Positions 1 through 64,000 of a stretch of 64,000 nucleotides of DNA are shown here, one piece after another. Both the position numbers and the translations under genes were made by a program. The stretch lies in assembly GCA_045837725.1 (NCBI GenBank), contig JBEWZL010000109.1:248001-312000 (forward strand), given 5' to 3'. How positions within the stretch are numbered: the first letter of the stretch is position 1; each line of letters opens with the position of its first letter. The notes below the pieces were generated by a model. It made no database searches. It saw only the letters and a list, made by a program, of their open reading frames with translations, and was not told where the DNA came from. Source of the DNA: Vermamoeba vermiformis. Its lineage: Eukaryota.

Positions 1-1701
1 TGGAGGTTCAACAAAGGGAGATCCTGGAGAACTTCAAACAAATTAGCGGTGTGCGTAGCGATCAACAAGCGACGGAGATATTACGACGACACAATTGGGA
101 CCTTGATGTAAATATAATTTATCAATATTGTACCCAACGAGTTTGACTAACACGTCAGCAAACTTTCCAGATTGCTTTGGAAAATACCTTGGTAAATAAT
201 AATGTAAATACGAACAGAGATAATATTGGCGAGGCAGTATTCGAGGCACAACCCAACAGGTATTAATATCAATATTATCCCATTGTTTAATTCTTTTATA
301 ACAAATAATAATTTTTGAAAATTTTCTAGAGGTCTGGTAGCTCGCACAATATCAGCTTTTACTTCCCTCTTTGGTAAGAACATTAAATATGACATATTAA
401 TACCAAATTTATTTATTTGATAATATTAGGCACATTTTTACCTGGCCCAAGAGAAATTACAGATTCGACAATTGCAGCGAATCGTCTAGTCTCATTAATT
501 GACCGCAAATATGGCAACCAACACCCTCAATTTTTTGTCGGCAGTCACCTGCAGGCATTGCAACGCGGCAAGGACCAATACAAGCTTGTTTTGCTGTACT
601 TACATTCTGACATCCACGAGGACACGCCGACCTTTTGCAAGTAAGTGAAAATAAATTAATTTATTACCGTGAGAACAATATTTAATGCAAAATAGGGACA
701 TCCTGTGCCATCCTTCCGTCCGCAATCTGATCGATGACAATTTCATTCTGTGGGGCGGTGACATTCATAATCCCGAGGCTTTTAGAGTACGTATTGAATT
801 TCAATTTTTATTTTTAATTATTAACAATTAACCCTGCACAGCTTAATACCTTCACTGAGGCCTCGACCTATCCATTCTTCGCAGTCTGCTGTGCCTATCA
901 AACCACGCCACAATTTCACAATTTGTTAGCACAGCGCGGCATCAATCCGCAGCTCGCGCGACGAATGGGCCTCGTGATCTTTGAGCGCATTGAAGGTGTG
1001 ACTACGAGAGAGGCATTCATTCAAAGTCTCAACGAAGCTCTTGAACGCAATGGTCCTATCTTGGCTGCTGCTCGTGCTGAGATGTACGTAGTAGTCAAAC
1101 TACCACCAAATAGATCACATTACTAATGACTGCGACAGGGAGGAGCGTGAGTCAGAACGCATCTTGCGTGAAGAACAAGACCGTGCCTTTCAAGACGCAC
1201 TGGCCGCTGATCGCGAAAAAGAACAAAAGAAGCGCGAAGAGGAGCTGTTGAGACAACAAGAAGAAGAACGACTGTTGCGCGAACAAGAAGAACTCGCACG
1301 CCAAGAGGAGCTGCGACTACTGGAAGAAGAGCGTCGTCAACAAGAGAAGCAAAAGAAATTGACCGAGCTGCCGCCTGAACCAGTCAAGGGCGAGCCTAAC
1401 ACATCGACCTTTGTCATTCGCTTGACTGACGGGCAAAAGATTCAGCGACGATTCAGATACGAGGACAAGATGGGCGTAAGTAGTGCCTTATTTGGACATT
1501 GGAACACGTGAAAGATTAACACGCTCTTCTCAGCTCGTCTTCGAATTCGTAGCTGCAAAAGACCCTACCACAGAGAAGTACAGCTTGGTGACACATTTCC
1601 CGCGCAAAGCTTACACGGATCCGAACCAGACCGTGAAAGAAGCAGGTTTGACACCTCAAGCACTGTTGTTTGTTGAAGAAGATCTATCAGCTAGCCAATA
1701 A
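1..1701 (+). CDS. UBA-UAS-UBX domain protein (FAF2/UBXD8-like p97 adaptor), multi-exon; start codon truncated at the window edge
   Basis: Spliced translation: EVQQREILENFKQISG...ILRRHNWDL (UBA-like); KLVLLYLHSDIHEDTPTFC (UAS); coiled coil REEQDRAFQDALAADREKE; UBX IRLTDGQKIQRRF...LVTHFPRK..TVKEAGLTPQALLFVE. GT-AG introns. Confidence 0.9.
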
Positions 1702-1776
1702 TGGTGAGCTACTATCGGTGAAGAATTGTACATAATAATAAACTCGTGTCTCGCATTCACAATGAGATTTTATTGA

Positions 1777-4628
1777 TTATATAAACAAAGTTTGTGTGTT
1801 GCTCGCAGCGCCATTGACAGTTGAAATCATGGGCACGCCACTGCTCTCCCAGCTCTTGCTCGGGGTAGCGCTCAAGTCCTTGTTGATCTGCACGGTCAAT
1901 TGATGCACGCCCTTCTTCTTCAACACTTTGCTGACTTGTTTCAACACGACTTGCTCGCTGGCAGTGCTGTCAATCACAATGTGAATGGAGCCAACCCAAT
2001 CGTCGGAAGTATTGGCCCAGAAATGTGGCTCGGAGTACTGAATGACGCCAGGAATGGTGCGGATCTGCTCCAACAACGAAGGCAATTTGCTATCAAAGCC
2101 AGCAGGAGCGCGTTGTAAGAGAGTGGCTGCAGAGCTCTTCAACAAGGGAATGACACTCAAGCCAATCAATACGGAGAGTGCAAATGAGCAGATCGGATCA
2201 GCAATGTTCCAGCCATAGAGATTGATCAAAATTGAGCTGATAATCACCGCCACACTGCCGAGAGTGTCTGCCAAAATATGCAAGAAAATGCCTTGCAAGT
2301 TCTCACTGTGCTCGTGATTGTGACCGTGGCCGTGATGGTGATGACTGTGACCATGGCCGTGATCGTGACCGTGATCGTGTTTCTTTTCTTTTTTGTGCTT
2401 CTTCTCTTTCTTCTTGTGATCGTGATCATGACCGTGATCGTGACCGTGGCCGTGATCGTGGTCACAGTGCTCGTCGTGCTTGTGCCCATGACCGGCTTCG
2501 TGCTCGTGGTCGTGTTTGTCCTTCTTCTTGCCACAGAGACTGTCCAACATGTCGCCGTGGAAAGCAAAAATTCCGACTAAATTGACCAAGAATCCAAGCA
2601 CTGAGACCAAGAGCAGGCGGTCAGTCTTGACCTCTGGGGGCTCGAATATTCTTTCAATGGAGCGCAACAAAATTGAGAAGGCAATGAAGCACAAAAACAC
2701 GCCGTTCACAAAGCCACTCAGCACTTCAACACGGCCATAGCTGACTCGAGTGTTAGACGGATTTTAACGATATATCTAGATGTGCACGTACCCGTAAGTG
2801 AAGACTTGATTGGGCTCCCACTTGGCAATGACTGAAGCGTAGAGACCAATGCCCAACGCAGTGCAGTCAAACAACATGTGGAACGCGTCGGAAATCAGAC
2901 CCAAACTGTTGGTCCAAAAGCCGTAAATTAACTCCACGAACATGAACGACAAGTTGACCATCACTGCAACGCAATTAGTATCAAAAACAACACTTGCATT
3001 CGATGGTCTGTACTTACAGAAAAGGAAAATCTTTCTGCTGTCAGCGTTTTCCCAAATAGTTTTGAGCACCAATTTAGCACCACGCGAGAACGACGGAGAA
3101 CCGAAGGACAATGCCGCGCTAGAGCCAGTGGGCAACAACGGTGCATCAGAGCTGTGCAAGTTGTGCTCGCGGAACAGAGTTTGAAATGCGAAGAAAAACA
3201 TGCCGAAGACAAGCAGAGCTGAGAACGAGAATCCAAATCCCCAGATCAAATTCATCAAAAATCCAGCTGCAAATGTAGCACCGAGACTGACTGACACGCG
3301 CATCGGTGCTTTGAGCTGCACTGCGGCCATAAAGTCCACGTGATAGTCTGCGGCAATCAACACGGCAGAAGTGACACCTGTCAACACCAACTTGTGGAAG
3401 AATGACACTTGTGCCACTGTCGCACTCTGTGTGGTGTGGCAGTTAGTCATTGCAACAATTCAGCGCAAAGATAAGCACGTACAGTGATGGACTGGTACAT
3501 CGCGAAGGGGAACAAAGCCATGGCAGCCGTGACGAGGCCGAGGGAGAACATGCGCTTAGAACTGCCGAACATGCCGTGCAACTTGCGCGCCATTCTCTTG
3601 CGCAGTGCTGTCAAGAGGACTGCAATGAACAGAGAAATTCCGCCGACAGTCGTGTCTGAAATGATCCACACGCCTGCACACTCGTCAATACACAATTGCA
3701 ATAGTCATATTAACCTCCACGTATTATTTCTATAGTTAATGAATAAGAGCTATGATTGATCGTACCTAATTGCCAGTGCTGATCTGAGACAGTGAGGGTG
3801 TGAGTGTTGGTAAAGAAATACAACAGCACTTGTCCCGCCAATGCGATGAATGCACCTCTGATCTATAAATAGCACCGCACTGTATTTAGTAATCTTGATC
3901 GTACAATAGCGATGAGTCATTACGCACCACTGCAGGGGTTTGAGTTCGGCTATTGAACACGGCAGCGATGACAAAGAATAAAACTGCATCGGCATATTGA
4001 CCAGCCAATAGTGTCCTATTTAGATAGCATTAATATTATTATAATTTTAAACAATTATTGTATTTTCGTCGGGTTTGGTTGCAGACGTCAGCGATTTTTG
4101 TTACCTTAAAGGGCCGTAGTATTTGACGGCGAAGCACCAAAATACTAAATTGAGAGCTAATACTATGCCATAGACACTCACGACAAACCACTGAAGTTGA
4201 AATTCGATCAGATCCGGTCATTTAAAATTTGAAACTTCGTTGCACTCTTCGCATTAATATGCTTACGTGTTTGCCTGTTAATTCTCTGCTCCAAGGCTTG
4301 TGTGCAACTAAAAATACAATGGCAGCGGGTAATAGGGTCCAAAATAGAAAAGTCGTGATCGGGTAGTGCGCGTTGTAAAACAGGTCGTGGAGAGGAAATG
4401 TAATTATCGCACTCAAAGATTTGACAATAGCGAATATTGCCAATAATCCAGTGGTCCTACAGAATTATTAGGGAGTTTTGTCAGTTAGATCTGAAAATAA
4501 TTATTAAATTGTCAAAAAAAAAACTTTAAAAAATTGCTGCAATTAAATCAAGTAATAAATCTATATACTCACGATATATCATTGACCTTCGTCTTCTCCT
4601 TAGCTATATCAATGTCTAGCAAAAACAT
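1777..4628 (-). CDS. Cation diffusion facilitator zinc transporter (ZnT5/ZnT7/Msc2-like) with long N-terminal TM region and His-rich loop
   Basis: NSLGLISDAFHMLFDC, FTYGY.RVEVLSGFVNG, (HG/HD)n loop, NLQGIFLHILADTLGSV, IADPICS. Start ATG inferred at 4628 (MFLLDIDIAKEK). Confidence 0.92.
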
Positions 4629-5605
4629 GTTGCGGTCATAATTCAAAACAACTAATAATAACTAGCTGAAAAAAGCCAAGCAATCGTCCACGAGCAGTAT
4701 AATAAAATAATAGGACCTGCTGCGCTCGTGGTCTCAAAGATGAAATTGAAAGGAGCGCGAGCCCAACTTGCGCACGGGATCAGCCCTGGTAAAACTGTTG
4801 GCCCTGGTTGAGAGGATCTATCAAGAGAGTAGCCTCGTCAACCCCACTACAACACTTAGGAGTATAAAACAGTTTTGGTTATATTTCTTGATGAGATTAG
4901 CCGTTCCCGTTGTTTGATCAGATGACGCGATCCTTTTATTGTTTGGTTTTATGTACAAAAAGGTCCTCGTTCTATGTGCTATATAGATAATAATTATATT
5001 CGTAAAGCTGTATTTTGACTAGTCATTTCCATCCAATTTAGCTCATAACTGTAAATTAAAATATCGTTAGCCATTCGAATATTTTAATAGATCCAGTTTG
5101 CTTACTAATTTGAGGTTTCTTAGGAGGTGAAGCCTTGTCCTTGAGAGGCTTAACGCCGTATACGAGACCGCAACCTAGACGAATTTGATATAAATAAATT
5201 GTTGCTATTAATTATTATAATAATTCCCAAGCGTATTTAATCAATGATAATACTGCATAAATACTAATAATATTATCAATTGTTATTTGAATTTTTTTGC
5301 AGTCGAATTATCGCTTACCAAGGATAAACAAAATAGTTCCAGCAACAGGGGCGGGGTATTTGCCCAAAGCCTTGGAAAATCGCAACAATTTGAGGCCAGT
5401 AGGGCTGGTGCTAGTGAGTTTAGTCTCGTGGTTCATTATATTATGGTGTTTGGTTGGACCTTCTGGAAAATAAAATGAAATTAATTTGAGAGCCAGTTGT
5501 TTATTTCAGCAGCCCCGGATCGCAAGCAATAAAGCCCGAAGTCACCATACATTTGGCCTAATTATTGTATTATTCACGCTAAATTTGAGCAACAAGCGTG
5601 TGCCC

Positions 5606-8578
5606 ATGGAGGCGATCTCAGAACAAGAACTTTACATTTCTAGGTGCTTGAAAAATGAGTGTGAGTGCCTCGCGTACGTTTCAATTAAGGTAATAATATT
5701 TTCCACGTTAATTGAGCTTATATTTGATCGTTTAATTGAGTAATAATTGACAGAATTATAATTTCTGTAGCTGAAAATCCTTTTGATAGGCGGAGAGTGT
5801 TTGCGACGCTTGTCAACATACTAGCAACGAACATGGCAGTACCAGCGTAAGGACCATGAAAAGCAATATTTGCATCCAGATCTGGCCTGAAAATGACTCG
5901 TTTTTCAATTTGTAGGACTCTGTAGCGAAGAAAATATACAAAGCAATGTTTGGTTTCGATGAAGTACGTCCCAATCACGATCAAGCGGTCTGTCTCGCTG
6001 TCGAGGGGCGTTCTATTGTACTGGTGCTACCCACCGGCAACGGCAAAAGTTACTGCTTTTGGGTACGTGTAGCGGTCAATATTAGACCTTGCAATGTTAA
6101 TAATCGAGTCCACTAGGCACCTGTGTTACTAAGCGAAGGTCTGGCCATCATTGTCGAGCCACTGCTCTCATTAATCAGTGACCAATTGACGCGCCTCAAC
6201 AAGGTATAAATGACAGTATTTTGCCAGTACTTTTAGCTTTCTAACGCAATGGCATTAGAAATACCTGCAACGAGAGGGCTATGAGGCAGTAGCAATTACA
6301 GGTGAGGGTCAAAAATACCCTGGCCAGTACGACATCAAGCAAGCAGACCTGTTCGCTCGATTGAGCAATCCAGGCACGCACAAACAGATTAAATTTATCT
6401 ACATGACCGCTGAGAAGTTGAGCAATTGGGTTGTGTCGAAGAAATTCGAACGACTGACACAGCTCACAAAGGTTAACAGGTCAGTCCCACTGCTCCAATT
6501 GAAATTGATTCAAACTGAAAATATAATGCGGTACTTCTAGAGTTATATTCGACGAGGCCTTTGTGCTAAGTCAGTGGAGTGATTTTAGGCCTGAGCACTA
6601 TCAGACTTTGAAAGCGATCACGACCTTGTTCCCAAGCATTCCCTACACTCTTGCCACAGGTACTTCAGTAATTGTGCTTCGTCCCTAGTGTACCTAACGC
6701 TCCCGCCATCAGCGTGCATGACACCCGCTACCTTGCAGACTCTTACTAAGAACCTCAACTTGGCCCCATCGGTTATCATTGGTGACCTGTCACGACCGAA
6801 CTTGTTGTATGTAGCTCACTCGTTAATTGCATCAGTATCTGATCAATTACGTCTGTGTCTGATCTTTTTGTAGTATCAATGTTCGGCGAAGGGGCATAGA
6901 AAAATATAATAGAAAGAAGGACGACGAAGACAACAAATCAGATCTGAGGGACGTTGTTAATTTGATCAACAAATACAAAAACGACTTTGGAATCATTTAT
7001 TGCAGTTCAAAGAGACAGTGTGACAAGTTATTAACGAGATTGCTCGAAGTACGTCCATAGACTGATTTAGTTATGCCATTAACAACTCCTCTTTTAGCTG
7101 GGCGTGAAAAATATTGACAAGTACTATGGCACGAGCATGACACACTCCTCGTCACAGCGCACATCAGCAGAGAACATTGCAACCATGAACAAGTGGCACC
7201 GTGGCGAGATCAAGTGCATGATTGCCACGACTGCTTTTGGCATGGGCATTGACAAGCCCAACGTGCGCTATGTCGTGCACTGGACCATGGCTGAATCAGG
7301 CGTGTCTTATTACCAGCAGATTGGACGGTACGTGCCATACCAATCAATGATGAATTAGTGCTCATGACCAAATAGAGCAGGCCGAGATGGACTTCCCAGC
7401 GAGTGTCTGCTGTACTACCACTACCTTCACAAGACGACCATTCAGAAGATCAAACAAGGCAATCCTAGTGCTGAGCGAGATGTGCGCAACATGTTCCGAT
7501 ATTGTCGCAATAACTACCTCTGTCGCCACGTGCAAATAAGTGTAAGGACAATAGCATGCCTACTCATTTGCACCACTAATCCCTGAGTAGATATTGATTG
7601 GTCAGCCCAAACTAGAGCCCTGTCGCAAGATGTGCGATGTGTGTCTTCGTCCTGGTGGCATTCCACAACTCGAATACGTGGATTATTCAGCCTACGCAAA
7701 GGACATATGCACATTTGGTAGGTCATCATTAACCTGTTCATAAGCACATACTCAATTTAGCAGTATGGAACATCAATCTGTCTGGCCTGCTGCATATCAC
7801 CTTGTCGGAGCTGCACCTATTGTTGATAAAGAAATCAACGAAGCACGATCTGACACAAAACGAAGAATTGAACGAACAACTTGACATTCTTCGACAGAAA
7901 TACTCGTCTTTGAGGGACTACAACCACGAGCTGTTGATTGAATTAGTTGTGCGAGGATTTCTGCGAGATGAGGTCACAGACGATAGCTCTACCATTGTAG
8001 CACATTTAAAGGTACGAATTTGTGCCAAATCAATGTACTAATGTGATTGCAGGTCGATGAAGAGCCACTGGACAAAGTGTTCGACTTTGTTGTACCCAAG
8101 CCATTGCTGGAAGTCCGTGTTGAGCTTCCTGAACCTGGGTCGACTGCAAAAAGAAAAAATCTGAAACGCAAGCGCGAGTTCCAAGACAGTTTTTTCGATG
8201 AAAAGATTGACGTGCCAGTGCATGAAATATCTAGTGATGAAGAGGGATTCACGAAAGAAGTGTGGAAAGTTGAGAAAATCCTCGATAGACAAGCAATTGT
8301 AAGAGCCATTGACCAAATGATTCCACGCCAATTAACGTGTATTTGCAGTACGCTGAGCCTTACTTGAGTGTTTTGTGGGAAACACAGGAAGTTACATTGG
8401 AACCGGAACAAGAAATACGCAGGAGTAAGTGACTAGTATTTACATGCTTACATGGCTCTTATCGTAGTATTTAGATTGCAGCAAGCTCTATCGTGAATTC
8501 AGAGCTGAGCAGGAGAGACAGGGCAAGTGGGCCTCTGAACCAACAAACATCTTCGAGCTCGATTTCTACTCGTCATAG
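5606..8578 (+). CDS. Divergent RecQ-family helicase with N-terminal Cys/His finger, RQC Zn-binding region and C-terminal chromodomain-like module
   Basis: FGFDEVRPNH, LPTGNGKSYCF, IVEPLLSLISDQ, YMTAEKL, FDEAFVLSQWSDFRPE, GIIYC, ATTAFGMGIDKPNVRYVVH, YYQQIGRAGRDG, CRH...CRKMCDVC; last exons give WKVEKILDRQ...YLSVLWETQEVTLEPEQEI. Confidence 0.88.
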
Positions 8579-9536
8579 GCCACTCAGTCGGTGCGAATTG
8601 AATTCACTGCTTTGCCTCGCCTGTGCTTCTGCGGGCTTCTTTCGACGGAACTTTGTTTTGTACAACCCTTGTTGGATAGTTAGCAATCATCTAGGTGTTA
8701 AAATGGACGTACGATAACCGATGTACACTACGAACAACAGTAGCAGCAAGAAGATGAGAAGTAAAAAGACGGCACTTGGATCGTTTTGCATGGCAATCCA
8801 TCTTGAGTACGTCCTGCGAATAAATACAATTAGTTGCTGCATGCGAGTAAAAGCTCTCACCATAACTCTCCGACGCATATCTTTCCATCGCTTGAATCAA
8901 CCATCCCTAGCGTTGCTATTAGACGACTCTCACGAGATCATTTACTCACCGTCCATGCACACTTTGCACACGTGTTGATAACAACGCAGTCCAGGCCCAC
9001 ACCAATTTGACACTCCGTAAGAACCTGTCATAGTGTTAGACAAACAATAAAGTGAAATGCCACGTGCCTGTATCGTAAGGACAATCTGCTTTATATAATG
9101 GATGCACCAGCACGCTGGCACATGTGCCGTTGTCGGTACAATATTCGTTGATATCGCACGTGAGACTCGTGGCGAAGGGATCGTGCCCTGAAGTGCCGGG
9201 AAAACATTCTCCGCACTGTGTTAAATGCCCTTGTTATTTAAATTACCACTACTGAGTATTATTACCAACCTGAGGTTTATTCGGATCTTCGTCAATAAAA
9301 AATGATACTTGGTTAGCAGCGCAGCCTCTATTATTGTCTTTGACGTTCGATAACCTCGAGACTGCCCTATTTTCTGGCCCTAAATTATTCGAAATTACTC
9401 TTCAGTCCAAATTTAAGTTTCGCGTACCAGCGCATGATCCAGGGTTAGGTGAGATGCCAGCGCTCTGATTAAACAAGCACGCAGCGTGGACTGAGTATAG
9501 GAGGCAGCAAAATAATACAGCAGCTCTCAACTTCAT
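8573..9536 (-). CDS. Small cysteine-rich single-pass membrane protein of unknown function
   Basis: Signal peptide MKLRAAVLFCCLLYSVHA; Cys-rich exons (CGECFPG...CDINEYCTDNGTC, WCGPGLRCYQHVCKVC); TM AVFLLLIFLLLLLFVVYIGY; basic tail KTKFRRKK; GT-AG introns. Confidence 0.7.
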
Positions 9537-9848
9537 GTTTAGTGTAATAATAATGAGTGGCGAAGCCTTGAAAAGTGCAGATTCGCAGTTTTCATTCAAG
9601 TTTCTGTTGGAGAATTAGCGTTCGTATCGCCAAGTTTAGAGTGTTATTAGTTTACCACATATACGAGCAAGTTATTGATTTGATAGGCTTCTTAAGAGAG
9701 CTTCCTCGACTTCGTTGTTTCGGGCTTGCTTTGTTCGTACTCCTTGATTTTACCCTTGATCTGGATCCAGCGCACCGCAAAAAGAGACCGGGATGACAAC
9801 AACAATATTTTTATGTGGATTTATTGTAGTTCATTTTTAACAAGGTTT

Positions 9849-10813
9849 TTATTCGTCATCACCAGCGTCTTTCTTGGCGGCGTTTCTGATCTTCTTTCTC
9901 TTAACGCGACCGGCTCTGCCTCCACCGAGAGGAGAGGTCAAAGAGTGACCGATAAACTTTTGGCTGTCAGTGCGAACAATAAAAGAGGGAACGTCAACCA
10001 TTTGCTTGCCAACTCTAAAAAAAATTATTGGGTTAATGATCGGATCTGCATCCAATTGGAAATAAATTTAAAAAAATATCCAACGCTAAAAGGATAAGCC
10101 GAAGTATATAAATAATTATTCTGAATACATACCTGACGTGTCTTTGCTTAATGAGAACACGAGCGTGGTGGATGGTCTTAGCCATACCGAGCTTGAGGAC
10201 TTGAGTTTGCAATCTTCGCTCAAGGAAATCAGCGACGTCCAAGGCCAAGACGTAATCCAACTTGTTCTTAGACTCGTCCATAACACCCATACGGTGCAAT
10301 CTGCGCAAGAGAGCAGAACCCTCGAAAATACGTCTGGGATCCTTCTCGTCCAAAGTCAACAACTCACGAGCAGCGGTTCTGATCTTCTTGAGAACGTATT
10401 TGACTCTCCAAACTTCACGCTTGTTCTTCAAACCAAACTCACCAACCAACTTGAGTTCGGAGTCGATGCGCTCCTTCTCGAAGGGGCGACGAGGAGTGGA
10501 GAAAGTCTTGGAGTCTACATGTAATTGGTTATTATATGGAACAAAAAATAATAATTAAACGCGTGCTGGTAGACCAAAAATAATAATAATTGTAATTATT
10601 AAATAGTATCTTCTTATTGCAGCAACCATCATTGGTGAAAGCAATGTAGATGCATTGTACGTATATTTTCCGTGTTATATTAAATAAGAGTAATAATGAG
10701 GCAATAAATGGTCCGTTGATCGTCAGTAAAACCAGATTTGGCCCAGATCCTGCAACGCTTAATCAATAGCCACTCCTATACTTACGATTTCTAAGTACAG
10801 AGGTGGTGGGCAT
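9849..10813 (-). CDS. RPS9: 40S ribosomal protein S9 (uS4)
   Basis: [37 protein letters not shown]...ERRLQTQV...[11 protein letters not shown]...VDVPSFIVR...[13 protein letters not shown]; 2 introns. Confidence 0.97.
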
Positions 10814-11360
10814 CTTCCACTATCGTTGTTGTCTTGGACTCTGTGTGCAGAAAGGGAAAGAATGAGGAAGCAAAAAGCGAAAAAACACCGAACCGAGACT
10901 TAACCGCAAAGTTAAGTCATGGTTTCACCTGATTGGCCAGAAAAAATCAAGTCGTCCACACAGGTTGGTAGAGCGTTTTTAAAGCCATTGATCACGCAAG
11001 TCAACAAATTATCAACATTAAATACTGCAAAGTACCTTTTCGCATCGCCAACCAGCGCGTAAACACAGATTGAGTTTTGTTGAGTCAGTTTTTATCCCGT
11101 TGACGAACTTTTGGAGTAACAGCATTCTATTATATTATTAAGATCGGGGGCAACTAATTAGCTGCTCCTCGCCATATCAGATCCAACCCAGACCGGCTTA
11201 TTGATCTTCAACAGTTTTGGTAATTTACAACAATTTTTATTCTTTGGTCTCTGGTAGTAGACGTGTTACGAAAGGTATGTCCGTCGATTGCACGTTAAGA
11301 TTAAGCAATAGAAATTTTTGTTGCCGCAGTTTTGTTTTTCTTACTGTCTGGACGATCACC

Positions 11361-12576
11361 ATGAACCCTTATTTGTATTCATTGACTATTCTTAAAGTAC
11401 TATGCAAGCGGGTGACATTCTTGTCTTCATGTTATCGCTGGTCCTTGCTGCACGAGGTTGAAGTTGATTATCACAAGCAATTTTCTTATGTATCACGCCT
11501 AGAAGATATCGAACGAAAGAGAATTTTTCTCGAGACTACAACACTAATTACGAATATCCGCTACAAAGTTGTCGAGGAAGAAATTAAGCACAATAATTTG
11601 CCAATTTTGAAATTATCCCCGCATCCAACCTTGTTCACGTAAGCTTTCTTTTTATCATGGTTCGCAGGCCTGAAAATATTTTAGACCAAACCAGACCGCT
11701 ATACTCTATTTACACGGTGGCATGTATTGTTTGGGATCTCCCAGAACCCATCAGGAGTTCTGTTCCTTGATTTTGCGGGTACGTCTTAACGAAAAGATGG
11801 AGGATAATCTAACAATTATTAGCGCACGAAGTGTCGAGTGTATCTACCACAGTACCGTCTCGCGCCTGAACACGCGAGCCCGGCTGCTGTTGAAGATGTC
11901 ATCAGTGCGTACGAGTACTTGCGGTCCGTCGAGGGCTACTCAGCTGAGAACATTATAGTTGCAGGCGATTGCGCTGGCGGAGGACTGACTGCGGGTTAGT
12001 AACACGCGCCGAATCTTTGACACGTAGACTAACCTCTCTAGCTCTGGTCCTGTCACTCAAACAGCGACAGCTCCCATTGCCTAGTGCTGTCATCATGTTG
12101 TCACCTGTCGTCGATTTATCAGAGTTGGTAAATGACAAGTGGAAGAATAAGAGAACAAAGGACATTGTCTGGCCAGCTGAGGATCATGTCCTCGCTCGTG
12201 CGTACTGTGGCACTACAGACCCGCGGGATCCGATTGTTTCACCGACATTTGGTGACTTGAGTTCGTTCCCTCCAACATTAATTCAAGTAAGCATCCAAGT
12301 TTCTTCAAGGCCCGGACTAAAGTTAATCAAAAGGTTGGCGGCTTCGAAAGTCTCAAAGAGTCGACTCTGGCATTTGTAGAGAAGCTCAAAGGACATGGCG
12401 TTGATGTCACGTGCGAGGAGTACGACACTGAGGTGCGCATGTTTCACATGATTGATGGCTCGCGACATCAAGTAAGGACAAACAGCACGTGTCATTCACG
12501 TACTCACGATACTTCTTTGCAGGATCAAGCTATCAAGAATATCTGCGCGTTTATCAAGGGTCACATCGCACAGTAG
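11361..12576 (+). CDS. Alpha/beta hydrolase, HSL/GDXG (Abhydrolase_3) family, with Cys at the nucleophile position
   Basis: [77 protein letters not shown]. Confidence 0.85.
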
Positions 12577-12812
12577 ATTATTTCGAACTCATAGGAACGC
12601 AAAGATAGGCCCGATGTTTCAGACAGTTGGAGCGAAGCTACAAACTGCAACAAAAGGTTCAGTTGCCAGTATTCAAACGGACATTGCCTCGGGAGCGATG
12701 TGCATTAAAAGTTCTATTAACAAGTTTATTCTCTGATAATTACAAAAGTGGCTAATTTACATTAAATATTTACGACGCCAGTGGCGAGAATATTCTTTCA
12801 TAAATAGTTCTT

Positions 12813-14561
12813 TTAAGCATGAGGGTTGACTGTCAGTAGTTTTTCGACGGACTGCAGTCGTTGCAGTGTTGACTTGGACTCGAGCATTGCTTGCTTGACA
12901 TCTGTTGACACGGGCATCAGCGAGGCTAACCAGAACGAGAAAGCTTGGTTATCGGCAGGCATCTCGTGCAAAACTTGTTTGACGATTTGCGCGAACTTGC
13001 CGAGGCCTCCACAAGCGTGTTGTGTGTTTGCAATGTTGACAATGACGTGTCTCAATTTGTCAGCGGTGGCTTTTTCAAGATCAGCGTGAGCAGGCTGTGG
13101 TTGGTCATTGAGCCACTCGACTTTGGCGCAAATATAACCGTCTGTGAACCAACTGTCGTTCATTTTGAATCGTCGGCCAGCCTTTGTGTTGATGTAACTG
13201 CGTCCATCTTCCAGACTGAAGGATTGCAAGTCAATTAATTGCTCGTCGTATAACCGTAATGGTATTCAATACTTACACATGAACTTCTTTGATTTCTAAA
13301 CACGTGCCCACTGTGTAGGGCTTCCACGCTCCGTTTTCAAAGCGACAGTTCACGAGGCCAAATCTAAATAGGCACGGTTAATAAGGGGCGGCATGTGCTA
13401 TATTAGTGACTGATAACGTACTTTCTATCTCCTTCCATGCACCTCCTGATCATCAGTCTGTAACGAGGCTCGAAGATGTGCATTGGGAACTCTTGTCCGG
13501 GGAACACGACTGAGTTGAGTGTGAATATTGGCATACTAGCAATGCGTTGTTAATATCAATGACATATTATAATATAGCCAAGGTCTGGTACTTACTTTTC
13601 TTCTGTTTGTGAGTTTTCTGAATTGACTTCGGCTAAGCGCTGGTTGTACTCTTCAGGGAAGTTCTTTTCGATAATAGTCTTGAGGGTAATATTAACGGGA
13701 TGATCTTTGGCTACATGAAGGACAGTCCTATACGGAGATGTTAGTGCGCGATTCATATGTCGCGTGGGATCTGTTGAGTACGTGCCTGCACATGGGGCAT
13801 TGAGGTGTGTGATCGACAGCGCGCGCGAGGCAAGGTTTGCAAAAAGTGTGACCACATGGCGTAGTAACGGGGTTGTAGAATAGTTTCATGCATAAGACAC
13901 ATTCAAAATCGTCGCTGACTTGGCGCACTAGATCAGATTCAAAAGAGTTAACTAAAACTCCGTAACACTTGTGTTTTGGTCTGAATGACTTCTACTTACG
14001 TTTTCTACCAATTCCAAGCGATTTGATTTTGGCGTTAACTTCTTCTAGCGAAACGGTAATTGTCTCGTTACTCGGATCTAGGTCATGCGCCCTTGACAAA
14101 ACTGTTTTGGCCTCTTCATATTTATCCAGGAGGAATAGCGCCACTCCTTTGCGGTGGTATCCCTTGGCCCAACCAGGATTTATTTTGATTGACTAAAAGT
14201 TCGTGGTTAGTTCAGATCCGGCAACGTTGAGAGAAAATTTTGTGACACGTTAATCTCGAGTACCGGAGTTGTGCCGAATAGACCCATAGTAAATTTTACG
14301 TGCACAGACATAATAGGGTCGGTTAAACGCTCTAGAGCAGAATTAAAAATTCTTGCACGCGAATCTGCTTACCATATCCGCGTCGGACAAAGCCAATTCA
14401 TAATTCTTCAGTTGAATATGTACTGCTGATCTATTGCTGTACAATATATAATTTTGGGGATCGAGTTGCAAGGCATGTGAATAGAGTTCTAGTGCCTGTG
14501 GATATTGCTGCGCTTTGAATGCGTTATTGCCTTGTTCTTTTAATACTTCGACGGCTTGCAT
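12813..14561 (-). CDS. TPR-RING-LON substrate-binding domain E3 ligase (LONRF-like)
   Basis: TPRs (KEQGNNAFK...LYSNRSA, WAKGYHR), RING CVLCMKLFYNPVTTPCGHTFCKPCL...CPMCR, LON domain VVFPGQEFPMHIFEPRYRLMIRRCM...DGRS...DGYICAKVE. Confidence 0.93.
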
Positions 14562-15189
14562 AGTACTATAATTCTTTCTTTGACTTGCGTGTTGTTGCGA
14601 ACCTTGATGAAAAGCAATCTAATTTAAGTAGCGTGAGCAGGAGTTCTAATCGTAAAATTACAAAAAAGGAAAATAGATCGAGTGCGCCGTCGCGACACTT
14701 ATCGCAACAAGGAAACACCCATTCAAAAACGAAGAAAATGAACTCCGTAATATCGTGACGTCATGCATTTTACGTTATTTGGTGGGGTGAAAGTCCGAAA
14801 AAGCGGAGGCAAATTAGAAATTCAATTCGATCAGCATTTTCTGGCGTTCTCGCCAAATGAATGAAATATTTTAGCAATATTATTAAAGGAGAATTATATA
14901 GTGCAAGTTTAATTATTTTTTTTGTTTTTGAATGGGTGTCTTTAAGTTGGAAAGGGCACATCTAGAATTATTATGTTACTCACCAAAGAGACCAATACCA
15001 ATGTTGAGTACACCGAATTGATTGAATTCACTCGTGTCAAGTATTTAAAACCGGCAAACTTCCAAAAGATCTGTGTTTGTGCGGTGATAACTTCGCTCAA
15101 AATTGTTGCTGCCTTTTCGTGTTGGCTTTGCTTATAGACGAACACACGAGGCAAATTGATAGTCCTGCTTTTATATAACACATTTCAAA

Positions 15190-15870
15190 ATGGCTATGCA
15201 CTTTTGCCCTGAGTGGTAAGTAGCACGCGTAGCACGCGTAGCACGCACTAGCGATCTGTCGACACGCGCGTTGCCGATCGACTAAATTAATGATTAGAGC
15301 AGCACTAATATTTGTATTATAGTAATAATATGCTTTATCCTCGTGAAGATAAAGGAAGGAAGAAATTAGAGTTGTTTTGTAAAATCTGCAACTTGGTTAA
15401 CGAAGCCACCGACCAGTGCGTATATGTAAATAATATTAAAGAGCTCGAAGAGTAAGTAAAAACATTTAATATAATATTTGAAGCGGTTGTAGCATTTAAA
15501 TAATTTTTTCTTATTTTTAAAAATTGACTTTTTTCCACTTTTTCTTAACGACCTAATAATGCCCGCAAAAGTAGTAAAAAATATTTTAAGCGCGCATTTG
15601 CATAACAATAATATTAATCCACAATTATTAGGCAAAAGGTTATCCCTTGGAACGATATTCCTTACGATCCGACATTGCCGCGTACTTACAATACTCGTTG
15701 TGGCAAATGCAAGAATAGAGAAGCAGTGTTCTTACAGGTGAGTGCTCGAATATTGACGACTTAATCATTCGCGTTATTGACATGAATTACAGATCAACTC
15801 AATGGATGGTGTTACGCTGTACTATGTTTGTGCTAACCCAAGCTGTGGTAATCGATGGACAGAGCAATAA
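15190..15870 (+). CDS. RPB9: RNA polymerase II subunit RPB9 (POLR2I)
   Basis: MHFCPEC/NNMLYPREDK..KLELFCKIC; DPTLPRT...CGKCKNREAVFLQ; LYYVCANPSCGNRW. Four exons; not shown correctly in the ORF track. Confidence 0.93.
15221..15250. repeat. Short tandem repeat (TAGCACGCG)x~3 in RPB9 intron 1
   Basis: tagcacgcg-tagcacgcg-tagcacgca directly after the gtaag donor. Confidence 0.7.
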
Positions 15871-16156
15871 AAAGATATTGTTGGGAACGTAATACAATAA
15901 CACGATGAGAAGCAGCTCTAAGACGCGTACTAGCTAAATCCACATCTGTACAACTAAAATTGTAAATAAAAACTTAAAAATGTACAATCAATAGTAATTT
16001 CCTTAAGATCACATGCATTAGCACTTGCTAAATCGTGTAACGCCGCGGAGCGGGATATCTTTGTCACCGGATGTGCTTTTTTGCTCTACTGCACGTTTGA
16101 AGAACAACATGGGATACAATCGTTCAAAATCAAGATATTGAGCGAATACATATAAT

Positions 16157-19100
16157 ATGGCGGAGATTGGACACGGGCAGTACGTCCAACTTTGTTGCAA
16201 AAACGAAATATTGATTTATTTTAATACAGATCCGTCACAAATATTAATAATATACTTGAAGAGTGGTCTAAAATCAAGAATAAATTATTAGAGGACGTAA
16301 GTACCACAATCATGTCAGATTGCAATTTATGCGATCTGGCGCAGCAGAATATTTATTGAGCAAATTAATAACATTATTTTAATTGTGTGACAATATATGA
16401 TGCATTTATTCGTCATTTTAAAATATACCAGCTATTCAATATTTTTGAGGATTCTATTGAATTTTCTAACATTGGCAAACAGAAAAACGCTAGCGAGATA
16501 ATCTGCAGCTTATACAATCATTTTTTACAAGCGAAAAGTGATGAGTAAGTATCAAAATTCCATGAACACTCGATCTTACAGTTCAATAGATCCTCGAGAG
16601 CCACGAGCTTAGCCCGCGAATTGTTTGAAGAACTATATCGCATTACAAAACAATTTAATACTCAGCAAGATGGAGGGACCTCATTATTCAATTTTCTTGG
16701 CAGCAGAACAGGGGTTTATTTAATTAGTTTATTGGAGCATTTAAGCCACGAGGTATGTTTACGTCTCTATTGATGCCGTATATTAACTATTCTAATATAG
16801 CCCGATATTAAATTTAAACGAGACTGGCTGGTAGAGTACACGAAAGCAATTGTTAGTTTATTGGCATTGCCTTCAATATACGCTAGTTCAGCTGAAAGTA
16901 ACCCCTCACGATCACAATTAAACAAAGCAAAAGAAGAGTTGCAGCAACTGCCACAACAGTTTGCATCATACACAATCCAATCACTCGACAAATTATACGC
17001 CGATCAATTATCACCACTGCCTCAAAACTTTGCGTTTGTTGCAGACACTTTGACGATAAGATCGAGTGCACTCAGCACATCAAATGCGAATATATTTGCG
17101 GATGACAACTCGATTCAACTCGTTGGATGTTTGTCGTATCATCTATTGTCGATCTTGTTCAATCTTTGCGCCAGTTCAGTGCGAACGGCCGATGAATTGA
17201 TATCAAGTGAAGAGGCTGTAGATCATTTATTAGCCATTTTGGCGGTCAAACCACAGTTAGTCGATTTTGGATTGTTTTTCGTGCAGCAACAACTAATACG
17301 TACACTTGCACGAGCCATACTAAGCCTGTGTCAAGATTTTAACAAATACAACCACTCGTTTCACAAAAGTGTAAGTGGATTACTACAATAGTCAGTACCG
17401 TACTGATAATTAATTTAGGGAGTGATCACTAAACTGGTATCAAATCTTCGGAGTGCAACACAGTTGCCGAGTGTGATTTGTGTCGAGTTAGCTCAAGTTA
17501 TTGTCTACACGATCAAGATAGTATCACCTTCGTCTGACAAGCTGATCAACGAATTTGTCAAGTCTGACGGCTATTCTACAATTGCTGACAATCTCTTAGT
17601 TGTCGGTAACTCGACTACGAAGGAACTACAGGTACGCACTATTATAATCTAACCGCTGGTCTCACGGTTATGTAGGAGCGGTACATTGCCATTTTGTGCC
17701 ATCTGCTGTTTGTTGGCAAGAAGAGCTCTGAATCACTGGTTGATATCTTGGCAAGGAACATTAGCGCACTCAATATCTTTTTGTGCGTGTTCACCGAGAC
17801 CAAGTCGGACAGACTGAAGACAGTACTGGTTCGTGTGATATTCGAAACCATCACTCTAATTGCCGAGAGATATGGTACGTACAGCACTGTGGATGCATGT
17901 TCTCCTAACGATTAGTAGATTTGTGCAAGGACTTAGAGCCCTTTCAAGTCGTGTTCATGCAGTTTGACCAACTGCCTTCGATTGATCAAAAGCAAGTTCT
18001 CGCCACGATGGTTGCCGTGCTATCAAAGAGCTCGTTGTTTCCTCCAGAGCTTCGCGCATTTGTGCAGCTATTGTCAAGCAAGAAAGCTGGCACACCGGCC
18101 ATGATACTGGACAATCTAACTACGTTGCTTGCGCAAAAGAAGCTTCGACGGTCTGAGCTGAACAAAGCAGGACTGCTCGATGCGCTAGTTGAGTTTATTG
18201 GCACGAGCTCTGTCGACGCGGAATTGTTGCGTAAAGCTCTTAAGGTGTTGAGGTTGATGCTCAACGGCCATTCACAGAACCAGCTCTATTTTGCTATGAG
18301 GTAAGACTTAATATTTGGCCTATAATGATCTAACAACTGTGCAGGGGCGGTGTCACCAAACTGCAGAACTATCTCTCCGACAACAACTTTCGACGCGACG
18401 TGCTGCATGTGATCGCAATCATTGCTCTCGGCGAAGTCACCTCACAATCGAAGATCGTATTCGATCTCATTCAAGTCTTGCAGTCTTCTGGTGGAACAGC
18501 AGCCATTGACACGGAAACTATCAACAAGCGAAAAGATATCCTGTCAGTGTTGAGTTACATTTTTTCAAACAACCCAGCAATTAGAGAGTCATTCAGAATC
18601 GGAGGCGGTTTTGTTTGGATCATTTCTGTACTCGGCGGACTTGGACGCAGCATTGATGAAGTCACGAACCGAGATGAAATCTACTCGTTTGTGCTGCTAT
18701 TAATCGAAGTATTGGTGAATACGATGCGAGGAAATATAATCAATCAAGCGTACATGCGCGATGAAATTGGCTATCAAACAATATTGGATGCACTCACAGC
18801 ATTGCGAATAGCCGAGCAAGGACAGTACCAGGTGCCATTAATTTCAGCGCTACTGAGCTTATCAGTTAGCGGTGGATGGCCTGGAAACTGCGGAGGACAC
18901 AATGGATCATTCGATGAAACAGATGCCCTTTCTATTGTTCACTTGCATCACTGGGCACGCGACTTCTCAACATTGAAGCACTTTGTCAAAACGTCGCTCG
19001 TCACGACCAAAGACAGATCACACTTGTGCTCGAAGTGCAAAGATGAGTTGACGATAGACGCACCCGAGCTATTGGAAATGACGTTTAACTTACTCATCAA

Positions 19101-22100
19101 GAGGGACTCCGAGAAGAACGAGGCTACTGAAGGTGATGGTGCTGCGATAGGCCCAGAGATGCTCCAACTGGACGATAACTTCAATGACATCGATTCAATC
19201 GAAGAGTCTAACCTTGGCCTGTACTTGATTGTGCAAGCACTTCGGCTATTGACCACACTTCACTTGGCCAATCGCGTCGTCTTGGCCAAACACAGTTTCG
19301 TTGGCTTGTTTTTGAACAACTTCAAGAGTGCGCTGATTTCTCATCCAAACACTCGAGAGCAAGCTAGGTTCCAGTTCATGTTGTTGGAGCTACTGAAAGA
19401 TGCAGCACAATTTCACATCACACCAGAAGAACTGAAGAAATGCTTCTGTCTGCTCCGTGAAGACCCACCAGCCTTGTTTTTGGAGACTCTCAATCAAATA
19501 TTTAAGCGCGGAAATGCACCAAGTCACATCTCTCATTTTCCTCGAAGGTAAGTTTAGCCTTTAATAAGACCTATATCGGCCATGTTCCCCCCATTGATTC
19601 CCGGTGTATCAAATGGGGTTTTAGCCGGCCGTAGATAATTCCCTGCAAATTCTGTTTCTCCTAACTTGAAAACCACAGGAAAAATGTTTTGATCAAGTCG
19701 CCGTTAATCGAAGAGAAGAACTGGCCACCACTGCAAGGCTTTAGTGTCGGCTTTTGGTTCCAAGTTATTAACCAAGGCGAGACTTTTGGCGAGCGTAAAC
19801 CAATCACCCTTATAACGCTAGACTCGAAAACCAAAGCGGGAAAGTTTGAAGTTGTCTTCTACAAGGGCCTCATTACTGTGCGGTCTGCTGCCGCTCACAG
19901 TATCACTTTCACCGATTTTATGTTTAAGGAAGATCGGTGGTATCATCTTGCTCTTATTCACACGTCAAAAGAGCAAATCAAGTTGTATGTGGATGGCATT
20001 CTCTACAAGCAAACTACACTGGCGTACCCGAGTTCACATCACGTGACATTTTCATGCGTGTTTGGCACACCGGGTGGTGACCCTAACAACACCCCGACCG
20101 TATCTTGGAGCTTAGGAAACTTCTACTTGTTTGACATGCCGCTAGAGTACGTATTGCTACAAGCATCTAATTGAGCTTCTCTAACGCACGAGCAGTGATG
20201 TCGAGGTATTCTTGTGCTACTGCTTGGGTCCCAATTACGTTGGTACATTGCAACAGACACAAATGGGCTGGTTTCAAGTGTTTGATATCATCAACGCACG
20301 TAATCTAAGTAAGTGTCAAGTTCTGCCAATACGTTAATTAATGGTTCGTAGCGATGCACAAAGGCCGATTGCAACTGGTAACACATTTGAGCAAATCAAG
20401 TCTGGCTTCTATCAAAGAGAAGATAGTTCTGTTGTACAGCGCCAAAAATATGGTGTTCGGTAAGCAGCCCTTGTTACAGTGTTTGCAATTGCTAACCGAA
20501 TAACAGCTGGTCCTGACATTAAGATTCGTGCAACAAAAGTGATGACACCACAAAAGCTGCCGCTGTCACCTGTTGTCCGAGCTTCTCAAGCAATAGAACT
20601 GAACTCATTCGTCGAGTACTCACCCGTCATCATCGGTGATGTTCTACGCATCGTTCAAATGAGCGCCAAAGAGTGCCTTCAATCAGTTGGTGGTGTTTCC
20701 CTCATTATCTACTTGTTTGGAGTCTGCAAAACAAAAGAACATCAATTGGCTGCTCTGCGATTACTGAAAACATCGCTCGAATGGAGTGCTACAAACGTGC
20801 GAGAAATGTCGTCCATGGGTGGTTACGAGATAATTTCCAAGTTAATTCGCAAACGATACACCGTGCCCGATGAAGACCTGTTGGAAGTACTATTCGCATT
20901 TTGTGGTCTTCGCAGGTCATCACGAGACGAGACATTCTCGGCAGGAGTCATTCAAGATCTCAACGCTTTGCACAATTTCATCCTTGATTGGAATTTGTGG
21001 AAGAAATCCTCGGTTCAAGTTCAAGCTCTACTGTTCTTGGTAAGTTAACACAATTCTCAATGTAAACTATGAGCTTCTAACATGTGTTAGTCCCTATCAC
21101 GGTGCGTGTTAACACACGAACTCGCCTCCATTCACGCGCACAGACTCCGCAATGCAGATGTCGTACCGACAGTGCTACGTATCTTAGAAGAAGATCAATT
21201 GACGGGCGTGCCAGCGCGCTATGCCGTAGAGCTATTGGGACCTTTGGCACCCCCTAGTCCGTTTGACGCAGCAAGCAATGACCAGTCCTTGGTCCCTCTA
21301 AATCAATTGTTTGCTTTCCTCTTAGCCAGTCATTCAGCCGAAACAAGTCAAGCCCCGCTGAATTGTCCTCTCGAAGCCATACACCGCAGCCCTATGCCAC
21401 TTACACGTGTTACTGGCACAACACCACCAACTCTCAAGTCACTGCGCAGCGCAGAAGGGGCCGAAGAGACACCACTCGAACAAATTCGTGAAAAACGAGA
21501 CCTCGTCTTGAATTTGCTACTTGGTACGTACCCGATCAAACACTTAAGAACGAGCTAACATCGAGTAGAAACACTCAAGAAGTGTCCTTCTGAGGTCGTT
21601 GTTCCGTTCTTCGAGCAGACTATGACGATCGAAGTCATGTTTGCTTTGATGCAAACCCGTGACGAGTCCACTTTAGTGCTGCTTCTCCGCGTACTTGAAG
21701 TACTTTTGCGTGACCCGAAGAACGTTGCTCGCTTCAAGCGCACGTACGGTTTTGATCTGCTTAGGCTATCACTTGCGATCATACGCCGTGAGCACCGACG
21801 TGTTTGGCGTGCTCTTCAGCATTGCTATAGGAAAGTCTGACACTTTCACTGGCCTCAATGTTTCTTCAGTACAGAGTTTCTTGCATTTTACGAACCAAAA
21901 ACAAGGACAGGTATGTTATAGCCACTCGAGTGCAGAAAATATTAACCAGTTCTAGGAACCCCTCAAACTCGAACATCCCGAGGCATTAAGTTCTATTCTG
22001 ATTGCAGCCACATCATGCCACATCGCGCCAGACGTTCAACACTCAGTAATCAAAGTGATTCACGACTTGTTCCTTCAAAACGATGCTATTAAGGGCCAAA

Positions 22101-25100
22101 TGATCAATGGAGGAATCATCGAATTGTTGTGTCACTTGTTGGTATCTACATTCGAGCACAAGCAAGCACTCTTTGCAAAGGGATTATCAAGTACGTCAAA
22201 CACATCACTATTATCGCTGTAAATTCAAACTTTTGTGCAGGCGAGGACTTGGAACATCATTGGGAGATCGAGATTGACGTGCTTGGGCTGTTAAATGCCA
22301 TTGCGCTTTATGGCTTTATGTCTCCATTCGGCCAAGTACTCACTGAAGAGATTTTAGTCGCGTTGCACGTCTTGCCTTTTCCGTTTGACTATAGCGTCGC
22401 ACTTCAACGTCGTGTCCTCTATGACGTACTGGACTTCTTCAACAAGAGCCAGTCTGCCGACCAGAAGTTGGCAATTCAGGTCGAAAAGTTGCTGGAGCTT
22501 TCTGTCACATGCATGCTGTTCTTATCAACCAAAACAGCGCAGCAAGAGAAGTTGCGAAGGTCAAAGGCGTACAAATACAAGATGCGCAATCCTTCTGCGT
22601 CTCCTCTCGGTTCTTCTGATATGTCGCTTACGCAGTCAGTCGATCGTAGCCTTTCTCTCTCGGACCCAACAAAGTACATGAAAAGAGAGAACTCCCTGAA
22701 AGTTTTGCCAAGCAGTAAAGCACAAGTCAATCCAAGCAAATTTACTAACGATGACATAGTGCGGAAACGAGTGTCAGAAAGTGGCGATTTTAGTTTGAAC
22801 AAAACGCTCCCTGCTGATTTCAGTGAATCGGAAGACGAAGACAGTATGAGCGAGCTCGTGCAAGCGTCCAAGTACTTGAACATTCCAGTAACAATTGCAC
22901 CAAACAAGACACCGACTTCATCGCCTCGAGCTGATCGTAGTAGGCCAACAACTCCGCGCAAGGAAGAAAGTAATACAAATATCCCGCCGGATAGTCCTTC
23001 AGAAGTCAAGAAATCAACGGACGGATTCACAACCCCACCTAATGAACTTGCAGACTCGGGTTACATGAGCGCTCCAATGACACCAAGAACAGCCGCCAAG
23101 GCACAATCAGACTTGGAAGAGTTCATCGAATCAACGAAGATTCTCACCAAAGAATCGGAGTTTGTTCGAGTGATGTTCACTATGTTCATGAGCATCTTGA
23201 AGAAAAAGAAGTCAGGCTCGCTGTTGCGAAAGCTTTATTCCAAGGCAATCTCATCATCGGACCGTGACCTCAGCTGGTTCTTTGAAAGATTTATCATCCA
23301 CTCGTTGACGACCTACAAGAGCCCTCAGACCCTCAAGATGACACTCGAACTCATCCCGCAAATTAACATGGAGATATTTAACTCAGACCGAGACACGTAC
23401 TGCCGCATTCTTCTCTACTCATCACCTTTGCTGTCACGCGATGGTGTGCAGCTCGAGTGTTGGGAGGTACGTCAGTCACACCTGTTTGTGATTTGGTACT
23501 AATGCAATGGAACAGATGTGGAAAATGCTTGCAAAGAAAAAGATTGTGTCGGAGTTGATGATGTTCCCTGAAGACACACCAATCGATTTGCTAGGTCCTG
23601 GCGATGAGGGAGAGTTGATTTTGATGACCGAAGTCGTGAACACTGTCGGAAAGCTTGAGAAACGTGATGCTGGCATGGTCAAGGTAAGTTTCACACCTGT
23701 AATGAAGCACACCTAACCACTGGCAACAGGAAGTCACGCAGGTCTTAATCGACTTTGTAAATAAGGCGCGATCTGTCGTGCGTAGCCGATCGGATTTCTT
23801 GCGACAGATCTCATCGACGTTCTCCAACAAATTCATCACCGCTCAGCACGCATTGACCAAGCCATTAATGGACTTCATCAAAGAGTTGATGGAGCGAAGC
23901 AAGAAGACGCGTCAACAATGGAAAAAGTTGTTGAAACGTGTTCGTCCGGACAGGTCGCCGTGGGCAGTTCATCCGAGCCTCATTCGATGGGAACTGGATC
24001 CGACAGAAGGTACGGAGTTTTTGTGAAAAAGATGATTTATCTAACGGCTAATCAGGTCCAATGCGCATGAGACTGAGGTTGAGAAAAGTATGGGCCAATC
24101 ACCATCCGATTTTGGGAGCGACTTACACGCAACGTGATGGCATTTCTTCTGGTCCTAGCAGTGCAAATCTCAGTGCTGGAGACCTCGATGACGCACCTAA
24201 AATTGATCCCACGAATCTTTACTTGGACTACAGTACGTTAACTAGTCTTCACTTCTCATCACAAATTAATCTTTGGATTAGATATCCCGCAACAACTAAT
24301 TGACGACATGAACTGGATTGAAAGCTTGTGCGATGACAACGAGGACTTTGAAATGGACACTAATTTCTTAGAACACGAACTTCAACCTGGCGATCAAATC
24401 ATTTCAACGTACAAATGCGCTAGCATCACGCCGTTCCATAAGCGCGATGGTGAAATTTTGATTGGCTCTTTCAACGCCTACTTCATTGACTCGCACAGGT
24501 TCCAGACTACAGTAAGTGGCGGGTCTTTATCCTAAAGGAAGACGTCTAATAATAGCAGGCCGAACGACGTCGCAAGATCACGTCAGTCCGCAAGCACTTG
24601 ATATTCCCGTACGACGAAATTGAGGCCATTCACAAGCGCAGATATTTGTTGAAGAACAGCGCACTCGAGATTTTTTTGATCAATGGCCGCACGTACTTAA
24701 TGGCCTTTGAAAAGGAGGCCGAAAGAGACAGTGTTTATGAATCAGTAAGTTAACAAAATATTTATTCGCGGCCTTACTCATCCGTGCTTTAGTTGACTAA
24801 GATGGAGATGATCAACTTTGTGGACTACGAGAATTCAGCTGAAGCTTTGAAGGCTGACTTGACCAAACGTTGGCAGCGAGGACGCATCACCAACTTTGAA
24901 TACTTGATGCATTTGAACACCTTGGCCGGCAGATCATTTAACGACCTCACGCAGTACCCCGTATTCCCGTTCATCTTGAGCAAGTACAAGAAGTCAAGAG
25001 AGCTGAATGTCAATGATCCCAACAACTATCGTAATCTGAGTAAGCCTATGGGAGCTCAGACCGAAGAACGGCTGCAAAAGTTCATTGAGAAATACAAGGC

Positions 25101-27160
25101 CTTAGTCGAGATGGTACGAAGTTAAGAATACTCACCTTGCACATATTAACTCGTGTTGTCAGGGTGAACCACCATTCTTGTATGGTTCGCACTATTCAAA
25201 TATCGGCACTGTACTCCACTTTTTGGTTCGTCTTGAGCCTTTCAGTCGATATTTCGTCGAGTTCCAAGGAGGAAAATTTGATGTTCCTGGTATGTATCAA
25301 GTTATTACATATTGCACACAACTAATGGTTATCTAGATCGAGTATTCCATAGCTTGGACACGACATGGGAGCTCTCGAGCGCCATGTCAACGAGTGACGT
25401 GAAAGAGCTTGTGCCTGAGTTCTTCTATTTGCCAGAGTTCCTAGTCAACAACAACGGCTTCAAACTGGGCACTAAGCAAGACGGACAAGTCGTCAACAAT
25501 GTCATTTTGCCTTACTGGGCCAAGGGTGATGCACGAGAGTTTATTGAACGTCACCGCGAGGCCATGGAGAGCCGCTTTGTCTCCGAGAACTTGCACAATT
25601 GGATCGACCTGATGTTCGGATACAAACAAACTGGAGATGCCGCACTGAAGGCCCTGAACTTGTTCCATCCTCTCACTTACGAAGGCGCTGTTGATATTGA
25701 CAAGATCTCAGACCCAGTCATGCGTGCTGCAACAATCACGCAGATCAGCAACTACGGCCAAGCACCCAAACAGATCTTTAAGAAGCCTCATCCACCTCGC
25801 GGACTGGTGCCTGTCCCTAACGAGACGGTCTATTCAAACTATGACCGATTGTCACCACATCCATTGTACTCGCTCTCTGGTCAAGTGGGCTTTGTGGAGT
25901 ACGTGCGAGGCTCACCTGTAGCCCTCGGCATCAATAAGGTACTGTAACCCCAAAAAAAGTTTCAATGGAAACAAACACTAATATAATACAGTGCATTCTT
26001 TGGCCCTACGGTGAGCTGTGTTTGCAATGGGGTAACTGGGATGGATCGCTACGCATCACTTCGCTCAAAGAGAAGGGCCGTGTTGTCGATCAAATCGAAT
26101 CCTTTGAAATGTTCAACGACACAATCACAGCTGTCGACGTCAGTCGCAATGGCTGGTTGATAGCTGCTGGCTTCGAGTCCTCAGTGGTGCGCTTGTGGCG
26201 CAACAGACCTTACTCAATGAAGTACAGACAATTGCGCGGCGAGGACGTGTCTCCGCTCAAGTTAAAGTAAGTGATAGTCTATAATTGTCTCTGGGACAGT
26301 TTCTAACAAGATGTTAGGGCGAGTAGAATCAAAGCCGATAACATTGCACTTATCGCTGAGTTGAATGGACACGACGGCGCTGTAACGTGTCTCAAAGTGA
26401 GCTCTGATTGGTCACTCGTACTGAGTGGATCACGTGACGGCACAGTCATTGTGTGGGACAGCAATCACGCACGGTACATTCGACAGCTGCGACCTTTGCA
26501 CTCTGATGAGCCAGTTGTTGTGCCGAGCAAAGAAGCACCAATGAGCATTGACGAACTGTCGCTCATCAATACACTTTCAGCACACGACAGCAGCGCTGAG
26601 AACTCGTCCGCTGAAGTCTCGAGTGAAGCTTCACCGCGCGTGCCAAAGAACATCAGAAAAAGACCAACAGGCCCGCCTGAGCCTAATCTCGTCAACTTGG
26701 GCATCACAGCCGTGAACATTCATCCGTACACTGGTGAAATCATCACTGTGCTGGAGACCACCAAAGGCTCGTTGATTGATGTGTGGAGCATTAACGGTGA
26801 GAGATTGGCTAGTCAACTCAGTCCTGACCAGTAAGTCACTCGTGCTATCGATTCTCATTGGTGCATGTCTAATCGCTATTGCCTTATTTAGAGTGCTGTG
26901 CGTCACTTTCACGACTTGCAAACCAGGTCTCGGCGTCAACTTGCTGATCACTGGCCACATGTCAGGTGAAATCAAACTGTGGTCCATGCGCGACTTGACA
27001 CTCCTCAAATCACTGACGCGCAATGCGACACCTGTCACAGCGATCGGTGTGAGTCCCGATGACCTGTCAAATTGTCAGCGGCGACAGCTCGGGCATGCTT
27101 GTGGCTTACTTGGCCAAACCACTTGACCGACCACAATTGGGCCTCGAAGTCGGCTTGTAA
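16157..27160 (+). CDS. Large BEACH-domain protein, LYST/LvsB-like (ARM region, ConA/LamG-like, PH, BEACH, WD40); two apparent +1 frameshifts (~21761, ~27064)
   Basis: [13 protein letters not shown]...WYHLALIH...LYVDG (ConA-like); [30 protein letters not shown] (PH); [62 protein letters not shown] (BEACH); WD40 GHDGAVTCL...[12 protein letters not shown]. Start inferred by chaining exons upstream. Confidence 0.92.
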
Positions 27161-27333
27161 TATTAACGCAGCTATTCTTATAGCATCAAATACTCGATTA
27201 TTATGTACAGCATTCGAATTGTAAAAATAAAATCATTGTAACTACGAATTAAACCATAAAAGGGGCCTTGTTTGTGGATCTGCTACGAGGAAAATATACA
27301 TTTATATTACATGCGGTGATAATACTAATCTTC

Positions 27334-27815
27334 CTATTTTTTGGACTCGTCTCTAACTACCTCGCGAAGTTTTTCTTCTTGGATCTGACGTGTAAGCCGC
27401 TCTTCTTCGCGTTTTAATTGTTCACCGACATATCCATGGAACATGCCTCTGTTACGACCTCTTCCTCGAAATTCTTCGCTGTAATCTGTTCACGTCGTTT
27501 AATATTCGGAAGATCAGATCGCAAAAAATATTTTCATAATTTTAAATAAAATTTAGAATAATGCTCCTTGCATAAAAATGTGTATGGTAGCGTATATTAT
27601 AATAATTGGCTGCAAGCAAATTATTTGTGATTATTTGAATTTGCGGAAAAATAAAATTACTGCGTGAACTTACTTGGCAGTCTGTCATTTCTTTCCAAAT
27701 AAAACATGTACGCTAATGATGCAAGAGCGCCTATAGACAAGCCCCATAGGGTGTATAAGCCAACTTTATCCGAGACTGAAAATGCTGAAGGTTTTCTAAA
27801 AGATCTTCTGCTCAT
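27334..27815 (-). CDS. Small (~97 aa) two-exon single-TM protein, possibly mitochondrial; missed by the ORF track
   Basis: Exon 1 MSRRSFRKPSAFSVSDKVGLYTLWGLSIGALASLAYMFYLERNDRLP, gtaagt...gaacag intron, exon 2 NYSEEFRGRGRNRGMFHGYVGEQLKREEERLTRQIQEEKLREVVRDESKK*. Confidence 0.65.
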
Positions 27816-28017
27816 ATTGCAGTATTGTTGCTAAGACTCTCGTCTTGCCTCCTCTTACTACGTTGTTAAAATAATGCTAAGTCTATCCAGCGCAGCGGAA
27901 CTTGGGTTTAGCACGTGCTCGCTTGATTATTTCTTGACGTGCCACCAATTTGGTTCATTGTCCGGTGATCACTTTTCTAGAACGTTGCACGTGTATATTA
28001 ATCTGGTGATAATCGTG

Positions 28018-29910
28018 ATGGTAAGTCAACTAGTGTCATTACAGCTCAGATCGATTTCCAAACAAATAAATGACATTGCCATTAATTATTAATTGTAGTT
28101 AGACAGCCAATTTAAATTAAATCAAAATAATTATACCGAAAATACAGTTGGATAAAATTGAAAATAAGTCAGATTTTTTTAGGATCAAACGTGGAACGAG
28201 CTAGACAATTTCCCCAAGGAAATTCTAGAGCATGTTATAGCCTTTATGGAAGATGATGCACGATTAAATGCGCGATTGGCGAGTACAAAGTGGTTCAAAC
28301 TTATTAATTATCGTCAATTCCACGTTCGATTCATCACCGAGGAGACACTGCCCCAAGTCGTTGATAGACTGCTTCAATATGAAGGACCAATAGGACTTAA
28401 AATTAGCAAATCAAGGATCAAGAAATTAGCAGGACATGTTGCCCATCTGTCCCGCTTGACGAATCTAACTTCACTTGCCTTGCTCATCAATTACGAAGCT
28501 GACTTACCACCCCATGTATGGTGGGGACTTACCGCGTTGACAAATTTGCAAGAACTCAAAATGCCATTTGGCTGTCCAGTGGAAGTAACAACTGCATTAA
28601 TCAATCTGAAACAACTGAAAATTAATAACGACACTGTTTGGCGACTCAGCGAGGGCTTGAAGAAAATGTCGCGTTTGGATCACCTCGAATGTGACGCAGA
28701 TATCACCGTGCCATTGGACGTGTACTCAATGTTGCCGTGTCCAACGCGCTTGACTTGGCTCGAGACCAATGCCAAGATGAATCATACCAACACGAGCAAG
28801 CTGTACAACTTACAGTCGCTGAAATATGACGACGCTAATGGAGACACGCCACTTCAGCTGTCATTTGACAAATTCACGGCCTTGCAACGCCTCGAAATAC
28901 TGCAAAAACATATGTCATTCGGTGCCTTGCCATCACGTTTGACAAATCTGACGATCAGCGGCGTGACCACTGATGCAGCATGTTATGAGCACTTGGCAAG
29001 ACTGCACGGTCTCAAGGAATTGACTCTCAGTATTGCGCGTGACAATGACGAACACTACTCGTGGATCAGCCACATGACCTCGCTCGCCTCAGTGTCTATG
29101 TGGACAAGGACAAACGAAGAAGTACCTCTTTTCACTGGTGCTATGTTCAGCATGATCAACTCGCCTAACTTGACAGAGTTAGTGCTCGAAGTCATGCCGG
29201 CCATGAATTTGGGCTATCTGTCACATTTGACAACACTTCGTGAGGTGTTCTTTTACGAGAACGACATGAGACCCCTGGACGTCGATTACAGCTTTGCGAG
29301 CCACTTGACGAATTTAACCAACTTTTTTGCGTACGTTGAGGCTGACAGACCCTCACTCACGGCACTGACTGGTCTCGAAAATCTCAAGTTTTTAAGAGTC
29401 AATAGCAGCAGATACACCCATAACCACAAAATTCGACTGCCAGCGATGTCTTTGGCACGTCTGACAGCTCTCGAGGCGTTGTGGATCGAAAAGTGTGAGC
29501 CTGCAGTCCTGGAAAGTATCTCCGGCCTCACGCACTTGACCGCACTTCACACCGAGTGCCTCGCTAGCCACATTAACTACGAGTTCTTGAAAGACTTGCC
29601 GCTCCAGGACTTGTATGTTAGTACTCCAGGAGCTAACGGAGAGAACTTCTACAGTGTGCTGGTGCAATTGACGGGCTTGCAGAAATTGAACATTCAAGAC
29701 CTGTCCGCGAGACAAGTCATTGGCCTGTCAGCCTTGCAACATCTCACATCGCTGAACGTGTTCCAGTGCGAGTTGAATAACGGCCACAATGTGACGCATT
29801 TGACGTCTATTCAAGAATTGTTTATCACACAAAAGGACACGCGGATAAGCGACAGTGCGCAGCTCATCGAAACAAAAATGTCCAGGTTGGTCGCGTTGAG
29901 AATTAGCTAA
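28018..29910 (+). CDS. F-box + leucine-rich repeat protein
   Basis: ATG|gtaagt (28018-20), intron to 28182, then LDNFPKEILEHVIAFMEDDARLNARLASTKWFKL (F-box-like) and many LxxLTxLxxL repeats in one 1.7 kb exon. Confidence 0.85.
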
Positions 29911-30024
29911 AAGTCAAGGCTTAATAAAATAGACATTTGCGCTAGACAAGTTACTTTATTCTATAATACAAGTTTGATTGATTGAAGTCAAATCGAGTGC
30001 CGCAGATCCAGCAAAAATTTCTTT

Positions 30025-32132
30025 TTAACTGTGAATCTCATTCTCAGAAATATTTGTTGATTTTCGTTTGCTCTTTCGTTTTTCTTTCTTTTCAAGCTCT
30101 TCGCCTTCAATTTTAGCTGACTTTCGTTTGCCAGAGCCCTCTTCCACCTTGGTCGATTTTCGTTTTGATTTTCCATCGCCATCTTGCTTGACATTCGTGT
30201 TGCTCGCTAATAATAAAAAAATTAATTAGCTGTCAAAAAGAACTTTTTTCACGCATGTCAAAGTGTCACTTACCAGCAGCTGAGGAGCCAGTAGCACCAC
30301 CGGCAGTGTTGCCGCTAGCACCATTTGTGGGTCTAGTTGGGGTCGGGTAGCCAGGCACAGGCTCGCCACATCGCCATTTGAGCACCTGACTCAAGAACTG
30401 CACGCACTTTTGACTCATGACCAGACCTTCCATCGGATCTGAACTCGAAGAATCGTACAAATTAGGAGCCACGACAATAGCTAATAATGAATAGCATTAG
30501 TATCTTATACACATGTATTATATGATTTACGTACCTAAGTTCTGCGGGCTCATTTTATTGACGCTTTCATACTGCGCGGTGTCCACGAGCAGATCCATCA
30601 ACCAATCGAGAATCGTCTTTTGAGGCTCAGGCAGCTTCATATAGGCCTCGACACACTGCTCCGCGGTGGTGCTGTAGAACAATGTCTCGGAGGGCAGTGC
30701 GTTCAACACGGGCGTGGGAAGTTCGCGGAACCAGACCTGGATCGGAGGTCAAAAAACATTTCCTAATTAGGAAGTGCAGCGTACCTTGACCAAGTTCGCA
30801 ACGCTAGGAGGATCAGCAGCGCCTTTGAATGTTTTGGCGTTCATTTGCAGCTTCAATCTGTTCACTTCGGAGTGATCACCGGCCACTCTAAAAATACCCT
30901 CGCATTTGAGACCTTCACTTTCAACCAAGGACTCGCGCATCAATGCCAACACTTTAGGCACTCTGTAGCCTATAATATAAATACGTTATTATAACTGACT
31001 AATGGGTATATTATTTAAGGGTGCTAATCCAGCAACGGATCCACTGCGAATTGGAACTCGCGATTAAGTAACTATTTATAATCATATGATGCAAAATATT
31101 ATTATAATCGCTTTCAGTAGTAATAAGGTGAATATAAATGCCAATAACTTACCATTGTCTTCAACTTGGTCCAAAGTCGATGGATCGACGCCAAACACAC
31201 CAGTCTCGCAGCGTACACGAATAGACAGGAAATTCTTCTCCACTACACATACGATAATATTAGAATTAATTTATCCAAGTCGTTTAGCTGAATTGGCTGA
31301 TTTAATCAAGACTTTGCAACAATTTATCGAATTTGTAAATTTCCTTAAGTAATCGGCGGGTTAACTGCAGATTACTGGGGACTGTAATGGATAGTGTGTT
31401 AATAAATGTATATTACCTCCAATAGTAATAGGCACTTTGAAATTGACATTGGCTGATTGTTTCATGAGAACTTGTACCCGGATCTTCTTCGTCTTGTGCT
31501 AATGTGAACAAGATGTATTAGTTTATTATCTATATTGCAAGGCACCTCGGTGGCCAATTAATATAATTTAATTACTGATGCCACACAAAAAATAAAATTT
31601 TGAATTTTCGGCTATTAGATCTGAAGATTTTCGGTTATCTCTATCATATTCCGCATTATTATGACTATAATATCATAATATTTCCTAATGAGGCATAAAG
31701 AACGAATTTTCTGAATTAATCGTCAATTTTCTTACCGCCGCAATTGAGCCTTTTTCAGGAGTGAACGTAATCTGACAAATTTCTTCTGAGGGCGGTGCAA
31801 ATGAGAACTTGAGCTTATTACTAGTTATATTCTGCAGTTCAAAGTCTTCGGTGACTGGTGTATTAACCGCACAAGGCTGATCTACTCCAAATTCTAAGCC
31901 GTCCTTGGAGAACTAGATTTTACAGTATTAAATATCATCATATATAGCAAACATAATTATATGCGTGAACTTACGGCAACGCTGCGTCTTGAAGCTGTAA
32001 AATAAATAAAAAAATAAATTAATGGGTTGAATAGATCAAATCTGATTTTCAATAGAACGTACCTCGCCCAAGAGCCGGTGCGACTTTAAAATTAGTAGCT
32101 TCTTCTTTATGACCACCTTGTTCGTTACCCAT
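30025..32132 (-). CDS. RhoGAP with N-terminal Ig-like/MSP-like region, possible N-myristoylation and polybasic C-terminal tail
   Basis: MGNEQG start; GVFGVDP...VPKVLALM...EGIFRVAG (Arg finger), VANLVKVWFRELP, VNKMSPQNLAIVVAPNL; final exon 30025-30207 with repeated KRKS. Confidence 0.9.
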
Positions 32133-32478
32133 GGTTGGATTCGCGCAGTTGTAATTAAATTAAATTGTGCAGTGATTGGCAGTTACCAATAATACTGCGA
32201 ATGTACAAATACGAAATAAGGTTACTACACAATATGGTGGTATATAGTGCTATAATTATTATATGGAAGAATGAAAATCTGACTCACAGGGTATTAATTT
32301 TCGTCGCTTGGGAAAACTCCAAAATATCTAATTTTGCTTCACCGCCAAATTAGTACCAGAGCTTTAATGCAAGCATCGTAGATGTTTATATACAGACAAT
32401 AACGTATTAAATAATTCAAAACTGGGACAACTCAATTGAATCCGGTTTGAAATTTGTGTTTTGCCAAATCCAAACGAC

Positions 32479-33047
32479 ATGAGCACACCAAAAGCTAGAA
32501 GAGCTCAAAAGAGGGCCTTGCCGAAGTCACTAGCAATTGTATTGAAGGCACTTGAAGGCCAAGAAATTACATTGGAGCTGCGCAATGAGATCGACATCCG
32601 CGGCACTGTTGACTTTGTTGACGACCTAATGAAGTAAAGAGATTGTATTAGTAATTTAAATGTACTAAAATAATATTTTGACAGCACGACAATGACTAAT
32701 GTGTCGTACAAAAGTCATTTGGTAAGTGTAAAAAATCAGATCTAATTTTTAAAATTATCTAATTACCCAAATTAATAGACTGGCACTGAGGAAAAATTCG
32801 AGCAGTTATATGTCAGTGGAAAAAATATTCGATATGTCAATATTCCCGATCACATCAATATTATCAAAACGGTCGAAGAATACGTAAGTGGATGCAGGCT
32901 TGGTTCGCGCTATTTATGCTCAATCATTCGCTATTATTTCTAAACATAACCCTAATACAGCAACGTATGATAAATATGGCAAGAAACAAGTATAAGAGAG
33001 GAGTCAGGAAAGCACCAAAACAAAATCCAACCCACGAGAAGATTTAG
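32479..33047 (+). CDS. LSM10: Sm-like protein most similar to LSm10 (U7 snRNP-specific)
   Basis: KSLAIVLKALEGQEITLELRNEIDIRGTVDFVDDLM...FEQLYVSGKNIRYVNIPDHINIIKTVEE; 4 exons; basic N-terminal extension, no RG tail. Confidence 0.72.
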
Positions 33048-33325
33048 AGCAATTGATATGCATGGCCTAAAGAATATTGAAGGAAGATAATATAGTTGCG
33101 CGTATACTCTGCTAAAATAGGCTTACCGGTAGCTAAACCCTCGGATCCACAAGAACGATCCGAAACTGACGAATTAAGGCCTTTTGAGGCTGAATTAGCC
33201 GTATAATATTACAGTCAAGCCTATATCGATGCACGAATATAATGATGATTTAATAAATATCAAACTGTTGCCAAGGAATCATTTCACTTTTAATAACATG
33301 TTATTTGTAATATCAACGAGCAACC

Positions 33326-34340
33326 ATGAACAGATTTTGGGAATTTGGAAAAAAGATTGTAGCTATTGGCAGAAATTACGCTGAGCACGCGAAGGGTACG
33401 TATTGTATAGGCATAAGATTCTTCATGTAACCGTTGCGGATCTGTCAAAAATAATTTTCGGTTCAAAAATTACGTTTAATTCTAAAAATACGATTCCCTA
33501 TTGTCACAATATGAATACAATAATTATATGCCTGTTCTAATTATTATTGCAATATGTACGTAAAATTAACATTAATTCCAATCAACACAGAGCTTAACAA
33601 CCCTTTGCCCAAGAAGCCAATTCTTTTCTTAAAGCCAACTACTTCTTATATTCGTCCTGGTACGTAATTATGAACCATTAGTGAAAAGGGTGATCTTGCA
33701 GCGGATCTGATATTTTTGTCCGTGCAGGCCAATCCATTGAAATTCCCCCCGCAGTGCGCTCATTGCACCACGAAGTTGAGCTCGGAGTTATTATCGGCAA
33801 AAAGGCCGTGCAGATCAGCCCGCAAGACGCGATGGAACACGTGGCCGGATACACCCTCGCACTCGACATGACAGCACGTGACTTGCAAGACGAAGCCAAG
33901 TCAAAGGGCTTGCCGTGGACTGAAGCTAAGGGCCACGATACCTTCTGCCCGGTGTCGGACTTTATTGAAAAGAACAAGATCCCTGACCCGCACAACATTG
34001 AACTGTGGCTCAAAGTCGACGGTCAAGTCAAGCAAAAGGGCAACACCAAGGACATGATCTTCAAGTAAGTAATCCTTGCTGTATACTACAAAAAGTATTG
34101 GGATGAGATCTGGATCCCGTGTTAAGTGACCAGATCCGCGGTAGTACTAATCTCCGTTATAGATTACCCGAGATGATCAGCTATATCTCACACGTGATGA
34201 CCCTCGAGCCCGGTGATGTGATCTTGACTGGCACGCCCTCAGGTGTTGGTCCTGTCGCTGCTGGCAGTGAGATAACTTGCGGTATCACCGGCGTTATTGA
34301 CATGAAATTCCCCGTCATTGCTCGCAAGGCAAAGTTGTAA
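33326..34340 (+). CDS. FAHD1: Fumarylacetoacetate hydrolase domain protein (acylpyruvase/oxaloacetate decarboxylase)
   Basis: GKKIVAIGRNYAEHAKEL...PILFLKPTTSY...LHHEVELGVII...ALDMTARDLQ...GLPWTEAKGHDT...TLEPGDVILTGTPSGVG. Confidence 0.95.
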
Positions 34341-34462
34341 AACACACTCTCTTATATTCATAACTAAATACACTGCTATTTGTAATTAATTCCGATCCTA
34401 TTTACATTTTATAGTTACATCAAGTTTACAAGGTTATGTTACAATTTTGGTTGGATCTGCTT

Positions 34463-37163
34463 TTAATCAAACTGCGGTGTCGCGTCAGGCATTTGATTCA
34501 GCGATAAATAATTGACGCCGTATTGTTGCTCGAATAAGGTTGGATCCATCGGCGGCATTGGAGCAACAGCATTCGGCATGAAGTTGACTGATACCGTCAT
34601 TGGATTTCCTTGCGGCACTAAGGGCTGTTGGACCTTGGCTAATTCAGGACTAATATTGTTGTTGAAGACCATTGGAATGCTCGTTGAAACAGATCCGGTC
34701 AAGAATCCTGACACGGCGCACTCCATGACGAGCGCGTGGCTGACTTCAATCAAGGGAGATGACTGCGCGAATATTGACGGGAGCAATTTTTGAGGGAACT
34801 TGAGCTCGATTTGGCCCATTAACCTAATCAAGGAAAGAGTTAGATCTGGTCATAGAGATCTGGTCAAACGCTAGTAACTTACGTTCTACCAGCCCTAACA
34901 GGGAATCCCATGCCTTCCTTGCCGTTCAGAAGTGTGAGTGGGTGCGAAGCAGAAAATGTTCGAGGAAATCCGTTGGCTGAGATCTGTAGCGTCGAGTTCA
35001 ACGTGACTCTCATTGATTTAACGTCGTAATTACTCTTATTTTCAATGGTCTGAGTTGACAGTATTAATTAATAACCATCATATCGTCGTTAACAGTACGA
35101 GTAACTTACAAAGGACAATAATTTTTGACCGCCGACTTCAGCAATATTTCCTTCTTCTAGTTTGCCCTACAGTAACGTTAATATAACCCCTCGTATGAAT
35201 TAATGGTGTTGTACGTACCGACAAGTGAATCACTTGGTCTTTGGATCTGAAGTTGAGTTTCTTTTCTTTGACAGCAATAGCCGGACTAGGCACAGCCGAG
35301 GCATAATTCACAACGACTTTAATCTCGTTGCTGACGTGTTTGTTGAGTGCCATGCGTGGTCTGTTGACGTGTGCACTGCACGTGTAAGTCACTGCAGCGA
35401 ATGGATGTTCCATCGAAGGAGGCAAGTTCAACGGCATGACGAACGAGAAGGGCCAGTAGTACGAGCCTGAATCGATCTGAAATATAATTAGCCCGAGTCC
35501 TAGTATCATATAATAAGCACATACCACCGGTTGTTGAGCAAACAAGACCTGATCCACATTGAAAAGTACCACGTGTTCAGTTCTGCGGATCATGTGCCCA
35601 TCAGTCATTCTGTGGCCGTTGTGATCACGTTCATTAGGATTGCACAGCGACTCTTGTTTCCAACGCGTGTGTTCTGTGCCGAGGAACTTCAAAGTGATGT
35701 CTTTGACGCTCAATGGATTGCCAACATTGAAAATGACACCGCCTGTCACCGTCTAAAACACGAGTTAGAATACATTTCCTTTTATAGTAATAACTTCCAT
35801 ATGTCACGTACCTCTCCAGGATAAACAGTCGTGCGGTCCAAGACGAGTCGCAAGTCAGGCAGCTTCAAATTGATGTGTTGTTTGGGCTCTGAAGGCAGCA
35901 CTGATTCACTGAACTGAAACATCACATGAAGACGTGCTGATTTCTGGTGTTGTCACGAATGTTAGTTATTGTGAATAATGAGCAGTGCTATATTGATGTG
36001 CAAATATAAACACTCACAGAGATCTGAAGCCACAAGTCGTGCACTTGATTCGATGCAAATGGTCTGATGTCGAGTTCAAATCGACCCAGCAGTTGATTCG
36101 ATGCCAGTGTGCGATGATTCTGAATGTGAGTGCAATGGTCAGCGTCAACACGATGATGATGATGATGCAAATAAAAATCATCAATTAAAATAACACAATT
36201 TCAATCAATCGCACACTGGTCAACTCACCCACACTTTGAACTGAATGGGAAACTCTTTGTTTGGCAGACTCACACTGAACTCTTCGAACCACTGTCAATA
36301 ATCACAACGAGCATTAGTCATCCGTAATATATAAAATGAATGCATATTTGTCATCGCATTATTAATGATTGTGACTCACTTTGGCGTGTTTGTTGTTGTT
36401 GAAGACTTGCGTGGCGAGTGTTGGTGGATGATAACTGTGATTCAACGGCACTGATACGCGCATCTTCAGTTGAGGAGATAGCTCTATATAAGATATTAAT
36501 AATAAGGTCGTATGAAGCAGTCTCCGAGAATTTTCTTGAACGAACCTGCTTTTGGATTCTCTTCGAGTTCAAGTCCAACTGCTTCAATAATCTTAATCCA
36601 TAATATTCCTTGGCTGTGTCCTTGATTAACATCACCATATACCTAAAGTAGCTATAAATAACCGGCACTAATGGATCATGAAAATGCTTACGTGTTTCTT
36701 GATCCGGAAAAAGTGTTGTAATTGAAAACAGTCGCATATATCAGGATGAGAAACCATCTCTTTAAGGATGGTGTCGAACGCTGTTTGTCGTTCTTGGATA
36801 ACGAGACCTTCCGACTTGAACGGATTCACTTTAGATGGAAAAGGCGATAACTTGTGCTTGGGAAATTGCTTTACTATCTATTATCGCGTCAGAAAATATA
36901 TCTAGTCGTATATTATATATCTTACGTGATCGTATAGCGATTGCAATTCAGTGTAACGAAAACCCATTTCCCATCTGTGTCCTGTGCTGGTGGACAGTTC
37001 GAAAATATACTTCTGTACATTAATTTTAGTACAATACTTATTCTATTATTAATCACGCATCGCTTACTCGATATGGCTTTTGATTTTGCTTGAAAGAATT
37101 CTCAGATCGGACGCAGCGGATCTGCACATTTAAGTGCGGTGGCGCTTGAATTGCGTCGTTCAT
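34463..37163 (-). CDS. PX-C2-arrestin domain protein, copy A
   Basis: PX: YIFELS...RYTELQSLY...FPSKVNPF...IQERQTAF; C2: GILWIKVIEA...WFEEFSV...FKVWNHRTLASNQLLGRFEL; arrestin-N: LDRTTVYPGE..TGGV...ITLKFLGTEHTRW...YYWPFSFVMPLNLPPS; arrestin-C: IENKSNYDV...LLPS. Confidence 0.85.
35831..36480. repeat. Left arm of ~650 bp near-identical inverted repeat (partner 42390-43036)
   Basis: Reverse complement matches 42390-43036. Three exons appear identical by eye, and the introns differ only by scattered substitutions/indels. Confidence 0.95.
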
Positions 37164-37436
37164 TCGCCTAGCGTTGTATTACTTGAAACAAAAACTAAAA
37201 ATATCTGTCAGTTTCGTTTTTATTCTGTTGCGTAAGAAATACGCAAAAAATTGGATCGGACAAGTCGATCGATTTTTCGGCGCTCGAAAAGAACAATGGC
37301 TGGCAAGAACTTACAACATTCGCACGAACTTTCGAGTACATGGACGCGTCCTAGGAATTAAATAGGCGCCAAGCGAGTTTGAAAGGGAGTAACAGCAGAT
37401 CTCCGTTTGTAAATTGGATGTGGTCGTTTTGAAGGT

Positions 37437-38898
37437 CTATTTGGTATCAGTAGCTTTCTTACGCGCCAAGAAATAAGAAGTGGGTCTTCCATCATCCAGA
37501 TGGATCACTTTGTCCTCGAGAATTTCGAATTGATTTTCTTGCTCGAAGATCGCCTTCAACTCGCCAGGAGCCAATAAGAACTTCTTCGTTCTCGGCTTCA
37601 AACAACCCTCCATAAATGTATGATAGACTATGAAGCCTCCTGGACGAATCAAATTCCTGCAAAGGCTCGATAAGTCAATTTCTTTTTCGAAAATTGAAAA
37701 TTAGAAAAAAGAGTAGGGGCCTTATTTTAAACTCGCAATATCGATGCAATGAGCTTACTTGATGAAATCCATCAAATCTCTGTTCAAATATCGCGCTACG
37801 TTGACTACATCCGCTCTTTCTTTGAACACTTCTAAAATTGGCTTCCAATCCTCTTCGAAATCAACACACCGGAAATCTATATTCGTATCATATCATTAAG
37901 CCGATTAATATTAATTGTCTAAGTAGTCGCGAAATTTAACGTACCTATCGTAACTCCAGCCCTTCTCGCCAAATCCACTGCGCGTACTTTTAATTTTTCG
38001 AGGTAATCGAAGCCGATTGCTGTCCAACCTCGTGCCGCTAAGAATACCATATCTCTTGCTGTCGATACAGATGTTAATTAGACCAAACAGCAGGAATGTT
38101 TTTCTGCGTACCAGATCCACAAGCTAGATCAATCACTGTTCCGCTTGATTTCAATCCATCTTTAATTCTTAGCGCTTCTATTTGATTTATTACGCCCTCA
38201 ATGCATGGTGTTGGCCTCCATAGCCTAATTATAGAAAGAAAAGGATAAATTAATTTTGGTTCGTACTGGATCGGCTTCTAGCGCATTAAATGCTGTAAAT
38301 ATGCTTCCTATTGTACGTACACTTTAGAAATGTGAGAATTTTCCAAGAACAAATCGAGTGCTTTGACTTGCGTCCAAAACTCTTCAGTGCTAACAAAAGT
38401 GTCTTTGATGAAATACTTGTGCTCGCTGCAATATGCTGCGGCCTAATACCGACTATATAAGTAGCTAATTATATAATATTATTAAGCTGCTTACTTCTTT
38501 CAACTCCTCTTCCGAACCGACAAAATACAAATATGACAGCTGCCACAAGTTAAATCATGTTTTATTCCAGGAGTTGGTCAAATAGTAATACTTACTTTGG
38601 GTGGTAATTCGTGTGCTAAATTATAATTGAATTAATAAGCGGTGAATAAGTAAGTAATGGCTGGTAAAACACGATCCACATCCAGCACGGTCCAAATAAT
38701 AAATAGTAATTTTTAGTAATATATTTTATTTTAAAATATTACTAAAATTTACTAACCTAGTGGTGGTATCTCCTTCGATGGAATATGCGTGCTTCCAGCC
38801 ACGTGGAATTTTTCAAACAGTTCAGTCGATCGCAGGTCAACAAGACCCAAGCCTGAAGCTTTCCATTCGAGCAGTTTCTCCTTGATATTACTCTCCAT
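37437..38898 (-). CDS. Rhodanese-like domain + class I SAM methyltransferase (TehB-like) fusion
   Basis: LVDLRSTELFEKFHVAGSTHIP...AHELPPK (rhodanese); LWRPTP; VIDLACGSARDMVFLAARGW; ADVVNVARYLNRDL...IRPGGFIVYHTF...LLAPGEL. Confidence 0.85.
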
Positions 38899-39217
38899 CG
38901 TATCCTTGCAACAGATTATTACAACTAATAGCCTGTTCGTGCTCTGTGTCAAAAATAAAATCAACTGATCGGTTTCATAATTCACTTTTTTTATTTGCGA
39001 ATGAACACAAGCTGCTAAACTTGTAATTAAGCGCTAGGTACGTACAAATATATTATGAGCTGCGTATGTCTGGCATAACTGCAGCGAACAAAGACTAGAT
39101 CGTCAAAATTGAGAAAAAATTAAAAATTCAAAACGGTACCTTCTTTATGTTTCATAATTTGTTACTTAATATTTATAATTAATAAGAAAATAATTAATTA
39201 TAATTTTGCAGATTAAA

Positions 39218-41487
39218 ATGAAGCGTTACTTGGCATATTTCGGATCCAACCACTATGATTTTCGGTTGCCCGAGCTCGAAGCAGTCGCTAAATTATTTAA
39301 TATTAATCTACAATATGACAAGACTGTCAATGTATTCGATGTAAGTCCCTAGCTATTATTTGTAATTTTATTTCAATTTTTTTAATACATTGGTTAGACT
39401 CCGTTCGTCGAGGTATTTGTCGATTCAGAAGAAGACCTTGTTAAAATCGCTAGCAGAGCTGTTACAGTAAAGTACGAACATATTCAACCAATTGTATAGT
39501 CATGTAACTAATCCAATTATTTAGAGCATTTTACGAGATCTTTGGTGCCGGCAAAAATTACAATGAAGTGATCAATGGTGTTAAGAAATATATTGCTGAA
39601 CTACCTGTAAGTAATTTATTATAAACTTACACGAGCCGGATCCATTTCGAAAATAGACCGAAATAATTATAATTGACATTTTCCTAATTAGGATGACTAC
39701 GCCAAATATTCTCATGCCGATCGATCGTTCAAATTCCTCGTAGAAGGACACAACAAGAAATTTACGCACGAACAAAAAATGGAGAAAATTGCAGCGTTTA
39801 AATTCATGGACCTGAAGTCGACTGTCAACTTGGAAAATCCCACGGATATTTTTGCAATCTTTGAAGACTATCGCCGCACAGACAAGAACACTCCTGTGCG
39901 CGTATTCATGTGCCGACAAGTAGTGCTCGGTCGACGCGATTTGATCGATGTGTTCAGCTTGAAAAAACGACAGTACTTGGGCATCACTTCGATGGACAGT
40001 GAGCTCTCGTTGATTGGTGCAAATATGGCCCTGGTACGTGCCTTGCAAAATGTCGCGTCGTACTTTCTTTCAAGAATTAACTCTCACATTTATCATTAGG
40101 CGCGTGAAGGTACAATGGTGATCGATCCATTTGTGGGCACGGGCAGTCTCGTGATCACGTGCGCACACTTTGGCTCGATGACCATGGGCGGTGACATTGA
40201 CGCTTCAGCATTGACGGGCAAAGAAGAGGGCAAGAATGTGTTCACGAACTTTGGTCAGTACAATGTGCGCGACAGACTCGTGGACGTGATGCGCTTCGAT
40301 CACCACAAGAACGACGTCATTCGCAGCAACGAGTGGTTCGACGCCATTGTTTGCGATCGTAAGTACAGCTCAAATAATAGCCGACCTGTCAGCTCGTGGC
40401 TTATTATTGGATTTAGCGCCCTATGGTATTCGTGCTGGTGCAAAGAAAGTTGGCATCAAAAAGAAGACGTTGAATTGGATCCCGAAGAGCGACCAATCAT
40501 CACAGAGCTCTGACAACAACGAACAAAGACATACTTTGCAACAGTTAGTTGACATGGACAACAATTCTGAGAATAAGGACGAGAGCAATAACACTAATAC
40601 TAATGTCGAGAATAAGGACAATGAGACTAAGCACGATGAAAAAGCATCAGAGAACCAAGCTCAAGATGACGATGACGACAGTGCCAGTGAAGACAATGAG
40701 AACGAGAAAAATGACAAGACAGAGGGTCACGAAGACACGAGTGAGGGAGGCAAGGAAGGTGTCAAAGAAGGTACCAATGAGAGTGCTGAGAGTGTGCCCG
40801 ATGAGCACAAGAACAATCCGTACTACAACAACAAGAACAGACACGAGATTTTAGAGCAACGACGCAAAGCCAAGAATCAACGAATGCGCGAAAAGATGAA
40901 AGAAAAGAAGCAAAAGAAGTACTATGAGAACAAAGCTTTGAAAGAGAAAGGTGAACACGTGCCACAGTGCGTGCCGTACAGCGTGGTTGAACTCTTGTCT
41001 GATCTCTTAGGATTTGCCGCACGAACCCTGACAGTGTATGTACTTCGTGAGACTGTCGGGTATGATACTAATATATGTACTATAGTGGTGGCAGATTAGT
41101 CTATTGGTTGCCAACAACGAACGAGTAAGCGGATCCACTCGAAAAATTAAAACCTAAATTTTGGTACTAATACGTTTATCTTCTTATAGATACAAAGATA
41201 GTGATTTGCCTCAACACCCTTGCTTCAAAATAGCCGCTAATAGTGAACAGCCTTTATCGTCCAAGTGGCGCCGAAGATTGATTACGATGGAAAAAGTTAT
41301 TCCCTACGATGAAGCCCTGCACGGAAATCTACCGCCTATTAAGTACTCGCTCGAAGAGGAACCCGCGCATGCAAATATTGCCATGAAGGTATTAAAAGAT
41401 GTTAATAGACACGATAAGCGAAATGAACTCGATCACGTAAAACCGAAGTACGAAGAACTGTTTGGAAACGAAACTAAAATAAAATAA
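39218..41487 (+). CDS. TRM11: tRNA (guanine-10 N2)-methyltransferase Trm11 with large acidic low-complexity insert
   Basis: YDFRLPEL, FSLKKRQYLGITSMDSELSLIGANMA, VIDPFVGTGSL, GGDID, FDAIVCDPPYGIRAG, GGRLVYWLP, SEQPLSSKWRRRLITMEK. Confidence 0.93.
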
Positions 41488-41664
41488 GACCAATCCGCTT
41501 ATTAAAAACAATCATGTGTACCTTGCGATATTATTCTAACGACATTCTCGACACGTAGATTACTCAACTTTTCGTGGTTTCGATTTTGCGGATCCAAAAA
41601 AGACACGTGATTTCACATTTTAATTGCTCAAAAATGAATACCTATCTTATATTGCATTTCAACC

Positions 41665-44510
41665 ATGGAACAACAAGTAGTAACCCCGACACAATTAACG
41701 ATAACGGTTAAATGCTTGCGATCTGAACTCGCGTTCGTCGAGAAACAAAAGCCATTCAAAGTAAGAAAGCTAGGCCGCTTAGCGATATTTTTCTAATATT
41801 TTGAAATAATTTTAGAGCTATATTTTCGAGTTAAGTTCGTCAGCAGGTCATAGATGGCAAGTGGCAGGTCGTTACAGCGAACTCTTCGCTTTGTATCAAT
41901 ATGTATGTCATATATTACGTGCCTTATATTTAATTAACATGGGATCCTGCAGATTACTAAGCAATATCCCAAGCACAAGCTGTCACCATTTCCACCCAAA
42001 GTAAATCCATTCAAATCAGAAGCCACCATTATTCAAGAGCGTCAAACTGGTTTCGAAAAGATATTAAATGAGATGTTCTCGGATTCAGAAATACAGGAAA
42101 GCTTTCCCTTGCTGCACTTCTTCAAAGTCAAAGATCAAGTACGGCCAGATCAAATTTCTTTTTAACCGCGTTAACGTTCTGTCTATCAGCTCTTCGGAAA
42201 GTACAGTACACAAGGTCTTAATGAAGGAATATTATGGATCAAAGTTATCGAAGCTATCGGTCTAGAACTCGAAGAGAATCCAAAAGCAGGTTAGTCTAAA
42301 AAGAATTAACATTTAATCTACTTACATCGGCTATATTAATAATATAATCGTATCACTATAGACCTTATTGTTAATGTATTATATAGATCTATCTCCTCAA
42401 TTGAAGATGCGCGTATCAGTGCCGCTGAATCACAGTTATCATCCACCAACACTCGCCACTCAAGTCTTCAACAACAACAAACACGCCAAAGTGAGTCACA
42501 ATCATTAATAATGCGATGACAAATATGAATTCATTTTATATTATGAATGACTAATGCTCACTGTGTTTATTGACAGTGGTTCGAAGAGTTCAGTGTGAGT
42601 CTGCCAAACAAAGAGTTTCCCATTCAGTTCAAAGTGTGGGTGAGTTGATCACTGTGCGATGATTGAAACTGTGTTTTTTTAGTGATGATTTTTATTTGCA
42701 TCATCATCATCATCGTGTTGACACTGACCATTGCACTCACATTCAGAATCATCGCACACTGGCATCGAATCAACTGCTGGGTCGATTTGAACTCGACATC
42801 AGACCATTTGCATCGAATCAAGTGCACGACTTGTGGCTTCAGATCTCTGTGAGTGTTTATATTTTACACATCAAATATAGTACTGCTCATCATTCACAAT
42901 ACTAACATTCGTGACAACAACAGAAATCAGCACGTCTTCATGTGATGTTTCAGTTCAGTGAATCAGTGCTGCCTTCAGAGCCCAAACAACACATCAATTT
43001 GAAGCTGCCTGACTTGCGACTCGTCTTGGACCGCACTGTCTACGTCCCAGGCGAGGTAATATGACGTGTAGGTGCCTAGCGCTATCATGAACTAACGTCG
43101 TACTGTCAGACTGTCAACGGCAGTGTGTTGTACAATGTCGGCAATCCATTGAGTGTCAAAGACATTTCACTGCAGTTGTGCGGCACTGAACACGCAGAAT
43201 GGACCGAGTCACACACTGAGAGCAGTACTGATAGTGATGGTATGATATGCCTTGGTAACTCATTACAAGACGTTCTTTGACTTTTCGTTGACCAACAGGC
43301 CAGAGCCGCACCGAGACAGTGTACGATACTTATCGACAAACAATAACGCTGTTCAATGTGTCGCAGATCCTCTTTGCCGAGAAGCCAACAGTAAGCATGG
43401 TGAATTATCACCCCGTTGTGACTAATTGCGTGCATTGCAGATTGAGTCAGGCACCTATTATTGGCCGTTTTCGTTCGTCTTGCCAATGAATTTGCCTCCG
43501 TCCATGAGATACTACGACACATACATTGAATACAACGCGACAGTGACCGTGCACAGACCAGGACTGGCATCCAACAAACGCGTCAGCACTGCATTCGAAG
43601 TGGCTGTCAATTACGTGTCAATGTACAACTCGCCAGCTGTCACTTACAAGGAGAAAAAACTCAACTTTAGATCCAAAGATCAAGTCGTCGCCATCACCGT
43701 ACGTTAATTCCTGGTACTTTCTATTAGGCACTAACATATCTATGTCGTTTAGGGTGGATTGGACGGCAACACTAATGTCGTAACTATGGGATCCACACGC
43801 ATGTTCAATTTCGTACGTAGAATGCACATTTTTATGCCTATATAGTGCGAGTATAATCTAATTATACCGTATGCTAGACAATCGATAATCGCTCAGAATA
43901 TGACGTCAAAAAGATGTTCGTTACACTCTACGCATCTGGTCACAGGCATGCACAGGGACGTAGCGATTCGTTTGGGTGGAGCTTGAATCTGCTCAAAATT
44001 GATGAAAAATCGCAAATTAAGTTACCTAAAGGACGCAATATGTAAGTGATTGGTTAGTACCAGATCCAGCTCAAACTCATCTGACCCTCTTTAGCTTGCA
44101 GACTCAGGTCCCACTAACGTTCCCTATTAACACACTGCCGAGCTTATTTAAGGAATTCACTCCTCTTATTCATATTGATTATTACATCGAGATTGAGTGC
44201 ACAATGACCGGTAAGGTTGAGCAGTACAATTGAGCTGGATCTGACGTTATTTTCGTTGTAGGATTCTTAACTGGCTCTGTATCGACAGCAATCCCTATTA
44301 TATTCAATAAGATGCCTCCCCCAACGCTCATTCAAGTACCCGCTTTCGAACCTTCAGCGCCATATATTGAACCAGTTTTGTCTTACAAATTCCAGCCAAA
44401 TGGAGTCACGCCACTACCGCCAATGGATCCAGCGTTGTTTGAACAACAATACGGCGTTAATTATTCGTCCGTTAAATCAAACGCCTGGTTCTACTCCGCA
44501 AAATGACTGA
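41665..44510 (+). CDS. PX-C2-arrestin domain protein, copy B (apparent +1 frameshift near 44473 in the last exon)
   Basis: PX: SYIFELS...GRYSELFALY...FPPKVNPF...QERQTGF; same C2 as copy A; arrestin LDRTVYVPGE...YYWPFSFVLPMNLPPS...IDNRSEYDV; C-terminus PPMDPALFEQQYGVNY shared with copy A. Confidence 0.85.
42390..43036. repeat. Right arm of ~650 bp near-identical inverted repeat (partner 35831-36480)
   Basis: Direct comparison with the reverse complement of 35831-36480. Confidence 0.95.
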
Positions 44511-44629
44511 TGAGTACATCCAAAAAAATAAATATTATTTATTTGTACAAAATTAAACAAAAAACTCGCAGGTCGCAAAAGATTTACAAGATGGTCAATA
44601 GTAGCCTATTTTAGGGTTGTCGGCGTATA

Positions 44630-46665
44630 CTACAGATCCACCTCCATCTTAGCCGGTTCAGCAGGCTTGTCTGTGGCCGCTACTTCAGTCTCGGGCTTTA
44701 ATTGATTGGCCTCCATGTGCGTAGAAGAGATGAAATTTCCTAGCAGATCGATAGCACCAACTGCGTGAGCTGAACCGTTTGAATCCGCCTGAGCGATAGC
44801 GGATGTAGAAGCCGTTGGGGCAATTGGAGCTTCAGTGCCATTAGTGTTGTTAGGAGACGGTTTAATCTCATTTTTGATCTTCATTAAGGTCGAAGCAATC
44901 ACGTTTTCTTCAACTTTATCGAGGATCGTTCGATCTTTTTCTTGGGGCACTGGGATAGAACCATCTTCGGACTAAATACGGGCCATAATTGTTAGAATAC
45001 TATCACTACATTATATTCTTGCGGTACTTACGACTGAATCATCCTTTCTAACAATTCGAATGCTTCTTTCTGAAAGTCGACGAGTTCCATCTTTCTGATA
45101 CATGTGCTCGACTTTAGCCCACCGCCTTGCGCATTGAGTATCTATATAACACATATTAATAAGTTAATTAATACTTTGCGACGTAACGTTTCAATTTGTA
45201 ACGGATGCGTACCTGTTCTCTTAGGCATGTACTTGCTTACTTGACTCCAACAGGCACCATACTGTTGAAATAATGCCGCTAATTTATCGTCCTCCTCTAT
45301 TAAAGTAATTAAATTCGACGAATTAACGTAAACTCCGAAATCCGTTACCTTTCGTCCACGTTCCCTTATTTATTCCGGGTGCAGCGACGCGGTGGTAATG
45401 TTGTGCTATAAACATGATTAGTTTGAGTATAATACTATCATTTAAAGCAACTTACAGCACTGTGAAGGTGTTTTTTGGCCTCCAGTAGCCGCATTCAACG
45501 CCTTGGCGATCTGTTTCCACTTTTTGGGGCCGTGTTCGCTGCTCTTAATGATCTCTAACAGCTTATCTGATTCTTCCTATTCCAGTGTACAATTAGTACG
45601 TGGATTATAGCCCAGTACAAAAACAAATAAAAATAATTTGTTCGATCGGATGTAACAACTTACTGGTGCCCAAAAATTCGCTGGTTTTCGTTGTCTGTCT
45701 TGTTGTTTAGAATTTTTACCCTGTTCAAACATTATCCGATTAATATTTTAAGGATTTTCAACCGTCATCCGAAACGGATTGGTTAGGTGTCAAAAACGTC
45801 ACTTTCGAATTTCGAATTGCTACAGTGCTGGTAGTTATAAAAATTGTACCTTTGATGACGAGGGGCTGCCAGGCGGTGATTCAACTGCCTCGCCGCTATT
45901 CACTTTCTGTCTTTTGCGAGGTTTCTTGTCATTGTCGCTAGCCGGACGAGATCTTTTACCGGCGCTTTTGCCCGGAATAAATAAATCATCGTCGTCCTCT
46001 ATTCTTCCTGCCTCTTGAGCCTCGCTAGAATCATCTACTAAAATTAGCATCTGAATTGATTACAATTTCAATTCTTGTTTTTCGAGTAAGCGCTCAATGG
46101 AACCGTTTATGATGCATACCACCGGGTCGATAAAATAATTATAAGGAAGATTATTAAGGCGCCCGTGATAATCTTTAAAATTTCAGGTAAAATACTGAAA
46201 AGTTACAAACTGTACGGGATTTGTACAAAGTAATGTCGTTATAAAATTTCATTTACCTGAATCTTCGGTCTCCGTCTCACCCTCTTCATTATCCTTCTTC
46301 GAAGAACTTGATTTTGACCGTTTAGTTTCGGATGTCTTTTGTTCTTTGACTTCTGAATAAGGTTGGGACAACAACGAAGCTCCTTGTGGATTGCTTTCGA
46401 TAATTTTACGTATCTGTCAAATTAAAACCACCGTTAATTCTATTTTTCGCATTTTTCTGCTTTATTTTTTGCTTAATCCAATAAATACCTGCTGTTGGGC
46501 CTCTTGTGACGGCACTTTATCGTCCAGCCATTGCACCAGCTTGCTTATAATATCGTCCGTGGCATTGCCGTACATGCCCGACACGCCAGTGGCAGCTGGT
46601 GTCGAATTACTTGTGGCATTCGCGTCCATCCCATTCGAATCTGCTATTTTGACTTGCTCCGCCAT
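44630..46665 (-). CDS. Myb/SANT-domain protein with two Myb repeats
   Basis: FWAPEESDKLLEII...GPKKWKQIA...KTPSQCAQHYHRVAAPGINKGTWTKEEDDKL...YGACWSQVSKYMPKRTDTQCARRW. Start codon uncertain. Confidence 0.85.
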
Positions 46666-47567
46666 CGTTTTCACTGCCGTCTTTGCTCAGTAAGTGATGC
46701 AAAAAATAGGTCGACAAATAAATAAAGAAGTCTTAACTCGAACCTGTAACGGCTGTTGCTACACGGTTAGTACAAGAAATAAACCAGAAGGCTACAAACA
46801 ACAAAAAAAATTATTCGTCAATTGACAGGTTGATTGACGTGGGAGGTTTTTTCTTGGATTTTGCCCGGATAAAATATTTTTGACCGTCAAATTTCCTGAG
46901 TGATGGACAAGCAGCGTAATAGCGTTACATAATACGTACCAAGCATGTTTTGATCGTGTTGCAAGTTGTTTCGGATACCAAGCCAAGCACATCCAGTGTT
47001 TTGTACCATTTTCGAATGTGTACCACTCGTCCATTGAATTGCCATTTGTCATTAAATAATTTAGGAAGGTGGTCACTTTTGGAAGGAGTGAACGAGCCTT
47101 TAAAGAGGAATAAAACGGCTCGTAAGATCTAAATCCGCCAAATTTAGTGTTGTGCTTCTAAAAGTCTCTAAAAATAGTCACTGCCACCCATAGGTAACCG
47201 CCATGATGTACCATTAATTCGAATCGAAAAAACATCCTGCGGAAGATCCGGAGCTGCAAAACTGCGTTTGGGCCAAAGACCAGCTCATCTCAGCGGTACG
47301 AATTCGTACCGACCATATTGGATATCCTTAATGCTGCAAGGCTTCATTTAAGCAGTTTAGTTATTCTTTGAAGAATAGAAGTGAGTTGTGTTGTTTCTTC
47401 GGGCATTTTCGCTTCAACTAATTCGTTCAACAACACAAGCGAGAGACCAAGCACTTTACATGTAAAAAGGCGCATATTGGATAATACTATTATCTATATA
47501 TCTATAATTATATTGAACACAAAAAAGAACGTTCCAGAATTGAGTTGGAATTTTGATCAAATCACGG

Positions 47568-50500
47568 ATGGAAGGTGAAAGATTCGAGATTATTAACCCA
47601 AATAGCAATGAGCAATCATTTGTGGTATTTCCAAATGAAGAAGAGGTAATTAATTTCGTTTATTTTCATGTCGATCCGAATTTTTTAGGATGCTCGCAAA
47701 AAAACTCAAATTTCCTCACTAACTTTATTTAAATTACAAAGATCATAGAAGACATCAACGAAAATGAAATATTCGAGATTGAATCGTTTCCCGGCGAAAC
47801 AATTTTATTGCAAATTGATAGAACGGTCGAATTGAATTTTCCTCAAATGGATCTGCGCACCAAAGGCACCTTAGTCATTACCAATCTACGTTTGGCGTTC
47901 GTATATGGAAACGAGGTAAGAATTTCAAGACTTCTTATGGGAATTATAATAATAACAAAATTTACCATAGCTTGGCCAATCCAGATGCGAAAACACCATT
48001 GTACCGTTAACAACAATATTCAGTGCCGCTCAAGGCGATGCAAATCGATCAAATTTCTACTCTTATTCAACAGGACCAATTGTTCCCGAGGTGGAAATCA
48101 AAACAAAAGATTTTAGGCTGATGCGTTTCAGATTCGAAACACCAGCAGCTAAGGAACAAGTAATGATCGTATTAGCGCAACATGCATTTTTTGGACGAGA
48201 CATTCAGCGCTGCTTTGCGTTTTCGAGACTTAAAGAGCCCTCAGAGTCGGATCCACTTGTTACCATCGAACGAAAACACCGCTGGAAAGATATTTTAAGC
48301 GATGAATTTGCACGCCTGAACTTTTCAAAGTAAGTGCACTACAATAAGACCGTTAGTTACAACTGAACCAATTCTTTTACGAATTTTCATTAATCGTACC
48401 TGTTCTAGACACGGGTTTGAGCTCTCATCCTGCAACGAGACCTTTCAAATCTGCGGCACTTATCCACGCCACATTATCACCCCTGCGAACCTTGATGCCG
48501 AGAGTAAGTCAACTCTTCGATAGCATTTACTGATACAGAGATTAACCGGTGCGTTTGCATAGCCCTTCAACAAGGAGCACAATTCCGTGCTGGCCGAAGA
48601 TTTCCAGCTGTCACGTGGATTCATCCTACAAATAAAGCCGTAATCTCCCGCGGTGCCCAACCAAAGGTAAGTCGGAATTCGTTGTGGATTAAATTCCCTC
48701 GTGTCATCCTCCTTAACGTCTCCTTGTTAATCAGTCGGGTCTGCGTGGCAATCGCAACGAATTTGACGAGTCAATCGTGCACGCGATATTCGCGGCCAAT
48801 CCAACCTCATCGTAAGTACTAATAATGGCTGTACGTGTTTTGACCTAGATCTGATTTTTATGCTCTGTCAGAGAGAAAAAAATGTTCGTAATTGATTGCC
48901 GTCCCAAGTTGGCCGCACAAGCAAACATGTTGAAAGGTGCAGGCTTTGAAAATCCCGAGTACTACGACCAGTGTAACTTGGAGTTCATGGGCATTGAGAA
49001 CATTCACAGTAAGTCACCATTTGACACGTGTCACCCATTCGAGTACTGACCTTGCCGGCCATTAGCCATGCGAACAAGTTTCACGTCCCTTTTGTCTCTC
49101 TACGTTCAGCGCAACGTGCCTGAACGACTCACTCTCGAAGGCACAAAGTGGCTCGATCACATCAAGCTGCTGCTCATTTCCGGCTCTAGAGTCGCGAAGC
49201 TTGTAGACGAAGAAGGTGCCTCAGTGCTCGTGCATTGTTCTGATGGCTGGGACCGTACAGCTCAATTAACTTCCTTGGCTCAAGTGCTGCTGGATCCTTA
49301 CTATCGTACGTACCAACAAATACTGTGAGTAAGCTTTAATATAACTATTATCGTGTAGGTACTATGGAAGGATTCTGTGCGCTGATTCAAAAAGAATGGC
49401 TGTCATTTGGCCACAAATTCAACGATCGATTAGGACACGGAATTCCCGAAGAACTTGCAACTGAATTTTCGCCCATATTTTTGCAATTCTTAGGTACGCA
49501 ATGCTTCGCGACAGCAAGTCTGAAACACTCACTAACGAGCCAAAACTTAACTTTAGACGCTGTGTGGCAGATCATGTCACAGTTCCCGAACTACTTCGAG
49601 TTCAATGAACGATTTTTGATTGTCATCTTGGACAACATTTACAATTGCAGATTTGGCACATTTTTGTTCAATAGCGAGAAAGAACGACGCTTTGTCAAGC
49701 TCGAGGAAACAACGCCGTGCTTTTGGGACTGGCTCCTAAGACCCAACTTGACTCAAAAGTTCAAGGTAAGTGGCATGGGAATGCTATAGATAGTGCGCAC
49801 GTAACTAACAACCAACCGTAGAATAACCACTATAGTCACTATGAAAAGAGGTTGGTGCCTAACGACTCAACTTCAGTGCTGCAATGTAAGTAGATCTGGT
49901 GCAACGTTACCGCAAGCACGAATCGTATTAATATGTTTTGGCATTAGTTTGGTCCACGTATTATCAACGATTCAAGCACGAAATGCAACGCTTTCACCAG
50001 CACTTGGTTCACACACAGAACGCGAATCACCCAAAGTCGACGTTGCAGCTCAGAAAGGAAAACGAACAGCTGCGCACATTGTTGCACGAAGAAAAGCGAC
50101 GCACGAGACTGTACGAGCGACTTCTTATTGATCAACTCAAGCACCGTGAAGAGTTCAGGCAGAAATTGTTGCAAGAATTGACGAAACAAACTGCGCGAAG
50201 TGATGTCAAGTTGGAGTCATTTGACTTCGCTATTGACTACGAAAACGACAATATCGTCTTTAAGATCAAGCCCAAAGACGCAACCAACTCTGCCGTGGTG
50301 ACAAAGTACTGCTCAGACCTCTCAGTAAGTAGCTCATACTAGCACAAAGTGTCACACGTGCACTAACACACGTGTCACAGACGAATCTCATTGACAACTA
50401 CGCTCCTCCGACACATGACACAGAAGCTGTTCCCATACGCCGTAGATCACGTGCACGTCGTCCTATCGTGCCCGAACTGAACAACAACGCAATGGCCTTG

Positions 50501-50848
50501 CGATCATCGTTGAATCACAGTTTATTGGCCGGCAATGCACCTCTTGTAGCATCGACACGTGACCTTGTGCGTGTGACGCTAGGCAAGCTGTTTGATTGGC
50601 TCGGTGGCTGGGGTTGGACTGCACCCGCTGAAGGTGATCTTCATCACGCGGCAAATGACCACAACGGCGATGTCGTAGTCGATGGGGCCAATGGCCACGA
50701 GGTCAACGGGCACGCGGATCCTGCAGCCGATGCAGTACCTGATGAGCCGAAAAAGGTATTGGAGGCCAATGGCCACGATACTGATCACACTGTTAATAAC
50801 ACCGATGTAAATATTGTCGAAGGCAACTCGAGATCAGCCGAACAATGA
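47568..50848 (+). CDS. Myotubularin-related phosphoinositide 3-phosphatase (PH-GRAM, active PTP, coiled coil)
   Basis: [26 protein letters not shown] region/[89 protein letters not shown]. Confidence 0.95.
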
Positions 50849-51496
50849 AGGCGGATCTGGATTGCGTTTGACGCGAGCTGTAAGCTGTAACTGATGTACA
50901 GGCACGAAGTAAATCTTTCGTGTAATTTAATTAATTGCAAGGCACTTTTGGATTTTGACACCGAATAATAATATCCATTTTTGGCGTTTGTTAATCTTGG
51001 CGAGCACAGAATTTAATTAACTTCGGATAAACATCGCAATAAGTGATGTAATATTGTAATAATATGTTGCCGCTCAAATACACAGTCATGCGGATGTTTT
51101 CACATCGGAGGACACGCGATCAAATTCCGTACTGACCCGAAAATTCAGCGTTTAATTTTTAGCTGGATGTGCCGATACATAGTTTCGAAATATTATTATT
51201 ATTTACCTCATAATTATAATAACGCCAATAAAATTAAGATTATTGTAAGCGCCTTCCGGGTGGCAAATTTAATCGCCACTTGGCGCGGGAGATAGCGATT
51301 CACATTCGTAAAACCTCTACCGCGGGTATCTGCGTCGTTCCTGATGCTAAAGGTGGATTGAAGACCTCGTCACGTGAAAAGCGGCATAATTAATTAAAGA
51401 AATTATCCAAACCGCAAAAGTTCCGACAAACAGGCCAATACTGACAGTTAATGATTTGAATCACCACAAGAACCGGTTTATTTTTGAATCTATTCA

Positions 51497-54011
51497 ATGT
51501 CTATATCAACTCGCGATAAGAAACGACATACGATCAGTTTCGAGAATTTAACTTTCGATCAGTTTGGAGACAATCCGGGTGCAGTGGTTAGAGAAAAAGA
51601 GCAACGGCCAACATTACCGGAAATGTTTGTAGGAGCTGACGAGCCTTATAGCATGAAACCTGGCAGCAGACGAAGCGTGCACCTCGGAGATCTCTCAGGA
51701 AGCAAATCTGTTTCTGTTTTCAGTAGTGGCGAGGTTCAAAAATCATCAACTAGCGAGGATAAATCGTCCAAAAGGAAGAGTTATAGAAGTGATGATTTTA
51801 AAATGGCAGATCTGAAACTCCAGGACCAAAGCCCAAGAAACTCTGGCATGAGCCACTCAGATTCGCTTCCAGCTATGCTAAATAATCCTAGAAAAATGGA
51901 AGAATTAGATACTATGCTTCAGAAAAATTTAAACGGTCCTCCCAGCCTGAAGAAAGATGCGAGCAAAAAAAGTAAAGACAAAAAAGACAAAGAGGCCAAG
52001 GAAAAAGACAAGGCTGATAAGAAGAAAGCGAAGACACTTAGCGAAGAGATGTCTAAGAAATTATCCAAGCAAGCAAAGACCACAACTTTGCCTTCATTAT
52101 TGCGTGCCGGATCGACGCCAGCAATCGGACCCGGATCTGTGTCCTCTATTGCCGAAGAAGAAGAAGGACCTAAGACTTTACCTCACTTCAAGTCTGATGA
52201 GAAGAAGAAGGATAAATTGAAGCGCTCAGGCTCGTCCATCAAGAACCCAGGTGTAATTTACGATCTTGTGGATGGAAAATTAGTAATTGTTGCCGGCACA
52301 GAAGAAAAATTAATTAAGACATTAGTGGACGCGAATTATACAGGTAAGTCATTTATAAACCGATATCAGTAATTATTTAGTATGTAATTTAAAATAAGAT
52401 TCCGAATTGTATTTATCTATTTAAGGAAGTTATCTCTCGGGTGAGATTGACGGTACTGCACGAAAGATACTATGAAATTGATATAGACCCGTCGAATATG
52501 ACCTAATACTAGTTTTCAGAGCCAAACTACATGAGGCATTTCTTCATGACGTTGGATTACTTCACAACGCCGCATCAGGTTCTCGACAAGCTGTTGGAAA
52601 TATATCCTTAACAATTTGAACTAATTTGTGTATATTCCTCGTATTTTTAGGCTTTATTTTCGCTTTAACTCTTTAGTACGTTCCAACAGACTATTCCAGC
52701 TGGTTTGGATCCGTTACAAGTAGAACAGTTAGAAAAATTCAAAGAATCTACGCAAGCAAAGTAAGTCATAACTAGACCAAATCCGAAGTATACTAATTAT
52801 TTTAAAATTATACAGGGTCGTTGATGCTTTGTTACAGTGGATCGACTTTTTTGAACATTTTTTGGACGACAAAACGTTGTTGGATAAATTAGTGGCATTT
52901 ATTAAGAGTCTCGGACCTAACGAAAAGAATTATACCGTTAAACTCGCTGAAACACTCAAAAATAAGGTAAATTTCTAAATTGAATCGATAATTTCGAGAT
53001 ATAATTTAGGCCTGTAAATTCTACGTATAACACTATTTGTTAATATTTATCGTCTAGTTGCGACCACCAACTCCAACATTACCGCCAGCCCCAGAATCAC
53101 ATATTCCAGAACAAATTGGCTCATTGCGATTATCCTTCATGGACTTCCATCCCATGGAGGTTGCTCGACAGCTCACATTGCAAGATCAAGCGCTATTAAT
53201 CAAAATTAAGTACGTGTAAAGCGAACACACGCATAACTTCGTTTATTGACGAATTGCCAATAGGTCTTCCGAATTTCATAAAAAACGGTGGGCAGAGGCT
53301 GATAACGCTAAATTGGCACCGAATTTGACAGCGATGATTGAACGATTCAACAAAGTGAGCTATTGGGTCGCTACTGAAATAGTTTTCCAGCCAGAACTCA
53401 AAAAGCGAATTGAAGTTATCAAGCGATGGATTGTCGTTGCAGAGGTACGCTACATTAGAACAAATAGCATTAGACACATTAATATTGATACGTTGCACTT
53501 TGTACAGAGCTTCAGGTCCATTGGCAATTTCAACGGAGTGATGCAGGTCTGCGGTGGTCTGCATCTGACGTCCATTCAGAGACTAAAGAAGACATGGAAA
53601 GCAACGAACAAGAAGTTCGTGCAAGTGTTCGAGGCACTCACAGACCTGATGTCGAACAAGGGCAACTTCAAAGCTTACAGAGAAGCAGTAGCAGCACATC
53701 CAAAAGACAGCCCGTACATCCCGTACTTGGGCGTGATTTTGAAGGACTTGACGTTCATGGAGGACGGCAATGACGACAAAGACGAAGACAGCAGCGACAT
53801 GTTCAATTTTGACAAGCTTCGAATGATCAGCGAGGTTCTTGCTGAGATCAATCGTATTCAACGGATCAAGTACAACTTCAACGAGGTAAAGCCGATCCAG
53901 GATTACGTGGACAACGCAATGACTTGGGCTCTGGAGGACTCGCAGTTGAGCAAGTACGCCGAGAAGCTTGAAGGACCTGAGATGCACGCGAAGGGTCAAA
54001 TGACTATGTAA
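51497..54011 (+). CDS. RasGEF (REM + CDC25 domains) with low-complexity N-terminus
   Basis: IVAGTEEKLIKTLV...YMRHFFMT..YFTTP (REM); HPMEVARQLTL; APNLTAMIERFNKVSYWVATEI; GNFNGVMQV..GL...IQRLKKTW; PYIPYLGVILKDLTFMEDGN; NFDKLR. Confidence 0.95.
52602..52679 (+). other. U12-type (minor spliceosome) AT-AC intron, 78 nt
   Basis: 5' end ATATCCTTAA; branch-like TTTCGCTTTAAC about 10 nt before the terminal TAC; removal joins GAA AT|G TTC CAA in frame (LLEMFQQ). Confidence 0.88.
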
Positions 54012-54232
54012 TATAATTTGGGTTATCCAAATCTGTAAATAACAACGGTAACTTTTTTTTGAATCTGCTTCTGCGTGTAGACTTGATTCATTTTTTAAAT
54101 TTTTGGCTTTTTATTGAGCAATAGACTCTTCTTTAGGTGAAAAGACTACTGTTCGCACAATTCGCTGGTCATACTGGATCGTAATTATATCACAAAATAT
54201 TTGGTTTTATTTTTGATCCTAGGAAGGTAAGC

Positions 54233-54820
54233 TTAACGAAGTCTTCGGGCTTCTCTTTCAGATTCCAAAAGAACCAATTGGTCACCAACTCGGACGGGAC
54301 CCTTGACGTTACGGATGATAACACTACGGATACCAGATCAGATTAATTGCTTCGATAAAAGCCAAAAATTATTGGTAATTGATACAAGGTGCGATTATAT
54401 GAATATTTGTCTATTTATAACATTTTCGGTTGCTTAATAACAGTTATTAAGTATTATTTTAAACGTTTACATACCGCTTTGAGCCGTGATCCAAGAACTC
54501 AACCTTGACTTGAGTGACACCTCCTCGGGAGCCAGTTCGGCCAATAATTTCAGTCACGACGACGGTAACAGGCTTATCTTCCTAAATTATAATTTTCGTT
54601 AATAAATATCAATAATTATCGTCTGGGGGTAATTAAAACGCTCATAACTCGTGCCTATATTATAATTGATTTATGGATGTTATTATAATAATAATTTGGC
54701 CTTTGGAGGCGTAACAATCGAACAATAACATCCAATCGGCACCGATGAGCTTCAATCCAACAATCCACCACGTAAATCGTAACATTGATCGTCCACAAGC
54801 TATAATTCAACACTTACCAT
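54233..54820 (-). CDS. RPS28: 40S ribosomal protein S28 (eS28)
   Basis: ATG|gtaagt; [65 protein letters not shown]. Absent from the ORF track. Confidence 0.97.
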
Positions 54821-55298
54821 TTTATATGATTATTTATGTGGTTTATGGAGGGACCAGACAAAGAGGGAAGAACAAAGATAAACAAACCAAAAAAATTTGA
54901 ACGAACGTGATAAAATTGATAAAAATAATCGACCAATGGTAGAGCCCCGACTGAAATCCAAGCGCAGCATTAAACCAACGTACGAGGGTTTAGAGAGTGC
55001 CACTTGCTAAGCAATAAATAAGGTACTTCGGAAATAGTCATTCGGCACCAAGCAGTACTCTGGTTACATCCGGATCATCTCGATCGCGGTCCGACGAGTC
55101 AAAGCGGTACACGGAATGTTACGAAGAATGGGAAGGTGAAAAATTCGTTTGAAGCGGAGTATTCGCTCCTCTCGTGCTCTCACGAATTTTTGGTAGCGCT
55201 AATTGAACTCACGAGCCAATTACCTCCGAACCCGCATTTTTCGTCATTATCATAACGAATCCTGACGTAGCAACACACGTTTATAACACGCCAACAAG

Positions 55299-56501
55299 AT
55301 GAGCGTTACACAAACCAAGAACTTGTTCTCTAACCTCAACAGATTAGTCACCAGACTTAGCACTAGCTCGAGGGTAAGCTAAAAGCATTCTTTAAATTCA
55401 ATTTTAATTTATTTAATTTTGTTACATTACCCGCGGCTCATAGCCATAGTTGATCCGCGTTTAAATATTCGTTGTGAGTGGATCCAAGTTTTTCTAAAAT
55501 AATAAAAAAAATTAATTAACATGCAAACCTCAATAAAATTGACTAACGTATTTTAGACCACCGTCGGTGCTTCCACAGCAAACAGATTATTTTCGTCAAG
55601 CCGATCTGTTCGCGAAGGTTACACAGAGAAGAAAGAAGACAAAGTCGAGCAAAAAGAAACAGAGCAAAAAGTAGAAGAGAAGAAAGAAGAAGCAAAGCCC
55701 GAAGAAAAGAAAGAAGTTGACCCTCGCGACAAGAAGATCGAGGAGTTGCAGAAGAAAGTTGAAGATCTGACAGGCAAATACTATGCCGCCCTCGCCGAGG
55801 CAGAGAACACACGAAAAATCGCCAACAGAGGTAACCGACTTGTTCGACGACATCTCCGTTGTGAATCACGTGCTGCGTTCACCGCTAAATTAATTTATTT
55901 TCAGATGTCGAAAAGGCCAAGGAATTTGGTGTTCAAAAGCTCGTCAAGCGCTTGTTCGATGTTGTCGACACGATGAACTTAGTCATTCAAAACACTCCCG
56001 CTAATAACGGTACGTTAAACGACCAAGGCGTATTCGCTGAATTGTTGCCGAGTTCGTGGCATTTGCTGACATTTATGCGTGCAGAAACTATCAAGCCTAT
56101 TTTGGAAGGTATGGTTGCTACAAGGAAAGACTTCATGAAGGCCTTCAAAGAATGGGACGTCGAAGAATTCGAACCTCAAATTTCTGAAAAGGTAACATTT
56201 CGATCCGTGCACGAGCAGCTGTCTGTCATTTTTATTTGAATTACATACCAATATCAGTTTCATTTCGGTAGATTTACGATGGCACTTTCGATAATGTGAT
56301 GCGTATACTAAACTAAGTTATTTTTAGTTTGATCCGAACAAGCATTATGCTATTTTCGAAATGCCTCAGCGCGTGGATCAAACCCCGGGTACAATTGGTT
56401 TGGTCATTAAGAATGGTTGGATGAGAAAGGACATTCTTCTGCGACCAGCCCACGTCGGTGTCATTTCTAAGAGCAACGAGCCCGAGCCCAAGAAAGAATA
56501 A
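55299..56501 (+). CDS. Mitochondrial GrpE nucleotide exchange factor (Mge1/GRPEL)
   Basis: Ser/Arg-rich presequence-like N-terminus; YYAALAEAENTRK...DVEKAKEFGVQKLVKRLFDVVD; EGMV; FDPNKHYAIF...PGTIGLVIKNGW...LLRPAHVGV. Confidence 0.92.
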
Positions 56502-56876
56502 AAAAAAAACCATAACAAATGACCCTTTTGTACGTAGTATTATAAGCTAGCTTATCCCTATAGTTAAAGACTTTGCCAATGGTCCTTAACTTGTTCTTGA
56601 ATTGGCACAATTTTGACAGGATAAAAATAAAAGTTGCGAAGTTAAAACTAAATATGGTCTTACTTTCTGATCGCATCGATCAGTATAATGCCAATGTGGC
56701 GTGTAGTGGTGATAGTTTAACGTTAATAAGGTACGCTGCGAGAGATTACGTTCAAGAAAAATTTTACTAATATGACAGTTTATTCCGTGCTTCTATTCTG
56801 GTGCTGAAATAGAGCAACATGACCTTAGGTATGTACATGAATTAATAGGGCCTATTGATAAGGTTATAAATATAAT

Positions 56877-57896
56877 TTAGACTTTCTTAGCGTAAGTGAT
56901 CAAGATCGGGGTTTCAGGCGTGATCTTGAAGTGCTGCAACGAGGCCATGGCAACAGTTGCTTCAGCTTCGGTGTTGTATTCGACATATGCAACTCCCTTC
57001 TTAGAGTGGTCGAGTCTGACTTCGCGGAAGCCTGGAAATCTACGCAAGATCAGATCCAGTACGCGTTGGAATTTTCAAATCGCCTTTAATATCAGATAAG
57101 AGGAGAATAGAATACTTACTGTTGGAATAACATCATGAGCATAATTTCGCTTGCACTGTCGGGTAAATTATTCAAACAAATAACTTTGTATGGCGGCTCC
57201 TGTTGATCTCGTGAGGGAATAGGAGGAATGTTACTATGACCACCTTCGCCGTCCTTAGCTGTGTTAAATAATAATGAAATTAGAAAGATACGTAATTTGA
57301 AGCAGATCTGATACCAATTTTAGGAGTGCGCAATGATAAACGCAATATCTCCAGAAAAGAGATTATGATTTGTGTTCGAATGCAGAGGGTTATGTAATTA
57401 CAATAAATTAATAGCGCATGAGTTTACGTGGAGGTGTCTTCTCCGAAAAGTTGACGGATCAGCTGATCTTCGAAGGTTCACAAATAAGCATCATATGCGC
57501 TCAAAAATTGTATTAACATATCATTCGAATCAAAATAACATTATACAGAGATGTTCGCTTTAAACCGCTGCATTTGAGTCTGAAATTAAACATTGAAAAT
57601 TTACAATTTTAAAATCTGCCCACAGGGAGCTTATTTTTATATTTCTCCGTAAAAATTATAATGAAGTGGGGCTAAGTTATTTGTATTAAATTTTAGTTGT
57701 GGTATTTTTAATTTACGATAAAAGATTTTTTTCGGTGGTGCAACTTGAAACGGATTGCCAGATGACGTAAAAGACAATTACCTGCGTCTTTAATAGCCTC
57801 TAATATATCTGGGTGACTTCTTGCAGCATCAGCGAGGATATCTTTCATTTGCTCCTCGCCCAAATTGTTGAGAAGTGCCTCGATCTCGACGTCCAT
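56877..57896 (-). CDS. Small single-RRM protein; RRM resembles the C-terminal RRM of U1A/U2B''
   Basis: [36 protein letters not shown]....GVAYVEY...ATVAMASLQHFKITPETPILITYAKK; first exon MDVEIEALLNNLGEEQMKDILADAARSHPDILEAIKDA joined across a ~520 nt intron. Confidence 0.75.
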
Positions 57897-58371
57897 GTCT
57901 CTCTACTTGATAAGATATAGAAATAATATGTATATATCTGCTGTGTCTTCTATACAGGTGAATTCAACGCGCAAAATTATACGCTTTGTGGCCCACTGCA
58001 CTAGAACAATAAACTAGAATGATTATTTTGTCGTTGACTTTCTGTTTTCCCTGAGAACAACTGGCGTAGCAAACTCGACGAAATGTCTAATTATACGCTG
58101 GATTGCATCGCTATTCTACTAATAAGGACCGAATATTCGCTGGGCCTCAATACACAGGAGAAATTTCGAGGGTGGTGCTCGATCCGCTTATTTTGTGATC
58201 AAAGAGTCGGCATAATGGTGCCAAGTTGGCAAATGATGATTATCGGAGATGCTAATGCACGATTATCGATTACTTTTAAATACTTAGCTGAGAAATGCAC
58301 TTTTTTCATTGTTTTTAAAATTGTCATGCCGCAATTTCATTTTCTTTTATTCCTTACACGAGATAATACAA

Positions 58372-60282
58372 ATGACCACAAAAGTATTTACTTTGGCAAT
58401 CGTCTTGATTGCTCTTGTTCTGGGCTGCGTCAAGGCGTCAGATTCCGACAAGGGAGTCTCGTACGTCTACCCAATCACAAAAGACAATGTCGACATGATC
58501 AAGGAAGGAAAATGGCTTCTTGAATTGTAAGCTTATGCTTATATGATCTTCCGTGAGGTCAAATCTGGAAAAACAAAATGGAAAAATTTAGTATTAATTC
58601 TAATCGCTTGTATTTAGTTTTGCCCCTTGGTGTGGCCACTGCAAAAAATTAGCACCTAATTATGAACTTGCCGCTCATCAAGTCCGCTCGTTGGGTAATT
58701 CAATATTCATGAAGTTCAGAATATCGATCTAACCTCCACGTCATCTTTATTCAGAACTTCCGTTCCGCTTTGGTGCCATCAACTGCGATGTGGAGACTGA
58801 TATTTGCCGAACTTATGGCGTCCAAGGCTTCCCTACAATGAAATAGTAAGCCTCGATCCGCTACGTGTCAATATTTTTACAAACAAACTTCAATACTCAT
58901 TATGATATGTCGTTAAACTATCACTACGTACTAGTGATCTTATCATTTATTATTTTCAGCTTCAGATCTGGCCAGTACGTGGCTGACTACTCTGAAGGCA
59001 GAGAAGTCCAAGACTTGGTTAACTACGCTAAGCGCGTTGCTGGGTATGGCATATAATGTATGCTTATATTAGGGGCATCTATTTTAACGTGCAATTGAAC
59101 AGTCCTCCAGTCTCCAAGATTACCTCTAAGGCTGATCTGACCAGTTTGAAGAAGAACGAAGTCGCTTTCTTGTTCGTTGGTAGCAACAAAGATGCCCTTG
59201 TACGTCTTCTGACTTATGTTTATCATAGTCGTTCTGGTGCTAATGTGTATCCTATCAGGAGGCCTTCACTTCTGTTGCTGAAAAGTACCAAGACGCACTG
59301 GGCTTTGGCTCTACTTCTGATGCCAGTCTTGTTAAGGACTTGGTTGACGACAAGAAGGTCGAGAATATCGTCTTGTTGCTGAACGATCACGACGTGCAGA
59401 CTTTTGAGTTGAGCGATGCGGATGACCAGGTAGCAATCAGCCCTGCACTTGTAACCAACGGAAAGTCAACTGATTGTTATTGTAGGAATTGTTCGACAAG
59501 TGGGTCGATGACCACCGATTCCCTGTATTGAGCGAGTTGAGTGCTGGTAACTGGAAGAGAATTGGCAACAACGAGAACAAGTACGCAATGTTCTTCGCTG
59601 TCGACACTAAGAAGTCTGGCTACAAAGAGTACGTAAAAGAGAGTCACTATAATACTTGGCCAAGCACTAATGTAACGTGCGTAGCTTGGTTGATCAAGCC
59701 AGAAAGTTTGCCGTTGCCAATCAAGGAGGCAAAGTCATCTTTGCTTGGTACGATACCAACAAGCTCTCGTCTGTAAGTCATCCATAATACTAATAGTCGA
59801 TCATATAATGCGATCTGATCTCGGTGATAGTTGAGCTCTCGCTTTGGTATTAAAGAGACTCCCGCTGTTGCCGTGTGGTACCACGCCTCGCAATTGTACT
59901 ACACTCCCAACACTACCGTCAGCTTCTCTGACACCGCCAAGCTTCAAAACTATTTGAACGATGTTCTTGCTGGTAACGTTGAAGGCACACGTTTGGGTGG
60001 CTGGATGGGTTTGCTCAGCGTAAGTGTCACGAAGTCCTCGGAGCTGTTCATCATCTTACTGACTTGTGTTGCAGATGTACTTGCAAAAGGCAGCTCCTTA
60101 CTTGAGCGACTGGCGCTACTTGTTGCTCCTCACACTCGCGTTGTCTGCCGGTATGATTGGTCTTTTCTTCTGTCTCGGTCTTGGTAGCCCTGCTCCAGTC
60201 GAAGAGATCCAAGAGGGCGATAAGAAGGACGAATCTGACGCTAATTCCACTAAAGCCTGCCGCCTCAAAGAAGAAGGACTAA
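58372..60282 (+). CDS. Transmembrane protein disulfide isomerase (TMX3-like); apparent +1 frameshift near 60252
   Basis: Signal peptide; [23 protein letters not shown]; b/b' thioredoxin-like domains; [24 protein letters not shown]; corrected C-terminus KPAASKKKD* (dilysine ER retrieval). As assembled, the frame ends at 60305. Confidence 0.88.
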
Positions 60283-60687
60283 GTCAGTGCTTCAACTTGC
60301 GGTAATAAACATTACTCTGTTGTTTTAAACTACTCGAAGTTCGCTGTAGGATGCAGAATCCAAAATGCACCATTCAGCCACACGAAGTGATACTGAATGA
60401 ACAGATACATATTTATTGATGGCGTTCTCTTAGAATACACTTCCTTTTTTAGCATGTGGTTCGAAGACGGATTTACCTATGAATTCCAGTTCTGTTGTGG
60501 AGCGGTTCCTTTGCACGGGACTTTCATGGTTAGGGTCTTATATTCGTGTACGTCAAGGTATGTAAGTATGGCTTTCGTACGTCTAACTCATCACATGTTT
60601 GCCATAAAAGGCAAGTTAACCAACGAAAAATGATAAATATTCATTTTTCTGGCTGGTCAGTTTATTGAATTTTTTGATTGTGAAAAC

Positions 60688-63600
60688 ATGGTAAGGAATC
60701 TTTTATGTTTTGATTTTTAGCTAACGCTTCTTTAGTCGAATAATATCGTAGACGTTAACTTTACGCTCGAGCGTTACGACGTGCACATCTCAACTGACCG
60801 CCCGATTTACAATTTAAACGAGTGGGTGCTTATTCGTGGTGTTCTATTGAATGGAATCACCAACCATCCTTTGCCTTCGCACATTAATACAACCTGCAAC
60901 GTAAAGGTCACCTCGCCGAAAGGTAACAATTTTGAATTCAAAATTAAATAAGAAATTTTTAGAACCCGAAATTAGATCTTTCTTAGTACGGTCTTATCTT
61001 TTGATCGCCGTAAATATTAAATAAAATTTAAATTTTCTTTTTAGGAGATGAGGTTGCAAAGTACGAAAACGTCCCTGTAGTTAACTCCGTTGTCGTTGGA
61101 TCATGGAAAACTACGGACGGTACTTCTGGAGGAGAATACACGGTCGAGATATTTTCTGAGGTGCAAGCATCGGGATTCGTTATTGCTTCTGCGAAGCGTA
61201 CTTTCGAAGTCCGCGAATTTTTTGGTATTTAATGCATTAATATATGTCTTATTATTTATCTTTTTCTCTAACGCTGTAAACTTATTTTTAGCTCCCAAAA
61301 TGAAACTCCAAGCTGAATTTTTAAAGAAGGGTTTGGGAGCTGGAGACACAGCCACTGCAGTCCTTCACGTAAGTAGAATCGAGGTTCAATCACTATTCGC
61401 GGATTCTTAACGTCATTTTTTAGGCTGTTAGAGCTGAAGGAGGTATTCCCGCTGGTGCTAAAGTAACGGTTACTGCTCGTATTGACGGAGCTGAGGCATG
61501 GCGGTAAGTCAACCAATCACGTGCTTTGCCGTTCATGAAAACTAACTCGAATGCATTGCAGCGGCGAGACCACCTTGGATCAGAAAGGTGATTGCCGTGT
61601 CTCGTTCAAACTGCCCGATGACATCAAGGTCGGTGAGGGCACGTTGACATTCACAGTGCAAGACGGAGGCAATGTTGAATCGATTGGCAAGACCATTCCT
61701 ATTCTGTTGGCCACGATCAAAGTCAACTTCTATCCTGAGAGCGGTCAGCTGATCAACGGCATCGAGACCGGTCTGTACTTTGAGTGCTTCCAAAACAACG
61801 GTGACCCTGCTGATGTCAAGGGACAATTGCTCAGCATCGATTCAACAGCCACAAAGGCATCCGGTTTTACCGCTGCGGCTACCATTGAGAACTTGTACGC
61901 ACGCTTGAAAACATGTAATTCCAATACTAACACCATTATTCAGGACCAAGTTCACTCGTATTTGCGAGCTCGAGTCCTCACACGAAGGCCGCGGCAAAGT
62001 GGTGTTCACGCCTGAGAAGCACAAAACGTACTTCATGCACGTATCGACTCCCGGAGGTATTCGTGACTTGATCAAGTTACCTCGTGAGACTTGCAAAGTA
62101 CACAAGCGTGGTGCGATCATTCTCTCAAAGAAAGACACCTACCAAAAGGATGAGCCAGTTGATCTGCTGGTCGTTTCTAATGAGTCAGCTGATTACCATC
62201 TCAAGCTCTACAAACGTGATCTGGAAATCGCGTCAGCACCATTGAAGTTAAAGGGCGCCAAGTCGGTTACGTTCTACCCTCCTGCTGCTATTGGTGAAGG
62301 TAAGTGATTGTAAACTTACTCGAATGTTGATTAATAACCTTCATTAAAGGTGTACTAAGAGCCACCCTGTTCAAGAAGGGCACGCCTATTGCCGAAAGAT
62401 TGATCTTCCGCCACATGTCTCGTCAGATCAAGGTCAAAGTGACGCCAAATAAGGAGTCTTTCAAGCCCAACCAAAAGATTCAAGTCAACATCAAGACAAC
62501 TGATGAAAATAATGAACCCGTCAGAGCCATCCTTGGTGTTACTGTCACTGATGATGCAATTCTCGAGATGGTCGAGGTAAGTCATCATCTATTCCACGAT
62601 GTCGAGCAGTGTAATAACATCGCAAATAGAAACGCAAACAAGCTCCTCGTTTGCCGGAAATGGCATTGCTCGAGTCCGAAGTGAACGAGTTCTGGGACAG
62701 TCAAATCTACTTCAAAGAAGCGCCAAAGTCACGACAAGCTATCGACCTCTTGCTCGGTACCCAAGTACGTTCCAGCGTGAATTGATTACGAACAATATTT
62801 TTAAATGTTCTGATAGGGCTGGCGTCGTTTCGTGTTCTTCAAAGCCAAGATCGATTTAATTGACTTTTTGGCCGAGAACAAGTCTGCTGAACGAGTGTTA
62901 GTTGCCACGACCAAATCTGTATGTGACATTCTTACTAAGCGTGCAATCTAATACGATTCTCGTAGATTAACCAAGAGGCGTACGTGCCCCCAGTAGTGAT
63001 TCCTACCATCTCAAGAAGACGATCATCTATCGACTACGAGGAGTGCGAAAACGAAGTTTACGAGAGTCTTCCTACCACTACTGCCATCTCCTCAGTTGTG
63101 TTTAGTGCTCCACCTCTGTCACCAATATCGAGTCGTCCAACAAGTGTGAAATCGAGTATCCGACCATCGATAGCCCAGAGAGATGTGCCCATGCGATCTC
63201 AAGCTGCTAAGGCTGCAATGCCTTCGCGATCAGTTCTGAGTCCTCCTCCTCCTGCAGCACAGTTGGCTATGAAAGAAGAAGCACCGCAACTTTCTTTAAA
63301 AGCCCGCTCAGTGTCTTACAGCGAACGATGTATTGAAGAAGATTTATTAATATCATATGGAGATGTTTCAGCAGACTATATTGAATCGCCACGAGAAATA
63401 GCTCCTTCCGTTGCTGACAATGAAGGTACACATTTCGACCTTTAAATAGCGACTAGCTCAAACGAACTTTTAACGCAGAGATCGAATGGTTGCCCGGCAA
63501 ATACATTGCACGCTTGTACAGACACAAAAAGTCTGAACACCGTGACAAGTCTGTTCGCACTGATTTCTCCAAGACCTTGTTTTGGGCTGGTCAAATCGAA

Positions 63601-64000
63601 ACAGACTCTGACGGCGAGGCAACCGTTAACTTCACATTGAGCGAGAGCATCACTTCGTTCAGATTCATGGTCGATGCGTTCAATCGCAACAACGGCTTTG
63701 GTGTCAGTGACTTTTTGATCGAGTCAAAGGAACCTTTCAGCTCCGATGCTCGTGTGCCTATTGAAGTCACCGAGACTGACGAGATGTTGCTGCCCATCTT
63801 GCTCGTCAACAACACCAAGAAGAAGTTTAGCGACGCCAAGGTGTCCATTGACGTTGGCTCGCAGCTGAAAGTTGACTCGAAGAAGGCTTCAGAGTTCAAG
63901 GCAATTAAGATTCAGGGCAATGAGAGGGGTAAGATTGAACCGTTAGTAATTCTCGTAGAATTCAGGCTAATGTATTGTTGTAGTCCGAAAGTTGCTGAAG
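60688..64000 (+). CDS. Alpha-2-macroglobulin/thioester-protein family member, 5' part only (runs off the window)
   Basis: MG2 VHISTDRPIY....VLIRG; AKRTFEVREF.APK; VNFYPESG.L; ILGVTVTDDAIL; AIDLLLGTQGWRRF; Ser/Pro-rich bait-like region; VRTDFSKTLFW....TDSDGEATVNFTLSESITSFRF. Confidence 0.88.

What the first reader, a model, noticed from the sequence alone, without database searches (positions are those of the whole stretch)
34463..44510. Invertible cassette candidate: two PX-C2-arrestin paralogues joined by a homogenised inverted repeat over the C2 domain
Seen: copy A (minus, ATG 37163) and copy B (plus, ATG 41665) point away from each other. Their PX and arrestin exons and introns are clearly diverged, yet 35831-36480 and 42390-43036 are near-identical reverse complements, with three exons identical by eye and the introns conserved too. 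Inference: this is a recent, sharply bounded gene-conversion tract, implying ectopic recombination between the arms. Both promoters and PX domains lie inside the 5.9 kb spacer (with the rhodanese-MTase and TRM11). A crossover would flip the spacer and make intact chimeras PX(A)-C2-arrestin(B) and PX(B)-C2-arrestin(A), a shufflon-like swap of lipid-binding and cargo-binding modules. No recombinase is visible, so it would rely on homologous recombination.
Basis: partly seen in the sequence, partly recalled or inferred. Interest (0 to 1): 0.78.

Follow-up and report, generated by a model that had tools for sequence, protein, structure and literature searches.

The report
Gene conversion between inverted arrestin paralogues
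Two old, back-to-back copies of a membrane-trafficking gene keep their middle (C2) section almost identical by repeatedly copying it from one to the other, a well-known process, and nothing shows that the DNA between them flips.

Summary
Gene A (minus, 37163-34463, 13 exons) and gene B (plus, 41665-44506, 15 exons) are divergently transcribed PX-C2-arrestin paralogues. Arms 35831-36509 and 42361-43036 are 95.6% identical reverse complements (651 of 681 columns). They span four exons and three introns, and they are the only repeat of 60 nt or more in the window. Outside the arms, synonymous sites are saturated (pS 0.76-0.78). Inside them pS is 0.047 and introns are 94% identical, so this is ectopic gene conversion and not selection alone. 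The conversion is recurrent. In another lineage the B-type protein P0170 shares 7 of 7 informative C2 residues with that lineage's A-type, against 1 versus 80 in the arrestin region, and it switches at the same exon-8 boundary. AU tests support the discordance (p 0.004 and 1e-7). The inversion or "shufflon" reading is geometrically possible, since chimeras would be in frame, but it has no support. No chimera occurs among 5 full-length database A-type proteins or in the window, no recombinase was seen, and contigs cannot test orientation. The verdict is an ordinary, well-resolved case of domain-limited concerted evolution between inverted paralogues, in a rare and uncharacterised PX-C2-arrestin family.

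The parts
34463..37163 (-). Gene A, a PX-C2-arrestin paralogue with 13 exons (37163-37068, 37012-36926, 36877-36692, 36642-36546, 36483-36380, 36291-36229, 36119-36018, 35943-35812, 35752-35525, 35476-35219, 35166-35110, 35049-34883, 34823-34463).
   Evidence: Hand model, checked: 645 aa, no internal stop, all introns GT-AG, 48-109 nt. Per-exon Pfam gives PX, Arrestin_N and Arrestin_C. RNA joints confirm introns 5, 6 and 9. The protein is 94/96/88% identical to P0001 over PX, C2 and arrestin.
41665..44506 (+). Gene B, a PX-C2-arrestin paralogue with 15 exons (41665-41760, 41816-41902, 41953-42138, 42190-42289, 42387-42490, 42577-42639, 42747-42848, 42924-43055, 43110-43239, 43299-43390, 43441-43698, 43753-43812, 43878-44041, 44095-44210, 44262-44506). 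The conserved-frame stop would be at 44510.
   Evidence: Model, checked: 644 aa, all introns GT-AG. Per-exon Pfam gives PX and Arrestin_N. RNA joints confirm introns 5 and 6. Its arrestin region forms a clade with the B-type P0170 at 99/99 support.
35831..36509 (-). Arm A of the converted tract (679 nt): the last 26 nt of intron 4, exons 5-7 with introns 5-7, and the first 113 nt of exon 8. It encodes aa 155-283, which is C2 without its first strand plus the C2-arrestin linker.
   Evidence: Domain borders come from P0001 (C2 135-243, Arrestin_N from 284).
42361..43036 (+). Arm B of the converted tract (676 nt), with the same content as arm A.
   Evidence: Contig record 7 of run X1 (42109-42454, 0 differences) crosses its inner edge.
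36510..42360 (.). Spacer of 5851 nt between the arms. It holds both 5' regions, exons 1-4 of A and of B (PX plus the first C2 strand), and two further genes.
   Evidence: Coordinates, gene content.
37437..39033 (-). Spacer gene on the minus strand (approximate limits). Its N-terminal ORF is rhodanese-like.
   Evidence: ORFs. Pfam gives Rhodanese at E 0.0028, below the cut-off, on 38752-39033, and 0 families on three other ORFs. The PDB search found nothing.
39194..41200 (+). Spacer gene on the plus strand (approximate limits), a methyltransferase-like gene. The name 'TRM11' is plausible but not confirmed.
   Evidence: Pfam gives UPF0020 at E 0.025, below the cut-off, on 40100-40513. A spliced joint at 40032|40099, and X19 reads that continue beyond 40356 into unmatched sequence, come. 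The PDB search found nothing.
36484..36545 (-). Intron 4 of A (62 nt; B's intron 4, 42290-42386, is 97 nt). A 35-nt length difference abuts the inner edge of the tract.
   Evidence: Alignment, intron lengths.
43037..43055 (+). End of exon 8 just outside the tract (A: 35830-35812). Here the two copies differ by a shifted codon block (TTVYPGE against TVYVPGE). The outer edge of the tract falls at the start of Arrestin_N, and it falls at the same residue in lineage sp2 (P0170).
   Evidence: (13 matches in 19 nt, with 6 gap columns).
44467..44471 (+). One extra base in the window relative to run X1. It shifts B's last 13 codons out of the conserved ending.
   Evidence: table 4: one base is left out at 44467 or 44471 in all X1 depth there (95 + 86.2 of 181.2). 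P0042 and the orthologues end in ...SLNQTPGSTPQND. The alternative frame 44472-44510 encodes exactly that ending.

Best explanation
A and B are old, divergently transcribed paralogues of a PX-C2-arrestin protein. One module of about 680 bp is kept nearly identical by recurrent, non-crossover ectopic gene conversion between the inverted copies, that is, by concerted evolution. The module covers exons 5-8 with introns 5-7 and encodes most of the C2 domain plus the C2-arrestin linker. The PX and arrestin modules on either side have diverged to saturation and evolve independently. Shown here: the tract is homogenised at silent and intron sites, its history differs from that of its flanks, and the same module with the same outer boundary is homogenised in a second lineage. 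Inferred: the mechanism is repair of breaks in one arm from the other arm (synthesis-dependent strand annealing or short-patch heteroduplex repair). Conversion stops where homology breaks, at a 35-nt indel in intron 4 and a shifted codon block in exon 8. Strong purifying selection on the C2 keeps the arms similar enough for conversion to persist. At its inner end the window's tract was extended by an A-to-B event after the split from the organism of run X7. Crossover products, which would be inversions, are rare or selected against.
For: (1) The tract is 95.6% identical including introns, with pS 0.047 inside against 0.775 and 0.76 outside. The synonymous rate in the tract (4/86) is not different from its intron rate (16/266; Fisher p 0.79), so identity is not explained by protein-level selection. 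(2) Region trees: winB lies outside the clade of winA, P0001 and P0002 for PX, and pairs with B-types for arrestin, but it is sister to winA inside the A clade for C2. (3) In lineage sp2 the B-type P0170 shares 7 of 7 informative tract residues with the A-type P0155 and 0 with winB, whereas in the arrestin region the count is 1 by lineage against 80 by paralogue. (4) AU tests: for the C2 core a winB+P0170 clade is rejected (dlnL 22.7, p 0.004). For arrestin, winA+winB is rejected (dlnL 247, p 1e-7) and winB+P0170 is a clade at 99/99. (5) Both arms are real in independent data. X1 has a contig crossing B's inner edge with 0 differences and a separate A-arm intron-6 contig. RNA joints exist on both arms. 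(6) One X7 contig covering B's exons 3-4 leaves the window at the exon 4/5 junction (42289) with letters that translate to a homologous but different exon-5 start. By my hand count of the 30 shown letters, about 63% match. X7's A-type transcript lies on the tract at 95% or more. (7) The literature describes the same pattern between closely linked inverted paralogues (passages read).
Against: It is not shown that P0170 and P0155 come from one genome. The only hints are identical rare residues and the equal contig length (41,270) recorded for one A-type and one B-type fragment. The AU groups were named after I had seen the alignment, and the C2 core has few variable sites. The free tree there is poorly resolved, and holding the three sp2 rows together gave p-AU 0.05. 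The X7 evidence for an unconverted B exon 5 rests on one low-depth contig and 30 displayed letters. Exons 6-8 show 0 of about 62 synonymous sites changed while introns 5-7 show 16 of 266 (Fisher p 0.049, post hoc), which one uniform event does not predict well. X1's four single-base differences inside the arms are not toward the partner arm, so there is no sign of ongoing patchy conversion between strains. Word depth in X1 (about 220-250 on the B arm's shared exons, 54 in the matching A-arm bin) fits two copies, but unique places also reach 301.7, so depth is weak evidence. No genomic locus from a relative could be fetched.
Confidence: 0.88

Rival explanations
1. Invertible cassette. Homologous crossovers between the arms flip the 5.85-kb spacer often enough to matter, producing PX(A)-C2-arrestin(B) and PX(B)-C2-arrestin(A) proteins as a module-swapping switch.
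For: The geometry is right. The arms are inverted, about 680 bp long and 95.6% identical. Both promoters and PX exons lie inside the spacer, exon phases are identical, and a simulated crossover gives in-frame products of 643 and 646 aa with 0 internal stops. Conversion itself shows that the arms pair.
Against: None of the 5 full-length database A-type proteins (P0001, P0002, P0155, P0158, P0159) nor the window is chimeric. In X7 a single transcript contig (depth 6.29) carries A's exon 2/3 junction and A's exons 8-11. Its 'opposite strands' joint 35943|42848 only reflects identical exons being laid on the other arm. PX and arrestin trees agree across lineages. No recombinase family appeared among the 7 spacer ORFs scanned. 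The Drosophila review notes that crossover resolution between inverted paralogues gives rearrangements that are mostly deleterious (passage). Orientation was not tested directly.
Confidence: 0.04
2. A single recent conversion or patch-copy event confined to this lineage, with no recurrence. The resemblance in the other lineage would reflect slow evolution of C2.
For: C2 is the slowest-evolving part of the protein: 80% identity to the C-type P0004 against 48% for PX and 51% for arrestin. Few sites vary in the core, and the free C2 tree is poorly resolved.
Against: Seven of seven informative sites group by lineage and none by paralogue. A B-type clade is rejected for C2 (p 0.004). The outer boundary is at the same residue in both lineages.
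Confidence: 0.07
3. Assembly artefact: one C2 segment was duplicated or collapsed by the assembler.
For: Repeats of this length can confuse assemblers. Run X1 differs from the window by several 1-nt indels (table 4), so the window's consensus may contain errors.
Against: The arms differ at 30 columns, and each is continuous with its own diverged gene in correct phase. X1 has a contig crossing B's inner boundary without a difference and an A-specific intron-6 contig. RNA joints lie on both arms. The database protein P0170 shows the same mosaic in another lineage.
Confidence: 0.01

Closest known systems
Concerted evolution of closely linked inverted paralogues, such as the Drosophila Hsp70 pairs (review PMC3924832, passages read)
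   Same: The paralogues are inverted and closely linked and are homogenised by ectopic gene conversion. Paralogues group by species. Crossover resolution is expected to be rare or deleterious.
   Different: Here only an internal module is homogenised while both ends of the genes are saturated with change. The genes are head-to-head, with two unrelated genes between them.
Mosaic conversion in the Capitella teleta Dlx pair (PMC3199776, abstract and passages read)
   Same: Conversion is limited to the most conserved domain and the adjoining intron of two inverted, closely linked duplicates whose other parts are diverged.
   Different: The Dlx genes are tail-to-tail and the tracts are short. Here the tract is about 680 bp over four exons and three introns, and there is evidence for the same module in a second lineage.
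Bacterial shufflons and invertible segments
   Same: Inverted repeats flank a segment whose inversion would exchange protein ends.
   Different: Those systems use a dedicated site-specific recombinase and short specific sites, and both orientations coexist. Here there are long homologous gene segments, no recombinase was seen and no second orientation was observed.
Dictyostelium arrestin-domain proteins AdcB/AdcC (C2 + arrestin + SAM) and AdcA/AdcD (FYVE + arrestin) (PMC3001460, passages read)
   Same: An arrestin core is extended by N-terminal lipid-binding modules.
   Different: Here the modules are PX plus C2 together, with no SAM domain found. Sequence relatedness to the Adc proteins was not tested.
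Fungal arrestin-related trafficking adaptors (ARTs; their defining features are recalled)
   Same: Arrestin_N and Arrestin_C domains are present, with a weak LDB19-type match.
   Different: There is no [LP]PxY motif in 6 of 6 close members, and PX and C2 are extra.

Membership tests
Ectopic gene-conversion tract / concerted evolution | A bounded stretch of excess identity between paralogues that includes silent sites and introns, flanked by diverged sequence | tested here: met
   Identity is 95.6% over 681 columns against 0.14-0.80 per 50-nt window outside. pS is 0.047 inside against 0.76-0.78 outside.
Ectopic gene-conversion tract / concerted evolution | Gene-tree discordance: paralogues group by lineage inside the tract and by paralogue outside | tested here: met
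   Sites by lineage against by paralogue are 7:0 in the tract and 1:80 in arrestin. AU p values are 0.004 and 1e-7. Caveat: it is not proven that P0170 and P0155 come from the same genome.
Ectopic gene-conversion tract / concerted evolution | Both copies exist in independent sequence data | tested here: met
   Arm-specific X1 contigs and RNA joints on both arms.
Invertible DNA switch (shufflon-like) | Both orientations of the segment coexist | not testable with these tools
   No listed piece in the lay spans the stretch, and nothing links an arm's outer flank to its inner flank. No long-read lay was available.
Invertible DNA switch (shufflon-like) | A dedicated recombinase encoded nearby | tested here: not met
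   Seven spacer ORFs and 3 flanking ORFs scanned against Pfam gave no recombinase family. The rest of the window was not scanned.
Invertible DNA switch (shufflon-like) | Alternative protein ends actually produced (chimeric products) | tested here: not met
   No chimera among 5 full-length database A-type proteins or in the window. The X7 transcript contig is A-A.
Arrestin-fold protein (Arrestin_N + Arrestin_C) | Both arrestin domains above Pfam threshold | tested here: met
   On the orthologue P0001, Arrestin_N scores 65.1 bits and Arrestin_C 42.2 bits. On window exons, Arrestin_N scores 41.7 and 42.8 bits.
PX-C2-arrestin architecture | PX, C2, Arrestin_N and Arrestin_C in this order on one chain | tested here: met
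   P0001 has PX 41-119, C2 135-243, Arrestin_N 284-420 and Arrestin_C 466-576, and P0161 likewise. The window's spliced proteins could not be submitted. Their single exons give PX and arrestin, and C2 only at E 0.15.
Fungal ART / alpha-arrestin ubiquitin-ligase adaptor | PY motifs ([LP]PxY) that recruit a Nedd4/Rsp5-type ligase (feature recalled) | tested here: not met
   Zero motifs in winA, winB, P0001, P0155, P0170 and P0161. The distant P0008 has 5 and P0010 has 1.

The most novel reading that the evidence does not exclude
The homogenised C2-linker module may be more than a by-product of repair. It could be maintained as a shared recombination module. In that reading, concerted evolution keeps one identical membrane-sensing core in both adaptors, and rare homologous crossovers within it invert the 5.85-kb spacer. 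That would put PX(A)/arrestin(B) and PX(B)/arrestin(A) chimeras into populations as standing variation in lipid-targeting and cargo-binding combinations. The evidence excludes frequent or fixed inversion in the lineages sampled. It does not exclude a low-frequency polymorphism.
Probability: 0.05. Interest if true: 0.65.

Novelty: new member of a known kind. Interest (0 to 1): 0.3.

Why it matters
This is a clean, well-bounded example of domain-limited concerted evolution in a eukaryote with short introns. One module of a three-module protein is kept identical between paralogues across at least two lineages, while the neighbouring modules are saturated with change. The outer boundary sits exactly at a domain junction. 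That makes the locus useful for studying how conversion boundaries are set, whether by a homology break or by selection. It also warns annotators that C2-based trees of this family will mislead. The PX-C2-arrestin family itself is rare: 8 of 1.84 billion representatives reach E <= 1e-30. I found no description of it. The search returned one paper holding all four terms, seen only as a search listing and by its title unrelated. The search returned none. The family lacks PY motifs, so how it connects to ubiquitin ligases, if it does, is open. None of this changes a major open question.

Tried and rejected
(1) My first model of intron 6 in B (42636-42682) was rejected. Gene A has no AG at that acceptor, whereas the GTGAGT...CTGAC...CAG intron (B 42640-42746, A 36228-36120) is shared. 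RNA joints and the database models reading ...FKVW|NHRT... confirm it. The His-run ORF there is intronic. (3) Searches for full-length B-type orthologues: one search gave 1 protein among 5 candidates, one search gave 2 among 3458, and one search gave no full-length B-type. Only cluster members yielded P0170, which lacks PX and the start of C2. (4) Genomic loci of relatives: both metagenome scans found nothing (406 pattern matches, 0 confirmed; 0 matches). No whole genome is held. (5) RNA holders: no RNA holder is listed for the stretch itself. The RNA raw-read runs X19 and X21 carry the same species label but lie at 95-99% identity (99 of 101 and 135 of 140 laid reads), so they speak for a close relative, not this strain. 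(6) I asked whether X1's differences in the arms point to the partner arm, which would indicate patchy ongoing conversion. None of the 4 does. (7) GC-biased conversion: tract GC is 0.40-0.41 against 0.42-0.43 for the rest of the genes, and GC3 is not raised relative to the arrestin region. (8) A third copy in the window: none found by tblastn. (9) PDB sequence searches with two spacer ORFs gave 0 hits. (10) Earlier notes of this scan: nothing by place, sequence or words. (11) X1 word depth as a copy-number measure is too noisy to rely on, since a unique place reaches 301.7.

Full report
OBSERVATION. The inverted repeat is real. The repeat finder on 33000-46000 gave 8 inverted pairs and no direct repeat. 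Four of the pairs, at 94-99% complementarity, tile 35831-36509 and 42361-43036. In the whole window these are the only repeats of 60 nt or more: all 7 inverted pairs belong to the two genes, and there are 0 direct-repeat families. A global alignment of gene A (reverse-complemented) with gene B gives 0.84-1.00 identity per 50 nt through the tract. Identity falls sharply to 0.14-0.80 on both sides.

GENE MODELS. I built exon models by hand and checked them in scripts. A runs on the minus strand from ATG 37163 to a stop ending at 34463, with 13 exons and 645 aa. B runs on the plus strand from ATG 41665 to a stop ending at 44506, with 15 exons and 644 aa. All introns are GT-AG and 48-109 nt long. 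My first choice for intron 6 was wrong, because A has no AG at that acceptor. The intron shared by both copies (A 36228-36120, B 42640-42746) is confirmed by RNA joints 36119|36229 and 42638|42746 and by database proteins that read across the junction. B has two introns that A lacks (B introns 9 and 14).

Domain identity therefore rests on two sources. Single exons gave PX at 29.7 and 31.5 bits, Arrestin_N at 41.7 and 42.8 bits, Arrestin_C at E 0.003 and C2 only at E 0.15. The orthologue P0001 has PX 41-119, C2 135-243, Arrestin_N 284-420 and Arrestin_C 466-576.

ANATOMY OF THE TRACT. The tract comprises the last 26 nt of intron 4, exon 5, intron 5, exon 6, intron 6, exon 7, intron 7 and the first 113 nt of exon 8. 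That is residues 155-283, or C2 without its first strand plus the whole linker up to the first residues of Arrestin_N. Differences:
- 23 mismatches and 7 gap columns in 681 columns.
- Exon 5: 4 of 104, of which three are synonymous and one is D/E.
- Exons 6, 7 and 8 (converted part): 0 of 278.
- Introns 5-7: 16 mismatches and 7 gap columns.
- Intron 4 end: 3 of 26.

The inner edge abuts a 35-nt length difference in intron 4 (62 nt in A, 97 nt in B). The outer edge abuts a shifted codon block in exon 8. The spacer is 5851 nt and holds both 5' regions, exons 1-4 of both genes and two further genes.

CONVERSION, NOT SELECTION OR ARTEFACT. Proportions of synonymous differences are 0.775 for residues 1-154, 0.047 for the tract and 0.76 for the arrestin region. 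The tract's synonymous rate (4/86) does not differ from its intron rate (16/266; Fisher p 0.79). Identity therefore extends to neutral sites.

The arms differ at 30 columns, and each continues in phase into its own diverged gene. In the independent DNA run X1, one contig crosses B's inner edge without a difference (42109-42454), and another carries A's intron 6. RNA joints lie on both arms. Word depth in X1 is about 220-250 on the shared exons laid on the B arm and 54 in the matching A-arm bin. That fits two copies, but a unique place also reaches 301.7, so I give depth little weight.

RECURRENCE AND DISCORDANCE. Database searches found A-type orthologues P0001 (lineage 'sp1') and P0002/P0155/P0158/P0159 (lineage 'sp2'). 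They also found a more distant 'C-type' (P0004/P0161) and B-type fragments, of which P0170 (477 aa, sp2) includes most of the C2.

Region by region, winA against winB is 54% (PX), 99% (tract) and 45% (arrestin). winA against P0001 is 94%, 96% and 88%. In the tract core (residues 167-283), 7 sites have the pattern window A = window B, differing from sp2 A = sp2 B, and 0 sites group by paralogue. In the arrestin region the counts are 1 and 80.

AU tests were run with winA left out, because it is identical to winB in the core. For C2 they reject a winB+P0170 clade (dlnL 22.7, p 0.004). For arrestin, winB+P0170 is a clade at 99/99, and winA+winB is rejected (dlnL 247, p 1e-7). P0170 switches from A-like to B-specific sequence at the same residue of exon 8 as winB does. 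Caveats:
- It is not proven that P0170 and P0155 share a genome. The hints are the shared rare residues and the equal contig length of 41,270 recorded for one A-type and one B-type fragment.
- The groups were named after I had seen the alignment.
- The free C2 tree is poorly resolved, and holding the three sp2 rows together gave p-AU 0.05.

INNER BOUNDARY AND DIRECTION. In run X7 (another organism label, laid contigs at 95% identity or more), a contig covering B's exons 3-4 leaves the window at 42289. Its unmatched letters translate to a homologous but different exon-5 start. By my hand count about 63% of the 30 displayed letters match the window. X7's A-type transcript lies on the tract. All A-types share the window's exon-5 start, and the C-type resembles X7's B-type there. 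I infer that the inner part of the tract was written A-to-B in the window's lineage after that split. This rests on one low-depth contig.

INVERSION. I found no sign that it happens.
- All 5 full-length database A-type proteins and the window pair PX(A) with arrestin(A).
- X7's 1431-nt transcript contig carries A's exon 2/3 junction and A's exons 8-11. Its 'opposite strands' joint 35943|42848 is simply identical exons laid on the other arm.
- PX and arrestin trees agree.
- No recombinase family appeared in the 7 spacer and 3 flanking ORFs scanned.

Orientation could not be tested directly. No listed piece in the lay spans the stretch, nothing links an arm's outer flank to its inner flank, and no long-read lay was possible. 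A low-frequency polymorphism therefore remains open.

COMPARISON WITH WHAT IS KNOWN. Conversion between closely linked inverted paralogues, including mosaic conversion limited to the most conserved domain plus the adjoining intron, is documented. The examples are Drosophila Hsp70 and others (review PMC3924832, passages) and Capitella Dlx (PMC3199776, abstract and passages). The review states that crossover resolution in this orientation yields rearrangements that are mostly deleterious. Arrestin cores extended by lipid-binding modules are known in Dictyostelium, with C2 in AdcB/C and FYVE in AdcA/D (PMC3001460, passages). I found no description of a PX-C2-arrestin protein. The search returned 1 paper, seen only as a search listing and by its title unrelated. 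The search returned 0 papers. The family is rare, with 352 hits at E <= 1e-3 and 8 at E <= 1e-30 among 1.84 billion representatives. Its close members have no PY motif (0 of 6).

UNEXPLAINED. Exons 6-8 have 0 of about 62 synonymous sites changed, while the introns between them have 16 of 266 (Fisher p 0.049, post hoc). This may be chance, faster change in the AT-rich introns, or several short events.

VERDICT. The conversion reading is supported and extended to recurrent, module-limited concerted evolution. The invertible-cassette reading is unsupported. This is a new member of a known kind, of moderate-to-low interest.

Noticed in passing
window 44467-44510: Gene B's last 13 codons are out of the conserved frame. 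The window has one base more than run X1 at 44467/44471. Without that base, B would end ...SLNQTPGSTPQND with a stop at 44510, as in P0042 and the orthologues. This is either an assembly error or a strain-specific frameshift.
   Followed up: partly
window 43240-43298 and 44211-44261 (B), against A 35752-35525 and 34823-34463: B has two introns (its introns 9 and 14) at places where A reads through in one exon. The paralogues therefore differ by intron gain or loss outside the tract.
   Followed up: partly
window 36120-36228 and 42640-42746: Intron 6 contains a CAT-repeat run that reads as an open His-rich frame (...DDFYLHHHHHRVD...) and could mislead gene callers. RNA joints show that it is spliced out.
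   Followed up: yes
proteins P0004, P0161, P0162 (not in the window): These are a third, 'C-type' PX-C2-arrestin. Against A it is 48% identical in PX, 80% in C2 and 51% in arrestin. A fragment of it and a B-type fragment are both recorded on a contig of 667,140 nt, so it may be a linked third paralogue in relatives. tblastn found no third copy in this window.
   Followed up: partly
genes A and B and close relatives: There is no [LP]PxY motif in 6 of 6 close family members. A conserved C-terminal motif (...PPMDP.LFEQQYGVN...) is shared by the A, B and C types.
   Followed up: partly
window 33694-34340 (+): The left neighbour of gene A is a fumarylacetoacetate-hydrolase-family gene (FAA_hydrolase, E 2e-38 and 7.5e-13 on two exons).
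   Followed up: partly
window 33800-45200, runs X19/X21 and X1: RNA runs carrying the same species label as the best DNA holder lie at only 95-99% identity to the window. X1 itself differs at many single bases and 1-nt indels. The label therefore seems to cover several diverged strains or species.
   Followed up: no
window 36265 (run X21): At one of the seven exon-6/7 sites where the RNA strain differs from the window, X21 reads are mixed (6 of 9 carry the other letter). At the other six sites all reads agree. This could be a difference between that strain's own A and B copies.
   Followed up: no
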